A stretch of 64,000 nucleotides of DNA from a bacterium (GCA_965233585.1 CBDDTI010000746.1:640001-704000), one strand, 5' to 3'. Numbered from the stretch's first letter, positions 1 through 64,000 are shown. Program-made: numbers and translations. The notes: generated by a model from the letters alone, not told the origin.

Positions 1-2106
1 CAGTTAGATAAAAAAACGAACGCCAGTTTTAAGCTACAAACAGATTTGACTCTGAAGAAGACAGATGTGGGCAAGGGTCAAGTTGTTGTGCCAAATGAAA
101 AACCCAGCACGCCAAGTGAAGTGAAAACGAGCGAGGTCAAAGCCAGCAGTGTCAAAGTCAGTTGGTCGCCTTCAGCAGATTCTGATGGTGAAGTGGCAGG
201 TTATGAAGTCTCTTACAAGACAAGTAGCGGGTCATGGACTGGCACACAAACCACCACTCAAACCAGTTTGATTGTGTCAGGATTACAGCCTGAGACCAGC
301 TACACTTTCCGTGTTCGTGCCAAAGATGATGAGGGAGACTGGAGTGCTTATGAAGAAAGCCAACCTGTCAAGACGCCTGAAGCTGCCAATCAACCACCCA
401 GCAAACCTAGCACCATCAGCACCAGCCAAGTCACTGCGAGTAGTATCAAGGTCTCATGGTCTGCTGCCACAGACTCTGACGGAAGTATTGCAGGCTATGA
501 AATCTCTTACAAATCAGGCAATAATGTTTTTTGGACAGGAATCAGCACGACAGCCAGCACGACTTACAGCTTCAATCAATTACAACCTGCCACCAGCTAC
601 ACCTTCCGTGTTCGTGCCAAAGATGATGACGGAGATTGGAGTCCTTACCAGACAAGCACTGCTGTCAGCACTGCACCCAATGCACCAACTGCGCTTGCTG
701 TCTCTGCTAGAAGCCTGACTTTTATGATGACTTCAGGCAGCAGCTATGAATGCTCCAAAGATGCTGGCACAACCAAAACCAACTGCAACAGCCCCTTTAG
801 TTTTGGCGATGATGCCATTGCCAAAGACAAGCTCTGCGTCCGTGTCAAAGCATCAGGCAATACGCCTGCTTCTGATTGGAGTTGCTACAGCCAAGCCATT
901 AATCAACCACCAAGCAAACCCAGCAACATCAGCACCAGTCAAGTCACTGGCAGCAGCATCACGGTCTCATGGACTGCTTCCACTGATTCTGATGGAAGCA
1001 TTGCAGGCTATGAAGTCTCTTACAAAGAAGAAAGTGGCACATGGACAGGCACACAAACCACCACACAAACCACTTATACTTTCAGCAACCTCACTTGGGT
1101 AACTTCTTACACTTTCAGAGTCAAATCAAAGGATAATGATGGAGAATACAGCTCTTATACAACTAGCTCTTCAGTCAAAACAAAATCAGACAAAACTTTC
1201 GGTGGAAGCGACAGGGACGGTGCTAATTCTATCATTCAAACGTCTGATGGCGGATATGTTGTTGCTGGTTACACTAAAAGTAAAGGAGCAGGTGATAGAG
1301 ATTGGCATATCATCAAATTAAATTCTACTGGCAACCAAGTCTGGGACAAAACCTTCGGTGGAAGTCATGATGACTATGCTAATTCTATCATTCAAACGTC
1401 TGATGGCGGATATGTTGTTGTTGGAATTAAGACTCTCTCAAATGGTAGTTCTTGGTATAATTCTTCTTGGATCATCAAATTAAATTCTAGTGGCAATCAA
1501 GTCTGGGATAAAATTTTTAGGTCTTCAACATTTTGGAGTCTAGGCGGAAATGTCTATACTTATTCCGTAGTTCAAACATCTGATAGCGGATATGTTTTGG
1601 GTGTGAATAGAAATCTTATCAAATTAAATTCTAATGGTAACAAAGTTTGGGATAAACCCTTTCATCGCAGCAGGCTTGACACAGCTAGCTCCATCATTCA
1701 AACGTCCGATGGCAGATATGTTGTTGCTGGATATACACTTACTGGTAATAGTTATAATGTGTATATTGCCAATTTAAGTTCTTCTGGAAGACTAAGATGG
1801 CATAGAAACTTTGGTGGAAGTAACGATGATGGTGCTGATTCTATCATTCAAACGTCTGATGGCGGATATGTTGTTGCTGGTTACACTAAAAGTAAAGGAG
1901 CAGGAGATAGTGATGCTTGGATCATCAAATTAAATTCTAATGGTAACAAGGTCTGGGATAAAACCTTCGGTGGAAGCGACAGGGACGGTGCTAATTCTAT
2001 CATTCAAACGTCTGATGGCGGATATGTTGTTGCTGGTTACACTAAAAGTAAAGGAGCAGGAGATAGTGATGTTTGGCTCATCAAATTAGATGCCAATGGA
2101 AATTAG
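1..2106 (+). CDS. Large surface/extracellular protein, 5'-truncated by the window: 3 fibronectin type III domains, a small Cys-containing linker domain and a C-terminal six-repeat QTSDGGYVVAG beta-propeller-like domain
   Basis: Frame is open from position 1 (CAG TTA GAT...). FN3 motifs SW...DSDG..AGYEVSY...L.P.TSYTFRVRAKD occur three times; six DKTFGG...IIQTSDGGY..W.IKL repeats follow. Confidence 0.85.
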   Translation, partial: QLDKKTNASFKLQTDLTLKKTDVGKGQVVVPNEKPSTPSEVKTSEVKASSVKVSWSPSADSDGEVAGYEVSYKTSSGSWTGTQTTTQTSLIVSGLQPETSYTFRVRAKDDEGDWSAYEESQPVKTPEAANQPPSKPSTISTSQVTASSIKVSWSAATDSDGSIAGYEISYKSGNNVFWTGISTTASTTYSFNQLQPATSYTFRVRAKDDDGDWSPYQTSTAVSTAPNAPTALAVSARSLTFMMTSGSSYECSKDAGTTKTNCNSPFSFGDDAIAKDKLCVRVKASGNTPASDWSCYSQAINQPPSKPSNISTSQVTGSSITVSWTASTDSDGSIAGYEVSYKEESGTWTGTQTTTQTTYTFSNLTWVTSYTFRVKSKDNDGEYSSYTTSSSVKTKSDKTFGGSDRDGANSIIQTSDGGYVVAGYTKSKGAGDRDWHIIKLNSTGNQVWDKTFGGSHDDYANSIIQTSDGGYVVVGIKTLSNGSSWYNSSWIIKLNSSGNQVWDKIFRSSTFWSLGGNVYTYSVVQTSDSGYVLGVNRNLIKLNSNGNKVWDKPFHRSRLDTASSIIQTSDGRYVVAGYTLTGNSYNVYIANLSSSGRLRWHRNFGGSNDDGADSIIQTSDGGYVVAGYTKSKGAGDSDAWIIKLNSNGNKVWDKTFGGSDRDGANSIIQTSDGGYVVAGYTKSKGAGDSDVWLIKLDANGN
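1189..2103 (+). repeat. Six coding repeats of about 144-162 bp (propeller blades)
   Basis: Units start at about 1189, 1345, 1507, 1651, 1801 and 1957; 1198-1292 is identical to 1966-2060 (95 bp). Confidence 0.9.
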
Positions 2107-2310
2107 GCGAAAAAACCCACTACCAAGCAAGACTTACCCATCCAAATTGGCTCTGACCAATACAAAGTCATCACGGCTTAACACGACCACAGCTTAGCCA
2201 TCAAACAAGACGGCACGCTCTGGGCATGGGATAAAAATCAAGCTGGACAACTAGGCAATGGTATCCGCATCATTCAAAAAACCCCCATGCGTGTCCCCAT
2301 TTTTAAGTAA
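2107..2310 (+). pseudogene. Decayed RCC1/BLIP-II repeat C-terminal remnant, in frame with the FN3 gene
   Basis: Translates as AKKPTTKQDLPIQIGSDQYKVITA*HDHSLAIKQDGTLWAWDKNQAGQLGNGIRIIQKTPMRVPIFK*, matching the RCC1 pattern HSLAL..DGTLWAWG.N..GQLG.G...P; no start codon and an internal TAA. Confidence 0.8.
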
Positions 2311-2499
2311 TAAGTGCTTCTGCCTTTGGCATTTACCAGCCCTTCTCTAGCAGAGGGGAATTGAAGCACTCTGTCCTTCGGTTCATTGCTCTCGTTTTCC
2401 TGACTTTTTTAGGTTGCCATTTCTCTTTTTTGAGTGCGTTGTGTTAGAATCTTTTTGGATTTTACTTTATTTATGACTAACTCTAATTAAAAGCTCTTT

Positions 2500-3042
2500 A
2501 TGACCGATGAAGAACTAAAACAGTTGGTGGCTTCTAATGCACAAGCCATTCAGGAACTCAGACCAGCAGTTGCTAGCATGGTGCGGGGCATTCAGAGGAT
2601 GGAAAACTTCATCAGCAATACTTCGGAGATTTTAGAAGGTCGTCTGTGCCGTTCTGTGGAACAGGTTATAGAAAAATATGGCTTCATTGAAATTGGAGGC
2701 ATTCGCTACGACGAAGTGGAACAAAACCTCAAAGGGAAAAATGGCATCACGGCTCAATACGATCTTGTGTTGTTCAGCAAAACAAAACATTTGCTTTTGA
2801 TAGAAGTCAAACGCAAACCTCATGTCAAAGATTTCCAACAAGTGCTTCGGCAGAAAGAGACCTTTCCTAAATTGTTTCCAAGTTATCAAGACTATACAAT
2901 CCATTGCGGTTTGGCAGGAGAAGTCTTTTATGACGAACTCATCAGTGAGGCAGAAGAAGAAGGCATTTATCTTTTTCAAGAACAAGCGGGAGAATTACAG
3001 GTCATCACGTCTGCTTCGTTGCAACCACAGCTGGAAGCGTAG
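2500..3042 (+). CDS. Coiled-coil plus PD-(D/E)XK nuclease-like protein (DUF3782-like)
   Basis: N-terminal MTDEELKQLVASNAQAIQEL coil; QYDLV...LIEVKRK nuclease-type motif. Confidence 0.6.
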   Translation: MTDEELKQLVASNAQAIQELRPAVASMVRGIQRMENFISNTSEILEGRLCRSVEQVIEKYGFIEIGGIRYDEVEQNLKGKNGITAQYDLVLFSKTKHLLLIEVKRKPHVKDFQQVLRQKETFPKLFPSYQDYTIHCGLAGEVFYDELISEAEEEGIYLFQEQAGELQVITSASLQPQLEA

Positions 3043-3080
3043 AATCCTGAACGCTGGTTTTCTTTTTTCCTAAACTACCC

Positions 3081-3719
3081 CGTCATTGTGGGCTTGACCC
3101 GCAATCTCCTTCTTTTTCCCAACAACTCCTTTTTTTGAGATTCTGAATCAAGTTCAGAATGACGGATTTGAGTCATTCCCCTGTTTTCACAAGAGGCAGG
3201 CTCTGAGTTCTCTTCGTCATCCCTGCGAAAGCAGGAATCCATGCTTGGTTTGGTGATAGATTCCGCATCAAGTGCAGAATGACAACTATTGTCATTCGTA
3301 GCGAAAGAACGTCACCCCTGTGAAAACAGGGGCAGGAATCCAGTCACGTTAGTAATCTGTGCTTGGTTTAAGATAGATTCCGCATCAAGTGCGGAATGAC
3401 GGGAGGATTGCATGTTGTCTCTTCGTCCTTGCGGGCTTGACCCGCAATCTCACTCTTGTTTTTTAAGATTCCGCATCAAGTGTGGAATGACTGGGAGAAG
3501 CACAGAATGACAGGAGGATTTTGCTGTGTTGCACTTGGTCATTCCTGCGAAAGCAGGAATCCATGCCTTGTTTAGGGTAGATTCCGCATCAAGTGCGGAA
3601 TGACTTGATTGCTGTGCAGAATGACGGGAGAACGTTTGAGATTGCGGGTCAAGCTCGCAATGACGGAAAGACTGCTGGAGATTCCCTGTCAAGTGTGGAA
3701 TGACGAAAGGACTGTCATT
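3081..3719. repeat. Mosaic array of about 13 GTCA-tagged ~26-bp palindromic units (REP/BIME/NIME-like), both orientations
   Basis: Units GTCATTCCGCACTTGATGCGGAATCT, GTCATTGCGGGCTTGACCCGCAATCT, GTCATTCCTGCGAAAGCAGGAATCC and variants, separated by short spacers. Confidence 0.9.
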
Positions 3720-3728
3720 AGAAAATAA

Positions 3729-4489
3729 GGTATTGTTAAACTATAAGTGATATGCGATATTAAGTTCATTTAATTGAATTGATAGTCATGGTGTAGCAAT
3801 GAAGTCGTGTCCTAGATGTGAAAGTGAGAAGACGGTTAAGAATGGTTTTTTATATGGTAAACCGAGGAGGCGTTGCAATGCCTGCAACTATCAATATACC
3901 AAGTCCTATCGTGGCCAAATCTCACCACAGATCAAAAGAAGAGCATTAGAGTTGTATTTGGAGGGTCTTGGTTTCAGGTCAATCGGTCGTTTGCTGAATT
4001 GTTCTCATGTTTCAGTTTATAATTGGGTCTGTAGTTTTGGCGAACAGCTCAAGGCATTAAGATAAGGACACAGACATTGAAATTATGGAAATTGATGAAA
4101 TGCACACCTACATCCAGTCAAAAAAAACTACTGCTGGCTCTGGATTGCTGTTGATAGATGTGGGAAGCAATTTATCAATTGTGTGCTTGGAAACAGAGAC
4201 TCAAAAGCCTGTAGGCATTTATGGGACAAGGTCAAGGAAACAAAACCTCTTCAGGTGATGACTGATCACTGGAAGGCTTACAAACAAGTCATTCCCAAAG
4301 AAATTCATACATGTTCCAAGGCAGAAACATACACGATAGAAGGGTATAATTCTCTCTTGAGACATTTCTTGGCAAGAATGAGAAGGAAAACCAAATGTTA
4401 CAGCAAGTCTCTTAAAGCATTACAATATTCTGTTCTTTTGTTCATGGCAAAACGGAATAATCAACTATCACTTATTACTTAACAATGCC
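3729..4489 (+). mobile_element. IS1-family insertion sequence (761 bp)
   Basis: 24-bp imperfect terminal IRs: GGTATTGTTAAACTATAAGTGATA and (reverse complement) GGCATTGTTAAGTAATAAGTGATA. Flanks GAAAATAA / AAAAATAA give a 7/8 match target duplication. InsA/InsB-like reading frames inside. Confidence 0.9.
3799..4482 (+). pseudogene. IS1-family transposase (InsA zinc finger/HTH plus InsB DDE), with an extra frameshift near 4060
   Basis: CPRC...CNAC zinc finger and HTH. The IDEMHTYIQSKK segment lies in another frame after TAA 4063-4065; slippery TCAAAAAAAAC at about 4118-4128 leads to NYCWLWIAVD...MTDHW...IEGYNSLLRH. Confidence 0.8.
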
Positions 4490-4533
4490 AAAAATAATTA
4501 TTTTTTGAAAAAGAAAATTGTTTTTGATTGAAA

Positions 4534-5757
4534 TCAAAAAAAGTGAAATACCACTTGAATTAAGTCTAATTCCCACTCGTAAAATTTGACTTTTTTGCCT
4601 TCTTCTAATTCCATTTCTAAATCAGGGGTATAGCGAATGTTGGTGCGAAGCACGAAAAATTGATTCATCGTAGGGCGAATATCCCACCCTGTTATCAAGC
4701 CCGGTTTGTTCACTGTCTCTTTCTTATCCCAAACGATTTTTCCTTCATCTCTTTCATAGTAGCTCATCTCCACTTGGTTCAGGCTCAAGCCAATATAGGG
4801 GTCAAATCCCTGATAATCAAAAATAAAGCTGTAAACCTCAAGACTTGTGTTGGTCTGTGAGATGGTATTTTTTAGACCAAAGGCGTCTTGACTATTGGTA
4901 AACTCACGATAAGAGATATTAAATTGAGTTTCTTTTTCTCTCCACCACCAACCTACTGCAAGGTCTAGTGCTAGATCACTGATAGGTTCTTGGTGTAAAA
5001 ATGGTCTCTCTTCTTCCAAATATGATGATTCACCTTGAACCCATGCGAACACTCCACCGATTCCTACTGTCAAGTTGTTGCCTGTGACTTGGATACGGGA
5101 AGGATCTGCGGCACCAGCAGTGGTTTCAAAAGAGTATTTATAACCAGCCCAGATGGATTGTTCTGGGAGCTTGACTTTGATAGCTTGGTCTCTTGTGATG
5201 TAGTAATCTATTTTCAGACGATGTGCATTAATTTTTTGGACTCCTGCTTCTAACATACCAATAGGTGTCGCCCAAACTAGTCCATAATTCCAACTTGTAC
5301 GATTTTTTGTAATCTCTGCCCCTTTTTCCCCGTCATCAGATTGGAGGTAATTCAAGGGATTCCAAGCAATGCCAACAAAAGGACTGACCCACCAAAGGCT
5401 AATTGGGATTGGATAAAACCTAAAACCTGTTTCAATGCCATGTGTGTAAGAGATACTTAAATCTCCTTCTTTTGTTTCGCTTCTTATAGGAAAAGAGACA
5501 TAAGCGTCAGCAAATCCCCAAAAGTGCAATGCACCGATAGTCAATCTTGTCTCAGAGTTGGGACGCAATGAAACCTCCTCTAACTCCCCATTTCTTAAAA
5601 CACTCGTTTCTATATCTTCAGAAAAACTCATTTGACCGATACCCAAATAGGTTTGTGCAAAAGAAAATCGTTCGTAATTTTCAGGATAGGCTTGTGCAAA
5701 TGCCATTTGTGCAGAGAAGAACATGATGACAAACAGCCATTTAGTTATTTTTAACAT
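4534..5757 (-). CDS. Exported, probably outer-membrane beta-barrel hypothetical protein
   Basis: Signal peptide (AFA-Q), alternating aromatic beta-strand pattern, terminal Phe. Confidence 0.6.
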   Translation of the reverse strand: MLKITKWLFVIMFFSAQMAFAQAYPENYERFSFAQTYLGIGQMSFSEDIETSVLRNGELEEVSLRPNSETRLTIGALHFWGFADAYVSFPIRSETKEGDLSISYTHGIETGFRFYPIPISLWWVSPFVGIAWNPLNYLQSDDGEKGAEITKNRTSWNYGLVWATPIGMLEAGVQKINAHRLKIDYYITRDQAIKVKLPEQSIWAGYKYSFETTAGAADPSRIQVTGNNLTVGIGGVFAWVQGESSYLEEERPFLHQEPISDLALDLAVGWWWREKETQFNISYREFTNSQDAFGLKNTISQTNTSLEVYSFIFDYQGFDPYIGLSLNQVEMSYYERDEGKIVWDKKETVNKPGLITGWDIRPTMNQFFVLRTNIRYTPDLEMELEEGKKVKFYEWELDLIQVVFHFF

Positions 5758-5951
5758 GATTCAATACCTCGTAAAAATGTGAATAAAAATACATCTTAAT
5801 ATTTTATTGTTTTTTTTACAAATAGAAATTTATGTTCTTTTGCAAATATTAGAAAGACCGGCTTTTCATTTAAAATTTAGAAATTGCCATTCAACATGTG
5901 CCTTGTTAGAATGGCAAACTTTCTTCAATTCATTTCTATCAAACAGTCATT

Positions 5952-6557
5952 ATGAAATTAACTTTAATCAGTGGCAGTCATCGTCAAAATTCACAAAGTT
6001 TGAAGGTTGCAAAATACTTGGAAAAGCGTGCATTGGCATTAGACTTCAAAGAAACAAAAGTCATAGATTTGTCCCAAGAAAATCTTCCTATGTGGGATGA
6101 AGAGTTTTGGCAAAATACTTCAAAGTGGCAAAAAGCATGGGGAGAAATTTCAGAGGAGCTAAAGACTTCAGATGCTTTTGCCATCATCACTCCTGAATGG
6201 TCTGGAATGGCAACCCCTGCCGTCAAGAACTTCTTACTTTTGTGTTCTTCTCAAGAGGTTGGCTATAAACCTGCTGTTTTAGCTGGCGTTTCTGCCTCCA
6301 TCGGTGGAACATATCCTATCTCAGAATTAAAACAATTCGGTTCAAAAAATAACCATCTCATTTATACTCCGGAGCATTTGGTCGTTCGCAATGCCGTGAA
6401 ACTCTTTGAAAATGAACAACCTGTTGACGAACATGAGGCGAATTTAAGAGACACCATCAACTACTCATTAAAAGTCTTGTTGAAAATGGCAGAGGCTCTC
6501 AAACAGGTGAGAACAAGCGGAGTGTTAGATTATAAAAACTTCCCTTATGGCATGTAA
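5952..6557 (+). CDS. NADPH-dependent FMN reductase family protein
   Basis: ISGSHR..SQS, TPEWSGM..PAVKN and KPA motifs. Confidence 0.85.
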   Translation: MKLTLISGSHRQNSQSLKVAKYLEKRALALDFKETKVIDLSQENLPMWDEEFWQNTSKWQKAWGEISEELKTSDAFAIITPEWSGMATPAVKNFLLLCSSQEVGYKPAVLAGVSASIGGTYPISELKQFGSKNNHLIYTPEHLVVRNAVKLFENEQPVDEHEANLRDTINYSLKVLLKMAEALKQVRTSGVLDYKNFPYGM

Positions 6558-6796
6558 TCTCTGGTAAAAGATATGACAATTTGGGACGTGTTTCTGTTTC
6601 ATCAAGACTGTCAGTTGTTTGAGCAATATATCTTGCATCAGACAATGAATTTAGATGATGGTATGCCATCATTAACACAGCCTCAGCAGAATCATTGACT
6701 TGGCATGATGCAATCACAACATGGCTTAGACCTACCTTGTCAAGTTCTATGACCCCAATCGCTTTGAGAATCTGTTCAACCCAAATTGGTTTAGAG

Positions 6797-6825
6797 TTGC
6801 ATATTCATTTGCAATCATCTAAAAT
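6797..6825 (+). promoter_or_regulatory. Putative sigma70 promoter for tRNA-Arg and the che cluster
   Basis: TTGCAT-N17-TAAAAT about 43 nt upstream of the tRNA. Confidence 0.5.
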
Positions 6826-6867
6826 GCAAAACTTTTTCATACTGGGTGTTTGTTGTAGTTGACGTTG

Positions 6868-6943
6868 GCTCCTGTAGTTTAATCGGATAAAACGGTGGTT
6901 TCCTAAACCGCAGTTTGGGGTTCAATTCCCTACGGGAGCGCCA
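6868..6943 (+). tRNA. tRNA-Arg(CCT)
   Basis: Acceptor stem GCTCCTG/CGGGAGC, D-loop GG, anticodon arm GTGGT-TT-CCT-AA-ACCGC, T-loop TTCAATT, encoded CCA. Confidence 0.93.
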
Positions 6944-6957
6944 ACAGAGATCAAATC

Positions 6958-7449
6958 ATGGAGAATTACTCAAAATCAAATCACAAAGAAGAACAGGCTT
7001 CTCTGTATTTCAAGCTGATTATTTTTAAGGTCAACGACCAACTTTTTTGCTTTGAAATTGAAAAGATTCAAGAAGTTATTCGTTCACCCAAAGTCATGCC
7101 TACTCATAGTCCGTCAGGGTTCATTGAAGGCGTGATTGACCTGCGAGAGAATATTATCCCTGTTGTGTCTTTAAGCAACATTCTGTATCCTAAACATGAA
7201 TCAGGAATTGGAGAAAGAATTATTGTTGTGGACATTTCGCAATACATTTTTGGATTGATTGTAGACCATGTGAACGAGGTGATGGATATTTCGTCCAGTG
7301 AGTTTCAACCGCCACCGCCTGGACTCAGTGTTGGAAACTCCAGTTATATCAAGGGAATCGCACACCTCAAAAATGAAATCCTCTTCTTTCTGGATATAGA
7401 AAAAGTCTTCAATCTGGAACAAATTTTGCAGAATGGGGACTCAATTTAA
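6958..7449 (+). CDS. cheW: Chemotaxis coupling protein CheW
   Basis: F.I..IQEVIR...P...FIEGVIDLRENIIPVV...GLIVDHVNEV. Confidence 0.9.
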   Translation: MENYSKSNHKEEQASLYFKLIIFKVNDQLFCFEIEKIQEVIRSPKVMPTHSPSGFIEGVIDLRENIIPVVSLSNILYPKHESGIGERIIVVDISQYIFGLIVDHVNEVMDISSSEFQPPPPGLSVGNSSYIKGIAHLKNEILFFLDIEKVFNLEQILQNGDSI

Positions 7450-7452
7450 AAG

Positions 7453-7953
7453 ATGTCAGATCAAACAGCCAAGCTCATTACCAAACAAAATTTTCTTGAA
7501 AAGAGTCGTGATGCGTCCAACCGATCTGAAGAAGAGCTTGACCTCGTTTGTTTTTCTATCCAAGATGAAACTTACGGCATTGAACTTTCTCTTTTGCAGG
7601 AAATTTTGAAGGTCAAAAATATCACTATTGTTCCTCAAGGTCCCGATGCCCTCATTGGAATTATCAATTTGCGTGGTGTTTTGATTAGTATTGTCAACTT
7701 TAAAAAATGTTTGGGGGTTAAAGAACCAAATGAGACATCTGACCAGTCCAGAATTTTGATTGTGGATTATAAAAGAAGGCTCACAGGGATTTTGGTAGAT
7801 CAGGTTCAAGAGATTGTAAGAATCCACAAAAAAAGACTGGCTGACCCGCCCGAAGAGTCAAGCCACCCCAAAGATGACATGATTGCGTTTATTGCTAAAT
7901 TGGAGTCTGAAGAAATTATTATTCCCAATTTAGAAAAGTTATTTCAGTCTTAA
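7453..7953 (+). CDS. cheW: Chemotaxis coupling protein CheW (second copy)
   Basis: YGI..LQEIL...VP..P..LIGIINLRG...GILVDQVQEIV. Confidence 0.9.
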   Translation: MSDQTAKLITKQNFLEKSRDASNRSEEELDLVCFSIQDETYGIELSLLQEILKVKNITIVPQGPDALIGIINLRGVLISIVNFKKCLGVKEPNETSDQSRILIVDYKRRLTGILVDQVQEIVRIHKKRLADPPEESSHPKDDMIAFIAKLESEEIIIPNLEKLFQS

Positions 7954-7989
7954 CCTTATTTATTTAACCCTATTTTCAGAAAAAGTTTT

Positions 7990-10041
7990 ATGGGTATCAG
8001 ACAAAAGTTAATTTATTCCTTCTTAGCTGCTGGAATCTTACCTCTCATCATCTTAGGGGCTGTGGTCTATTTTCTTGTGTTTAGTTCATTTGGTGAATTA
8101 ATCCAGTATGGTTTGGAGTCTTCCAAAGAAACAGAGATTTCAAATTTAGAAAAAATCAGAGATTTTAGAGCAGAACTGATTCAAAATTATTTTGACAAGG
8201 AGGAGGTTGCCTTCAACAACTATGCAGGAACATTTGGGGTCAAAGCCGCTTTGCGTGACTTCAATTTTGCATATTTGGCAGAAAAAAAAGAATCCATCAG
8301 AATAGAATTAGTGAAGCAACCTATTTATGCTGGAGTTCAAGAAAAATATCATGATGACTTTAAAAGATACTTAAACCTTTATGGTTTGTATGATGTTTTT
8401 CTATTCAACGAACAAGGGGATTTAGTCTATTCTGTGAATAAAGAGCTTGATTTTGCCACGAATTTTGTCAACGGACCTTATGCGTCTTCAGGTCTTGGCG
8501 AGGCATTTCGTAAGGCAAAACTTTCTAAAAAAATGGTCTTCGTAGATTTTGAACCTTATGAACCGGCAAAGAGTGTACCTGCCGCTTTTATGGCAATCTC
8601 TATTTACTCTGATGACTCGCTACTAGGTGTTTTTGCGGTTCAAATTCCTGTGGATGAAATTTCTCAGTCTATTTCATCACTCAAAAATCTAGGCAAGACA
8701 GGTGAAGCATACCTTGTTGGACCTAACTTTCATCTTCGTTCCAATGTCAATAGGCACTATGAAGGGCTGACAGTTTCAAAGAGCTTTAAAGAAGACATTC
8801 TTTTCCGTACTGCTGATGTCCAAAATGCCCTCAATGGCAAAACAGGTTCAATGATTCTAAAAGATGAGCATGACAAAGACAATCCACAACTACAACATGC
8901 TGAAGTGGAAGGGCTGACGGTTTCCACTTACCGTCCTATTGAGGTGTTTGGATATACATGGGCGTTGGTTGTTGATAAATCAGAAATTGAAATTGAAAAT
9001 AATGCCTCAATTATTGCATCAAAACAAAATGAATTAATCAGTTCTCTTAACACTTTACTGCTCACGGTGATTGCCGTTTCTATTGTACTAGCCATCATCA
9101 TTGGGATTACAATTTTTAGCTACATCACTAAAGGAGTTGCCAATAAACTGGGACATGTCAGCCAACTTGCACAAAGCGTTCTCAAAGACTCTGAAAAGCT
9201 GTCTGTGCGTTCTCAATCCCAAAATGAAGCAACCGATGAAATTCTGACCTCTTTGGAAGAGCTAATTTCGTCAATTCAAGATGTGGCTCAAAACTCAAGT
9301 AATGTTTCTAACAATGCTAATAATTCAGCAGAAGAAGCTAAACGTGGAGGCACTGCTGTGAATAAGTCTATTTCTGCCATGAAACTTATCAGTGAATCTT
9401 CTCAACGTATCACTGAAATTGTTGATGTGATTTCTGAAATTGCAGAACAAACCAACCTGCTAGCACTCAACGCAGCCATTGAAGCCGCAAGGGCAGGAGA
9501 ACAAGGAAAAGGATTTTCTGTGGTTGCTGATGAAGTCAGAAAACTTGCAGAACGAAGTGCCAAAGCTACGCAGGAAATTACAAACTTGATTCGTGAAGGG
9601 AACACCAGAGTTGATGAAGGCGTTGACCTTTCAGACCAAGCAGGGAATATGCTAGAAGCCATTGTCACACATGTTGACAAAACAGCAGAGATGATTGACA
9701 GAATTTCTGCAGCAACAGAGGAACAAGCGGCAACATCAAATTCTATTAAAGACAGCATTGACCAAATTGCCAGCAGTGCCAAAGATAGCCATTCAGCCTC
9801 TGAAGTGTTAGTTAATTCTGCGATTGAAATGCGTAATGAGGTCATGCAAGTCATTTCAGGACGCATCTCAGAAGACCAAGACTACTCAGCAGTAGAACCT
9901 TCTGTTTCTCCCAAAGAAAAGTCATCACCAGCAACACATTATGAACCCCAAAACTCTGTTGCTCCTATCTCAAGTGTCATGCCTGAACCGAACAAAGCTG
10001 CTGATGGTAAAAAAGGCAAAGAAGATTATTTAGATTGGTAA
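7990..10041 (+). CDS. Methyl-accepting chemotaxis protein with Cache-like periplasmic domain and C-terminal tether ending DYLDW
   Basis: Two TM helices; signalling hairpin [38 protein letters not shown]. Confidence 0.95.
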
Positions 10042-10065
10042 AAATCAAACTAAGCTAGACACTTT

Positions 10066-10857
10066 ATGGATTTAATCACCCCCCAAGAGATGTCTTTGTT
10101 TGCTGAAAAAGCGTATAAAGAAACGGGCATACGTTTTTCAGAGACCAAAACAACATTGATGAGTAATCGGCTTTCTGCAAGAATGAAAGTGCTGGGTTTG
10201 GCAACATACAAACAATATTATGACTACCTTGTTGCAAACTCCAAACAAGAAACACGTTATTTCATTGAAGCCATTACGACCAATGAAACTTACTTTTTTA
10301 GGGGCAAAGAACATTTTCAAATTTTAAGTCAGAAAATTTTAGAGTCATGGCGTGAGAACGATTTGACTTTTTGGAGCGCCGCCTGTTCTAGTGGAGAAGA
10401 GGCTTACTCTTTGGCAATCGCATCACTGGAAAGACTGGCGAATCCCCGAAGAACTCGTGTTAAAATTTTTGCCAGCGACATTGATTACAGCATTATGAAA
10501 AAAGTGGACGATGGATATTACTCTGATTATGCTGTGCGATTTGTGAATCAAGGATTACTGCAAAAATACTTTAAAAAAACTAATGCGCCAGAACCTTGGG
10601 CGATTGACAGAAAATTGCGACCCATGATTTCTTTAGGATTCCACAATCTCAAAGAACCATTTAATCGGGCAAAAATAGATGTTGTCTTTTGTAGAAATGT
10701 TTTGATTTATTTTGATAATGAAAGCAAAAAAATTGTTTACAAACACTTGGTCAATGCTTTGAAGACAGGAGGTTATCTTTTTATTGGTGAATCAGAAATT
10801 ACGCCAGAAATACCCGGTATGGAACGTATTCATACCTCTATTTTAAGAAAAAAGTAA
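10066..10857 (+). CDS. cheR: Chemotaxis protein-glutamate methyltransferase CheR
   Basis: TTNETYFFR, WSAACSSGEEAYS, FCRNVLIYFD. Confidence 0.95.
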   Translation: MDLITPQEMSLFAEKAYKETGIRFSETKTTLMSNRLSARMKVLGLATYKQYYDYLVANSKQETRYFIEAITTNETYFFRGKEHFQILSQKILESWRENDLTFWSAACSSGEEAYSLAIASLERLANPRRTRVKIFASDIDYSIMKKVDDGYYSDYAVRFVNQGLLQKYFKKTNAPEPWAIDRKLRPMISLGFHNLKEPFNRAKIDVVFCRNVLIYFDNESKKIVYKHLVNALKTGGYLFIGESEITPEIPGMERIHTSILRKK

Positions 10858-11333
10858 TGGGTAGAATTGTCCGCATTGCTATTGGCGAGGCAGGAGTTGG
10901 ACAACACGATGATGTCTTGTTTACCATTTTAGGCTCTTGCATTGCGATTATGTTATTTGATAAAAAATATAACATTGGAGGGCTAGCTCATATCATGCTT
11001 GGAAAATCTCAAGATGACCGACTGTTGCAACCTGCAAAATATGCAGATACTGCTGTACCGTATTTGGTTCGTTTGATGACACACAAAGGCGCAGCTCCTC
11101 ATCGTTTAAAGGTTGCCAAGATTGCAGGCGCTTCAGAAATGTTCCCCACACAAGACCGTTCCCAAAGTATTTCAATGATGAATATCAAAGCTGTTAGGCA
11201 GGTGTTACACCAACATCAAATTCGGATTACTGCTGAAGATTTAGGTGGGAACAAAGGGAGGCAGGTTAAATTTGACACCAAAACAGGTCGCGTGAGTATT
11301 TTTATTGAAGGCAAGATTAGCAAATATCTTTAA
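10857..11333 (+). CDS. cheD: Chemoreceptor glutamine deamidase CheD
   Basis: LGSC, GGLAHIML, KYAD, EDLGG..GR. Confidence 0.9.
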   Translation: MGRIVRIAIGEAGVGQHDDVLFTILGSCIAIMLFDKKYNIGGLAHIMLGKSQDDRLLQPAKYADTAVPYLVRLMTHKGAAPHRLKVAKIAGASEMFPTQDRSQSISMMNIKAVRQVLHQHQIRITAEDLGGNKGRQVKFDTKTGRVSIFIEGKISKYL

Positions 11334-11355
11334 GACAAAACATCTTTGAGAAAGA

Positions 11356-14301
11356 ATGACCTCACTATCCAAAAAACTACTGATTCAAGCCCTTGATCAT
11401 GCTGATAGTCCTGTTTGCATTCTCCAAAACAAAGACTCTCAAGAAGTCATTGTCCATGCCAACAACAGTTTTTGTAAACTTCTTGGCTCTTCACTAAAAG
11501 AGGTCGTTCATAAGACGATAGACCAATACACTGTCAACATTTCTCCCGTTCCACTCTCTATTGCAGAAACAGAATCACTGATTATGAATCAGTATAATGA
11601 TTCGTTGGGGGATTTAACGCTTTGTGAAACCACACCGAATGTCATCTCTTTTTCTAATGAAGAAGGGGAGTTTCTGATTTGCCGTCTGGATTCTTCTGTT
11701 GTAGAAGAAAACAAAGCTCAAATGGTCTCACCTGCAAAAGAAGAGACCGACTTTTCTGCGTCCATTAACGTCGTGCCTCCTCTTGGTTATAATCAAGAAG
11801 CTCAAACTGAAGAAGTCCCTCTTCATGTTGAAGACCAAACCTTTACAACTACAACTGATGTTGCACCAACTGACCCTCAAGAACCACCACTTGCAACACA
11901 ACCAGAACCAGAAGAACCATTAGAAGAAGGGCTTGCACCTTCTATGTCTGCTATTCAGTTTTTACAAAACTTTCCCGAGGTTGTTTGGGAATGCGATGCA
12001 AACATGAACCTCACTTACATAGGTGGTGCATTGCAAAGTTTGACAGGCTTCACTCCTGAGTCCCTTTTATATGAACCCCTTTATTCTCGTTTTGACCAAA
12101 ACTCTCGTGATAAAATTCAGGAACAAATCACACTTCCCAACACAAACACCATTCGCTGCGGTGGTTTAATTTGCTACACTGCAGACAATTCTGAATTATG
12201 TGTAGAGTTGGTGTTTCGTGCTGCTCAAAACGCTAAGCAAGAACCTTGTTGGATTGGCATGTTGAGAGAGGATTTTTCTCTTGCTCTCATGCCTGCAGAG
12301 GAGTCTCAAGCTGATGAAGTCATTGATGATAGTCAGGCGATCATTCATGTCAATTCTGAAGGCATGATTTTCTTTGCATCAGAAAGCTCCCAAGCCATCA
12401 TCGGTTTCAATCCAGATGAGGCACCCCAAGAAATCACCCCTTATCTTGTTGATGAAACCATCAGACCTATGATTGATTTTGCCTTCATGCAACAAGAAGA
12501 CGTCCCTTTTCCAGTAGAATTGAAGTTTCAAAACACTGCACAACAGGTCTTTTTACGTTTCTATGAAGACCACCTTGAAGCCTCCTTTGATGAAGTCTTG
12601 GAAGTTCAACAAACGTCAGAAGCAGAAGCATCTGATGAGATGGATTTTAGCGATACCATTGACCCTGACATGAAGGCGAATATCCTCAGTGATAGTAAGC
12701 ACCTTGCAGGGGAAACTCTTGAGCTTGTGAGAAGTTTGGAGGTTTGTTCTTATTCTAATGAAGAGGAATTAGACCTTGAAGAGTATAGAAACTTCATTGA
12801 CGACAAGAACATTGACGAATATCGGGAAAACATCAGACTGCTTGCAAACAAAGTTCACGGTCTCAAAGGAGCGTCAGGGTTTCTCATTCCAGCGGCAAAG
12901 AAACTTTGCCATTACACAGAAGAAATCATCAAACCTCTTTCTGAATGCAAGCTAGTTCTGACGCAAAGTAATTTTCAACTTCTCAAACAATTTGTTTTTG
13001 CAATCCAAGAATCACTTGATGAGTTTGAAGAAGGGCGACCAATTAGCTGCAATGTTCACCAGTGGGAAGAGCGAATCCAGCAACAATTACATACAAGTCA
13101 AAAATACGTTGGCAACCAGATTGGGGAGTTCATTAGTTTGTTGGTGCAAGCAGGTGCAAGGAACACTGACCAACATTCTGTGCGTGCTGATGAATTTCTT
13201 TCGGTTTCTCATCAAGGCTATTTACAACTGGCTGAACAAGTGAAGCAGTTATTTTATATGATTGTTGATAACTTATCAGGCGACAGCTTGGTCAACGCAG
13301 GCACACTGTACAACGAGTTTCTTGGCACTCATCAAAAAATTATCAAAATTGCCCCAGATTTGTCCCGTTATGAAAGGCTGATTCCCAACATGGGTTCAGA
13401 ATATGACAAACAAGTTAATTTTGAGTACAACACACATGAAACACGAGCAGACCGCGAATTTTGGAATGCCATGCACGAGGTTTTTAACCACGTCTTAAAA
13501 AATGCTATCATTCATGGGTTGGAGACTCCCAGTGAACGCATTGAACAAAATAAGCCAGAATGCGGCGTTGTCAATCTTGACATTAATGATGATGCACTCA
13601 ATCTTTACATCAAAATTTCTGATGATGGGAGAGGGATTGATGTTGACCAGATTTCACAAAAGGCAGTAGAAAATCAAATCATTTCTCAAGAAGATTTGAA
13701 GAAGATGTCAAAAGAAGAGATATTGGGTTTGGTCTTTGCTCAGGGTGTGTCCACTGCAGACCAAGTAGATGATAATGCAGGACGTGGCGTGGGAATGAAT
13801 GCTGTGCAAGAAGTGATGAAGCAATTCAGGGGAAGTTGTACAATTTCTTCTGACCTTAATATTGGGACGTCTTGGAGTTTTATTTTTCCAAAAAACAATG
13901 TCTCGTTACCTTGTTTTATCGTCAAAATTGGAGAGATGCCCATTGCTATTCCTGAAAATAATGTAGAAGGCTTCCAGAAATATCAGCAAAACTACATTCA
14001 CACAATCAATCAACGCAAGGTTTATAGGAGAAATGAAGAGGTCATTCCCCTTTTGGATTCTAGGGCATTCTTTGGTGATGACAATGTCCATGAACATCAA
14101 AACATTGTGTGCCGACTGCTTATTTTGCAAGAAAATAGTAAAAAGGTGGGATTGGCGATTAATGACATTTTGCATCATGCGACACTTCCTATTTTGGCAT
14201 TGCCCAGTGAGTATCAAAATATTCCTATCTATTTGGGTGCAACTTTATATCGTGATGTCCCTGTTTTAGTTCTCAATGCCCACCAAATCTTTACCGTATA
14301 G
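11356..14301 (+). CDS. cheA: Atypical CheA-like histidine kinase: N-terminal PAS-like domains, internal Hpt, HATPase, CheW-like domain
   Basis: Hpt KVHGLKG; N box HVLKNAIIHG; DDGRG; GVST...AGRGVGM; C-terminal CheW-like domain; PAS-like segments (NFPEVVWECD..LTYI). Confidence 0.8.
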   Translation: MTSLSKKLLIQALDHADSPVCILQNKDSQEVIVHANNSFCKLLGSSLKEVVHKTIDQYTVNISPVPLSIAETESLIMNQYNDSLGDLTLCETTPNVISFSNEEGEFLICRLDSSVVEENKAQMVSPAKEETDFSASINVVPPLGYNQEAQTEEVPLHVEDQTFTTTTDVAPTDPQEPPLATQPEPEEPLEEGLAPSMSAIQFLQNFPEVVWECDANMNLTYIGGALQSLTGFTPESLLYEPLYSRFDQNSRDKIQEQITLPNTNTIRCGGLICYTADNSELCVELVFRAAQNAKQEPCWIGMLREDFSLALMPAEESQADEVIDDSQAIIHVNSEGMIFFASESSQAIIGFNPDEAPQEITPYLVDETIRPMIDFAFMQQEDVPFPVELKFQNTAQQVFLRFYEDHLEASFDEVLEVQQTSEAEASDEMDFSDTIDPDMKANILSDSKHLAGETLELVRSLEVCSYSNEEELDLEEYRNFIDDKNIDEYRENIRLLANKVHGLKGASGFLIPAAKKLCHYTEEIIKPLSECKLVLTQSNFQLLKQFVFAIQESLDEFEEGRPISCNVHQWEERIQQQLHTSQKYVGNQIGEFISLLVQAGARNTDQHSVRADEFLSVSHQGYLQLAEQVKQLFYMIVDNLSGDSLVNAGTLYNEFLGTHQKIIKIAPDLSRYERLIPNMGSEYDKQVNFEYNTHETRADREFWNAMHEVFNHVLKNAIIHGLETPSERIEQNKPECGVVNLDINDDALNLYIKISDDGRGIDVDQISQKAVENQIISQEDLKKMSKEEILGLVFAQGVSTADQVDDNAGRGVGMNAVQEVMKQFRGSCTISSDLNIGTSWSFIFPKNNVSLPCFIVKIGEMPIAIPENNVEGFQKYQQNYIHTINQRKVYRRNEEVIPLLDSRAFFGDDNVHEHQNIVCRLLILQENSKKVGLAINDILHHATLPILALPSEYQNIPIYLGATLYRDVPVLVLNAHQIFTV

Positions 14302-14305
14302 CCTC

Positions 14306-15364
14306 ATGTTTCATTTGAAATTTCGTCAATTTTTGTTTTTATTTTTCTTTTGCAGCGGCAGTGCATTCGCTCAACAGAACCTTGAAGAACAAAAAAGGAT
14401 AGAAATTTATCAAAAAAGTAGTCCTGCTGTTGTCAACATTACTTCCATTGCATTAAGTTTTGACTCATACTTTAGACCTGTTCCAACAGAATCAGGTTCG
14501 GGTTCAGGCTTCATTGTGGACAAGCAAGGGCATATTTTGACAAACTACCATGTCATCAATAAAGCACAAGAGTTGACAGTGTTGCTTTCAGATGAAAGCC
14601 AAATTGGAGCAAAAGTGATTGGAATAGACCCCAATAATGACCTCGCTATTTTAAAACTTAATCAAGTGCCCAAAAATCTGACAGTCCTGCCTTTGGGCGA
14701 TTCCTCAAAATTACAAGTTGGTCAAAATGCGATTGCACTAGGGAATCCGTTTGGTTTATTACAAACATTGACTACTGGCGTTGTGAGTGCATTAGGCAGA
14801 ACCATTCAGGCACAAAATGGACGCAAAATTGATGGAGTCATTCAAACTGATGCTGCCATTAACCCCGGTAATTCTGGCGGTCCGTTGTTGGATTCTCAAG
14901 GATATGTCATTGGAATCAATACATCTATCATTGGGCAAGGGAACATTGGAATCGGCTTTGCTGTCCCCGTGAACACAGCCAAAAGGATTATTCCAGATTT
15001 AATCAAATACGGCTATGTCCGCAGACCATGGCTTGGCATTGAAACCCTTGCCACGCAAGAACTTCAAAAACTTGGTGTTGATATTCCAGCGGGCATCTTG
15101 ATTATCAATCTTGTCAATGGTGCCCCTGCCCAAAAAGCAGGTTTGAAAGGGTCAAATCGTCAAGCAAGGGTTGGCAGATATTACATTCCATGGGGAGGGG
15201 ACATTATCACTCATGTAGATGACAAACCCATTGATTCAGTAGAGTCATTGTCCGATGCCATTGAGACTCTGTTCCTTAATCAAGAAATCACTTTAACCAT
15301 TATCAGAGACTCTAAATCGTATCAAGTGCCTGTAACACTACAAGAAAGACCCCGTCCTAGATGA
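14306..15364 (+). CDS. HtrA/DegP-family trypsin-like serine protease with PDZ domain
   Basis: GSGSGF, TNYHV, DLA, QTDAAINPGNSGGPL; signal peptide; ATG at 14306 preferred over 14276. Confidence 0.92.
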   Translation: MFHLKFRQFLFLFFFCSGSAFAQQNLEEQKRIEIYQKSSPAVVNITSIALSFDSYFRPVPTESGSGSGFIVDKQGHILTNYHVINKAQELTVLLSDESQIGAKVIGIDPNNDLAILKLNQVPKNLTVLPLGDSSKLQVGQNAIALGNPFGLLQTLTTGVVSALGRTIQAQNGRKIDGVIQTDAAINPGNSGGPLLDSQGYVIGINTSIIGQGNIGIGFAVPVNTAKRIIPDLIKYGYVRRPWLGIETLATQELQKLGVDIPAGILIINLVNGAPAQKAGLKGSNRQARVGRYYIPWGGDIITHVDDKPIDSVESLSDAIETLFLNQEITLTIIRDSKSYQVPVTLQERPRPR

Positions 15365-16419
15365 ACCATCTCCGATTTGCGGCTCAATGGTTGGGTGCAT
15401 TTGGTCTTTGGTTTGTTAGTATTTGGTTTTTGCGTGACTGGGATTTAGCATTTTCCAGATTTTTTTATCAGCAAGATTCGTGGTTATTCCAAAACCAACC
15501 TTTTTGGATTTGGATTTACGACTACTCTCCCTTGCCTCCCGTTTTGCTTTTGTTGGTATCGCTGATTTTACTGATTTTTCCCAAACTCCAGCGATTTCTA
15601 ACATTTCAAAATGTTCAAGTTTCATCGCATCACATCTTACTTTATTTTTTGACTGGTCTGTTAGCCAGCGGCTTCGTTGTCAATACGATTCTAAAGGGCT
15701 ATTGTGGCAAGCCTCGTCCGTATGAAGTGACCGATTTTGGGGGACAATGGAACTACCAAAAAACATTCCATTGTTCAACAGCAGGCAAAGGTGCATCATT
15801 TCCAAGCGGTCATGTTGCGGCAACGGCTCTTTTGCTTCACTTATGCCGTTTCAAATTTCGTCATCAGAACCTAGTCATTCTTTTAGTTTCTGGCTATATT
15901 ACAATGGTTGCTTTGCAACGTATTGGATCAGGAGGTCATTTTTTAACTGATACACTTTCAGCAGTTTTTTTAGTAGGTTGGATTCATTTTGCAGTTGAAA
16001 AGTGGCTGCTTCCTTTATTTTCTAACAATCAATACAAATGGTTCTCTTGGGGAGGTATCATTTTTTTACTTTTCATCTCTGTCATCACAAGACCTATTTA
16101 TTTAGAGGAACAAAAAGAATGGCAAGCCACATCACAAAACCTACAAATCATCTCAAATTTACCATTGAGTCAATTTCAATTTTCACAAAACAATCAAATT
16201 GTTCTAAAATCTACCATACAAGCGAGAGGCATTGAAGGTGTGATAAAAACAAAATCTGAGTATCTTCAATGCTCCAAACAGCTTGCAAAGATTTTCTACC
16301 ACGTAGACTGGGGAAACTTAACCAAAGATGAAAAATCATCTTTCGTTTTATCTCTTCCTAAAAATATTAAATGGGATTCAATTTATCAAAAGAACTGGGA
16401 TTTTTTTTGTAACAAATAA
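15361..16419 (+). CDS. PAP2-family membrane phosphatase (LpxF-like subfamily possible)
   Basis: K...GKPRP, SFPSGH, QRIGSGGHFLTD; overlaps the htrA stop codon. Confidence 0.8.
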   Translation: MNHLRFAAQWLGAFGLWFVSIWFLRDWDLAFSRFFYQQDSWLFQNQPFWIWIYDYSPLPPVLLLLVSLILLIFPKLQRFLTFQNVQVSSHHILLYFLTGLLASGFVVNTILKGYCGKPRPYEVTDFGGQWNYQKTFHCSTAGKGASFPSGHVAATALLLHLCRFKFRHQNLVILLVSGYITMVALQRIGSGGHFLTDTLSAVFLVGWIHFAVEKWLLPLFSNNQYKWFSWGGIIFLLFISVITRPIYLEEQKEWQATSQNLQIISNLPLSQFQFSQNNQIVLKSTIQARGIEGVIKTKSEYLQCSKQLAKIFYHVDWGNLTKDEKSSFVLSLPKNIKWDSIYQKNWDFFCNK

Positions 16420-16705
16420 AGTTAGAATTAGCCTTTGATCATTCAAAAAGATTCATGATTTATCAAAGGGACATAGCTTCCCGATTCTTTCTAAAATCCA
16501 AATTAAAATGGGATTGCCTGCTATGTGGAGAAAGTAGGAATTGTATTTCGTTGACAATAGATTTCTCATCAAGTAGGGGAAACAAGAGGCTATTGAAAGA
16601 CTTTACAGTCATTTTCATTTGGCTTAATGTAATTAAGTGTTTTTTCAATATCTATCTTCAAAAGGGTCAAATGATTCAAGGGGCTTTTAAAATCTTAAAA
16701 CTATC

Positions 16706-17425
16706 ATGAGTATTCAAATTTTTAATGAGTGTTTTTATTATATTCTTTTACAAAAAACTCATCTTCAAAAATGGGTACACACTTTATTGTATCGGGTTCT
16801 GAAAAAGTTAAGCCCCGTTTCAATAGAAAAACATACAATTCTTCTGGAATCTAAATTTTGCAAAAATCGTATTTATACAGAATATTCTCAAGAGATTCAA
16901 GACGATTATGAACTTATTCAGGCGTATCTTCCTGCACAATGCTCAAGCGTTTTAGACATTGGTTCTGGCATTGGTGGAATAGATGTTATCTTGCTCAAAC
17001 ACTATGGTTTCAAACCTGACATTTTTCTATTTGATCTCAACAGAATAGATACCAATCTCTACTATGAGTTTCATACTCATGCTGCTGCTTACAATTCATT
17101 TGAAATCGCAGAAACACTACTCAAATTAAATGGTGTTCCTGAAAATAAAATTCATTTGTTTGATGTTGATCAAAATTCCTATTTGCATTTGCAAAATTCA
17201 TTTGATATTGTGGTCTCCTATAAATCATGGGGGTTTCATTATCCTCTAAAAACTTATCTTTCTTGGGTGATGACACGTTTGAAAAAATACAGTATTTTAA
17301 GTTGTGATCTTAGAAAGAACACTGGTGATTTAGAACTCCTAAAACAGCATTTTGATGAAATCATTATTTTGAATAAAGGATCAAAACATTCTCGCATTCT
17401 CGCAAGAAAACCCAAGAAAATTTAA
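16706..17425 (+). CDS. Class I SAM-dependent methyltransferase
   Basis: VLDIGSGIGG motif I; FDIVVS. Confidence 0.75.
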   Translation: MSIQIFNECFYYILLQKTHLQKWVHTLLYRVLKKLSPVSIEKHTILLESKFCKNRIYTEYSQEIQDDYELIQAYLPAQCSSVLDIGSGIGGIDVILLKHYGFKPDIFLFDLNRIDTNLYYEFHTHAAAYNSFEIAETLLKLNGVPENKIHLFDVDQNSYLHLQNSFDIVVSYKSWGFHYPLKTYLSWVMTRLKKYSILSCDLRKNTGDLELLKQHFDEIIILNKGSKHSRILARKPKKI

Positions 17426-17645
17426 GCAGAGGGCAAGTCATGAACATCAAATACTGCTGGAGATGAAAAGATTCATATCAGAAAACATGATAACAATGGG
17501 TAGAGGACATGGCTATAACCAGTTTGTTTTTAGAAAAACGTCAATTCAATCAAAATAATCTTCCACTTTATTTTGGAGTGAGGTTAGTTGATCAGGATGT
17601 TTCTTATAGTGTGAAAATTTTTTCAATTTAGATCATTAACTTGAA

Positions 17646-18611
17646 ATGCAAAACACGCCATCTTTTCTCATTACGATAGATACAGAGGGAGATAATCTAT
17701 GGGGTTTTCCACAAGAGATTACGACAAAAAACTCTCAATTTTTACCTCGTTTTCAAAATTTATGTGAGAAATATGGATTCAAACCAACCTATTTAACAAA
17801 CTATGAGATGGCAATGTGTCCTATGTTTCAAGAGTTTGTCAAGGATACTCTTCAAAGGCAACAATGTGAAATTGGCATGCACCTGCATGCCTGGAATAGC
17901 CCACCAATCTACTCCTTGACCAGCAATGATTATCAATATTGTCCATATTTAGTTGAGTATCCTCAAGAAGTTATGGAGAAAAAAGTTAAATTTATGACTG
18001 ATTTACTAGAATCAACTTTTGAAAGAAAAATGACAAGTCATCGGGCAGGTAGATGGGCATTTAATGAAATTTATGCAAAAATTTTAGAAAAATTGGGATA
18101 TTTGGTGGATTGTTCTTGTACACCATATATCTCTTGGAAATCACATCTAGGTAACCCTAACGGTTCTGGAGGCACAGATTATTCTTTATATCCAGTACAT
18201 CATTATTTTTTAGATTTAAATAATCTTTCCCAAAAGGGTTATTCATCTTTAATGGAAATTCCAATGACCATTATACCACATTTTTTGAATCATTCTATTT
18301 ATAAAAAACTTTTTAAAACATATCTTTTGAAAAGAGTTGTAAGAAAATTTTTTAATCCTATTTGGCTTCGTCCTAATGGAAAAAATAAACAGCAAATACT
18401 CAATTTAATCCAAAAAAATATAGACAAAAAATCTCCATACATTCAATTTATGTTACATTCATCAGAATTAATGCCAGGGGGCAGTCCTAATTTTCCAAAT
18501 CATAAATCTATTGAAAATCTTTATGACAATTTGGACATTGTTTTTGAAAAAATTTCAAATTTTTATCAAGGTCACACCCTCACAGAATACTATCATTTAT
18601 GGAAATTTTAA
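17646..18611 (+). CDS. Polysaccharide deacetylase-family protein (WalW/WbmS-like)
   Basis: ITIDTEGD, EIGMHLHAWNSPP, SHRAGRW, MLHSSELMPGGSP. Confidence 0.8.
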   Translation: MQNTPSFLITIDTEGDNLWGFPQEITTKNSQFLPRFQNLCEKYGFKPTYLTNYEMAMCPMFQEFVKDTLQRQQCEIGMHLHAWNSPPIYSLTSNDYQYCPYLVEYPQEVMEKKVKFMTDLLESTFERKMTSHRAGRWAFNEIYAKILEKLGYLVDCSCTPYISWKSHLGNPNGSGGTDYSLYPVHHYFLDLNNLSQKGYSSLMEIPMTIIPHFLNHSIYKKLFKTYLLKRVVRKFFNPIWLRPNGKNKQQILNLIQKNIDKKSPYIQFMLHSSELMPGGSPNFPNHKSIENLYDNLDIVFEKISNFYQGHTLTEYYHLWKF

Positions 18612-19363
18612 GAGATAGAAGAAAAGGACTTGAATTTGCTTATATCTATTATGAGAATCCTCAAAATATTCCATATTATGAAATTAATGCTGATATTTTA
18701 GTGATATATCAATCTCCAACAATTTTTGAGTATGGTTATCATAAGTCTTTTTGGACTCTGGAACATGATCTTACCAAAAATAGCGATGATTTATTTCAAT
18801 GTATTGGCAAAAACTGTAGATACAAAATTAATAGGGCAGACAAAAAAGACCATTTAACACTTTCTATCATAGACAACCCAAATTTAGAAAGTATCACAAG
18901 TTTTGTATCATTCTATAATCAATTTGCAGATGATAAAGGAACATCATATTGCGACAATGAAAGTCTAAAGCAACTGCAAAATCACAACATGTTAGCTATT
19001 GCTACTGTTCAAAACTCAGATGATGAAACTTTATGCTCCCATGCTTTAATTACAAACAGATACAAAGTGAGATTATTACATTCTGCATCATTATTTAGAA
19101 GTCAATTTAAAAACGAAACTGCGTTACTTGCAAGAGCAAATCGTTATTTACACTGGAAAGAGCTTTTATTTTTTAAAGAAAAAAATTATCAAATCTATGA
19201 TTTTGGAGGGTATGCTTATAATACAGATGAACCTTCTCTAATAGGTATTAACAATTTTAAGCAAAGTTTTGGAGGAAGATTGGTTGAGCAATATCATCTT
19301 ATGATACCTCTTTCTTGGAAAGGTAAAATAGGATGTTATTATCTTAAAAGTAAATGGAAATAA
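18599..19363 (+). CDS. FemAB/GNAT-like acyl- or aminoacyl-transferase
   Basis: CRYKINRA, ANRYLHW, YDFGG, FKQSFGG. Confidence 0.65.
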   Translation: MEILRDRRKGLEFAYIYYENPQNIPYYEINADILVIYQSPTIFEYGYHKSFWTLEHDLTKNSDDLFQCIGKNCRYKINRADKKDHLTLSIIDNPNLESITSFVSFYNQFADDKGTSYCDNESLKQLQNHNMLAIATVQNSDDETLCSHALITNRYKVRLLHSASLFRSQFKNETALLARANRYLHWKELLFFKEKNYQIYDFGGYAYNTDEPSLIGINNFKQSFGGRLVEQYHLMIPLSWKGKIGCYYLKSKWK

Positions 19364-19379
19364 TTTAAAAAAGGTGTTT

Positions 19380-20228
19380 ATGTCTATAGAAAAAGTATTA
19401 GAAAATTTGGAATTAAAATCAGATGGAATTTATGACAGCTATTTTCAAAATTCCTTACAAAATGATGAAGTCAAGTTAAGAAAATATGTATCAGGGATGG
19501 AATATTCTAACTATTTAGAAAGATTATCTCATAATCACTCCATAGAGGTTATGGATTATGAAATCTGCTTGTTCTTAAAAGAAGTTCCGCAAAATGGTAT
19601 TATCATTGACATGGGGGGTTGTTGGGGGTGGCATTGGAGAAAAATATGTACACAACGTCCTGATATTAAAGTAGTGATTTTAGATTTTGTTCGGGAAAAT
19701 CTAAACCATGCTCTCAATATACTAGCAAGCATGATCAACAAACAAGTTTTTCTAGTACATGGCGACGGGACACAATTGCCTTTTGACGATCATTTATTTG
19801 ATGCTTATTGGGCGGCTGGTTCAATCCAGTCTATTCCGAATTATATTGAGGCATTAAAGGAGAGCCACCGAGTATTAAAAACAAGTGGTTATTTTTCTAG
19901 TTACTGGTTTAATCTTTCTAAGAAAGCACAAATTATGGCTATTTTAAGAGAAGAGGAATACATGGTAGAAGGTCACATCCCCGGTAAATTTTATTTGACA
20001 CGAGCATCAAAAAAACAAAGAAAAATCATTGCAGAAATTTTCGATGCTCCGGTCAAGCAACGTTATTCTGAAATCTTATTTGATCCTGAAGGAAGATTGA
20101 GAAAGTTTGCTCCTCTTTTTGGAGGAGAAGGGTCAATCATTGGGAAAATTGATGCTAGACTTTCAAATAATTTTGGATTTCTTTCTTGGTTTGCTCAACA
20201 ACGATCCTTTCACGTTAGGAAAAACTAG
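19380..20228 (+). CDS. Class I SAM-dependent methyltransferase
   Basis: IIDMGGCWG, GDGTQLPFDD..FD, ESHRVLK. Confidence 0.75.
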   Translation: MSIEKVLENLELKSDGIYDSYFQNSLQNDEVKLRKYVSGMEYSNYLERLSHNHSIEVMDYEICLFLKEVPQNGIIIDMGGCWGWHWRKICTQRPDIKVVILDFVRENLNHALNILASMINKQVFLVHGDGTQLPFDDHLFDAYWAAGSIQSIPNYIEALKESHRVLKTSGYFSSYWFNLSKKAQIMAILREEEYMVEGHIPGKFYLTRASKKQRKIIAEIFDAPVKQRYSEILFDPEGRLRKFAPLFGGEGSIIGKIDARLSNNFGFLSWFAQQRSFHVRKN

Positions 20229-20231
20229 CCA

Positions 20232-21098
20232 GTGCCAAAGCAGTCTCCTTTTTTCAGTATCATTATGAATTGCTACAACGGAGAAAAATATCTCCGAGAA
20301 GCAATAGATAGTGTACTGACTCAAACTTTTACTGATTGGGAATTAATTTTTTATGATAACTGCTCAAATGATCAAAGTCTTCAAATAGCGTCTTCATGTC
20401 ACGATGCACGTATCCAAATCATCAATGCTCCTTATCACACAGAATTGGGTTCCGCTAGACGCAATGCCATTAAACATACAAAAGGAAAGTGGTTAGCTTT
20501 TTTAGACGTTGATGATTTATGGACTCCTGAAAAGCTAGAAAAACAATACAGGTTGATTACAGATTCCTCAAACAAAGAAAGATCTCTTGGAATTGTTTAT
20601 GGAAAAGAATATGGGTTTACGGGACAAAATATTGTTAGAATCCATCCCAATTATTTGCCACAAGGTGATGTTCTAAAAGAGTTACTCCAATTCAACTTTA
20701 TCAACTCAACCAATGTTATTGTTTTAAAAGATGCTTACGATGCTGTTGGTGGCTTTCCTACTGGATATTATTCTTCAACTGATTATTTTCTTTCTTGTGC
20801 AGTTGCAAAATACTATCCTGCAGGAAGAATTGATGAAGTCATTTCCAAATATAGAATCCATGAAAACAATACAACTCACAGTGTCTTGCCTCAACAAAAT
20901 CAAGAAATCATTAGTACATTAGAAATGTACCTTGATGAATGCCCAAATATCTGGAAAAAAATAGTAAAACTTAAATTATTTTCAATCAGAGCTTTTTTTA
21001 AAAAAGCATTGATTCAATGGCATATTGGCGATTTAGTTTGGAAACAACTACAAAAATATTTTCGCAAGTTATTTCCTGTAACAGTAGAAGTTAAATAA
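20232..21098 (+). CDS. Glycosyltransferase family 2
   Basis: SIIMNCYN, DNCSND, FLDVDD. Confidence 0.9.
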   Translation: MPKQSPFFSIIMNCYNGEKYLREAIDSVLTQTFTDWELIFYDNCSNDQSLQIASSCHDARIQIINAPYHTELGSARRNAIKHTKGKWLAFLDVDDLWTPEKLEKQYRLITDSSNKERSLGIVYGKEYGFTGQNIVRIHPNYLPQGDVLKELLQFNFINSTNVIVLKDAYDAVGGFPTGYYSSTDYFLSCAVAKYYPAGRIDEVISKYRIHENNTTHSVLPQQNQEIISTLEMYLDECPNIWKKIVKLKLFSIRAFFKKALIQWHIGDLVWKQLQKYFRKLFPVTVEVK

Positions 21099-21160
21099 AT
21101 AAAATTGCTAAATACAATGATTTTTAATGAATAAATATAATATTTTTTAATTTCAGAAGC

Positions 21161-22303
21161 ATGAAAATTGTGATGGTTGTTGGACAATTTAGACCTGTGG
21201 TAGGAGGAGCAGAAATTTTTACAGAACGTCTTGCCAAAATTTTTAGCAAAAACCACGAAGTCACTATCATTACAGGAAAGCAACACCGTCATTCTAAAAA
21301 AGAAGCTCCTTTAATTGAAAAGTTCCCTAACTTAACTATTGAAAGATTGAATCCATGGGCTTTTGGAAGGCTAAAAATCTATTTGCTGATGTTAGCAATG
21401 TTCTTCAGAATAAAAGGATTGCTTAAAACTTATGATGTTGTCTACGTTCATCAGGCTTTACAATATGCTTTTGTTGCAACATTAGTAGGAAGAATATGCA
21501 AAAAAAAAGTGATTGTTGTTGTAGCCAGCAGAGGAGAAGGCTTTGATTTAAAAAAGTTATCGCAACAATTTTGGTGGGGAAAGTATGCAGCAAAATATAT
21601 TGCAAAACATGCCGCTTTAGTCGCATCTTCTCAAGATATGATTGAGCAAGATTTTAAAACTTGGTCTGACACTATTCACCAGTCTGCCATCATTTCTAGG
21701 GCTACTCTTACTAAGGAAGAAACAATACAAAATAAGAATACATATCGTCAGAATCATCAACTGTCAGAATCTGATTTTATCTTCATCTGCGTTTCTCGTT
21801 TAAGTTTTCTCAAAAATCACAGTACTCTCATTGAGGCTTTCGCACAAATTTTAAATAATTATCCAAATACCAGACTGATTTTTTTAGGTGATGGAGAAGC
21901 AAGACCTTCTTTAGAAAAACAAATTTTAGATTTAGGAATCAAATCTAAAATTGAGTTAAAAGGAAATGTTCAGAATGTAGATGAATTTTTGTATGCAAGT
22001 GATGCCTTTATTTTAGCATCAGACTATGAAGGAGAGTCTAATGCTTTGCTAGAAGCTATGTCTGCTGGTTTGCCCTGCATCATTTCAGAAGGTGTCAATA
22101 ACGGTTCTATAGTTCACAACAAAAACGGGTTAATTTTTCCCACAAAAAATGTACAAGCATTGTCTAAAGAAATGCAATTTTTAATAGAAAATCCTGACGA
22201 TGCCAAACGTCTCGGGCTTGAGGCAAAAGACCATATCAAAAAACATCACGACCTTGAAAAAATTGCAGAACAATATATCCAGTTATTCCAATCTACCAAA
22301 TAG
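21161..22303 (+). CDS. Glycosyltransferase family 4
   Basis: GGAE, VSRL..KN, GDG, EGESNALLEAM. Confidence 0.9.
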   Translation: MKIVMVVGQFRPVVGGAEIFTERLAKIFSKNHEVTIITGKQHRHSKKEAPLIEKFPNLTIERLNPWAFGRLKIYLLMLAMFFRIKGLLKTYDVVYVHQALQYAFVATLVGRICKKKVIVVVASRGEGFDLKKLSQQFWWGKYAAKYIAKHAALVASSQDMIEQDFKTWSDTIHQSAIISRATLTKEETIQNKNTYRQNHQLSESDFIFICVSRLSFLKNHSTLIEAFAQILNNYPNTRLIFLGDGEARPSLEKQILDLGIKSKIELKGNVQNVDEFLYASDAFILASDYEGESNALLEAMSAGLPCIISEGVNNGSIVHNKNGLIFPTKNVQALSKEMQFLIENPDDAKRLGLEAKDHIKKHHDLEKIAEQYIQLFQSTK

Positions 22304-22304
22304 G

Positions 22305-23519
22305 CTAAATCAGCCCCTCCATTTCCATAGCCATTTCCAATTTAGAGTTGAGTTTGACTGCCTGTGAGTTCTGAATCCCAGAGATTAAACTTCGCGCACC
22401 GACAAGACGTTGCTTAATTTCTGATAGAGGGTAACGATTCCCTATGTTGCGAATCATAAGGTTGTGAAAAAGATATGAACATTGAGCATATTCCACAGCA
22501 AGTGTGTTCCTTAAATCTGGCGAAATCTTAGCCATCGCCTTAATGGCATGTTTCCAGTAAGTGTAAGCATTTTCAAAACATTGATACGCTTGTTTGGTCA
22601 CTCCGCTACGGTGGTCTCCCGATTTGTAGTGTAGTGCCAAAAACCATATCTCTCCCATGTAAACTCTAGCGTACATCCACGCCCCTAAAGGAGACTCTGG
22701 CAAAGCGTGCATCATCACCTCTGCAATTTTTTGCAAAGGTTTGTGTATCAAAAGTGAGGAACGCATTCGCAACGCTAAAATCAAAAATTTTTCTTCTAGC
22801 ATGCTGGCATCTGATGCCTCTCGTAATTCCTTAGCAAGTGTTGAAAAATCTACTTTCACCGCTTCCTGACCATTTTGTGCATAAGGACGTTTCAAAATAG
22901 AGCGATACCCTTGAATGATGTCCATGTTTGAACGAATGCGTTCCACCTTCAAAAGGGCGTCCTTGCGGTTTTCAGTGTGATGACCGTAAGAAGCAAGTTC
23001 AACATAATGAGACAAACGTTGAATCTCGCCTGACATTTGATATTGAACGTGTTGTAAATAGTTATTTTGTGCGTTAAGAAGGTGTCTAACAGAAGTTGTA
23101 TCAACTTGATTGAGGTGGCATGCAACAGCAATCTGCAACAAAATAGCACGATACACCTCCAAAGGTAGATTTTGATTGGTATGGCTAACAGCAATGGCTA
23201 GCAAAATTCTGGACTCATAGTCTGCGGGGTTGGCTTCAAGTTTAAAAACTAATTTTTTAGTGCTTTGCTGTGGAGCCCAATTCAGCAATTCTTGACCTGT
23301 CAGTTGGGGTGTTTTCTCTGCTTTACCTAAATATTTCAATGCTCGTTGTTTCCAGTCAGGATGGCATGCCATGAGGATTTCTTGCTTCCTCCTTTCTAAT
23401 TCGGAATGCCAGTGAGGAACAGCCCCAGGTAAAATGCCCGGATCAGTGAGTGCAATTTGTGTATGTAGCAGCCCCTTTTTAGGAGAAGTTTGGTCTAGGT
23501 CAGGCTTTTGCTTGAACAT
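22305..23519 (-). CDS. Hypothetical alpha-helical protein
   Basis: 404-aa ORF with host-like codon usage; no recognised motif. Confidence 0.6.
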   Translation of the reverse strand: MFKQKPDLDQTSPKKGLLHTQIALTDPGILPGAVPHWHSELERRKQEILMACHPDWKQRALKYLGKAEKTPQLTGQELLNWAPQQSTKKLVFKLEANPADYESRILLAIAVSHTNQNLPLEVYRAILLQIAVACHLNQVDTTSVRHLLNAQNNYLQHVQYQMSGEIQRLSHYVELASYGHHTENRKDALLKVERIRSNMDIIQGYRSILKRPYAQNGQEAVKVDFSTLAKELREASDASMLEEKFLILALRMRSSLLIHKPLQKIAEVMMHALPESPLGAWMYARVYMGEIWFLALHYKSGDHRSGVTKQAYQCFENAYTYWKHAIKAMAKISPDLRNTLAVEYAQCSYLFHNLMIRNIGNRYPLSEIKQRLVGARSLISGIQNSQAVKLNSKLEMAMEMEGLI

Positions 23520-23604
23520 ACAAATTTTGGAGACGAGTCACAAGAAAATTTTAAAAAAAGGGGTATCCTATCACAAGAATTACAGGTGAGGCAATGAAGT
23601 CCAA

Positions 23605-24735
23605 TTACTCAAGGGCAATCTGAACAGTGATGGCATCAGCCAGTAGCAAACCTTTTGTTGTCAAAACTAAAGCACCCTCCTGCCAGTGGGCATACCCTAA
23701 CTGACACAACTGCTCAATTTTGGGCTGGTAATCATTTTGCCACTTGTTCCAAATCTTTTCAGATGTTTGAGTCATACCAAAGCCTTGCCTCTGTCTCAAT
23801 CCCAAAGCTAATAGCTCGTTGAAACGTTGTTTGTCAGAAAGTTCTTCACAAAATTCAATAGGAAACTTTTTTAAATCTAATTTGGACTGATAGATTTGCA
23901 GCGATCTTGTGTTAGCTTGACGTGTCTTTTTAAAAAAAGAATGCGAACCCAAGCCCAAGCCTAAATAGGGGTGTCCCCTCCAAACTAACAAATTAGCTTG
24001 GCTTTCAAAGCCTTTTTTTGCAAAGTTTGAAACCTCATAATTTTCTATTTGCAACTGTTGCAGAGTATCGGTCGCATCAAGATACATTTGCTCGCAGAGT
24101 GATTCGTGTTCATCAATCCATTGCTTATAATCTTGACGTTTGTCAAAAGCTGTGCGGGGTTCTATGGTCAATCCATACAATGACACATGAGGCGGTTGGA
24201 ACGTTTCAATCATTTTCAAGTCGTGATGCCATTGGTCTCGTGTTTGATTTGGAACTCCAAACATCAAATCCATGCTATAATTCGCTGCCGAAGAAGCAAG
24301 GACTTCCAAACTCTCGTAGGATTGTTTGGCATGATGGCAACGTCCTAACTTCAACAACACATCATCACAAAGGCTTTGAACACCCAAAGAAAAACGATTG
24401 ACTCCCAATTCCCTCAATCCCTTCACATATTCAGGCTGGACATCTTCAGGATTCATTTCAAATGTCACTTCAACATCAGCAGACAGGTCAAAAAACTGGT
24501 TGACTTTTTCTAGCAATCGTTGGACGTGTTTTAAATTAAGGCTTGAAGGGGTACCCCCTCCAATGTAAACTGATAGGTTTTGTCTTACAACTTGACTCCA
24601 TTTGTCTTGATAAAGTTGCATTTCACTTGCTAAAAGATTCAGGTATTTCTCATGTTCAGATTGCCTATTTTTCCGAACTGCAAAACTACAAAATGGACAA
24701 ATTTTTTGACAAAATGGAATATGAATATAAAGCAT
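23605..24735 (-). CDS. hemW: Radical SAM heme chaperone HemW
   Basis: LYIHIPFCQKICPFC, GGGTPS, YEVSNFA, YLGLGLGSHS. Confidence 0.9.
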   Translation of the reverse strand: MLYIHIPFCQKICPFCSFAVRKNRQSEHEKYLNLLASEMQLYQDKWSQVVRQNLSVYIGGGTPSSLNLKHVQRLLEKVNQFFDLSADVEVTFEMNPEDVQPEYVKGLRELGVNRFSLGVQSLCDDVLLKLGRCHHAKQSYESLEVLASSAANYSMDLMFGVPNQTRDQWHHDLKMIETFQPPHVSLYGLTIEPRTAFDKRQDYKQWIDEHESLCEQMYLDATDTLQQLQIENYEVSNFAKKGFESQANLLVWRGHPYLGLGLGSHSFFKKTRQANTRSLQIYQSKLDLKKFPIEFCEELSDKQRFNELLALGLRQRQGFGMTQTSEKIWNKWQNDYQPKIEQLCQLGYAHWQEGALVLTTKGLLLADAITVQIALE

Positions 24736-24767
24736 CTTAAATCATCATACTTGAGTTTGAATGTCTT

Positions 24768-25544
24768 ATGTCACATCAGCAAGTTTTAATCATTTCAGGC
24801 GATAGAAATTGGATATTTAGAAAGTCTGTGTTCTTCCGAGCAATCATACTTGCCACGTTCAGTGTACTAGCAGTCATCTTTTTTTTACTTTATTGGTATT
24901 TGCAGTATTACATGCGTTTGAATGAGCAAACTTTAGTGTATCACCAGACTCAACTAGAGAATGCCCAACTGCTTAAGCAGATGCAAGAAATGCAAATTCA
25001 GCATGAAAAACAGCTTGATGACCTAAAATTTCGCTACCATTCTGAAGCACAGAATGTCAGAAAAGTTTCAAGAGTGGTGGAAAGTCTGGCACTCTCTTTG
25101 AAGAAGGAAGATGGACAAGAAACGCTCTTAGACCTCATCAATCGTCTACGTGGGGCGCTTCAAGATTTAGCAATCAGTTCTTACGATGCACCAATCAACA
25201 GCAACTCTTTGATTAGCATCAATCGCTTTCGTGCCATCAATGATGGCAAAAAAACGACAGTGCAATTTCAAATCAAAGCATTTAAACATGACCAAATGCC
25301 TCTCAAACTTGCTGTCATTCCTCTCAGCCAAAATCAACTGAATCTTAACTTGCTAGAAGAACCTCCTGATACTCAATCTATTCAGCTAGAAAAAGACCAT
25401 CTCTTTAAAAAAAGCTTCACTCACCCCCAAACAGACGACTCTTTCGCTGCAATCCGTGTGATTCTTTGGGACCAAAACCAACAAATTTTATTTGAACAAA
25501 ATTACCCTATTCTCAAACGTGATGGAAATTTGATTCCCAATTAA
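24768..25544 (+). CDS. Hypothetical membrane-anchored coiled-coil protein
   Basis: One TM helix followed by a Gln-rich coil and a beta-rich C-terminus. Confidence 0.6.
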   Translation: MSHQQVLIISGDRNWIFRKSVFFRAIILATFSVLAVIFFLLYWYLQYYMRLNEQTLVYHQTQLENAQLLKQMQEMQIQHEKQLDDLKFRYHSEAQNVRKVSRVVESLALSLKKEDGQETLLDLINRLRGALQDLAISSYDAPINSNSLISINRFRAINDGKKTTVQFQIKAFKHDQMPLKLAVIPLSQNQLNLNLLEEPPDTQSIQLEKDHLFKKSFTHPQTDDSFAAIRVILWDQNQQILFEQNYPILKRDGNLIPN

Positions 25545-25661
25545 ATTCTGTAATTTTTGATGAATTGGTAACGTTGCATTCTATTTTTTCTCTAAATCTC
25601 CACAAAAGACGACCAACCCAAAGACGATTCTTCATCAAGATTCTTGGTTTTTGAGCAAAAT

Positions 25662-26546
25662 ATGACATTACCGATTTTTGCGGCGTTGGCGGCATCTTTT
25701 TGTTGGGCAATCAGCAGTCTTTTTACAGTAGATATGTCCCGCAAATACGGACCTGTCAACTTCAACAGGATTAGGTTAACTGTGGGCATAATTCCAATTT
25801 TATTGCTCGCCTTACTCTCCAGAAATTGGCAAAATTTAAGCCTTGAAGCCATACTGATTTTGCTAGCCAGTGGTTTCATCGGATTTTACATTGGGGACAG
25901 CTTTTTGTATGAATGTTCCAAACGTTGCGGACCTCGCAAGACGGGGCTATTATTTGCCCTCAATGGTCCAATCGCCATGCTACTCTCATGGGTCTTTTTA
26001 AAGCATCAGCTGTCTTATGGACAACTTGCAGGTGCTTTTTTGGTGATGGCAGGGGTATTTGTTGCTATTCTTTGGGGGAGACCAAAGGGGGTGGAACACG
26101 CTTGGGAAGCCAACTTGTCAAGCATGTCATCAATCGTTTTGGTTGGTCTTGGTGCTGCAGCATTTCAGGCGATTGGCTTGATTATGATTAAGCCAATTAT
26201 GCGACCAGAAACAGATGTCATTGCCTCCACAGGGCTTCGCATCTTGGGCGGTTTAGTCCCCTTATACATTTCTGCACTTTTGAAGAAACGAGCCAATGAG
26301 TCCATTTTTATTCTCAAACGAGACATCTGGTTCAATGGTTGTTTTAACGGAATTTTAGCAATCGTGATAGGAGTCAGTTTGTTAAATTATGCCATGAAAT
26401 ATGGTCACCCAGGATTAGTTGCTGTACTCAGCTCAACCTCCCCTGTCTTTATACTCCCTCTTCTTTGGATCAAAACCCAAGCACGTCCTGCTTTTCTTGC
26501 GTTATTAGGTGCGATTTTAGTTGTTGCTGGGCTTGCAATGATCTAG
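25662..26546 (+). CDS. DMT/EamA-family transporter
   Basis: About ten hydrophobic helices in two repeats; AA.CWA and LSSTSPVF motifs. Confidence 0.85.
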   Translation: MTLPIFAALAASFCWAISSLFTVDMSRKYGPVNFNRIRLTVGIIPILLLALLSRNWQNLSLEAILILLASGFIGFYIGDSFLYECSKRCGPRKTGLLFALNGPIAMLLSWVFLKHQLSYGQLAGAFLVMAGVFVAILWGRPKGVEHAWEANLSSMSSIVLVGLGAAAFQAIGLIMIKPIMRPETDVIASTGLRILGGLVPLYISALLKKRANESIFILKRDIWFNGCFNGILAIVIGVSLLNYAMKYGHPGLVAVLSSTSPVFILPLLWIKTQARPAFLALLGAILVVAGLAMI

Positions 26547-26729
26547 GTCAAGACCCTTTTGACCTTCAGAAGCATATACTGATTTGCCCATTATGAAAAC
26601 AGGTAGAAGGAAACTCTTGTAAAAAAAGAGACATTTGGCTCTTTTTTTGCGTATTTAAGGATTCGTTGACAATCATAGGTTGTCAGTGATACTTTTCTTA
26701 TTGGTTGCTTGCCTGAAGAATCCCCAAAT

Positions 26730-27932
26730 ATGAAAACATTTTTGCTCATCGCCCTTTATTTTGTGATTGCTGGTGCAGCAACCACTATCTCTTTGGAACA
26801 TGGTGCAGGGGTCATGGCATTGTTGTTAATTGTGCATCTCTTAGTCTCTTATCTAAAAAAACATAGTGAGTTGATAGAGGAAGAGCCAGAAGGCTTGAGT
26901 TCTGATGTCTTTCAGGCATTTCAAAAAAACCTCAAACAAAATGTCGGTCAAAAAAAAGCTAGGCAATCAAAACAACGTCAATCTGTTCCTAAAAAACCCT
27001 CTGTTCAACCTACTCCCAAAAAAACGCCACAAACTCCCAAAAGGGTAGCCAAAAAAGCCCCACCTAAAGTTGCAAAATCTGTTCAAAAATATAGCAAAGC
27101 GAAGCCTACATCTTTGCAAAATAATCCTTATGCCAAATCAAATGCTACTCCACAAGAACGTGCAGGAACGTTGCTGAAGGAATTGACCCAAATGTCTCCG
27201 CAGGAAAATTCAGACATCTTTGCTGATATGAAAGTGGAACTGCCAAGTGAGTCGCGTGTGATGCCAGATGAACAGCCAAAAAATTGGTTAGATGAAGGCA
27301 TTGGAGAATCGCTCAAAACTGCCTCACGAGAAGAACAACTTGCAGAGGCAGAGGCATTGCTCAAATTTGCTAAACAAACTTTTGATTCTTTCCAGTTCCA
27401 CGAAGCGGAGATGACATTAAAATCTCATTTGATTGCACTTGAAGAGTTAGGAACGCCCCCTTCTTTTGACGCGATGATGCTCAAAGGCAAATTAGAAATT
27501 CAACATGAACAGCCTGAAAATGCCTCTCAAACCTTTCAAAACATGCTCTCTCAAATTGAAAATCATGGGCAAAAATATCAGGACGTTTTAGAAGGCATCA
27601 TTCAACTTTTTGAAAATAAAAATTATTTTTCAGAAACACTACCTTATCTTTATCATCTTTTGCATGATGCACGAAACGGATTAGACCGAATCAAAATGGA
27701 TTTGATTTATGAGAGAATTGAGAAGGCACTGGAGGTGACAGGTGAGCAAGAAAAACTCATGCGAACTTACCAGAACCATTTGGAAATCAAACGTATCTTA
27801 AAAGACAGAGAAGGAGAAAGCCGATTGCTTGATTCACTTGGAACTTATCATTACAAATACGGGAATAAAGAGCTTTCACAAAAGTTTTACGAAGAAAACA
27901 TGCGACTGAAAGTGGTGATGGCTCCATCTTAA
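26730..27932 (+). CDS. Membrane-anchored protein with Lys/Pro-rich linker and TPR-like C-terminus
   Basis: Two N-terminal TM helices, low-complexity linker, helical repeats (LKDREGESRLLDSLG). Confidence 0.6.
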   Translation: MKTFLLIALYFVIAGAATTISLEHGAGVMALLLIVHLLVSYLKKHSELIEEEPEGLSSDVFQAFQKNLKQNVGQKKARQSKQRQSVPKKPSVQPTPKKTPQTPKRVAKKAPPKVAKSVQKYSKAKPTSLQNNPYAKSNATPQERAGTLLKELTQMSPQENSDIFADMKVELPSESRVMPDEQPKNWLDEGIGESLKTASREEQLAEAEALLKFAKQTFDSFQFHEAEMTLKSHLIALEELGTPPSFDAMMLKGKLEIQHEQPENASQTFQNMLSQIENHGQKYQDVLEGIIQLFENKNYFSETLPYLYHLLHDARNGLDRIKMDLIYERIEKALEVTGEQEKLMRTYQNHLEIKRILKDREGESRLLDSLGTYHYKYGNKELSQKFYEENMRLKVVMAPS

Positions 27933-27947
27933 AACGACTCGGGAAAC

Positions 27948-28826
27948 ATGCAAAAAGCGCCTTCGTCAAATCTTTTTCCTCAATTTTCTCTTTTACAACA
28001 GCTTAAACTCAGGGCGCCTTTGATTTGCGATGGCAATTTGTCCACAACATCTGCACATTTAGGGTTTTCTTCAAGCGATGCCTGTTTTCTTGCCTCTTTG
28101 CATGATTGGGAACATGTGCGTCAGCTTCATCAAGAATATATTAAATCTGGTGCGGAAGTCTTGCGTTCCAACACAGAAGGTGCGCATTGCTTTGCGTTGG
28201 AAGAGCTTGGAATTTCAGGCAGAGAAGAGGCGTTGAACAATAGTGCGATGGCACTGCTTCAGGAAACGATAGGTCGGCAACACTTGGCAGTTGGTGCTAT
28301 TTCATCAATCAAAAAGATAGTAGAAGGTGTGGTTTTGAAAAAAGATATTGAGTTTGCCTATGGTCAGCAAGCGATTTATCTTTCTGACACAGGAGCTTGT
28401 TTTTTGGTTCTCAATGGCTTTTGCGACCATCAAGATTTGCAGTCTGCTATCCGTGCAATCCACCGTTCATCACAAAAAGAAATCCTTGCTTATTTTGCCC
28501 CTGACCAAGATGAAAACCCACAGCAAATCCTAAACTATTTAAAAAAATATCTGGAGACCGAACGTGTTTTTGTCGGGTTAGAACTGCGTTGCGATGACCC
28601 ACGTTTTCAAGATTTACTTTTGCAAGCAGTAGAAGAAGTGGGAATCGTGGCATGTATGATTGGGGAAGTAGAGAATTTGGAATATGGAGAAGTTTCCCCA
28701 GCTTTTCAAGAAGCAATCGCTGTTGCATTGCAAGCTGAAGTTTCTATCATTGCTGGCGGACTCCGAACTTCCCCAGAACATGTTCGCATGATTTCAGAAA
28801 CTGCCAAAAAAATGGTTGTTTCATAA
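27948..28826 (+). CDS. Homocysteine S-methyltransferase-fold protein, apparently lacking the Zn ligands
   Basis: LICDG, VRQLHQEYIKSGAEVLRSNT match the family; IIAGGLRTSPEHV replaces IGGCCGTTPEHI. Confidence 0.7.
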   Translation: MQKAPSSNLFPQFSLLQQLKLRAPLICDGNLSTTSAHLGFSSSDACFLASLHDWEHVRQLHQEYIKSGAEVLRSNTEGAHCFALEELGISGREEALNNSAMALLQETIGRQHLAVGAISSIKKIVEGVVLKKDIEFAYGQQAIYLSDTGACFLVLNGFCDHQDLQSAIRAIHRSSQKEILAYFAPDQDENPQQILNYLKKYLETERVFVGLELRCDDPRFQDLLLQAVEEVGIVACMIGEVENLEYGEVSPAFQEAIAVALQAEVSIIAGGLRTSPEHVRMISETAKKMVVS

Positions 28827-29286
28827 GAATCACGGCTGTTGCACAAATCCCCTCTTTTCTACCTGTGAAGCCAAGATGGTCTGTTGTCGTTGCCTTGATA
28901 GAAATTTGTTGAGGTGTAGCAGATGGAAAGCATTGCACAATCTCTTGTTGCATTTGTGGTAAAAAGTCTGCAAGTTTAGGCTCTTGAGCGCAGATGGTGG
29001 CATCTAAATTGTTCAATCTAAACCCTCTTTGATGAGCATATTCTGTCACTGTTTTCAGCAACTCTCTGCTGTCAGCCCCCTCATACTTCTTGGTTGCAGG
29101 AAACCACATTCCCAGATCACCCAATGTCAACGCACCAAGTAGTGCATCAGTGATGGCATGGAGCAAAGCATCTCCGTCAGAATGTCCTTTTAGCCCCTTC
29201 TCAAAAGGAATTTTAACGCCTCCCAAAATTAATGGTCTCCCCAAAACCAGTTGGTGTGCATCAAAACCTATTCCAATCCGTTGCAT
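28747..29286 (-). CDS. ispF: 2-C-methyl-D-erythritol 2,4-cyclodiphosphate synthase
   Basis: RIGIGFDAH, GHSDGD.LLHA..DALLG, GDLG..FP, IKATT; C-terminal extension overlaps the convergent gene. Confidence 0.93.
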   Translation of the reverse strand: MQRIGIGFDAHQLVLGRPLILGGVKIPFEKGLKGHSDGDALLHAITDALLGALTLGDLGMWFPATKKYEGADSRELLKTVTEYAHQRGFRLNNLDATICAQEPKLADFLPQMQQEIVQCFPSATPQQISIKATTTDHLGFTGRKEGICATAVILMKQPFFWQFLKSCEHVLGKFGVRQQ

Positions 29287-29340
29287 CTTGTAAGCTAAAA
29301 AGTGTTTTGATTGAGTTTGATTGCAGTGGCATCTTGATTG

Positions 29341-30483
29341 TCAGGAGTCAAGTTGCAAAAATTGAAACATTTGAGCAAGATGCCTTTCAAGAGTGAAATG
29401 TTGTTGATAATGCAAATAAGCGGCTTGGCTCATCTGTGTATATTTTTCAGGTGTTTGAATCAATGAATTAATGGCAGAAGCTATTGCATGAGGGTTTTGA
29501 TATGGCACAAGGACGCCTGTTTTGCCTTCTAACACCATGTCGGGAATTGCACCAGATTCAGTAGAAATGACAACAGAACCATGAGCCATCGCCTCAAGAA
29601 TCGCAAGAGGTTGTCCTTCATACTTTGTAGGCAACACCAAAACATGAGACTTTTTTAGTAGTGTCTCTTTGTCTTGCTTGGCAAGCATTCCTTCATACCT
29701 CACATCATTTTTTAAACCCAATTTTTTGATTCTTTCATAAAATTCTTTTTCTGCATGTTCTGCATTTTGAATGGTTTCATCAAATCTAGGTTCACTCAAA
29801 AACTCACCACAAAAATAACAAATGACTTGCAAACTATACTGATTGGATAAAATGCTGACACACTCCAAAACATCTAAATAACCTTTAAACTCAATCAAGT
29901 TAGAAAGATAGAGCAGCGAGATTGGTTGTTGTTTGGAAGATGGCAATGTTTTTGGTGTGAATTGAGAAGGCTCTACTGAACTTTTCACACCATTAGGCAC
30001 AACGCAAATTTTAGGTTTAAGCCGTTGTTCAAAGTCAAACATGCTTTGCAACGAATTGCCTAAAACTGCTATTTTGTCTAACTTTAGTAAGGTCTGCCTA
30101 ATCAAAAACTGCCAAACTTTGGATTGTTGCCTGTAAAAAGTATGATAATTCCCTCCGTGTAAATGCCCAACAATTTGACGCCTCATCAATGAAGCAATCC
30201 AAATGAACAGGCAATCTCTGATGAATCCTTGACGGGATTGAGCAATGGTCAAATACACCAGCGAGCAAGGTCGGCAGACACAAGATAGATATTTTGCCAA
30301 AATGTCAATGTATTCCAAAGCACGACTGAACTTGCTGATTTTTTGTGGATAAACCCGAGTAGAAAGATTGATGATTTTGTGAGGAATATGCTTGCTAGTC
30401 AGTGCATCAATGAGCATTTGGAAAGCAACCGATTGTCCATTGATGGGGGGAGGAACAGGACCAACCAAAATGAGTGGTTTCAT
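29341..30483 (-). CDS. Glycosyltransferase family 4
   Basis: GP.PPP..G, HLHGG, LSNL..KG, EGQPLAILEAM. Confidence 0.9.
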   Translation of the reverse strand: MKPLILVGPVPPPINGQSVAFQMLIDALTSKHIPHKIINLSTRVYPQKISKFSRALEYIDILAKYLSCVCRPCSLVYLTIAQSRQGFIRDCLFIWIASLMRRQIVGHLHGGNYHTFYRQQSKVWQFLIRQTLLKLDKIAVLGNSLQSMFDFEQRLKPKICVVPNGVKSSVEPSQFTPKTLPSSKQQPISLLYLSNLIEFKGYLDVLECVSILSNQYSLQVICYFCGEFLSEPRFDETIQNAEHAEKEFYERIKKLGLKNDVRYEGMLAKQDKETLLKKSHVLVLPTKYEGQPLAILEAMAHGSVVISTESGAIPDMVLEGKTGVLVPYQNPHAIASAINSLIQTPEKYTQMSQAAYLHYQQHFTLERHLAQMFQFLQLDS

Positions 30484-30869
30484 TCTGGTTCTTGCTGCAA
30501 GATGTAGATGATTTCATCAGGACGAGCCATGCCTAGCTCTTTCCTTGCCATCGCTTCAATGACTTGGGGGTTTGTCCGAAGTGCCTGTGTTTCTGCATAA
30601 AGATTTTTGATTTGTTCCTTTAAATTCACAACCTCTTGTTCCAGCTGGATTCGTCTTGCATGCAGACGATGTTTTGCAAAAACACCATACTCCCCAAACA
30701 ACGCAACCAATGAAAAAATTCCTGAAACTAACAGAATCAACCATGTTGTAGATTTGACAGTTGTTTGAGAGTCTTCGTTGGCTTCAGGCGTTGGAGATAA
30801 GTGAGAAGGCTTTGGCTTGTTTTGGATTTGAGAGCTGAGCAAATCCAAGAATTTTGTGAGTCGTTTCAT
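30480..30869 (-). CDS. ftsB: Septum formation initiator FtsB/DivIC
   Basis: TM helix, FGEYG, coiled coil, IEAMARKELGM.RPDE. Confidence 0.85.
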   Translation of the reverse strand: MKRLTKFLDLLSSQIQNKPKPSHLSPTPEANEDSQTTVKSTTWLILLVSGIFSLVALFGEYGVFAKHRLHARRIQLEQEVVNLKEQIKNLYAETQALRTNPQVIEAMARKELGMARPDEIIYILQQEPE

Positions 30870-32236
30870 AGAATGGATTCAATTTTTGTTCTGGAATCGT
30901 TGCTCATTGTTTCATAAATTTGGAACTCATCAATGACAGAACAACCCAAATCTTCTTCAAACTTCGCTTGATTAGGATTTGCTTTTTGGACTGAATCTTT
31001 TTGATTGCCGAGATTGGAAAGAAAAATGCCAGCCGCACTCACTGGTAGAAAATCCTCATAAATGATGGGGTCAAGGTGTAGCAACCCCTCTTCTTGAAGC
31101 TGCTGAAGTGTTGTGACATTTTTTGGAATTTCTGCACCCTCTTTTAAACGATACATGTAGTAAGCAAGACCTTGCTTGTGTAATTCCTCGTGGGAATCAG
31201 GAAATTCTAAAAATTCCTCTTTTAAGATGGCGTTATACTCTTGAGTATTTGAACCATCAGGCAATGGAGAGATTCGGCTTCTGACCTTATCAAGTAGTTG
31301 GTCGTACAAAAGCCTTCCTTTAGTGGTCAAAGCCACCCCACGTTGTTCAATTTCTCCAAAACGTGCTGTATGTTTTCCCTTGATATGAGATGACTCATGC
31401 CCCCAAAAAACCACAGATTCACTCAATGCTTTGAACGAAGTTTGTCGCAGCAAAATAGGACACTTCCTGAAAGGAGGACCTTCCACAACTGCTTTAGGTT
31501 CTATATGGTGTTGTAACATTTGCTCCTGACAAGCATCAATGTCCAACGTTCTAGGAGTGAGGTGATTGATATGCGGACCACGGAAAGCAACAATGTCTGC
31601 GATTAAGGGGTGGACACGATGAAGTTGCTCATAAGTTTCTTTAGTCGTCAGTGAGGTTTGATGCCACCGAAACGTTTCTAGTGCTTCATCTACAAATTCT
31701 AAACTTTCGGCTCTGGATAGTCCCCCTTGATTTTCTGCTTGTTCAATGAGTACCAACACTTTGGCAGTAAAAATAGAACGACCCTCTAAAATTCTTTGTG
31801 AATCTTCCCTTAAATCAACGTTTTCAATTAAATCTAAACGCAATAAAGAAGTAAACACACGGAAAGGATTTTTGGTTAACTCCTCGTGTGTGATGGGACG
31901 AAAGGCAGTAGAGTGAACAGGTAAACCTGCAACAGATAAATCATAGTAGCCAACAGGGTGCATTCCCATCACAGCAAACAATCTCTTAATGTTTCGTAGT
32001 TCATCAGCTGTGCCAACACGAATCGCACCATGTCGTTCTTCTGACAAGCGATTCAGTTGGTTGGTTTCTTGTAGATGATTCTTGACTTTGGGATTTTGTT
32101 CTAAAAATTTCTGATTGACTGATTCCACAAGTTGGATCAGTTGACCATAAGCGGGGACTTCTTCACGGTACATTTCAGACATCTTTTCAGCAAAATGCTG
32201 TCTAATGTCGCTCGGTTTTGCAAATTCTGTTGACAT
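30866..32236 (-). CDS. ydcJ: 2-oxoadipate dioxygenase/decarboxylase (HglS/YdcJ, DUF1338)
   Basis: MY..EVP.YG, ERHGAIRVGT, VHSTAFRP, HINHLTPR, GEIEQRG, YEDFLPVSAAGIF; ATG 32236 preferred. Confidence 0.9.
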   Translation of the reverse strand: MSTEFAKPSDIRQHFAEKMSEMYREEVPAYGQLIQLVESVNQKFLEQNPKVKNHLQETNQLNRLSEERHGAIRVGTADELRNIKRLFAVMGMHPVGYYDLSVAGLPVHSTAFRPITHEELTKNPFRVFTSLLRLDLIENVDLREDSQRILEGRSIFTAKVLVLIEQAENQGGLSRAESLEFVDEALETFRWHQTSLTTKETYEQLHRVHPLIADIVAFRGPHINHLTPRTLDIDACQEQMLQHHIEPKAVVEGPPFRKCPILLRQTSFKALSESVVFWGHESSHIKGKHTARFGEIEQRGVALTTKGRLLYDQLLDKVRSRISPLPDGSNTQEYNAILKEEFLEFPDSHEELHKQGLAYYMYRLKEGAEIPKNVTTLQQLQEEGLLHLDPIIYEDFLPVSAAGIFLSNLGNQKDSVQKANPNQAKFEEDLGCSVIDEFQIYETMSNDSRTKIESIL

Positions 32237-32389
32237 ACTTTTTGACTTGAAAAATTTTTTGGTTACTTGAGTTTCAATGACCAAAAGATACAACACCTAT
32301 CCTAAAGATTCCATTTAAAAAACTGGTTTCTGACCTCAAAACTTCCAATTTAATATCCTTTTAAAATTTTTATCAACACCAATCCTTTT

Positions 32390-33301
32390 TTAATGGTTTG
32401 AGTGCTGGTAGATTAAGGGAATTTCATGGGTTTTGGGTGAACGTTTTTGACAAACTGCCTGATGAGAAGGAAAGCGACGTTTGATCATCCTCTGACCGAT
32501 TGCACCTGAAAAAAGAGATTCCTGATAATATCCTTGCTTTGCCACAAGTTCGCATTGCTTTTGATTGGGAAATTGTAGAAGTGTGACATACTGTCCTTGA
32601 TTGGCAGGAAAAGACCATGCTTTGAATAACTGCATAGAGGCAAGAGGTTCGTCTTTGTGCTTGTTGACAAAGGCATAGCGTGTCTCCACTTCTGCAAAGG
32701 TAACCGATGCAGGAACACATCTTTTGAAATGGGGACGTTTAGGGATTTTTACCTGTTCGCTAGCATAGTAGAACGGGCTTGAGGCAACACGTCTGCACCA
32801 TTCCAAATTGGGCATAACGAGTCGTTTGGACTGCTTCCCGCTTTGAACAGGTAAAACCCATGCGTTCATAGTTTGCTTTTGCCAGCGATAGTATTCCAAC
32901 GTCTGACGCAAGTAACATTTGCCTGTTTTGTCAGGCGGTTTTTGCCTTTGACATTCTTCTAAGCTAGAAAATGCACCCTCCACTCCTACCACTGCAAATC
33001 CTTGCAGGACGTTGAAGTGCCAGCCTTCTTTTGCACCTTGAAACTCAAAGTAAGACTGTGCAAAAGCAAGGCTTGTAAGAAATTGAAAGGCAAGAATTAG
33101 GCAGAGAGATTGGCTTGCAAAACGCTTCTGCAACGTTCTCGCAAGATTTCCTTGCGTAATGCACGATTTGAAAATGACCAACGGCGAAATGCACGATTTA
33201 GTTTTGTGAGTAACATCATTCCTCCAAGAGTTAAAAAAAGAGATAGCACAAAATGAGCTTCTCAATGGACTTTGCAAAAAGATTGCCACTTTTTTTGTCA
33301 A
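32390..33301 (-). CDS. Hypothetical exported Cys-containing protein (true start probably downstream, e.g. TTG 33133)
   Basis: Signal-like LQKRFASQSLCLILAFQFLTSLAFA-Q followed by short repeats with paired Cys. Confidence 0.55.
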   Translation of the reverse strand: MTKKVAIFLQSPLRSSFCAISFFNSWRNDVTHKTKSCISPLVIFKSCITQGNLARTLQKRFASQSLCLILAFQFLTSLAFAQSYFEFQGAKEGWHFNVLQGFAVVGVEGAFSSLEECQRQKPPDKTGKCYLRQTLEYYRWQKQTMNAWVLPVQSGKQSKRLVMPNLEWCRRVASSPFYYASEQVKIPKRPHFKRCVPASVTFAEVETRYAFVNKHKDEPLASMQLFKAWSFPANQGQYVTLLQFPNQKQCELVAKQGYYQESLFSGAIGQRMIKRRFPSHQAVCQKRSPKTHEIPLIYQHSNH

Positions 33302-33303
33302 TG

Positions 33304-36300
33304 TCAGCCTTTTCTTACGGTTGAAGACATATATTGCTTGTAATGTGTTCGCACTTGCTGTCGCAGTTCCAGTAGAGTTTCCCCAAGATCTTTGGTCTCC
33401 AGTTCGTGGAATCCTTTCATTTTTTGGCTCAAAACAGGAAGTTCGCTTAACCGAACAGAATTGACTGAAGAATCCAATGAAAGTCTGGTGTAAATCTCAA
33501 GGGCTTGAAAGAAGCGATAGGCTTTTTTGAGTGTAACACAGGTGTCTTTTGGAAGAATGCCATGTTTGGCAAATTGGTTAATCGCTCCAAGTGTTTGCGT
33601 CGTTCGGACTGCGTGACAGGTTTTTCCATGAATGAGTTGGAGATATTGTGACAGATACTCAATATCCAAAATCCCACCGTAGCCTTCCTTGAGGTTCGCC
33701 ATGTCATATTCACTTTGACCTTGCTCTTTTTCTTTACGGAAACGCAAATAAGCAATGTCTTGTTGAAGGGTCTCAGGCAAAGGGAGTTCATAAGCAGTGG
33801 ACTCTGTCTGTTGTTTCACCTTTTGAATCCATGCAGTTTCACTTCCCAAATTCAAAACCCGTGCTTTAAGCAACGCCTGACGTTCCCAAACTTGCGAGGC
33901 TTTGTGATACTCCCAATATTTGTCAGCCAGTGTCACCAATGTCCCACCATAGCCTGAAGGTCTCAACCTAGTATCTAATTTATAAGCATAGCCATTGCGT
34001 GTGAAGGTAGAAAGTACAGAGATCAACCGCTGTACAAACTTGATGTAATATTGCTGATTGCTAATGGAAATCTTGCCGTCAGTTTGTCCTTCTGCAGAAT
34101 AAAGAAAGACTAAGTCAAGGTCTGAATAATAGTTTAATTCGCGTCCCCCCAATTTCCCCAAACCTAAAATTGCAAGTTCTGCAGGTTGTCCATCTTCTCC
34201 ATAAGGCAGACCAAAACTGTTCTGAAGGGCATCTTTGGCAATCTGACATGCCTCCCCCAAAACAGTTTCTGCCAGTTGACTTAAACGGTCTCTGGCTCTG
34301 TGGTATTGTAGAAATTCTTCAAGTTCTGCACTTCCAATCAAAAATGTCACCTCATGTGTAAATTCTCGTAACACCTCAAACTTTTCTTCTACTTGCGGGG
34401 TCTGCTTGAGTCGTTGATGAAGGTCAGCACGCCATTCATCAGGAGTGTGTAACTGCTCTTTTGCATCAAGTTGTTGAATCAAGGCAAGATGATTCAAGAG
34501 ATAGTTCCATAGCAATTCGCTGGTTTCAGCAATTCGCACTAGACGTCTCAACGAGGCAGGAGTTTTGAGTAAAAACTGATAGTATTCAATTTTGTTGTCA
34601 ATACTTTCCATCAAACGTTGAATACGGACAATCACTTTAGGTTCTTGATGGTTTTTGAAAATGGTGCAGAATTGCAAAGCAATTTCTTCTGCTAATTCGT
34701 CAAGTTTTTGCTGGGGGTAGTCTAATCCCTGCCATGACTGAAGCAAGGTTTCTTTGATGTTTTGATACTCCTGCTCAAACAAAGTGCTGAATTTAGTATG
34801 AACATTGGTAGTCTTGTCTTTGAGGTCTTGTAAAAAATGCCTTCTGGCACGGGTCAAAGAACGTTCAACGTAGCCTAATTGCCTTGAAAAGATCAGTTGC
34901 CTGTGTGTTTCTGATGGCAGAAGGTGTGTTTGATGCTCTTCTTTCATTTGTAAGCGATGTTCCACACGCCTTAAATAAGTATAAGCATCACTTAACATCT
35001 CTGCATCAGAAGATTTGATTAGTTGTTCTGCTTGTAACCTTTCTAATGCCTCCAGTGTATTTGATGTTTGCAAGACAGGTTTTCTACCACCATATAAAAG
35101 CTGAAAAATTTGGACAAAAAACTCAATTTCTCTGATGCCTCCCTCACCATGTTTGACGTCAAAGTGATCAGTTTTATGTTCCTGTTCTGAACGTCTTTTC
35201 ATCTCTTGAATCTCTGAAAACTGTGTGTCATCAATCCATTTGCTAAACACAAAAGACTCTAGCATCTTGTGAAATGCAGTGCCGATATTAGTGTTGCCTG
35301 TGATGAACTGGGCTTTGATCAATGCCTGCCTTTCCCAAAGTTTTCCGTCATTTTGATAATAATCACAAATGTATGACAAGCTCAAAAACAAGGGGGTTTG
35401 TTCATCGCCCGGACGGAGTCGCATGTCCACCCGTGCAATGAAGCCATCAGCAGTATATTCAGAAATGAACTGAATCAATTTTCTGGCAAATTTTTGACGC
35501 TTGCTTGCCTTTGAAAACCAATGTGAAGGCTCAAGCAATGTGTCATCATACACAAAAATTAAATCTACATCAGAAGAATAATTTAACTCATTCCCTCCTA
35601 ACTTTCCTAAACCCAAAAGAGCAATAGGAAACGATGGTTCATCAATGAAACGCAACCCTGAATGATGTTGTTCTTCCAAAGACCAAAGCACTTCTAGGGA
35701 GGCTTCTACACAAATCTCATTGACTGATGTAATTTCTGACCAAATGGCAGGTTGTAAATCCCAGTCATTGAGGTCACGTAGGGTGATTCGCAAATACTCC
35801 TCATACTTGTAAATCCTAATCAATGATGCAAGATTTTCATGTTGATAAGGCTTGCATTGTTTGATTTTTTGAAACAACTCTTGCCTCATGGTTGCCAAAG
35901 GTTTGACACAAAACAAATAATCAGACTGAAATAAATCTAAAACGACAGCAGGTTGTGAGATGAGAAAGCGGGAAAGAAAAGCAGAGCAGTCAAAAATTTT
36001 CAACAATCCTGCAAGAATTTTAGGAGATGCTGCAAGAGAAATCTTTTGTTTTGTACAAGCAACACAAAAATCGTGAAGATGCCAAAGGCTGTGTTCCAAA
36101 TCTCCATACAATGCTAGTTCAGCAAAACATTCTTGGGGCAGATTTTGAAAGTTGTCAAGTTGACGAAGTTGAGCAAGGCTTTTCAAGATTTGGTCAAAAT
36201 CACCTTCAAATCTTAATTCTTCTAAATGTTCTTGCCATGGCTCAATCCATTCTTCATTTTGCCAGCTTTGGGCAAGCTCAATCGCCCAGTCTGGATAGAG

Positions 36301-36312
36301 AATACAGTCCAT
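33304..36312 (-). CDS. glnE: Bifunctional glutamine synthetase adenylyltransferase/adenylyl-removing enzyme
   Basis: Two nucleotidyltransferase domains GKLGG.ELNY.SD.DL, D.RLRP, WERQAL.KA, K.G.GGI. Confidence 0.93.
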   Translation of the reverse strand: MDCILYPDWAIELAQSWQNEEWIEPWQEHLEELRFEGDFDQILKSLAQLRQLDNFQNLPQECFAELALYGDLEHSLWHLHDFCVACTKQKISLAASPKILAGLLKIFDCSAFLSRFLISQPAVVLDLFQSDYLFCVKPLATMRQELFQKIKQCKPYQHENLASLIRIYKYEEYLRITLRDLNDWDLQPAIWSEITSVNEICVEASLEVLWSLEEQHHSGLRFIDEPSFPIALLGLGKLGGNELNYSSDVDLIFVYDDTLLEPSHWFSKASKRQKFARKLIQFISEYTADGFIARVDMRLRPGDEQTPLFLSLSYICDYYQNDGKLWERQALIKAQFITGNTNIGTAFHKMLESFVFSKWIDDTQFSEIQEMKRRSEQEHKTDHFDVKHGEGGIREIEFFVQIFQLLYGGRKPVLQTSNTLEALERLQAEQLIKSSDAEMLSDAYTYLRRVEHRLQMKEEHQTHLLPSETHRQLIFSRQLGYVERSLTRARRHFLQDLKDKTTNVHTKFSTLFEQEYQNIKETLLQSWQGLDYPQQKLDELAEEIALQFCTIFKNHQEPKVIVRIQRLMESIDNKIEYYQFLLKTPASLRRLVRIAETSELLWNYLLNHLALIQQLDAKEQLHTPDEWRADLHQRLKQTPQVEEKFEVLREFTHEVTFLIGSAELEEFLQYHRARDRLSQLAETVLGEACQIAKDALQNSFGLPYGEDGQPAELAILGLGKLGGRELNYYSDLDLVFLYSAEGQTDGKISISNQQYYIKFVQRLISVLSTFTRNGYAYKLDTRLRPSGYGGTLVTLADKYWEYHKASQVWERQALLKARVLNLGSETAWIQKVKQQTESTAYELPLPETLQQDIAYLRFRKEKEQGQSEYDMANLKEGYGGILDIEYLSQYLQLIHGKTCHAVRTTQTLGAINQFAKHGILPKDTCVTLKKAYRFFQALEIYTRLSLDSSVNSVRLSELPVLSQKMKGFHELETKDLGETLLELRQQVRTHYKQYMSSTVRKG

Positions 36313-36318
36313 TTGACT

Positions 36319-36723
36319 TTAAACAGCTAATGAGAATCGTTCAATCAAACTCTTCCCCCAACTAATAATATTTGAGGCTTCTGTTGGTGAGATGTTGAGT
36401 TCTTTTGAGATTTTGTACAATTCGTCTTCCTCTTCTTTCACAAACTCACCATCAGAGACAGCAATGACTACCAAATCATAAAAGAGCATCAGTTTGGTTG
36501 AGTCAGAAATGTCTCCTATTTTGCGGGTGGGACTCACTCCAGATTTTAAGAGAGTGTTTAATCGCTTTCGGTCAGCAGTGTTTGGAAACATGGCAACAAT
36601 TTTTTGCAAAAAAGCTTCTTCGCTGCGATGCCTTTTGCCATCTGCCATGATGACTCTGACAACGGCTTCTCCATACCAAAGTCGTTGGTCAGAAGAAAGG
36701 GAGTTAAAAATGGCTGAATACAT
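36319..36723 (-). CDS. TerB-family protein
   Basis: ADG...SEEAFL and SDGEFVKEE duplicated motifs. Confidence 0.75.
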   Translation of the reverse strand: MYSAIFNSLSSDQRLWYGEAVVRVIMADGKRHRSEEAFLQKIVAMFPNTADRKRLNTLLKSGVSPTRKIGDISDSTKLMLFYDLVVIAVSDGEFVKEEEDELYKISKELNISPTEASNIISWGKSLIERFSLAV

Positions 36724-36848
36724 ACGTTCCTAATTTAATTTTTAAAATTTAAAATGTAAAAATAGCTGATTTTTTGACATTATACACCAAGCCAATGAGG
36801 ATATGAGAATGGCATAAAGTGAAGCAAGAAGTCAAACTATAGCCTCAC

Positions 36849-37533
36849 TTCATTGTGTGTTTGACACGGAATCTCAAAAAACAAGAGTTGTTTGGGGAAA
36901 TGAAGAAATTAGAGGAAAAGAGAGAGATTGCGGGTCAAGGTGAGCAATGACAGGGGAATGAGGAAAAACAAAAGAGAGATTCCTGCTTTCGCAGAAATGA
37001 CAAAGAAAGAGGCAAGAATGACCAAATTCAACCTAGCAACCTCCCTTTGTCATTCCGTGCCTGATAAGGAATCTATCACCGAACCAAGCATGGATTCCTG
37101 CCCCTGTTTTCACAGGGGTGACGTTCTTTCGCTCCGAATGACCAAATGCAACCCAGCCAAATCCTCCTGTCATTCCGCACTTGATGCGGAATCTCAAAAG
37201 AAGTGAACGAAGAAAAAGAGAGATTGCGGGTCAAGCACGGAATGACTAAGTTCAAGTTGAGCGATGACGAAAAGACATGCTTGCAAAGTTTCTCAGTCAT
37301 TCCGCACTTGATACGGAATCCATCGTCAATATAGCGTGGATTCCTGCTTCCGCTCCGAATGACAAAGAAAGAGGAAGGAATGAAGGAAAAACAAAGCTCT
37401 CTGCTTGATGACTGTCATTCTGTTCTTGGCACGGAATCTCAAAAAAAAAAGTACGAACAGAGTGAAGAAAAATGAGATTGCGGATCAAGTCCGCAATGAC
37501 AGGTCTGTCATTGCGGACTTGATGCGGAATCTC
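36849..37533. repeat. Second mosaic array of about 13 GTCA-tagged palindromic units, same family as 3081-3719
   Basis: GTCATTCCGCACTTGATGCGGAATCT (e.g. 37169, 37296), AGATTGCGGGTCAAG..AATGAC and GGATTCCTGC...GAATGAC units; spacers shared with the first array. Confidence 0.9.
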
Positions 37534-37664
37534 AAAAACAAGAGTCGTTTGGGTAAGTGAAAGGAGGGAGAGGAAGAAGCGAGTTTTTTATTTTGTCATA
37601 AAAAATTGTTATTCGGTGGGTAAAGCTCGTTGTTTTTATGACAGCCTCGCTTGGAAAAGACGGC

Positions 37665-38768
37665 TTAACGTAAAAATTCTTGAAAATCAATGACTTGATG
37701 AGTTTTTGCAGATTCTTGCGCCGCTAATCCCATCGCAACTGCTTTGATTCCATCATCAAGGCTGACTTCTACTTTTCCTGACCCACGGACGACTTGTAAA
37801 AATTTTTCATGTTGATAAAAAGTGGAACCGTGATGGTCACCTGCTTCAAGTAATTTAGAGTCAAGGGGAATTTCTAACGTCCTAGGACCTGTGGGAAATC
37901 GTGGACTCACCACGATTTGAGGAGTCGGAGGTTCACCAAGGCTTGCATTCCAAAACCTCTGTGGGGCAGGCACAAAGCATTCTATTTTTCCCAACTCACC
38001 AACTGCTGACAGCTCTTCTTGATAGCGAGAACCTTCTGCAAACATACAAAGCTCCAACATGGCTCTTGCCTGATTCTCAAATTCTACAATCACGTATGCG
38101 TTATCCCAAATGTCTGGCGTTTCTCCTTGATAGCTCTCCTCTAAATGATTGACAGCCACCCCACCTGATGCCATCAATTTAACAGGTTCTGATTGCAAAA
38201 TATGCCGCATGAGGTCAAAGAAATGACAACACTTTTCAACAAGCGTCCCGCCTGTGTAACGATTGAACCTGTTCCAATGATTCACTTTTTCAAGAAAAGG
38301 AAAGCGATGTTCACGAATAGTGAGCATACGAATTGTGCCTGTGGCTTCTTGTATTTTTTGAATCAAGACAGCGATAGGGGGCATGTAACGATATTCCATT
38401 GCGACCCATACAGGCACGTCATAGTCTTCTTGGAGTTGTTTGATTCTTTGAATTTGTTCAAGGTCTGAGCAAAGTGGCTTTTCTACCAAAGTAGGCAATG
38501 GTCTCATCTGAAAGATGGTTTCCAGTTGTTCTACATGCAAAAAGTTGGGACTGGCAATGACTAAACAATCCAAGTTTTCATGCTTCAGTAACTCTTCAAG
38601 GCTGTTGGCAAAGTGAATATCAGCATCATACTCTGCAGCCTTCCTTTGCATGTCTAAATCAGGTTCATAAGCGGCAATAATTTTGGTTTCTTTGAGCAAT
38701 TTGATATTTCTTAAATGCTCTTGACCCATCATGCCTGTTCCTATCATTCCATAGCGTGTTTGACTCAT
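37665..38768 (-). CDS. Gfo/Idh/MocA-family oxidoreductase
   Basis: IGTGMMG, ASPN..H, VEKP, GGTLVEKCCHFFD. Confidence 0.9.
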   Translation of the reverse strand: MSQTRYGMIGTGMMGQEHLRNIKLLKETKIIAAYEPDLDMQRKAAEYDADIHFANSLEELLKHENLDCLVIASPNFLHVEQLETIFQMRPLPTLVEKPLCSDLEQIQRIKQLQEDYDVPVWVAMEYRYMPPIAVLIQKIQEATGTIRMLTIREHRFPFLEKVNHWNRFNRYTGGTLVEKCCHFFDLMRHILQSEPVKLMASGGVAVNHLEESYQGETPDIWDNAYVIVEFENQARAMLELCMFAEGSRYQEELSAVGELGKIECFVPAPQRFWNASLGEPPTPQIVVSPRFPTGPRTLEIPLDSKLLEAGDHHGSTFYQHEKFLQVVRGSGKVEVSLDDGIKAVAMGLAAQESAKTHQVIDFQEFLR

Positions 38769-38832
38769 ATCTTTTATACCGATTTAAAATTTAAAAAATG
38801 AGATTGTTCATCACTTTTTTGAAAAAACAATG

Positions 38833-38861
38833 TTGACAAATTTTGAGGTTTCCAGTATAAC
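38833..38861 (+). promoter_or_regulatory. Putative sigma70 promoter of the TRAP-yphC operon
   Basis: TTGACA-N17-TATAAC. Confidence 0.55.
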
Positions 38862-38993
38862 ATGTTCTGTTTCTGAATTTTTGTTTAAAAAGCTGAACGT
38901 TGAAAGTTTTTTTTGACTGAATTTCTGAGACATTGTTTGTCTTTTTTCGCTTTAGAAAAAGGCTTTTTTTAATTTATTCATGGAGAATAGTAT

Positions 38994-40049
38994 ATGATGA
39001 AAAAACTTTGCTCGTTCGCTTTGGCCTCTTCAATGGCAATAGCGGTGTTGGTGTCCATGTCTGCCGCGACTATGGCAGAACAAACTCTGAAAATTGGATT
39101 TTTGGGGTCAACTGATGATGAAGACCATGATGGCTCTTTAGTTTTTAAAAACTATGTAGAGTCTGCTTCCAACGGTTCTTTAAAGGTAGAAATCTACCCA
39201 AATGGTCGGTTTTGTTCCAATGCTGATGAATGTTCGGAAGCTCTGCTTGATGGCAGATTGGACATTTACATCACGACCAATGGTGGTTTGGCAGGCTGGT
39301 ATCCTCCTGCACAATTTTTAGACCTGCCCTATTTGTTCCCTAATGATGCAGTGGCAGAATGTGCTTTTGACTCAAGAATTACTGAAGCCCTTCGTAAAGC
39401 CGTTTTGGAAGAGGTAGGTGCTGCACGCCTGATGGCAATCTCTAATACTGGTGGCTGGAGAAATATTGCAACCACCAAAAAACAAGTCAAATCTCCTGAA
39501 GATGTCAAAGGATTGAAACTTCGCACGATTGGTGCAGAAATTCAAATTGAACTTGTGAAATCTATGGGGGGTAACCCAACCCCAATTCCTTGGCCTGAAG
39601 TTTACACTTCACTTGGAACAGGTGTTGTAGAAGGCACAAAAAATGGTATCACTGATATTGTCAATATGAAGTTTCAAGACCACCTGAACTATTTGGTGTT
39701 AGATGGTCATGCTTACATGGGAGCGATGTGGTGGATTAATGAAGACGTCTTTCAAGATTTAAGCAAAAATGAAAAACGTATCGTTTACCGAGGATTCCAA
39801 GAGTTAAAGTGGACGGCACGTCAAATGCCCAAACGTAAGTCTGTGGAAGCATATCAAGCCTTTCGTGATGCTAACGGAACAATTTACACCCCTACTGATG
39901 CACAGAAGGAAGAATTTAAAGCAGCCGCACGTCCTGTTTGGGCATGGTACGAAGATAAATTCGGAAGAGACTGGATTGATCTAGCTGAAGGTGCAGTCAA
40001 GTTCTGTCAAGCTCAACTTGAAATGGAATTTGAAAGAGCGACTCAATAA
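38994..40049 (+). CDS. dctP: TRAP transporter substrate-binding protein DctP
   Basis: Signal peptide; DLPYLF, GWRN, D.KGLKLR, W.EVYTSL.TGVVEG. Confidence 0.9.
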   Translation: MMKKLCSFALASSMAIAVLVSMSAATMAEQTLKIGFLGSTDDEDHDGSLVFKNYVESASNGSLKVEIYPNGRFCSNADECSEALLDGRLDIYITTNGGLAGWYPPAQFLDLPYLFPNDAVAECAFDSRITEALRKAVLEEVGAARLMAISNTGGWRNIATTKKQVKSPEDVKGLKLRTIGAEIQIELVKSMGGNPTPIPWPEVYTSLGTGVVEGTKNGITDIVNMKFQDHLNYLVLDGHAYMGAMWWINEDVFQDLSKNEKRIVYRGFQELKWTARQMPKRKSVEAYQAFRDANGTIYTPTDAQKEEFKAAARPVWAWYEDKFGRDWIDLAEGAVKFCQAQLEMEFERATQ

Positions 40050-40063
40050 AGGCAGCAGCTAGC

Positions 40064-40687
40064 ATGTCCCTCACAAACACTTTGTTTCACCCTCTGATTT
40101 ATGTGTTGCAACAAATCAATTTGTTGGTGGAATATGTGTTGAAGCCTATCGTTACTTTATTGATGGCTCTCATGCTAGCAACGGTGGTGTTTGCTGTCTT
40201 TTCGCGAACAACAGGAATCATTGCTCCATGGACAGAAAAAGTGATGCTTGTCCTGTTGCCGTGTCTTGCATTTTTAGTCGCTCCTATCGCATATAGAAGA
40301 GCGGCTAATGTCTCGCTTAATTTCTTCCAAGAAATGCTTCCTTCCTCATTGCAAAAACTCCATCAGTTACTCATTCATCTTTTGATAGGAGTCATTTTGT
40401 TTATTGCTTTAGACCTAAGTTTACGCAAAATTGGTATCAATCCTCAGCTGTTAACTGAACTGATTGATTTCGTTTTTGGGATAGATTTGTCAGCAATTCG
40501 CCCTTTCAAAGCACGGATTAAAATCCCCATTCTTGGCATTGAATTGAAAACCGTTTACACCACTATCCCAATTTGTGTGTTTCTTATGATTTCAGTCAAT
40601 TTTGAAATGATCTTGCGTTCTTTCCTGAAAGACCATGAAAGAAACTTCACCTTGACCGATTTGAGAAATCACAAAAATAATCAATGA
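40064..40687 (+). CDS. dctQ: TRAP transporter small permease DctQ
   Basis: Four TM helices, PWTE motif, located between dctP and dctM. Confidence 0.8.
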   Translation: MSLTNTLFHPLIYVLQQINLLVEYVLKPIVTLLMALMLATVVFAVFSRTTGIIAPWTEKVMLVLLPCLAFLVAPIAYRRAANVSLNFFQEMLPSSLQKLHQLLIHLLIGVILFIALDLSLRKIGINPQLLTELIDFVFGIDLSAIRPFKARIKIPILGIELKTVYTTIPICVFLMISVNFEMILRSFLKDHERNFTLTDLRNHKNNQ

Positions 40688-40722
40688 TTAATAGGTTGTT
40701 GACCTCAAATATTTAAAAAAAC

Positions 40723-42024
40723 ATGGTATCAGCGTTTTTATGGATTTTCTTAGCTTCATTGGCATTGGCTATTCCAGTTGTTTTTGGTTTGATTGGAACG
40801 TCTGGAATTGTCATTATCAATGAATGGGGGAATGCTTTTAAAATACGCGACCTTAATTCTATTCTTTCTCAAATCTTTTCGGGTATTTCATCAGTTCCAT
40901 TGCTTGCGCTGCCTATGTTTATTTTGGCAGGAGAGTTGATGAACACGGGGGGAATTACCCAACGTTTAGTGCAGTTTTCTCAGACGTTAATTGGTCATCT
41001 GCGGGGAGGATTAGCACAAGTCAATATTCTTTCTTCTGTCCTGTTTGCAGGTTTGTCTGGGTCTGCAGTGGCAGACACTTCAGCGCTGGGGTCTATGTTG
41101 ATTCCTGCAATGGAAAAACAAGGCTATACCAGACGTTTTGCAACTGCGGTAACAGCGGCGTCTTCTGTGATTGGTCCCATCATTCCTCCCAGTGGAATTA
41201 TGATTATTTATGCTTTTATCATGGGAGTTTCACCTGCTGCAATGTTTGCCGCTGGTATGATTCCCGGTTTGATGATTGCGGGGGGTTTGATGCTGTTAAC
41301 ATGGAGGCTTTCAATACGTTACGACTTTCCTGTTGCCAATCAACGTTCCAGCCTCAAAGAAATTTATAATGCAGGCAAGATGACATTCTGGCCCCTGCTG
41401 ACGCCTGTCATTTTATTAGGGGGGATTTTAACAGGAATTTTTACCCCAACAGAAGCTGCAGGTGTTGCCGCATTTTATGCCTTGATTGTTGCATTATTTG
41501 TGATTAACGCCTTGAAATTCAGAGAACTGCCTTCTATTTTTTATCGTGCCGCTGTTTCGTCAGGTGTGATTTTGATGTTGATAGGGGCATCTAAAGCGTT
41601 TTCTTGGATTGCAGACCAAGTGGGTGCGGCACAACTGATTGCAGAATTTGTCATGGGCATTAGTACCAACATGGCAGTTTTGCTCATTGCTCTGAATTTA
41701 ATGCTGTTTGTTGTGGGTATGTTCTTAGATGCAGGACCTGCTATTTTGATTCTTGGACCTATTTTAAGCAAAGTGTTTGTGACACAAATAGGCATGGATC
41801 CTCTTCACTTTGCAATCATCATGTGTGTCAATGTCACTGTGGGGCTAGCAACACCCCCTATGGGACTTGTTCTTTTTGTTGCCGCCTCTATTTCTAAAGA
41901 ACGTGTAGAAGTGATTGCCAAATCTATATTCCCTTTTCTTTTGGTAGAAGCGGGGGTGATTTTTCTCATTACCTTCGTGGAAGACCTCGTTCTTTTTGTC
42001 CCTCGCTTGTTGGGATTACACTAG
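40723..42024 (+). CDS. dctM: TRAP transporter large permease DctM
   Basis: LLALPMFILAG, SGSAVAD, IIPPS, FTPTEA, TPP.G. Confidence 0.92.
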   Translation: MVSAFLWIFLASLALAIPVVFGLIGTSGIVIINEWGNAFKIRDLNSILSQIFSGISSVPLLALPMFILAGELMNTGGITQRLVQFSQTLIGHLRGGLAQVNILSSVLFAGLSGSAVADTSALGSMLIPAMEKQGYTRRFATAVTAASSVIGPIIPPSGIMIIYAFIMGVSPAAMFAAGMIPGLMIAGGLMLLTWRLSIRYDFPVANQRSSLKEIYNAGKMTFWPLLTPVILLGGILTGIFTPTEAAGVAAFYALIVALFVINALKFRELPSIFYRAAVSSGVILMLIGASKAFSWIADQVGAAQLIAEFVMGISTNMAVLLIALNLMLFVVGMFLDAGPAILILGPILSKVFVTQIGMDPLHFAIIMCVNVTVGLATPPMGLVLFVAASISKERVEVIAKSIFPFLLVEAGVIFLITFVEDLVLFVPRLLGLH

Positions 42025-42071
42025 TTTGTCTCCATTTTTCTTTGATTTGTCTCAGTTAGAAGAGGTTACAA

Positions 42072-43127
42072 GTGTCTAAAATGATGCTGGGAGTTTACCT
42101 TCCCGGTGATTCAACTGCTGTCTTAAAAGAAGTTCCAATTCCCAAACCAGGTATTGGGGAGGTGTTGTTAAAAGTCAAAGCCAGTGGAATTTGTGGGTCT
42201 GATATACATTTCATTTACCACGAACACAAAGGACGCAAAGGTAAGGGAACTGCCTACTGGAATGTGATTGCTGGGCATGAACCCTGTGGTGAAATTGTTG
42301 AGCTGGGACAAGGCTGTCGTTTTTTTAAAGAAGGAGACAGGGTTGTTGTTTATCATGTCTCAGGCTGCGGATTTTGTCGTAACTGCAGAAGAGGCTTTCA
42401 AGTGTCTTGTTCAGAACCAACTAGAAAAGGATATGGTTGGCGGAGAGATGGAGGGCATGCTAATTATCTCCTTGCTGATGAGAAGGATTTAGTCAAACTT
42501 CCCAAAGAACTTTCATGGAAAGATGGTAGCTTTGTCGCATGTGGTGTTGGAACAGCCTATGAGGCAACGTTGCGAGCAAATATTTCTGGGGTGGATTGTG
42601 TCTTGGTTGTAGGTTTGGGACCTCTTGGTTCTGCTGTGTCTCTGCTTTCCAAAGGAAGAGGGGCAAAACTAGTCATAGGAGTAGATACTCAACCCCAACG
42701 AGTAGAATCTGCCAAAAATCAAGGTTTGGTTGATTTGGGGCTAGTTGTAGGAGATGAAACTTTGGAACAAATTGATGAAGTGACGAAAGGAGGTGCTTCT
42801 TGCACCATAGATTGTTCAGGCAATCCACATGGTCGTTTACTGGCTTTGCAAGCATGCCGTGAATGGGGACGCACTGTTTATGTTGGGGAAACAGGTCATG
42901 TGCAATTTGACGTCTCTGATGAACTTTTGCACAAACACCGAACAATCATTGGCTCTTGGGTCACCAGTTTAGCCAATATGGAAGATTGTTGTGACAACCT
43001 TGTCGCTTGGAATCTTCACCCAGAAGCTATTGTACAGGACGTCTTTCCTTTAGAAAAAGCCCCAGAAGCCTACCAAATGATGGCAGAAGGCAGCTGCGGA
43101 AAGATTGTAATTGACCCAGAACTCTAA
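42072..43127 (+). CDS. yphC: Zinc-binding (MDR) dehydrogenase, YphC-like
   Basis: GICGSD, GHEPCG, CGFC.NC...C; overall sequence (YLPG.ST, YGW.RDGGHA, GETG.V.F.VS, IIGSWVTSL) recalls E. coli YphC. Confidence 0.8.
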   Translation: MSKMMLGVYLPGDSTAVLKEVPIPKPGIGEVLLKVKASGICGSDIHFIYHEHKGRKGKGTAYWNVIAGHEPCGEIVELGQGCRFFKEGDRVVVYHVSGCGFCRNCRRGFQVSCSEPTRKGYGWRRDGGHANYLLADEKDLVKLPKELSWKDGSFVACGVGTAYEATLRANISGVDCVLVVGLGPLGSAVSLLSKGRGAKLVIGVDTQPQRVESAKNQGLVDLGLVVGDETLEQIDEVTKGGASCTIDCSGNPHGRLLALQACREWGRTVYVGETGHVQFDVSDELLHKHRTIIGSWVTSLANMEDCCDNLVAWNLHPEAIVQDVFPLEKAPEAYQMMAEGSCGKIVIDPEL

Positions 43128-43178
43128 TCAATCAAAGTCAAACCAAGCTCCTCCTAATCTAGCATTCTTGCTAGAAAT

Positions 43179-44222
43179 TCAAAGTTTATCTTTTTTCGTG
43201 ATGGATTCACGGCAGAACCTTTTAACATTTTCCCAAAGCTTTGCCATGCCCAGTGGCTCGTAGATCATAAAAACGATAATCAAAACGCCAAAAACTATCT
43301 GCTCAACAGAAGAAATGATGGTCGCATCAATTCCACCGTGAAACACGTTATTGCCAATGCTATTAAGCAAGATGGGGAAAAGTAGAATAAATGCCGCTCC
43401 GATGAAAGCACCGTTTATGGTTCCCAGTCCACCAAGAATTGCCATGAAAAGCACTTTGAACGAAAGTTTGATGTCAAAAGCCACCGGCTCTAAAGACTTC
43501 AGGTAAGTAAACGCAAACAACGCGCCAGCTACTCCACAATAAAAGGCACTAATTGCAAATGCCTGAAGTTTCGTTTTCAGTAGGGATATTCCCATGGATT
43601 CTGCAGCAATGTCCATATCACGGACAGCCATCCACTTTCTGCCAGTGCTTCCCCTTGCCATATTCACTGCCAAGAGAGTCAGGACTGTCACAACGACCAC
43701 AATCACCAGAAACATTTCTACTGGTGTAGTAAATGATTTTCCCAAAATCACAATATCTTGTGCGGTGATGATCCCTGATGAATCGTAGTTTTTGAACCAA
43801 CCAAATTTATCAATCATCCAGATGATAAAAAATTGGGACGCCAAGGTGGCTACCATCAAGTAAATTCCCCTCACCCTCAGGCTTGGTAATCCAAACAGAA
43901 TCCCAAAAAAAGCGGCAATCAACCCCGACAAAATCAGTGCGCCAAAAAAAGGTAAGTGAGGAACACGAAGAATCAGGTTGAAACAAGCAAAGGCGCCAGC
44001 AGCCATGAAACCAGCAGCACCCAATGCAAGTTGCCCTGTGTAGCCCATCACAATTTGTTGTCCGATTGTGGCAAGAGCTAAACACAACCAAGGTATCAAA
44101 ATGGAAGTGTACCAATAATCACTTGTGACCAAAAATGGAATCGCAAGAAACGCTAAAACCATCAAAGCACAAAAGTTTCTAATATCTCTCTTTGAATATG
44201 TCCAAAAAATATATTTTTCCAT
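43179..44222 (-). CDS. Branched-chain amino acid type ABC permease (LivM-like)
   Basis: GYTGQL.LG, LR.RG.YL..ATL, GR.W.AVRD..AAESMGI, GGLG. Confidence 0.9.
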   Translation of the reverse strand: MEKYIFWTYSKRDIRNFCALMVLAFLAIPFLVTSDYWYTSILIPWLCLALATIGQQIVMGYTGQLALGAAGFMAAGAFACFNLILRVPHLPFFGALILSGLIAAFFGILFGLPSLRVRGIYLMVATLASQFFIIWMIDKFGWFKNYDSSGIITAQDIVILGKSFTTPVEMFLVIVVVVTVLTLLAVNMARGSTGRKWMAVRDMDIAAESMGISLLKTKLQAFAISAFYCGVAGALFAFTYLKSLEPVAFDIKLSFKVLFMAILGGLGTINGAFIGAAFILLFPILLNSIGNNVFHGGIDATIISSVEQIVFGVLIIVFMIYEPLGMAKLWENVKRFCRESITKKDKL

Positions 44223-44243
44223 AGTATATTGTCTGTTTTGAAC

Positions 44244-45146
44244 TCACACTCTCTTAATGATCTTCTCACCAAATAACCCCTCAGGTCTGTACAATAAGAA
44301 GAAAATTGCTAATACGTAGGGTGCCCAGCCTTCAATCGCACCACCAAAATAAGGACCAATGTACACCTCTAGCACTTTTTCTGTTGCTCCAATGAGTAGT
44401 CCGCCAACAATCGCACCGGGTATTGAGGAAAACCCTCCTATGATTAAAACTGGCAAAGCCTTCAATGCCAGATCAACAAGTGCAAATTGAACTCCAGCCC
44501 TTGCGCCCCACATGCACCCAGCGACTAGTGCCACAACACCTGCTGAAGACCAAACTAGCAACATGATGTTTTTTAAAGGAATACCCACAGAACTTGCAGC
44601 GCCAGGGTCATCAGCAACAGCTCTCAGACCCAGACCCATTTTTGTGTACTTGAACAACAAAGCGAGTCCAATGATCATAGCAAAAGCAACCACCCCAGCA
44701 GTTAGGTCAAGTGCGCTGATAAATAACGATAAATTGTCAGCGATCCAAGGTATGGGAAAGTCACCAATGCCTAAATCCAATCTTCTAACTTCAACACCCC
44801 AAGCCGCTTGAGCTAGCCCTTCAAGCACAAATCCAAGACCAATCGTTGCCATTAACAAAGTGTCTTCACTTTGGTTAATCAGTGGTTCTAAAACCAATCT
44901 TTCAGTAAAGAAACCGACAAGAATCATCAGCACAATGGTCACGATGAATGCCAGAACAAAGGGGATCCCGAGTTCCATGAATCCGACAAAGGCAAGCACA
45001 GCAAAAAAGACCATGGCACCTTGTGCAAAGTTGAACGTTGATGAGGCTTTGTAGATCAATACAAAGCCCAGAGCAACTAATGAATACATCGTTCCAGCTA
45101 GCAACCCACCGACCACAACTTCAATAAAAAATAAGACTTCAGTCAT
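44244..45146 (-). CDS. Branched-chain amino acid type ABC permease (LivH-like)
   Basis: YSLVALGFVLIYK...NFAQG, G..LRAVADD, GG..SIPGA, RPEGLFG. Confidence 0.9.
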   Translation of the reverse strand: MTEVLFFIEVVVGGLLAGTMYSLVALGFVLIYKASSTFNFAQGAMVFFAVLAFVGFMELGIPFVLAFIVTIVLMILVGFFTERLVLEPLINQSEDTLLMATIGLGFVLEGLAQAAWGVEVRRLDLGIGDFPIPWIADNLSLFISALDLTAGVVAFAMIIGLALLFKYTKMGLGLRAVADDPGAASSVGIPLKNIMLLVWSSAGVVALVAGCMWGARAGVQFALVDLALKALPVLIIGGFSSIPGAIVGGLLIGATEKVLEVYIGPYFGGAIEGWAPYVLAIFFLLYRPEGLFGEKIIKRV

Positions 45147-45945
45147 GTGCAACTCCTAAGTATGCGTCTATGACGTCTTGGTTAGATCGGACTTCATCTG
45201 GTGGACCATCTGCAATCACTTTTCCATAGTCAAGCACGACTACGTTATCTGAAATATCCATCACGATTCCCATGTCGTGTTCAATTAACACTATGGCGGT
45301 GCCTAGTTCTTCGTTGACTTTGAGGATAAACCGACGCAGTTCCCTCTTTTCCTCAGTACTCATGCCTGCCATAGGCTCATCTAGTAAGAGTACCTCAGCT
45401 TCTGTTGCCAGCGCACGACCTAGCTCAACTTTCTTTTGCAGACCGTAGGGAAGTTTTCCAACTGGTGTATTCTGAATCCCTTCAATTTCCAGAAATTTGA
45501 CGATTTCTTCACATTTTGCCCGATTGACTTTCTCCTCATTCCTTGCCTTTGGCGTTTGGAAGGCAACCTGTAAAAAGTTAGCTTGAGTATGAAGTTTTCT
45601 ACCAACCAGAATATTATCCAGCACGGACATTCTTTTGAACAAAGCAAGATTTTGAAAAGTTCTTGAAATGCCTTTTTGTGCAATGAAATTCGGTTTGATT
45701 TTTTCCAAAACTTCGCCCTTGAACACTATCTTCCCCTCCTGAGGTCTATAAATTCCATTGATGCAATTCAGCATAGAACTTTTGCCAGCACCATTGGGAC
45801 CAATGATTGCTCTTACTTCATGTTCCAACAGACTGAAGGAAGTGTCAGTGATGGCTTTGACTCCACCAAAGCTTAGCGATATGTTTTTGACTTCTAGGAT
45901 TGGCTTGCCAATTAAAAATTTTCTTTCTCTTGTCATATCTGTCAA
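45139..45945 (-). CDS. ABC ATP-binding protein (LivG-like)
   Basis: GPNGAGKS, RTFQN, LPYG.QK.VEL, LLDEP.AG, IEHDM; ATG 45936 is an alternative start. Confidence 0.92.
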   Translation of the reverse strand: MTDMTRERKFLIGKPILEVKNISLSFGGVKAITDTSFSLLEHEVRAIIGPNGAGKSSMLNCINGIYRPQEGKIVFKGEVLEKIKPNFIAQKGISRTFQNLALFKRMSVLDNILVGRKLHTQANFLQVAFQTPKARNEEKVNRAKCEEIVKFLEIEGIQNTPVGKLPYGLQKKVELGRALATEAEVLLLDEPMAGMSTEEKRELRRFILKVNEELGTAIVLIEHDMGIVMDISDNVVVLDYGKVIADGPPDEVRSNQDVIDAYLGVAHD

Positions 45946-46739
45946 TCTCTGAGACCTTCCTCCTCTTTTGAAATGCCCAAGTACAATTCTTTGACCTTTT
46001 CATCGTTTGACAGACTTTTAGCAGTGCCATCTAACATCACTCTGCCTGTTTCAATAACGTAGCCATAGTCAGCATTTTTAAGAGCAATGTTTGTGTTCTG
46101 CTCTGCCAACAAAATTGAGACATTTTCTTTTTCATTGAGTTCTTTCACAATTCTAAAAATTTCAGCAACGAGTTGCGGTGCTAATCCCATTGACGGCTCA
46201 TCTAACAGCAGCATCCTTGGTTTTGCCATCATTGCCCTAGCGACTGCAATCATTTGCTGCTCACCACCAGAGGTATAACCTGCCTGCTTTTTTCTGCATA
46301 CTTTCAGCCGCTTGAAATAGTCATACATCTTTTCTAATTCCTGCTTAATTTCCTTCTTAGACAGCTTTCTTGAATAAGCCCCAGCAATGATGTTTTCCTC
46401 CACTGTTAAGTGTCCAAAACAACGTCTTCCTTCAAGAACTTGGACGACGCCTAAGCCGACCATCTTTGCTGGATTTAATCTTTCATCAACTTTTGTTCCG
46501 TCATACTCAATCGTACCCTTAGTCACCTTGCCTCTTTCGGTCATCAACATCGTTGAAATGGCTTTCAGTGTTGTACTTTTGCCAGCACCGTTGCCCCCCA
46601 AGAGGGCAACGATTTTTCCCTTTGGCACGTTGATAGAAACATCATGCAAAGCGACGATGACATTGTCATACGTCACCTCTATGTTTCTGACCTCAAGTAT
46701 GTTTTGTTGTTGAGAAGTCATTGAAGAAATGAAAGTCAA
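45942..46739 (-). CDS. ABC ATP-binding protein (LivF-like)
   Basis: GGNGAGKST, EGRR.F, SGGEQQM, LDEPSMGLAP, EQN; ATG 46721 is an alternative start. Confidence 0.92.
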   Translation of the reverse strand: MTFISSMTSQQQNILEVRNIEVTYDNVIVALHDVSINVPKGKIVALLGGNGAGKSTTLKAISTMLMTERGKVTKGTIEYDGTKVDERLNPAKMVGLGVVQVLEGRRCFGHLTVEENIIAGAYSRKLSKKEIKQELEKMYDYFKRLKVCRKKQAGYTSGGEQQMIAVARAMMAKPRMLLLDEPSMGLAPQLVAEIFRIVKELNEKENVSILLAEQNTNIALKNADYGYVIETGRVMLDGTAKSLSNDEKVKELYLGISKEEEGLRD

Positions 46740-47935
46740 GATTTTGTGTATTGCTCTGCTTCTTCTGACCCTTTAGTTGCATCGCCCTTGCTGTAAGAAT
46801 GTTTTCCCATTCCTGCAAGAGACCCATCTTTCACGATAAAGTATTCATCGCGAATGGGTTGGTTGTTGAAAAATCCCTCTAGGATTTCTCTTGTCCCAGC
46901 AGCATACCTTGTTTGTGCGGAAAGTGTTGTTCCTGATGTATGGGGGGTCATGCCATGGTGGGGCATGGTTCTCCAGATGTGGTCATTAGGAGCAGGTTGT
47001 GGAAACCAAACATCTCCAGCGTAGCCACTCAGTTGTCCCGATTTTAAGGCTTGTGCAACAGCTTCTTTGTTACAAATTTTGCCTCTGGCAGTATTGATTA
47101 AATAAGCACCTTTTTTCATTTGACTGATTAGGTCTGCATTAAATAAATTTTCAGTTTCAGGGTGTAAAGGGCAATTAATCGTCACAACATCACACACAGA
47201 AACCATAGATTTAACCGAGTCGTGAAAGACCAACCCTAGTTCTTGTTCAATAGACTCTGGCAGTCTGTGCCTGTCAAAATAATGCAAATGGACATCGAAA
47301 GGCTTCATTTTTCTCAATACGGATAGTCCAATACGACCTGCCGCCACTGTTCCTATGTGCATTCCTTCCACATCATAAGAACGTTTCACTGCATCAGCAA
47401 TATTCCAACCTCCAGACTTGGCAATCGCATACTGATTATGATAGTCACGGACTAAGGACAGAATCATCATCACCACATGTTCAGAGACAGAAATAGAGTT
47501 GCAATAAGTTACTTCTACAACGTCTACTTTGTGTTCCATGGCAGCTTGTAAATCCACATGGTCTGACCCAATACCTGCTGTAATTGCCAGCTTCAATTTG
47601 GGAGCTTTTTCCATTCTTTCTCTCGTCAGATAGAAGGGCCAAAAAGGCTGAGAAATGACCACATCAGCATCAACTAACTCTTTGTCTGCTTCTGAATCAG
47701 TTCCATCTTTATCCGAAGTCACTACAAGAGTATGTCCCTGCGATTCTAAAAACTTTCGCAATCCCAGTTCCCCAGAAACACAACCTAAAAGTTCCCCTGA
47801 CTTAAAATCTACATCACTTGGATTAGGCAGTGTCATTCCATCTGGATACTTCTCCAGCTTTGGCAATTCATCTAAAGGATAAGAGCTTGGCATTCCACCT
47901 TGAGGGTCATCGTACAAGACGCATAGTATTTTCAT
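46736..47935 (-). CDS. fdh: NAD-dependent (metal-independent) formate dehydrogenase
   Basis: LLGCVSGELGLR, SQPFWP, AGIGSDHVDL, NSISV.EH, AAGRIG, DRHRL, NTARG, GDVWFPQPAP..H.WR, MTPH.SG - all signature and catalytic residues of this family. Confidence 0.95.
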   Translation of the reverse strand: MKILCVLYDDPQGGMPSSYPLDELPKLEKYPDGMTLPNPSDVDFKSGELLGCVSGELGLRKFLESQGHTLVVTSDKDGTDSEADKELVDADVVISQPFWPFYLTRERMEKAPKLKLAITAGIGSDHVDLQAAMEHKVDVVEVTYCNSISVSEHVVMMILSLVRDYHNQYAIAKSGGWNIADAVKRSYDVEGMHIGTVAAGRIGLSVLRKMKPFDVHLHYFDRHRLPESIEQELGLVFHDSVKSMVSVCDVVTINCPLHPETENLFNADLISQMKKGAYLINTARGKICNKEAVAQALKSGQLSGYAGDVWFPQPAPNDHIWRTMPHHGMTPHTSGTTLSAQTRYAAGTREILEGFFNNQPIRDEYFIVKDGSLAGMGKHSYSKGDATKGSEEAEQYTKS

Positions 47936-47964
47936 TTGATTTTTCTCCTAGACATTTGATAATT

Positions 47965-48003
47965 AAAAAAAGACGGCAACGCCTCCCAATTTATGGGAAG
48001 CGT
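47965..48003 (-). terminator. Stem-loop (mRNA stabiliser or partial terminator) between SBP gene and fdh
   Basis: Minus strand ACGCTTCCCA-TAAAT-TGGGAGGCGT then TGCCGTC and T7. Confidence 0.55.
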
Positions 48004-48045
48004 CAATGTGACCACATTGTGCTGGTCAACTTGTTTGTTAAAACT

Positions 48046-49383
48046 TTATCCACACTTCTTCGGTGTGATGTTGTTCTCTCTGGCAAATTTTGCGGCTGAT
48101 TGCTCAACCAAACCTCTGATGTAAGCAGGGTCAAGAGGGGCTTCCCAACCTGTAATCTGCTTGAACTGCTTCCCGTCCCATTGCATGACGGCAAACTTAC
48201 CAGCTCCCTCATGGTTTTCACACGAGATTGCAAAAGGGGCAACCATTCCTTTAATGCCAATTTCTGCAAGACGACTTTCCGTCATGTTGAGTGCTTCATA
48301 ACCGTCTCTAAATTCTGCACCTGTGACTGCTTTACCTTCTTTGTTATGTATCCTTTGTGCGTTTTTCAGGGCTTCTATCCACATCACAGCGGCACCTAAT
48401 CCACGGTTCCAGTAAACTGAACCAAGACGACTCTCATCTGCTAGATTCCCTTTGCCTGCACCATACACTTGGTCTTTAATTTTTTTCACCAAAGGAAAGT
48501 TGTCTCCGGGCAAAGCATTGGCAACGGCATAAGTCCCAACTGCAGATTTGCCAGCAGGATACATATCTTCTTCTGCTGCACCAAAAGTGACGTAAATCAT
48601 GCGATCTCTTGGGAAACCAACACGAGCGGCATTGGTCATTGCAGTAGAGTTCATACCTGAACCTGCTCCCCAGAACGTAACCCAATCAGGTCGTTCTCTT
48701 CTGATTTGCAACCATTGAGATTGCTGTTCTAGTCCAGGTGGAGGAATAGAAATTTCAACCAATTTGACGCCCCAATCAGAAGTGATTTTTCTCATGGCTG
48801 GCAAAGGTTCGCGACCGTAGGCAGAATCAATGTGAAGGTGGACAATTTTTTTGCCTTTCATCTTATCCACTCCTCCTTCAATTTCAGCCATGAACTTTAA
48901 CTTGACTGCAATTTGAGACCAGTAATGACTAGCGGCATTAAAAACCCAAGGCCAGACCCTGCCGTCAGCGCCATCTGTCCTACCATATCCGTATTGTGCC
49001 AAAACGACATTGTCCTCTGCCATACGATTGATGACAGCATAAGCCCCCGGTGTGCCAAGAGTGTCAAAGACCACAATTCTTTGTCCATCTTTTTCAAGCA
49101 AACGTTGATAGCATTCAACTGTCTTGACAGCGTTGTACTCAGTTTCACATTCCTGCCATGTGAGCATCACACCATTGACTCCACCATTCATGTTGATGTA
49201 GTTCATGTAGTCTATTTGGGCACCATAATACCCAGTCCCCATCGCTGAATAAGGACCAACCCGACTACTGGCTATTGGGAAGTATTGCACCTCTTCACCA
49301 AAGGTGACGGGTGTTAATACGAAAGCAGGACACCCTACCATCGCAAGCATTGAAAACAGGTAACGAAAAGATCTTTTAATCAT
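48046..49383 (-). CDS. ABC substrate-binding protein, type I periplasmic (Liv-like) fold
   Basis: Signal peptide; R.GPY, GGVNGV, ECETEYN, DG.V.PW.F, DSAYGREP, EQQSQW.QIRR, WNRG; strong RBS AAGGAG. Confidence 0.9.
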   Translation of the reverse strand: MIKRSFRYLFSMLAMVGCPAFVLTPVTFGEEVQYFPIASSRVGPYSAMGTGYYGAQIDYMNYINMNGGVNGVMLTWQECETEYNAVKTVECYQRLLEKDGQRIVVFDTLGTPGAYAVINRMAEDNVVLAQYGYGRTDGADGRVWPWVFNAASHYWSQIAVKLKFMAEIEGGVDKMKGKKIVHLHIDSAYGREPLPAMRKITSDWGVKLVEISIPPPGLEQQSQWLQIRRERPDWVTFWGAGSGMNSTAMTNAARVGFPRDRMIYVTFGAAEEDMYPAGKSAVGTYAVANALPGDNFPLVKKIKDQVYGAGKGNLADESRLGSVYWNRGLGAAVMWIEALKNAQRIHNKEGKAVTGAEFRDGYEALNMTESRLAEIGIKGMVAPFAISCENHEGAGKFAVMQWDGKQFKQITGWEAPLDPAYIRGLVEQSAAKFARENNITPKKCG

Positions 49384-49438
49384 GGTCTAACTCCTTAAAG
49401 TATGTTTGAAAGACGACGCAATCCACTGGTTTTTTCAT
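49376..49438 (-). CDS. Putative 20-aa leader peptide MKKPVDCVVFQTYFKELDHD overlapping the SBP start
   Basis: AGGAG RBS 10 nt upstream of its ATG; it runs across the SBP RBS and stops just after the SBP ATG. Confidence 0.3.
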   Translation of the reverse strand: MKKPVDCVVFQTYFKELDHD

Positions 49439-49477
49439 ATTTATTTGCTCCTATAAATGATGATTTTGATGTGGCAA

Positions 49478-49935
49478 CCACTGCCATTCTGTTTTTTCAT
49501 ATTCACTCTCTCCCCAGTCAAGAATCAAGTCCATGAAAAAAACTGGGTGCAGTCTGACACTCATCTTGAAACCTGTCAAGGTTTTTTTAAGCCCAAGAAC
49601 AAATCAAGTTTTTTTAAGTTCAAGAACAGAAGTGCCAAGAGACCACTGCCTCCATTTTGTTTTTCCACACGCACCCCCTCCCTAGTCAAGAATCAAGTCT
49701 ATGAAAAAAACTGGGCGTAGTCTGACACTCATCTTGAAACCTGTCAAGGTTTTTTTAAGCCCAAGAACAAATCAAGTTTTTTCAAGTTCAAGAACAGAAG
49801 TGCCAAGAGACCACTGCCTCCATTTTGTTTTTCCACACGCACTCTTTCCCTAGTCAAGAATCAAGTCCATGAAAAAAACTGGGTGCAGTCTGACACTTAT
49901 CTCAAAACCTGTCAAGTTTTTTTTAAGCCCAAGAA
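49478..49935. repeat. Tandem repeat, 168-bp period, about 2.7 copies
   Basis: AGTCAAGAATCAAGT at 49516, 49684, 49852; TGTCAAG at 49574, 49742, 49910; copies nearly identical. Confidence 0.95.
49551..49915 (-). promoter_or_regulatory. Three putative sigma70 promoters (49551-49579, 49719-49747, 49887-49915) facing the ABC-fdh operon
   Basis: Each reads on the minus strand: A-tract, TTGACA, N17 ending TGT, CAGACT, GC-rich discriminator. Confidence 0.6.
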
Positions 49936-50129
49936 TAAAAGGGGGTAAGAAGTGGGTTTGATATAGATGAGAAGATTGTTGGTGTTATTGGTAAAAACAA
50001 GAGAGGCACTAGCTTTTGCAAGGAGATACCCAAAATCTCTGAACATATTTTTTTGGATTATTGACTTGACAATGATTTCTAAATGTTGAAAATATAGCGT
50101 TTTTGTCTCACTCTCAACTAAAGGTTATT

Positions 50130-51221
50130 ATGAAAAGAAGAGATTTTTTGAAAAAGGCAGGTGTGGGGTCTGCTGTGGCAGGTGTGGCTCTTTCTGCAGC
50201 TCCTGCTGTTCATGCCAAAAAAACACGTCGTTGGAAAATGGTGACGACTTGGCCTAAAAACTTTCCAGGTCTAGGCACAGGTGCAAACCACCTTGCAAAG
50301 CTCATTACGGAGCTGACGGGTGGTGAAATTAAGGTCAAAGTTTATGGAGCAGGTGAGCTTGTTCCCGCACTTGGTATCTTTGACGCTGTTTCGCAAGGGA
50401 CTGCACAAATGGGGCATGGTGCTTCTTACTATTGGAAGGGCAAGCACCCTGCGACACAGTTTTTTGCAACAGTCCCTTTCGGTCTAAATGCTGATGAAAT
50501 GATTGGCTGGATCAAGCACGGCGGTGCTCAAAAACTCTGGGACGAACTTTACGCTGATTTTAATTTGAAACCTTTTGCAGTAGGTAACACAGGCGTTCAA
50601 ATGGGAGGCTGGTTTAATAAAGAAATCAACTCTGTTTCAGATTATAAGGGTTTGAAGATGCGCATGCCTGGACTTGGTGGGGAAGTCATCAAAAGAGCTG
50701 GAGCCACTGTTGTTTTATTGCCCGGTGGTGAACTGTTTCAAGCATTACAATCGGGAACGATAGATGCGACAGAATGGGTCGGACCTTATAATGATCTGGC
50801 TTTTGGGTTTCATAAAGCTGCAAAGTATTATTATTGGCCCGGGTGGCATGAACCGGGAACTGTGCTTGAAGCATTTGTGAACCGTGAAGCATACGAAGAC
50901 CTTCCCAAAAATCTGCAAGCAATCGTTTCTGCTGCATGTGATTCTGCTTACTTAGACATGTTTGCAGACTTCACAGCACGTAACAATTCCTCTCTTGAGA
51001 CGCTCGTTAATAAACATGGCGTGCAACTCAGAGAATTTTCTGACGATATTCTTAAAACAATGGGAGAACTCAGTAGAGATGTGGTGGCAGAAGCTGGAGA
51101 ATATGACTCACTTAGTAAAAAAGTCTATGACTCTTTTGCTAAGTTTCAAGTGGATTCTGTCGCATGGAATCGCCTTGGGGATCAAGGATTTTCCATAGCT
51201 CGTGCTTTGACATACATCTGA
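50130..51221 (+). CDS. dctP: TRAP substrate-binding protein (TakP/2-oxoacid-binding-like) with Tat signal
   Basis: KRRDFLKK Tat motif; WKMVTTWPK, SYYW.GK, GNTG.QMGGWF, LKMRMPGLGG, EWVGPY.D. Confidence 0.9.
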   Translation: MKRRDFLKKAGVGSAVAGVALSAAPAVHAKKTRRWKMVTTWPKNFPGLGTGANHLAKLITELTGGEIKVKVYGAGELVPALGIFDAVSQGTAQMGHGASYYWKGKHPATQFFATVPFGLNADEMIGWIKHGGAQKLWDELYADFNLKPFAVGNTGVQMGGWFNKEINSVSDYKGLKMRMPGLGGEVIKRAGATVVLLPGGELFQALQSGTIDATEWVGPYNDLAFGFHKAAKYYYWPGWHEPGTVLEAFVNREAYEDLPKNLQAIVSAACDSAYLDMFADFTARNNSSLETLVNKHGVQLREFSDDILKTMGELSRDVVAEAGEYDSLSKKVYDSFAKFQVDSVAWNRLGDQGFSIARALTYI

Positions 51222-51239
51222 TAGCTGTGCTAAACAGAC

Positions 51240-51268
51240 ACCAGATGACTGCTTTTCAGTCATCTGGT
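51240..51268 (+). terminator. Perfect 12-bp stem-loop after dctP (stabiliser or attenuating terminator)
   Basis: ACCAGATGACTG-CTTTT-CAGTCATCTGGT. Confidence 0.6.
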
Positions 51269-51360
51269 CTAGTGTGCGGTGTTCACCCTTGATTGTTGTC
51301 AATCAAAAATAAGTTACCAATCAAAATAAGATGACTCACCTTTTTCAAATTCATTAATTT

Positions 51361-51990
51361 ATGTTGCAGGCAGCGGCCAGTTCTAAGATGCCCTCTTCGT
51401 TTGTCATCAATTTGGACAGATACATCATCAAAGACGTCTGTTCCAAGATTGATCGTGTGAATGAAAAGCTGGGAGAGTTTCTTTCGTGGTGTCTCTTGGC
51501 GATGATTATCATCACGTTTATCGTGGTGCTTTTCCGTTATTTTTTGAATACGGGTTGGGTGTGGATGCAGGAGTCTGTCATGTATTTACACGGCATCGCC
51601 TTCACGATTCCTGCTGCTTATTCTTTTTTAAAGGAGGCACACGTTCGTGTTGATGTGCTATACAGCCAAGTTGATTTTGAAAAACGTGCGTTTTGCAACA
51701 TTGCAGGGACGGTTTTGTTTCTCATTCCAACTTGTCTGCTGACCATCTACTACGGATTCCCTTACGTCTTAGATTCGTGGCTTAATTTGGAAGACTCGCA
51801 GGAGGCAGGAGGGATTCCAGCAGTCTTTCTTTTGAAGTCACTCACCATCATTTTTCCTTTCTTTTTGATGTTGCAAGGGATTTCTAAACTTTTAAATAAT
51901 GTCTTTTATTTGCTTTGTTCTCGTAGCTTCCCAGATGAAGAAAAAGTTAACAGAGCATGCACAGCAGGAATTATAAAAGATGAAAAATAG
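51361..51990 (+). CDS. dctQ: TRAP small permease DctQ
   Basis: QE...YL, HVRVDVLY, E.S.EAGG; start may be further downstream. Confidence 0.88.
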   Translation: MLQAAASSKMPSSFVINLDRYIIKDVCSKIDRVNEKLGEFLSWCLLAMIIITFIVVLFRYFLNTGWVWMQESVMYLHGIAFTIPAAYSFLKEAHVRVDVLYSQVDFEKRAFCNIAGTVLFLIPTCLLTIYYGFPYVLDSWLNLEDSQEAGGIPAVFLLKSLTIIFPFFLMLQGISKLLNNVFYLLCSRSFPDEEKVNRACTAGIIKDEK

Positions 51991-53455
51991 CCTCTTCATC
52001 GCTTTTGCGGCGATTAGTGCATTGACTATCTTTGCAGTTTTGCCATTGGGTTTTCATTTTGCTGAAGATGAGTTTTATCCCTTCGTGGCAATTATCATGT
52101 TTTTTGTGGCATTTTTCATTGTCTTGCTGGGTTACCCTGTTGCCTTTAGTCTTGCAGGAACAGGAGTTCTTTTTGCTTTGGTCGGAAGCGTTTTTGACGT
52201 CTTTGATTTAAGTATTCTTGCTGCATTTCCGCAACGGGTGATGGGAGTCATTGGAAATGGACCTTTGATGGCAATCCCTCTTTTTATTTTCATGGGAGTT
52301 GTCCTAGAACGTTCTGACATATCAACTGAATTGTTAGAATCTATGGGGACGTTGTTCGGGAAGGTGAGAGGAGGATTAGGAATTTCTGTTTGTGTGGTTG
52401 GGGCATTATTGGCGGCATCAACTGGCATTGTGGGTGCAACGGTGGTAACGATGGGGTTGATTTCACTACCAACCATGTTGCGCTATCGTTACAATCCCAT
52501 TCTGGCAAGTGGGATTATTACGGCATCAGGAACTTTGGGGCAAATCATTCCGCCCAGTATTGTCTTGATTGTTTTAAGTGATGTTGTCAACTCTGCTTAT
52601 CAGCAAGCACAGTTGAATGCGGGAAACTTTTCACCTCGTTCCATTTCTGTTGGTGATTTGTTTGTCGGGGCATTGGTGCCGGGCTTAGTGCTAGTCTCTT
52701 TGTACATTTTGTATGTGGTTCTTGTCGCAATCTTTTTTCCCAAATCTGCACCTCCTGTTGAAGAATCTGAGAAACTAGACAAAGCCTTAATTGTCAAGTT
52801 ACTGAAGGGGCTGGTTCCTTCCTTGCTTTTAATTGTTGGAGTTTTAGGGTCAATTTTACTTGGGATTGCAACTCCGACAGAAGCCGCATCGGTTGGCTGT
52901 GTGGGGGCATTGTTGCTTGCCTTTTTAAAGAAAAAGCTGACATACGAAATGATTCAAAGTGTTCTCAAATCAACACTCAATGTGAACTGCATGGTGTTCA
53001 TCATCATTTTGGGTAGTAGTATGTTCTCGCTTGTTTTCAGGGGGTATGAGGGAGAAGAATACGTGACAGAGCTTTTGCAATCATTACCCGGTGGGGTCTT
53101 TGCGGCATTGTTGGGAGTGATGTTGCTCATTTTTATTATGGGCTTTTTCCTAGATTTTTTTGAGATTATCTTTGTTGTGATTCCTGTAGTTGGTCCTGTT
53201 CTGCTAGCAATGGACATTGACCCAATTTGGTTTGCGATTCTGATTGCAGTGAATCTACAAACGTCTTTTTTGACCCCTCCTTTTGGCTTTTCTCTTTTTT
53301 ATTTGAGGGGTGTTGCACCGCCTAGTGTAACAACAGCCCATATTTACTTAGGAGCCGTCCCCTTCATCATCATTCAGATTCTTGTCATTTGTCTTTTGTG
53401 GAATGTGCCAGAACTGGCAACATGGCTACCTGAATTGATTTATGGGAAGTCATGA
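51980..53455 (+). CDS. dctM: TRAP large permease DctM
   Basis: GYPVAFSL, AIPLFIFMG..LE, STGIVGATV, GTLGQIIPPS, NLQTSFLTPPFG. Confidence 0.92.
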   Translation: MKNSLFIAFAAISALTIFAVLPLGFHFAEDEFYPFVAIIMFFVAFFIVLLGYPVAFSLAGTGVLFALVGSVFDVFDLSILAAFPQRVMGVIGNGPLMAIPLFIFMGVVLERSDISTELLESMGTLFGKVRGGLGISVCVVGALLAASTGIVGATVVTMGLISLPTMLRYRYNPILASGIITASGTLGQIIPPSIVLIVLSDVVNSAYQQAQLNAGNFSPRSISVGDLFVGALVPGLVLVSLYILYVVLVAIFFPKSAPPVEESEKLDKALIVKLLKGLVPSLLLIVGVLGSILLGIATPTEAASVGCVGALLLAFLKKKLTYEMIQSVLKSTLNVNCMVFIIILGSSMFSLVFRGYEGEEYVTELLQSLPGGVFAALLGVMLLIFIMGFFLDFFEIIFVVIPVVGPVLLAMDIDPIWFAILIAVNLQTSFLTPPFGFSLFYLRGVAPPSVTTAHIYLGAVPFIIIQILVICLLWNVPELATWLPELIYGKS

Positions 53456-54861
53456 CGTTTGCGTATTCTCTTCTTGAGATTGCACAAGCCCTTCATAGCC
53501 CAACCAAAGTTATTGACAATTCCCAAGTCATCACTAGTTTTGCCATTGATTCACGTCAAGTGAGTCAGGGCGGGTTGTTTTTTTGTATCAAAGGTGACAG
53601 AACTGATGGACATCTCTACGCCAAACAAGCCATGCAGAATGGAGCAAGCTACTGCGTTGCAAATCCAAATGTGCTTAAACAATACTTCCCTAATCTTGAA
53701 TTACCCTGCATCTCGGTTGATGACCCAAATCAAGCTCTCATGGAATTTGGAGCATTTCATCGCAATCATTTAAAAGATTCTGCCCAAGTTGTTGGAATTA
53801 CAGGGAGTGCAGGCAAAACAAGCATGAAAAATACATTGATGAGCTTGTGTAAGAACTTACCTGTCAGTGGAACACTTAAAAACTTCAACAATTTTGTTGG
53901 CACACCCATTTCAATCCTTCATGCGAAATTAGATGATGATTTTTGGTTTGTTGAAATGGGGACAAATCAGCATGGCGAGATTGCAACCCTTTCAAAGATG
54001 GTCAAACCTCATTTTTGCATCATTACAAGCATTGGAGAGGCTCATTTAGAGTTTTTGGGAAACACCGAAAATGTTGCTAGAGAAAAGGCATCAATCATTG
54101 AGGGAATGGCATCAGATGGAATCCTTCTTGTTCCTGAAGACCTCAAGCATCTTGACCTTGTCAAAGAGATTGCTAGTGCCAGAACAGTTGATACTTACGG
54201 AAAATCTCCCCAAGCTGATTATCAAATAGAACATTTGCAAACCAACAAAGAAAGCACCACTTTTAAGATTTCTGGGCAACATTTTATCACTCCAGCTACA
54301 AATCCTCTTGCACTTGAAAATTTGGTTGGGGCATTGGCAGCGCTACGTTCATTGGGACTTTCTTGGCAAGACCTGAAACATCAAGCACAAAATTTCAACA
54401 TTCAAGAACAAGGCAGAATGCACTCCATGCAGATTGGACACTGGACTGTGATTGATAGCACTTACAATTCCAATCCTTGTTCATTGAAAAAAGTTGTTGA
54501 TAGTCTCAAAGCCATGTATCCTCAACGCAGATTGATTGCCATTTTAGGAGAGATGGCAGAATTAGGAGAACAAGCAGTTACTTTGCATCAAGAATGCGGG
54601 GATTACCTTGCAAAGCATGATGTTGCCATTTTGGCATTGGGTCAGGATTTGGCTGAGGCGTATATCAAAGGACAATCTCAAGCTCAACAAAAAGCACCTG
54701 CAAAATTTTTTCAGAAGCTAGAAGATTTGACAGAATACCTTTTACAACTCTCACCACCTACATCAAAAAATGACATCATTCTTGTCAAAGGGTCTCTGTC
54801 CTCATCAATGGACAGAGTGATTGAGTCGCTCAGTCATATTGCAGAGTCAATAGACAAATAG
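53452..54861 (+). CDS. murF: UDP-MurNAc-tripeptide:D-Ala-D-Ala ligase
   Basis: IDSR, GITGSAGKTS, NFNN..G.P, EMG, AHLE, D.YNSNP, GEMAELG, KGS; ATGA overlap with dctM. Confidence 0.92.
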   Translation: MTFAYSLLEIAQALHSPTKVIDNSQVITSFAIDSRQVSQGGLFFCIKGDRTDGHLYAKQAMQNGASYCVANPNVLKQYFPNLELPCISVDDPNQALMEFGAFHRNHLKDSAQVVGITGSAGKTSMKNTLMSLCKNLPVSGTLKNFNNFVGTPISILHAKLDDDFWFVEMGTNQHGEIATLSKMVKPHFCIITSIGEAHLEFLGNTENVAREKASIIEGMASDGILLVPEDLKHLDLVKEIASARTVDTYGKSPQADYQIEHLQTNKESTTFKISGQHFITPATNPLALENLVGALAALRSLGLSWQDLKHQAQNFNIQEQGRMHSMQIGHWTVIDSTYNSNPCSLKKVVDSLKAMYPQRRLIAILGEMAELGEQAVTLHQECGDYLAKHDVAILALGQDLAEAYIKGQSQAQQKAPAKFFQKLEDLTEYLLQLSPPTSKNDIILVKGSLSSSMDRVIESLSHIAESIDK

Positions 54862-54921
54862 CCGAAGGACTCAAATAACCTTGAATTTATTGATAATTTC
54901 TTGTTTGAAGACGTTTTGAAG

Positions 54922-55683
54922 ATGAAAAAGAATTTGAAGAATTTGACGTTCGGACTCTTGCTTGTTTGGGGTTTCGTTGTTCCTCAAACGGTGTCAGCTC
55001 AATTGATGGCAGTTTTACAGCAAGACATAGGGCAACAAGCACTTTATGATTTGCAACATGTTGACCCTCAAAAGCGAATTGTTGCCATGCAAATTTTTTT
55101 AGACCGACCACAGCTTTTAGCACCATGGATCCGTTTAGCACTTGGCAAGGCAGAGCATCAACCTTCTCATCTCAAATTATTGTGGCTACTTGGCATGACA
55201 GGGAATGTCAACGATGTTCCTAAATTGCTTAAATTGAAACCTGAAAGGGAAAATTCATACGAATTTCGCATTTGGAAGGGAGCAATGCAAAGGCTTTCAC
55301 AGATTCAAAGAGGGCAGTCTGAACTTGGCATCAGCATTCAAGAAATGACATTCACCCCTTATTCTCAAGGCAATCAACAAAATTCTTACAAAGGTCAACT
55401 GACTTATCAACTGAGCAACGAACTTACAGAAGGACGTCTCATTCAGGTGCAAATGAGAGTCTGGTACGCCAAGCTGGAAAAAAAGAGACCTATGTTTTTT
55501 TTGTGGCTTCCCAAGCAAGGTAAGCTCAAGCAGGATTTGCCTGTTCATCTCATTTTTGAGCCAAACCAAACACAGCAACCAGTCAATCCAACTCGTCAGT
55601 TTCGTATAGATTTAAGCGTTGGAGAAGTCGGCTACCCTGAAAATGTCGTGCATCAAAAGCTATGGAAAACCGTGCCGTTTTGA
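54922..55683 (+). CDS. Hypothetical exported protein with HEAT-like N-terminal helices
   Basis: Signal peptide VSA-Q; helical then beta-rich region. Confidence 0.55.
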   Translation: MKKNLKNLTFGLLLVWGFVVPQTVSAQLMAVLQQDIGQQALYDLQHVDPQKRIVAMQIFLDRPQLLAPWIRLALGKAEHQPSHLKLLWLLGMTGNVNDVPKLLKLKPERENSYEFRIWKGAMQRLSQIQRGQSELGISIQEMTFTPYSQGNQQNSYKGQLTYQLSNELTEGRLIQVQMRVWYAKLEKKRPMFFLWLPKQGKLKQDLPVHLIFEPNQTQQPVNPTRQFRIDLSVGEVGYPENVVHQKLWKTVPF

Positions 55684-56420
55684 ATTTTGAGTCAAAAATT
55701 GCACTCATCACGGGTGCAAGCCAACGGATTGGTCAAGCCATTGCTGTGACTCTTGCTCACTTTGGAATGCGAGTAGCCATTCATTATTGCCATTCCAAAA
55801 AACAAGCAAACCAGACGTTGGACTCTTTAGCTGCTGCTGAAAATTTTCATCAGATTTTTCAAGCAGATTTGTCTCAAGTTTGTCAAATCAAAAATTTAGT
55901 CACTGACATTGAATCAAAAATGGGGTGCATCTCTGTTTTGGTAAACAATGCCGCAGTTTTTTATCCAACACCTTTTGAAGAAACGACACAAGAGCAGTGG
56001 GAGCATTTTCAAAACGTCAATTTAAAAGCACCATTCTTTTTAGCACAGGCTGTGGCAAAGTCCATGCTTGCAATAGATGGTGGGCAAATCATTAACATTG
56101 CTGACTGCAACCTTCAAAGACCTGCCAAACGTTTCATTCCCTATGCTGTTTCAAAGTCAGGGTTGCTCACTCTCAATGCGGGATTAGCCAAAGTTTTAGC
56201 CCCAAAAATCAAAGTGAATGCCATTGCCCCGGGGCCTTCTACTGCTGAATCTTCATGTGCGGAACAGTTAAACGAGCTTCCAAATACACGAGCTGAGCAA
56301 ACTCTACTTCAAAAAGTAGGTTCTCCCCAAAACATTGCAAATGCCGTATTATATTTGCTACAAAATGATTTCATCACAGGTTCTGTTTTGACAGTTGATG
56401 GTGGTGCTTCTTTAAAATAG
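55662..56420 (+). CDS. SDR, pteridine reductase/FolM-like
   Basis: ITGASQRIG, IHY, VNNAA, Y..SK, VNAIAPG, VDGG. Confidence 0.8.
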   Translation: MENRAVLNFESKIALITGASQRIGQAIAVTLAHFGMRVAIHYCHSKKQANQTLDSLAAAENFHQIFQADLSQVCQIKNLVTDIESKMGCISVLVNNAAVFYPTPFEETTQEQWEHFQNVNLKAPFFLAQAVAKSMLAIDGGQIINIADCNLQRPAKRFIPYAVSKSGLLTLNAGLAKVLAPKIKVNAIAPGPSTAESSCAEQLNELPNTRAEQTLLQKVGSPQNIANAVLYLLQNDFITGSVLTVDGGASLK

Positions 56421-56430
56421 GGAAAAACTT

Positions 56431-57807
56431 ATGCTTTGCAGTGTTTTTGAGATTTTTAAGATAGGGGTAGGACCTTCCAGCTCTCACACCATGGGTCCAA
56501 TGAGTGCGTCCGTTAGATTTTTAGAGGAACTGAAACAATTCAAGCTATTTGAAAGTGTCACAAAAATAAAAGTGACGCTTTATGGGTCGCTAGCATGCAC
56601 AGGACGAGGTCATGCAACAGACATTGCAATTTTAATAGGGCTTTTGGGATTCCTGCCAAAAACAGCACCGATTGACCAAATTCCCAAATTGATTGCAACC
56701 ATACGAAAATCTAAAACTCTTCAACTAAACTCTGAAAAATGGATTGAATTTTCAGAAAAATCAGATTTAATTTTCGCAGAAACAGAGTTTTTAGAAGGAC
56801 ACCCCAACGGTATGTGCTTCACAGCATTTTGTGAAAAGCAACAAAAGTTGTATTCCTGTATTTATTATTCTATCGGTGGGGGTTTTGTCGTTTCTGAAGA
56901 AGAGTTAAAACAGGACAAGACAGGGCAGGAACAACATGACGTCCGCTTGCCTTATCCATTCAAAAATGGAAAAGACATTTTAGAAACAGGTCAAAGGTTT
57001 GGCAAAAGTCTTTTGGAAATGGCTTTGGAAAACGAACTAACTTTAAGACCTCAAGAGCAAATCAATCAGATGCTTGATGAGATTTGGCAAGCGATGAGTC
57101 AGTGTATTCAGAGGGGAATCAAGCAAGAAGGTATTTTGCCGGGGGGGCTAGGAATACCAAGACGGGCGCCTACACTACTGAAAAAACTACAAGAAGAAGT
57201 CAACCTTCTACTTCCTAAACAGATGGATTGGCTCAGCCTATATGCCATCGCAGTCAACGAAGAAAATGCAGGTGGCGGACGGGTTGTGACATCACCAACG
57301 AATGGTGCTGCTGGAGTTGTGCCTGCAACCTTGCAATATTACATGAATTTTTGTGAGTCGGCATCAGCTGAAAAGGCTCGTGAATTTTTACTTGTTGCAG
57401 GAGTGATTGGGGCATTGATCAAGCTCAATGGCTCTATTTCTGGTGCAGAGGTTGGTTGTCAAGGAGAAGTTGGGTCTGCAAGTGCGATGGCGGCGGCTGG
57501 GTTGACTCATGTGTTGGGTGGCTCAAACGAACAAATTGAAAATGCAGCTGAAATTGCATTGGAGCATCATCTAGGTATGACTTGCGACCCAATCGGTGGA
57601 CTGGTGCAAGCACCTTGTATTGAACGCAATGCAATGGGTGCTGTCAAGGCAGTTAATGCGGTCTCGCTGGCTTTAAAAGGGGGAGGGGTTCATCTTGTCC
57701 CTCTTGACGTTGCCATCAAAACGATGATGGACGTGGGAAAAGACATGCAAACAAAGTATAAAGAAACTTCACAAGGTGGGCTGGCTGTTAATATTATTGA
57801 ATGTTGA
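56431..57807 (+). CDS. sdaA: L-serine ammonia-lyase (Fe-S dependent)
   Basis: KIGVGPSSSHTMGPM, YGSLA.TG.GH.TD, VNEENA.GG, SGAEVGCQGEVG, LGMTCDP..GLVQ.PCIERN. Confidence 0.95.
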   Translation: MLCSVFEIFKIGVGPSSSHTMGPMSASVRFLEELKQFKLFESVTKIKVTLYGSLACTGRGHATDIAILIGLLGFLPKTAPIDQIPKLIATIRKSKTLQLNSEKWIEFSEKSDLIFAETEFLEGHPNGMCFTAFCEKQQKLYSCIYYSIGGGFVVSEEELKQDKTGQEQHDVRLPYPFKNGKDILETGQRFGKSLLEMALENELTLRPQEQINQMLDEIWQAMSQCIQRGIKQEGILPGGLGIPRRAPTLLKKLQEEVNLLLPKQMDWLSLYAIAVNEENAGGGRVVTSPTNGAAGVVPATLQYYMNFCESASAEKAREFLLVAGVIGALIKLNGSISGAEVGCQGEVGSASAMAAAGLTHVLGGSNEQIENAAEIALEHHLGMTCDPIGGLVQAPCIERNAMGAVKAVNAVSLALKGGGVHLVPLDVAIKTMMDVGKDMQTKYKETSQGGLAVNIIEC

Positions 57808-57897
57808 CCAAAACTTTCTTCAAACTAAAGACAATTAATCTTTTAATTTAGATTTTTCAAGTGACAAGATGAGATTGGGAAAAATATTTAAATACTT

Positions 57898-59535
57898 ATG
57901 AAAATAGAGCAAAAGTTATTAGAAGAACTACAAGTTAAATGGGACTCCAAAAAAACATTAAATGCCCTTAATGACTGTGATGAAGTTTATGAAAAGCTTC
58001 TGACTCTACTTGCTGAAAAACTAAATAGCTATCATCAAGAAGCCTTATCTATTCAGTTTTACCGCCTGACTTTAGGATTTTGGTTGCAAAGTTTTATTCA
58101 TATCGTGTACGACCATTTTTTGGGAATCCAGCAAACAAATTCTCAGCAACAACTTGCACAAATAGAACTCACTGAACAGGTGGTTTCTTGGCATCATCTT
58201 GATCAAGTAAAACACCATTGCGGTTATCCATCTGATACATGGCAACGTCAACTTTATGTTTCTGTTGCTCGTGAAATGCTAAAACTAGGAAGCACAAGAC
58301 AAAACGCTTTTTTTTCTAATGAATTGCAAAATTTTTCTCATCAAGCCATTGAATTAAATTCTTTGAAATGGAGAGTATGGAAGAAGCTACAAAAATTGTT
58401 TAATCCTCAAATCACAATTTGTAATCCTTACATGAAAATAAGTGGAAGATGGAATTTGATGTTATTTCATCTGCTGACCTTTAGAAGCTGGATTTGGGAT
58501 AACTTTGAAAGACCTTATTCTGTGAACTATGCTATTGATTCAGAATTTAGAAAGCATCACTTTTTGAAAGCAGAAGAAGAGTTTACAACTATTGTAGGAC
58601 AATTAATTTTTTTGTATTTACCTGCAATTTTCTTAGAAGGTTTTCAAGAGTTTAGACAAAAAGTTAAACAGATGGAACTACCCAAAACTCAAGTTTACTA
58701 TTCAGCAAATAGTATTCTTTTTGATTCTATTTTCCAGTTTCATGTTGCGGAACATAGAAGCCAGTGTCGTTTATTACTTCATCAACATGGAGGACATTAT
58801 GGAACTTCAAAGTTTCTTATTCTTGAAGAGCATGAAAGGTCTGTTTGTGATTATTTTTATACATGGGGTTGGAAAGACCAAACAAATGACAAAGTGAAGC
58901 ATTTGCCCCCACCAACATTTCACATAGTCCACAGCAAGAATAAAAGAGGTATTTTGTTTATGTTGGGAAGGACCCCACGGTTTACTTATCGTTTGCACTT
59001 AGAATTTAATCCCATCAAACAAAAAAAAGATTATGAAAATAGCATTCTGTTTCTTCAAAAGATTCCTGATGATTTTGACCTTTTAATTAGACCATGGCCA
59101 GCAGATATGGGCTGGAATTTTTCAAAGATGTTGCAAGATGCAAAGATTCAGTTTGCTGTTGATGACTTTTCTCAAAAATCTTTATTTCACATGGGACAAA
59201 GAAAACTTGTTGTGATGAATGAAGCATGTACGGGGTTTTTGGAGACACTGGCATCTAATGTTCCAACAATAGTGTTTCACAGTATAGAACCCCATGCGTT
59301 TCGTAAGGAGGCATTGCCATACATTCAACAACTTGAATCTGTTGGCATTTTTTACACAAGCCCTATTTCAGCGGCAGAACAGGTGAAGCAAGTTTATCCT
59401 GATGTAGAAAGTTGGTGGAATCAGCCTGAAATTCAAAAGGCAAGGCAAGAGTTCATCTATCAATATGCACGTCTCAGTCAAAACTGGTTGAAAGACTGGA
59501 AGCAAGAGTTTTGCAGAGTTCTTAAAGAAAATTGA
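57898..59535 (+). CDS. Putative transferase, LIC12162-family-like (surface glycan associated)
   Basis: HQHGG.YG, E...D..YTWGW, T.FLE.L..N.PTI, VGIF..P.SAA, DVE.WW motifs. Confidence 0.65.
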   Translation: MKIEQKLLEELQVKWDSKKTLNALNDCDEVYEKLLTLLAEKLNSYHQEALSIQFYRLTLGFWLQSFIHIVYDHFLGIQQTNSQQQLAQIELTEQVVSWHHLDQVKHHCGYPSDTWQRQLYVSVAREMLKLGSTRQNAFFSNELQNFSHQAIELNSLKWRVWKKLQKLFNPQITICNPYMKISGRWNLMLFHLLTFRSWIWDNFERPYSVNYAIDSEFRKHHFLKAEEEFTTIVGQLIFLYLPAIFLEGFQEFRQKVKQMELPKTQVYYSANSILFDSIFQFHVAEHRSQCRLLLHQHGGHYGTSKFLILEEHERSVCDYFYTWGWKDQTNDKVKHLPPPTFHIVHSKNKRGILFMLGRTPRFTYRLHLEFNPIKQKKDYENSILFLQKIPDDFDLLIRPWPADMGWNFSKMLQDAKIQFAVDDFSQKSLFHMGQRKLVVMNEACTGFLETLASNVPTIVFHSIEPHAFRKEALPYIQQLESVGIFYTSPISAAEQVKQVYPDVESWWNQPEIQKARQEFIYQYARLSQNWLKDWKQEFCRVLKEN

Positions 59536-61940
59536 TGATTGTTGAAGTTGTTTTCAATATTCCTTTGCAACAGGCTTACGATTATTTATGGTCTCAAGAT
59601 TTAGATTACCAGCCCAAATTGGGACTTCGTGTGTTAGTGCCTTTTGGCATGCAAAAAAAGGTTGGAGTTGTTGTTAAAATCAAAGACTCGTCTGACTTTG
59701 AAAAGCTCAAAGATGTAGAAAGTCTTTTAGATGACACGGCAACTTTTGATAAAAACTTGCTTGAGCTGACTCAATGGGCGGCACACTATTATTTTGCAAG
59801 TTGGGGGGAAGTGCTGGCTTGTGCCGTTCCCGGTGGACTGAACATTAAAATCAAACGCACTTATTGGGTAGAAAATCCGCAATTAGATTTGTGGAACGCA
59901 CAACGTCCTGAAATATTGAATTTGTTTCAAAAAAAATTTTGGAATCCTACCGATTGGAAAAAGGTCAATCCCACCCCTAAAGAACAAAAGCTACTTCAAT
60001 CTTGGATAAAACAAGGTTGGATTCAAGAGTCTGTTGAAGTTGAAGAAAACCGATTGAAACCTAAACTTGAACGTTGGGTGAGGCTGGTTGAAGCCCCTGC
60101 GATGTTGCCTTCTAAAAATCCACGCAAGCAAACCAAGCGGGATAAAATCCTCAAATTACTCCATGAAGAAAAAGAAATCGCCTCTTACCAGATTAAAAAT
60201 CACGTGCCTGCCCCTTCCAACATTCTCAAACAGCTCAAAGAGCAAGGAATCATTGAGTTTTTTGAAAAAGAAGCGACGCGTACAATCACCAAAGTCAATC
60301 ACTCAGAACCTGAGGCATTTCAAGATTTAAATCCAGAACAAACCCTAGCTTTTGACAAAATACAAGAGGCTGTCAAAACTCAAAAATATCATGCGTTTTT
60401 GTTGCAAGGCATCACAGGCAGTGGCAAAACAGAAGTTTACTTACATGCTACAAAATGGGTTTTGGAACATGGAAAAACATGTTTGGTGCTTGTTCCTGAA
60501 ATTCCCTTAACTTACACGTTTGTCCATCGTTTTCAAGCAAGGTTTGGTTCACAAGTTGCCGTCTTGCACAGTGGCATGAGTGATAGAGAACGATTTGATG
60601 AATGGTACAAGGTCAAGACAGCCAGATGTCCCATTGTGATTGGCACTCGGAGTGCCATTTTTGCACCATTAGAACAAATCGGTTTGGTCATTGTTGATGA
60701 AGAACATGACCCCTCTTACAAGCAGAATGATTCCCCTCGCTACAATGCCAGAGACCTTGCCGTCGTCCGTGCTAAGTCTTGCAATGCAACCTTAGTGCTT
60801 GGTTCAGCAACGCCTTCTTTGGAAAGCTATCACAATACAGTTCAAAACAAATATCAAAGGCTTTTGTTGCCAAATCGTGTCAGTCATGCAACGTTGCCTG
60901 AAGTGGTGTTGTTGAATTTAAAACAAGAACTTCGTCAAGAAGGCTGTTATTTTTTTTCTAAAAAATTGGTAGAAGCCATTCGTGAAAGGCTGAATCGGAA
61001 TGAACAAAGTTTGCTGTTTCTCAACAGACGGGGTTTTTCTCCTTTGTTAGAATGCCGTGAATGTGCATGGACTGCCACTTGTGAGAATTGCTCACTTGCC
61101 TTGATTTATCATCAAAGCGACTTTTCTATCCAGTGCCATCAATGTCAATACAAGCAACGCCTGCCCCAATTTTGCCCGCAGTGCCAATCTTCTCATTTAA
61201 GGCAGGTTGGCACAGGCACAGAACAAATTGAAGAAAAAATCCGCATCATGTTTCCAGAAGCCAGATTATTGCGTATGGACAGGGATTCTTTGCGTGGTAA
61301 AGGAATTTTGGAAAAAGCGATTGAAAAAATTAAAAGGCTGGAAGTAGATATTATTGTAGGAACACAGATTGTGACCAAAGGGCATGACTTTCCAAATTTA
61401 ACTTTGGTTGGTGTCTTGTTGGCAGATATGTCTTTGAACTTTCCAGATTTTCGTTCAGCAGAGCGGACATTTCAAATCATTGCACAGGTTTCAGGTAGGG
61501 CAGGCAGGGCAGAAAAAAAAGGCGTGGCACTGATTCAAACATACAATCCAGAACATCACAGCTTGCAATATGCCAGACAGCACGATGTGGAATCTTTTTT
61601 GAAGCAAGAGTTAGATTTTCGTAGTGTTTTACAACGTCCCCCTTTTCATCGTATAGCGTTAGCTTTGGTCTCTAGCACTGATGAAAGACAAGCAGAACAC
61701 CTTTGCAAGATGTTTTGCCACGCACTAGCCGTGCCTCAAAATCCCCATGTGCAAATTTCTCAACCCATTCCAGCACCGATTGCTAAAATCAAAAATCGTT
61801 TTCGTTGGCAACTTTTCTTGACAGCATCTCGTCCTTTTGAAATTCAAAATTTACTTGCTCAAATCTGGACGAAGTTTTTACCTTCCATCAAAAAACAAGA
61901 CCGCATCAACATTGACATAGACCCATACCATTTGTTGTAA
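59535..61940 (+). CDS. priA: Primosomal protein N' (replication restart helicase)
   Basis: GITGSGKTEVY, LVPEI, DEEHD.SYKQ, SATP, LNRRG, four CxxC, KGHDFP. Confidence 0.95.
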   Translation: MIVEVVFNIPLQQAYDYLWSQDLDYQPKLGLRVLVPFGMQKKVGVVVKIKDSSDFEKLKDVESLLDDTATFDKNLLELTQWAAHYYFASWGEVLACAVPGGLNIKIKRTYWVENPQLDLWNAQRPEILNLFQKKFWNPTDWKKVNPTPKEQKLLQSWIKQGWIQESVEVEENRLKPKLERWVRLVEAPAMLPSKNPRKQTKRDKILKLLHEEKEIASYQIKNHVPAPSNILKQLKEQGIIEFFEKEATRTITKVNHSEPEAFQDLNPEQTLAFDKIQEAVKTQKYHAFLLQGITGSGKTEVYLHATKWVLEHGKTCLVLVPEIPLTYTFVHRFQARFGSQVAVLHSGMSDRERFDEWYKVKTARCPIVIGTRSAIFAPLEQIGLVIVDEEHDPSYKQNDSPRYNARDLAVVRAKSCNATLVLGSATPSLESYHNTVQNKYQRLLLPNRVSHATLPEVVLLNLKQELRQEGCYFFSKKLVEAIRERLNRNEQSLLFLNRRGFSPLLECRECAWTATCENCSLALIYHQSDFSIQCHQCQYKQRLPQFCPQCQSSHLRQVGTGTEQIEEKIRIMFPEARLLRMDRDSLRGKGILEKAIEKIKRLEVDIIVGTQIVTKGHDFPNLTLVGVLLADMSLNFPDFRSAERTFQIIAQVSGRAGRAEKKGVALIQTYNPEHHSLQYARQHDVESFLKQELDFRSVLQRPPFHRIALALVSSTDERQAEHLCKMFCHALAVPQNPHVQISQPIPAPIAKIKNRFRWQLFLTASRPFEIQNLLAQIWTKFLPSIKKQDRINIDIDPYHLL

Positions 61941-61995
61941 AGAACAGATTACTTGGGGACTCTGACAATGACCAAAAACTGAAATTATAAGACGG

Positions 61996-62035
61996 AAAAA
62001 AGAGAATGCAGAACGTGACGAACGTCACGCCTGCA
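61996..62035 (-). terminator. Probable intrinsic terminator of the 62052-63203 gene
   Basis: Minus strand TGCAGGCGTGACG-TT-CGTCACGTTCTGCA followed by TTCTCTTTTTT. Confidence 0.6.
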
Positions 62036-62051
62036 AGATTTAAGAATGAAT

Positions 62052-63203
62052 TTAGGGACGAGGGGAGGGATTGGCAATGCAGTACATGTAGTATGGTCCA
62101 GAGGTAAAAGAGGTGCTACTTCTAACGGTGGATCTGGTGGTATGTACTCTATATTCGTCACCTGAAAAACCAATGATTTGATCGTCTCGGAGATGAGATT
62201 GGTAGATTCTCATTTTCTCATTAGCAAGATTCTGATAATCAGAGTACCATGAAAAACACCTGCCTTTGATGGCAGAAAGGTCAGAAGGTTGGAGAGAAGC
62301 GTACCGTGCTTCTGTCAGATAGACTCCGTTTTGTGCTAATTTCAAATCTGTCCCCATGTCTAATCTATTAAATCTATCATGAGTTAAGCTACCAGTTGTA
62401 AAGGAGACATCTGCACCAGATTTTTTAAACTTAGAGACGTTGCCAGAAGCCAAGCGGACACCAATTTTGTAAGTGGTAGAAGTTTTCCATTCTGCTTTGG
62501 GAATCAACCATTTATTGTTACTTCCACCTGAATCCACATGCACTGCCTCACAATTCACAAAATCATCTGATGAAATCAACAACGTTCCTGCTGTGGTAGA
62601 ACATGCCCCAAGTGTATCATGGCTAGAGATTGCCTGTGTTGTTTGCAAATTTAGGATTCCCCGTGTATAAGTTTTGCCTCTATTGCTTTTCATAGAATCA
62701 AAAGAGAGTGCGGAAACAACCCCTCCCGAATTTGAATTTCCAGAACCTGCCCGAACAGCAGTGTATTCCCACTTGGATTTAACTCCCAAAATTCTGATAC
62801 CCAAATGACTCGCACCTGCGGTTGAGGCAGTCAATTTAACTTTGGCATCAAAGGTAGGTTTTGCAGGTAATTTATAGATAATTTTACTGTTTTGCCCTTC
62901 TTGTTCTTCTTCACCAACCACCAATTTCAAAGAATTGATATTCTGTCCGTAGCTGATTTGTAGCTTCTTACCCTGATAAATACCGGGCAACTTACAGCTC
63001 AAATCAGCAGTGTATTCAGAACCAACCTGAACATTACCACTGGCAGAGACCTCACAAGACGCTTTGGCGACAGTCCCTGACTCTTCATTTTCTTCTGCTG
63101 GTGGGGTACAAGCAACTAGAAAGGCAAACCCCAAAGCTAAATATGGCTTGCAAGAAAAATCCACCCCCCTGACAAAATTCTCTGACGATATGACATTTGA
63201 CAT
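62052..63203 (-). CDS. Hypothetical lipoprotein with Ig-like domains
   Basis: Lipobox LVAC; beta-rich Ser/Thr/Gly segments; L.P..W..STTYKI.V Ig-like pattern. Confidence 0.6.
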   Translation of the reverse strand: MSNVISSENFVRGVDFSCKPYLALGFAFLVACTPPAEENEESGTVAKASCEVSASGNVQVGSEYTADLSCKLPGIYQGKKLQISYGQNINSLKLVVGEEEQEGQNSKIIYKLPAKPTFDAKVKLTASTAGASHLGIRILGVKSKWEYTAVRAGSGNSNSGGVVSALSFDSMKSNRGKTYTRGILNLQTTQAISSHDTLGACSTTAGTLLISSDDFVNCEAVHVDSGGSNNKWLIPKAEWKTSTTYKIGVRLASGNVSKFKKSGADVSFTTGSLTHDRFNRLDMGTDLKLAQNGVYLTEARYASLQPSDLSAIKGRCFSWYSDYQNLANEKMRIYQSHLRDDQIIGFSGDEYRVHTTRSTVRSSTSFTSGPYYMYCIANPSPRP

Positions 63204-63401
63204 AATAGACTCCTAATAATGATGGATTAAATAAAACTGGAACCATTCCAGTTTCAAGGCTTGTCATTGTCTCACAATCTATAAAAAATGCAAATTTTTA
63301 ATTCAATCATTGCTCATTTAAGTTGTCAAACAACAAATCTATTGACAACATCTTTGGTTTACTTCAAAATTTTAAGTTTTATAGGAACAGATATTGGGGG
63401 C

Positions 63402-63965
63402 ATGATGTCTAAAAAGTTAACGATTTTGGGTTTGGTAGGTTTGTTGTTTGCTTCAGTTGTTTTTGCACAAGAATCTGAAGAAGATGAAGAGAAAGAATAT
63501 GATGACACACAACGTGCAGGTGATGTGTTGGTTGTGACTTTGCCACTTTGGACGATTAGTAGCAGTTTGTTAAGTGGGGATTCAGAAGGGGGTTTGATGT
63601 GGTTTCGGTCTTTGGGAGTGAATGCCCTCTTGACTTTTGGCTTGAAAAAAAGCACTGAAAAAGAGCGACCAGACAAATCAGACAAAGAATCGTTTCCTTC
63701 TGCACATGCTTCTATGACTTTTCACAGCGCCGCGTACCTCCATACGCGTTATGGATTCCAAGCGGCGTGGTTTCCTTATCTTGCCGCTACTTTTACAGCT
63801 TACAGCCGTGTCCACTCCAAAAAGCACTTTACTGAAGATGTTGTCGCGGGGGCATTCATCGGTTCACTGTCTGCATACTTTCTCACAGATTCCACCTCAC
63901 AATATTCGTTCATTCCTGACATTGGCAAAAATCATATTGCTTTCAATTTGAACGCAAAGTTTTAA
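63402..63965 (+). CDS. PAP2-family phosphatase
   Basis: K...KERPD, SFPSAH, SRV..KKH...DV; signal peptide; ATG 63402 preferred. Confidence 0.85.
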   Translation: MMSKKLTILGLVGLLFASVVFAQESEEDEEKEYDDTQRAGDVLVVTLPLWTISSSLLSGDSEGGLMWFRSLGVNALLTFGLKKSTEKERPDKSDKESFPSAHASMTFHSAAYLHTRYGFQAAWFPYLAATFTAYSRVHSKKHFTEDVVAGAFIGSLSAYFLTDSTSQYSFIPDIGKNHIAFNLNAKF

Positions 63966-64000
63966 AGTTTGGGTCTGTTCATTTTTAACTCTGCCCTTGT

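What the first reader, a model, noticed from the sequence alone, without database searches (positions are those of the whole stretch)
43179..49383. Candidate high-affinity formate-scavenging module: NAD-formate dehydrogenase built into a Liv-type ABC transporter operon
Seen: minus-strand order SBP - fdh - livF - livG - livH - livM; fdh/livF, livF/livG and livG/livH abut or overlap, so fdh is inside the transporter transcript. Catalytic FDH residues (N in NSISV, R in NTARG, Q in PQP, H in TPH) and the NAD-selecting Asp (DRHRL) are intact. Established: formate usually crosses membranes via FocA/FNT channels or OxlT antiporters, and Liv-type operons with this SBP subfamily often carry an acyl-CoA ligase acting on the imported carboxylate. 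Inference: here FDH occupies the substrate-processing slot, so the transporter may import formate (or a direct formate precursor) at very low concentration for NADH generation. I am not aware of such a system being characterised, but I cannot check the literature.
Basis: partly seen in the sequence, partly recalled or inferred. Interest (0 to 1): 0.8.

Follow-up and report, generated by a model that had tools for sequence, protein, structure and literature searches.

The report
Candidate formate-importing ABC transporter with built-in dehydrogenase
A bacterial uptake pump labelled as an amino-acid transporter carries a formate-burning enzyme inside its operon, and its near-identical relatives in abundant ocean bacteria sit beside other formate enzymes and a formate sensor, so it is probably an undescribed high-affinity formate importer.

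Summary
On the minus strand lie a Peripla_BP_6 binding protein, a true NAD-dependent formate dehydrogenase (FDH), two ATPases and two permeases, packed with gaps of 14, 5, -8 and 21 nt after fdh. A 110-nt spacer with a terminator-like hairpin separates the binding-protein gene from fdh.

The interpretation (formate import) has no direct test but gains four independent comparative supports.
- **Neighbours:** the transporter is 83-92% identical across 80 genome loci (SAR11, roseobacters, gammaproteobacteria). In 51 of the 70 with usable flanks it lies beside one of three unrelated formate enzymes, in at least six arrangements.
- **Independent recruitment:** trees show that the window's fdh joined the transporter separately from the SAR11 case.
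- **Sensor:** seven loci carry a histidine kinase whose sensor domain matches the experimentally defined formate-specific sCache family, with its binding residues kept. Five loci have a sigma-54-type promoter upstream.
- **Host genome:** no FocA, HPP, Mo-FDH or formate-THF ligase was found.

No locus other than the window has fdh inside the operon. [quoted passage not shown] Binding and uptake remain untested.

The parts
49484..49939 (.). 168-bp tandem repeat, 2.7 copies, in the 720-bp region between the SBP gene and the divergent TRAP dctP gene. It probably lies in the promoter/regulatory region of the operon.
   Evidence: Tandem Repeats Finder gave period 168, 92% matches, score 786. The unit occurs nowhere else in the 12-Mb assembly. 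No Rfam match was found.
48046..49383 (-). Periplasmic solute-binding protein (445 aa, type I fold); the proposed formate receptor.
   Evidence: Peripla_BP_6, 127.9 bits, with no NCBIfam family. The AF2 model has pLDDT 90.7; residues 1-28 score low, as expected for a signal peptide. The only close solved structure is 4RU0, which has no ligand named in its title. It is 83-92% identical to SBPs in 80 genome loci.
47977..48005 (-). Terminator-like hairpin plus T run directly after the SBP stop codon; a likely attenuator that keeps the SBP in excess over downstream genes.
   Evidence: One search found 12 pairs, 6 of them G-C. An equivalent hairpin occurs in all 17 spacers folded.
46736..47935 (-). 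Metal-free NAD-dependent formate dehydrogenase (399 aa).
   Evidence: NF005750 equivalog at 672.7 bits against a cut-off of 329. 2GSD matches at E 7.8e-196 over residues 2-398. The motifs NSISV, NTARG, PQP, TPH and DRHRL are present.
45942..46721 (-). LivF-like ATPase. The start is set at the conserved ATG, 14 nt after the fdh stop.
   Evidence: ABC_tran. LivF equivalog 201.6 bits, below the cut-off of 441. Start placed by alignment A1.
45139..45936 (-). LivG-like ATPase with the BCA_ABC_TP_C tail.
   Evidence: 255 bits, below the cut-off of 362. Start placed.
44244..45146 (-). LivH-like permease; its ATG overlaps the livG stop (ATGACTGA).
   Evidence: BPD_transp_2, 100 bits. Junction read.
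43179..44222 (-). LivM-like permease; the last gene, convergent with a Zn-alcohol dehydrogenase of the neighbouring TRAP operon.
   Evidence: BPD_transp_2, 112.2 bits. Neighbours identified.

Best explanation
This is a self-contained module for taking up formate and oxidising it.

**Proposed mechanism**
- The periplasmic binding protein captures formate at low concentration.
- It delivers formate to a LivH/LivM-type permease pair driven by LivG/LivF-type ATPases.
- The cytoplasmic NAD-dependent FDH, encoded between the binding-protein gene and the ATPase genes, oxidises the imported formate to CO2 and yields NADH.
- Oxidation also keeps internal formate low.

**Operon layout**
- The hairpin after the SBP gene lets the binding protein be made in excess.
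- fdh and the four membrane-complex genes are read together from the read-through transcript.

**Wider family**
- The transporter belongs to an ultra-conserved clade spread among marine bacteria.
- In other hosts it feeds Mo-dependent FDH or formate-THF ligase.
- In some hosts it is switched on by a formate-sensing kinase acting through sigma-54.

**Shown versus inferred**
- Shown: gene identities, operon packing, the comparative associations, and the sensor signature.
- Inferred: the ligand, co-transcription, and the physiological role.
For: **1. Gene identities and packing.**

**2. Neighbours in the 80 genome loci holding this SBP clade (83-92% identity).** All have the order SBP-F-G-H-M.

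| Neighbour class | Loci |
|---|---|
| NAD-FDH | 34 |
| FdsA/FdsB | 9 |
| Formate-THF ligase | 8 |
| Only the two-component system | 7 |
| None of these | 12 |
| Upstream flank under 1 kb | 10 |

- FdsA passes TIGR01591 at 752.6 bits against a cut-off of 666.
- The ligase passes NF010030 at 881 bits against a cut-off of 652.

The formate enzymes occur in these arrangements:
- NAD-FDH divergent from the SBP gene (SAR11);
- formate-THF ligase upstream (SAR11);
- folD-fdsA-fdsGB divergent (L001);
- fds downstream on the same strand (L013, L022, L042);
- fds upstream on the same strand (five roseobacter loci);
- fdh inside the operon (the window).

**3. Independent recruitment.**
- In the SBP tree the window pairs with a gammaproteobacterial MAG (SH-aLRT 88). 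It lies outside the SAR11 clade of 46 rows (support 100).
- In the FDH tree the 34 SBP-linked SAR11 FDHs form one clade (97). The window's FDH lies in a different 12-row set (98).

**4. Formate sensor.**
- The neighbouring histidine kinase matches sCache_3_3 plus a partial Cache_3-Cache_2. That is the Pfam signature reported for formate-specific sCache domains (PMC11804620, passages and section 10).
- The only PDB sequence hits of its sensor part are the two formate-bound structures, 8PY0 (E 3.3e-6) and 8PY1 (E 1.4e-4).
- Arg, Thr+3 and Thr+16 (PacF R142/T145/T158) and the pocket Tyr are kept in 7 of 7 kinases.
- A TGGCAY-N5-TTGC element lies 275-380 nt upstream of the SBP start in 5 of 5 loci with the system downstream. 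It is absent from the 3 loci with the system upstream.

**5. The window's genome (92.5% complete).**
- No FNT channel, formate-THF ligase, HPP or FdsA-type FDH was found.
- The FdsA query did hit 4 of 5 other genomes.

**6. Genomes whose transporter locus lacks a formate enzyme.** Four of five have an FdsA-type FDH (59-62% identical) and a formate-THF ligase elsewhere. The fifth is a 1-Mb partial genome.

**7. Small-ligand subfamily.** The sister clade (about 41% identical, gene order G-H-M-SBP-F) sits inside msuE-sfnG-...-sfnB sulfur-scavenging operons in the 2 of 146 plasmid records I inspected. This fits a subfamily that binds very small molecules.
Against: - There are no binding, uptake or expression data. 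No RNA run holds the locus.
- Of the 80 metagenome loci holding the FDHs closest to the window's (78-85% identical), none has the transporter nearby. Seen from the FDH side, the link is the exception.
- Twelve of 70 usable loci show no formate gene or sensor within the fetched flanks.
- In SAR11, FDH and formate-THF ligase are the last steps of C1 oxidation (PMC3160333, passages). Adjacency there could point to another C1 compound.
- The hairpin between the SBP gene and fdh could uncouple their expression.
- On textbook stoichiometry (inference), an ABC importer spends about 2 ATP per formate while one NADH returns about 2.5. The energy gain is small, so the benefit would have to be reductant or C1 units.
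- The position of the pocket-limiting Phe of the solved formate sensors is Tyr in these kinases.
- The window has neither the kinase nor a sigma-54-type promoter.
Confidence: 0.7

Rival explanations
1. The transporter imports a different very small compound whose breakdown gives formate. Candidates are formamide, another C1 or methylated compound, methanesulfonate or dimethylsulfone, glyoxylate or oxalate. The formate enzymes then only finish the pathway.
For: - The sister clade lies in dimethylsulfone/sulfonate-type operons.
- FDH and formate-THF ligase end C1 oxidation in SAR11.
- One metagenome FDH locus has a TPP enzyme and an amidase nearby (L102).
Against: - No hydrolase, monooxygenase, demethylase or CoA-transferase recurs beside the transporter. 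The 52 flank proteins scanned show only formate enzymes, folD, regulators and unrelated genes.
- SfnG, MsuE and SfnB homologues were found in none of the clade's loci.
- In the window, the operon holds nothing but SBP, FDH and the ABC parts. The adjacent Zn-dehydrogenase is not a formaldehyde dehydrogenase.
- The linked sensor carries the formate-specific residues.
Confidence: 0.15
2. It is an ordinary branched-chain or general amino-acid transporter, as databases label it. fdh landed in it by chance through gene transfer and serves only to detoxify internally made formate.
For: - Sources name the SBP a 'branched-chain amino acid transport system substrate-binding protein' or give a generic name.
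- NAD-FDH was found in 0 of 60 relatives of the host, so it was probably acquired.
- None of the 80 closest FDH loci has the transporter.
Against: - All four ABC parts score far below the LivF/G/H/M and Urt equivalog cut-offs. The SBP matches no NCBIfam family.
- All solved amino-acid binders are 18% identical or less.
- By length and C-terminus, the SBP is neither of the two Liv-type SBPs characterised in Pelagibacter HTCC1062.
- Chance does not explain three unrelated formate enzymes and a formate-type sensor beside the same transporter in six arrangements.
Confidence: 0.05
3. The binding protein mainly signals rather than transports, or the pump handles another small anion such as nitrite or bicarbonate that resembles formate.
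For: - HPP-family membrane proteins accompany the SAR11 FDH loci. That family has been linked to nitrite transport (recalled, not from a call).
- Formate and nitrite share channels in the FNT family (abstracts listed).
Against: - A complete importer (two permeases, two ATPases) is always present and strongly conserved at 75-93% identity.
- No nitrite- or carbonate-using enzyme recurs in the flanks.
Confidence: 0.05

Closest known systems
HAAT-family ABC importers (LivJ/K-HMGF for branched-chain amino acids; UrtABCDE for urea; the SAR11_1346 and SAR11_1361 systems of Pelagibacter HTCC1062)
   Same: It has the same parts list: a Peripla_BP_6 type I binding protein, two BPD_transp_2 permeases, and LivG- and LivF-type ATPases. 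The mechanism of SBP-dependent, ATP-driven import should be the same.
   Different: - Gene order is SBP-F-G-H-M, here with fdh inserted.
- All parts score below the Liv and Urt equivalog cut-offs, and the SBP matches no NCBIfam model.
- Solved Liv, Urt and AmiC proteins are 18% identical or less.
- The proposed ligand, formate, has not been reported for any ABC importer in the library I searched.
PDB 4RU0, an uncharacterised Pseudomonas fluorescens-group SBP, and the sister clade inside msuE-sfnG-sfnB operons
   Same: It has the same distinctive fold of about 445 residues. The phmmer E-value is 1.6e-100, and Foldseek gives E 2e-50 with TM 0.86-0.92.
   Different: - Identity is only about 40%.
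- The sister clade has gene order G-H-M-SBP-F and sulfur-scavenging neighbours.
- 74 positions are fixed in the formate-linked clade but differ in the sister clade.
FocA/FNT channels, the textbook formate route
   Same: The proposed role is the same: moving formate across the inner membrane.
   Different: The protein family is unrelated and the energetics differ (primary active transport rather than a channel). No FNT gene was found in the window's genome.
Formate-specific sCache sensors (PacF, Atu0526, 8PY0/8PY1; PMC11804620)
   Same: The kinases next to the transporter in seven related loci share the Pfam signature and the Arg/Thr/Thr/Tyr formate-binding residues.
   Different: - The paper reports these domains almost only in chemoreceptors. 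Here they are in histidine kinases paired with sigma-54 regulators.
- The pocket Phe position is Tyr.
- The system is absent from the window itself.
NAD-dependent formate dehydrogenases of Moraxella and Pseudomonas sp. 101 (2GSD, 2NAC/2NAD)
   Same: The match is full length, E about 1e-196 to 1e-192. It passes the NF005750 equivalog and keeps the same catalytic motifs.
   Different: Only the genomic setting differs: the gene is embedded in a transporter operon.

Membership tests
HAAT-family ABC importer (TC 3.A.1.4 type) | Peripla_BP_6 / type I periplasmic binding protein | tested here: met
   PF13458 at 127.9 bits against a cut-off of 31.7. The AF2 model shows a two-lobed alpha/beta fold with Liv, Urt and AmiC structures among its neighbours.
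HAAT-family ABC importer (TC 3.A.1.4 type) | Two BPD_transp_2 permeases plus LivG-type (BCA_ABC_TP_C tail) and LivF-type ATPases in one operon | tested here: met
   Operon packing is shown.
LivJHMGF branched-chain amino-acid system | Parts reach the NCBIfam equivalog cut-offs; the SBP resembles LivJ/K | tested here: not met
   LivF 201.6 bits against 441, LivG 255 against 362, LivH 85.5 against 379, LivM 97.3 against 366, and the SBP has no hit. LivJ/K structures are 13-16% identical.
UrtABCDE urea system | Parts reach the Urt equivalog cut-offs | tested here: not met
   UrtE 193.7 bits against 285.8, UrtD 206.2 against 304.1, UrtB 75.8 against 250.3, UrtC 66 against 296.2.
NAD-dependent formate dehydrogenase (EC 1.17.1.9) | Full-length match above the equivalog cut-off | tested here: met
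   NF005750 at 672.7 bits against 329, covering residues 2-384. 2GSD at E 7.8e-196.
NAD-dependent formate dehydrogenase (EC 1.17.1.9) | Catalytic Asn, Arg, Gln and His, and the NAD-selecting Asp | tested here: met
   The motifs NSISV, NTARG, PQP, TPH and DRHRL were read in the translation and align to 2GSD. The residue roles are recalled.
NAD-dependent formate dehydrogenase (EC 1.17.1.9) | Formate oxidation activity | not testable with these tools
   This needs an enzyme assay.
Formate-specific sCache sensor family (in related loci, not in the window) | sCache_3_3 or partial Cache_3-Cache_2 match, with conserved Arg, Thr+3 and Thr+16 and the pocket Tyr | tested here: met
   (7 of 7 kinases). 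The criteria come from PMC11804620. The pocket Phe is replaced by Tyr.
Formate ABC importer (proposed new function) | The SBP binds formate; transport depends on the ABC parts | not testable with these tools
   No ligand docking or assay was available. The support is by association only.

The most novel reading that the evidence does not exclude
This is the first recognised member of a widespread, extremely conserved family of high-affinity formate ABC importers. SAR11, roseobacters and marine gammaproteobacteria use it, and in some hosts a formate-sensing kinase controls it through sigma-54. If so, nanomolar formate is a routinely harvested source of reductant or C1 units in the sea. The window shows the system reduced to a transferable 'import plus oxidise' cassette that gives formate use to a host with no other formate enzyme.
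Probability: 0.6. Interest if true: 0.85.

Novelty: new variant of a known kind. Interest (0 to 1): 0.75.

Why it matters
Formate is thought to cross bacterial membranes through channels or exchangers. An ATP-driven, binding-protein-dependent importer would be a new route, suited to very low concentrations.

- **Abundance.** The binding protein is abundant in marine data. Single 90%-identity clusters hold 1349 and 1856 member sequences.
- **Conservation.** It is kept at 83-92% identity across bacterial classes.
- **Annotation.** It is annotated as an amino-acid or generic binding protein, so current metabolic reconstructions would mis-assign it.
- **A gap in a recent survey.** The systematic survey of Pelagibacter HTCC1062 binding proteins did not cover it (PMC11485210).

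If confirmed, it would add formate to the small set of substrates that the most numerous ocean bacteria actively scavenge. It would also provide a compact two-function cassette for engineering formate use.

Tried and rejected
- **SAR11_1290.** I first guessed that the SBP was the unexpressed SAR11_1290 of the Clifton study. The peer-review file shows that protein is a TRAP SBP with ethanolamine predicted, so I dropped the idea.
- **SAR11_1346 and SAR11_1361.** I checked whether the SBP equals either one. Their synthetic-gene entries are shorter (1205 and 1247 characters), and their C-terminal ends, read by eye, do not match ours. The figures and the largest supplement could not be read.
- **RNA evidence.** No RNA holder is listed for the locus. 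Four DNA-type runs of one study hold it.
- **Rfam.** No match in 42900-50300 at E 0.1 or better.
- **Sigma-54 motif in the window.** There was nothing at one mismatch or fewer upstream of the SBP gene.
- **Literature search for '4RU0'.** It returned only chemical formulas.
- **Native homologues.** The host's relatives have only a 35-48% identical SBP in another gene order, with no formate or sfn genes within the fetched flanks.
- **Neighbouring Zn-dehydrogenase.** I considered it as a formaldehyde dehydrogenase, but it scores far below those models and belongs to the adjacent TRAP operon.
- **Pocket modelling.** This was not possible. The model's coordinates are not exposed, and formate is not an offered ligand.
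- **Earlier notes of this scan.** None concerned this system.

Full report
**1. What is in the window**

The minus strand between 49383 and 43179 carries six ORFs.
- A 445-aa Peripla_BP_6 binding protein (SBP).
- A 399-aa protein of the D-2-hydroxyacid dehydrogenase fold.
- Two ABC ATPases, one of them with the BCA_ABC_TP_C tail.
- Two BPD_transp_2 permeases.

The dehydrogenase passes NCBIfam's equivalog model for NAD-dependent formate dehydrogenase (FDH) at 672.7 bits against a cut-off of 329. It aligns end to end with the solved enzyme 2GSD (E 7.8e-196).

The four ABC parts resemble LivF/G/H/M and UrtB-E but score far below every equivalog cut-off. The SBP matches no NCBIfam family.

I placed the start codons by alignment with orthologues. 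This puts fdh-livF 14 nt apart, livF-livG 5 nt apart, livG-livH overlapping by 8 nt, and livH-livM 21 nt apart.

The SBP gene and fdh are separated by 110 nt holding a 12-bp hairpin and a T run. A comparable hairpin follows the SBP stop in all 17 spacers I folded, the window and 16 relatives. It looks like the usual device that keeps a binding protein in excess. In the window, fdh sits just behind it.

The flanks are two unrelated TRAP systems. No Rfam family matches the region.

**2. The transporter clade and its neighbours**

A scan of one genome per prokaryote species found 342 relatives of the SBP. The best 80 were kept, and they are 83-92% identical to the window's protein. They come from Pelagibacteraceae, Rhodobacteraceae/Paracoccaceae, gammaproteobacterial and other Pseudomonadota MAGs, Parvibaculaceae, Thalassobaculaceae and others.

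All 80 have the order SBP-F-G-H-M, with the other four proteins 75-93% identical to the window's. None has fdh between the SBP gene and livF. The window's architecture is therefore unique in this sample.

The flanks, however, are telling.

| Neighbour of the transporter | Loci (of 80) |
|---|---|
| NAD-FDH (76-79% identical to the window's), divergent just upstream; all SAR11 | 34 |
| Mo-dependent FDH (FdsA passes TIGR01591 at 752.6 against 666; NuoF/NuoE-like partner) | 9 |
| Formate-THF ligase (NF010030, 881 against 652) upstream; all SAR11 | 8 |
| Only a two-component system | 7 |
| None of these | 12 |
| Under 1 kb of upstream flank, not scorable | 10 |

- The nine Mo-FDH loci fall into three layouts.
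- In the SAR11 subclade of the SBP tree, every locus with a usable flank (42 of 42) has an FDH or the ligase.
- Of five genomes whose locus lacks a formate enzyme, four have an FdsA-type FDH and a formate-THF ligase elsewhere. The fifth is a 1-Mb partial genome.

**3. Independence of the associations**

The marine SBP clade (81 rows) is separated from its sister clade by a long, fully supported branch. Within it, the window pairs with a gammaproteobacterial MAG (SH-aLRT 88), outside the SAR11 subclade (support 100).

In the FDH tree, the 34 SBP-linked SAR11 enzymes form one clade (97). The window's enzyme lies in a different starred set of 12 (98), together with metagenome FDHs that are 82-85% identical and have no transporter beside them.

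So fdh met this transporter at least twice. Mo-FDH joined it in three layouts, and the ligase joined it as well.

The reverse view is sobering. None of the 80 metagenome loci with the closest FDHs has the transporter. 25 have the ligase and 8 have an HPP-family membrane protein.

**4. A formate sensor beside the transporter**

In seven loci a sigma-54-type response regulator and a histidine kinase flank the operon. The kinase's periplasmic part matches sCache_3_3 and, partly, Cache_3-Cache_2.

A 2025 PNAS paper (PMC11804620) defines exactly this signature as a family of formate-specific sensor domains. I read its abstract, passages and section 10. The paper reports:
- binding constants and two formate-bound structures (8PY0, 8PY1);
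- a key Arg, with two Thr that are 98-99% conserved;

The only PDB sequences that match the kinase's sensor part are those two structures (E 3.3e-6 and 1.4e-4). In all seven kinases the Arg, Thr+3, Thr+16 and the pocket Tyr are present. The pocket-limiting Phe is replaced by Tyr.

A TGGCAY-N5-TTGC element lies 275-380 nt upstream of the SBP start in 5 of 5 loci with the system downstream. It is absent from the 3 loci with the system upstream. The window has neither the kinase nor such a promoter. Instead it has a 168-bp tandem repeat upstream.

**5. The host**

- The assembly is 12 Mb in 747 contigs, 92.5% complete. Earlier notes of this scan describe animal virus-like elements on other pieces of it, so it is probably a bin from a marine animal sample.
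- NAD-FDH was found in 0 of 60 relatives.
- Relatives have only a 35-48% identical SBP, in the order G-H-M-SBP-F.
- In the host I found no FNT channel, HPP protein, formate-THF ligase or FdsA-type FDH.

The operon thus looks acquired. It is the only formate route and the only formate enzyme detected in this genome.

**6. Structure and the sister clade**

The AF2 model is confident (pLDDT 90.7). Its only close solved relative is 4RU0, an uncharacterised Pseudomonas fluorescens-group protein. All ligand-defined relatives are 18% identical or less.

The sister clade, on Rhizobium and Agrobacterium plasmids, sits between msuE-sfnG and sfnB (2 of 146 records inspected). This suggests a subfamily devoted to very small solutes. 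74 positions are fixed in the formate-linked clade and differ in the sister clade.

**7. Literature**

I ran five searches of the held library for formate ABC transport: four phrase searches and one SAR11 search. None of the listed papers describes such a system.

The survey of Pelagibacter HTCC1062 binding proteins has no 'formate' in its main text or in the readable supplements. Its two Liv-type proteins differ from ours. One supplement and all figures could not be read.

Database names for the SBP are generic or 'branched-chain amino acid'.

**8. Verdict**

Formate import coupled to immediate oxidation is the best reading (about 0.7). A formate-yielding small precursor is the main rival (about 0.15).

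The weak points are these.
- There is no biochemical or expression evidence.
- The energy balance of ABC uptake against one NADH is thin (inference).
- The association is one-sided when seen from the FDH family.

Noticed in passing
window 49484-49939: A 168-bp unit is repeated 2.7 times (92% matches) between the SBP gene and the divergent TRAP dctP gene. Each copy carries TTGACA-like and TGGCAC-like words. The unit occurs nowhere else in the assembly.
   Followed up: partly
L003 12125-12589, L014 6326-6805, L103 5310-5816 and others: An HPP-family membrane protein (PF04982) lies next to NAD-FDH in 33 of the 34 FDH-linked SAR11 loci and in 8 of 80 metagenome FDH loci, but in none of the 8 ligase-linked loci. 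It may be a second, channel-type route for formate. The reported nitrite-transport role of this family is recalled, not from a call.
   Followed up: partly
L186 4194-12503; L187 4152-12406: The sister clade of the transporter (about 41% identical SBP, order G-H-M-SBP-F) sits between msuE-sfnG and sfnB on Rhizobium and Agrobacterium plasmids. This points to uptake of dimethylsulfone or a similar small organosulfur compound.
   Followed up: partly
L098 2599-8814; L108/L109 4936-8516: FDHs 82-83% identical to the window's lie among archaeal-type genes (TrmB regulator, STT3 oligosaccharyltransferase, RFC-like AAA protein, UvdE). This FDH therefore seems to be shared across domains in marine plankton.
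   Followed up: no
L037 12195-15111; L164 7208-10008: NAD(P) transhydrogenase genes pntA/pntB directly follow the transporter in one alphaproteobacterial clade (Pfam checked in L037; L059 has the same ORF layout). In one metagenome contig they directly follow FDH. This hints at a formate-to-NADPH route.
   Followed up: no
L001 794-6194 and 12489-15327: One MAG has what looks like the full set in one place: folD-fdsA-fdsGB divergent from SBP-F-G-H-M, followed by the sigma-54 regulator and the formate-type kinase.
   Followed up: partly
G061:C1:3067439-3069932: The FdsA-type gene of the gammaproteobacterial genome that holds L002 matches in two adjoining pieces in different frames, so it may be frameshifted.
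   Followed up: no
window 47936-47965 against L001 8470-8498: The leader just before fdh (AGGAGAAAAATCAA) resembles the leader before livF in relatives (AGAGAAAAATCA in L001). The window's livF is left with a 14-nt leader without an obvious ribosome-binding site. It looks as if fdh was slotted in between livF and its leader.
   Followed up: no
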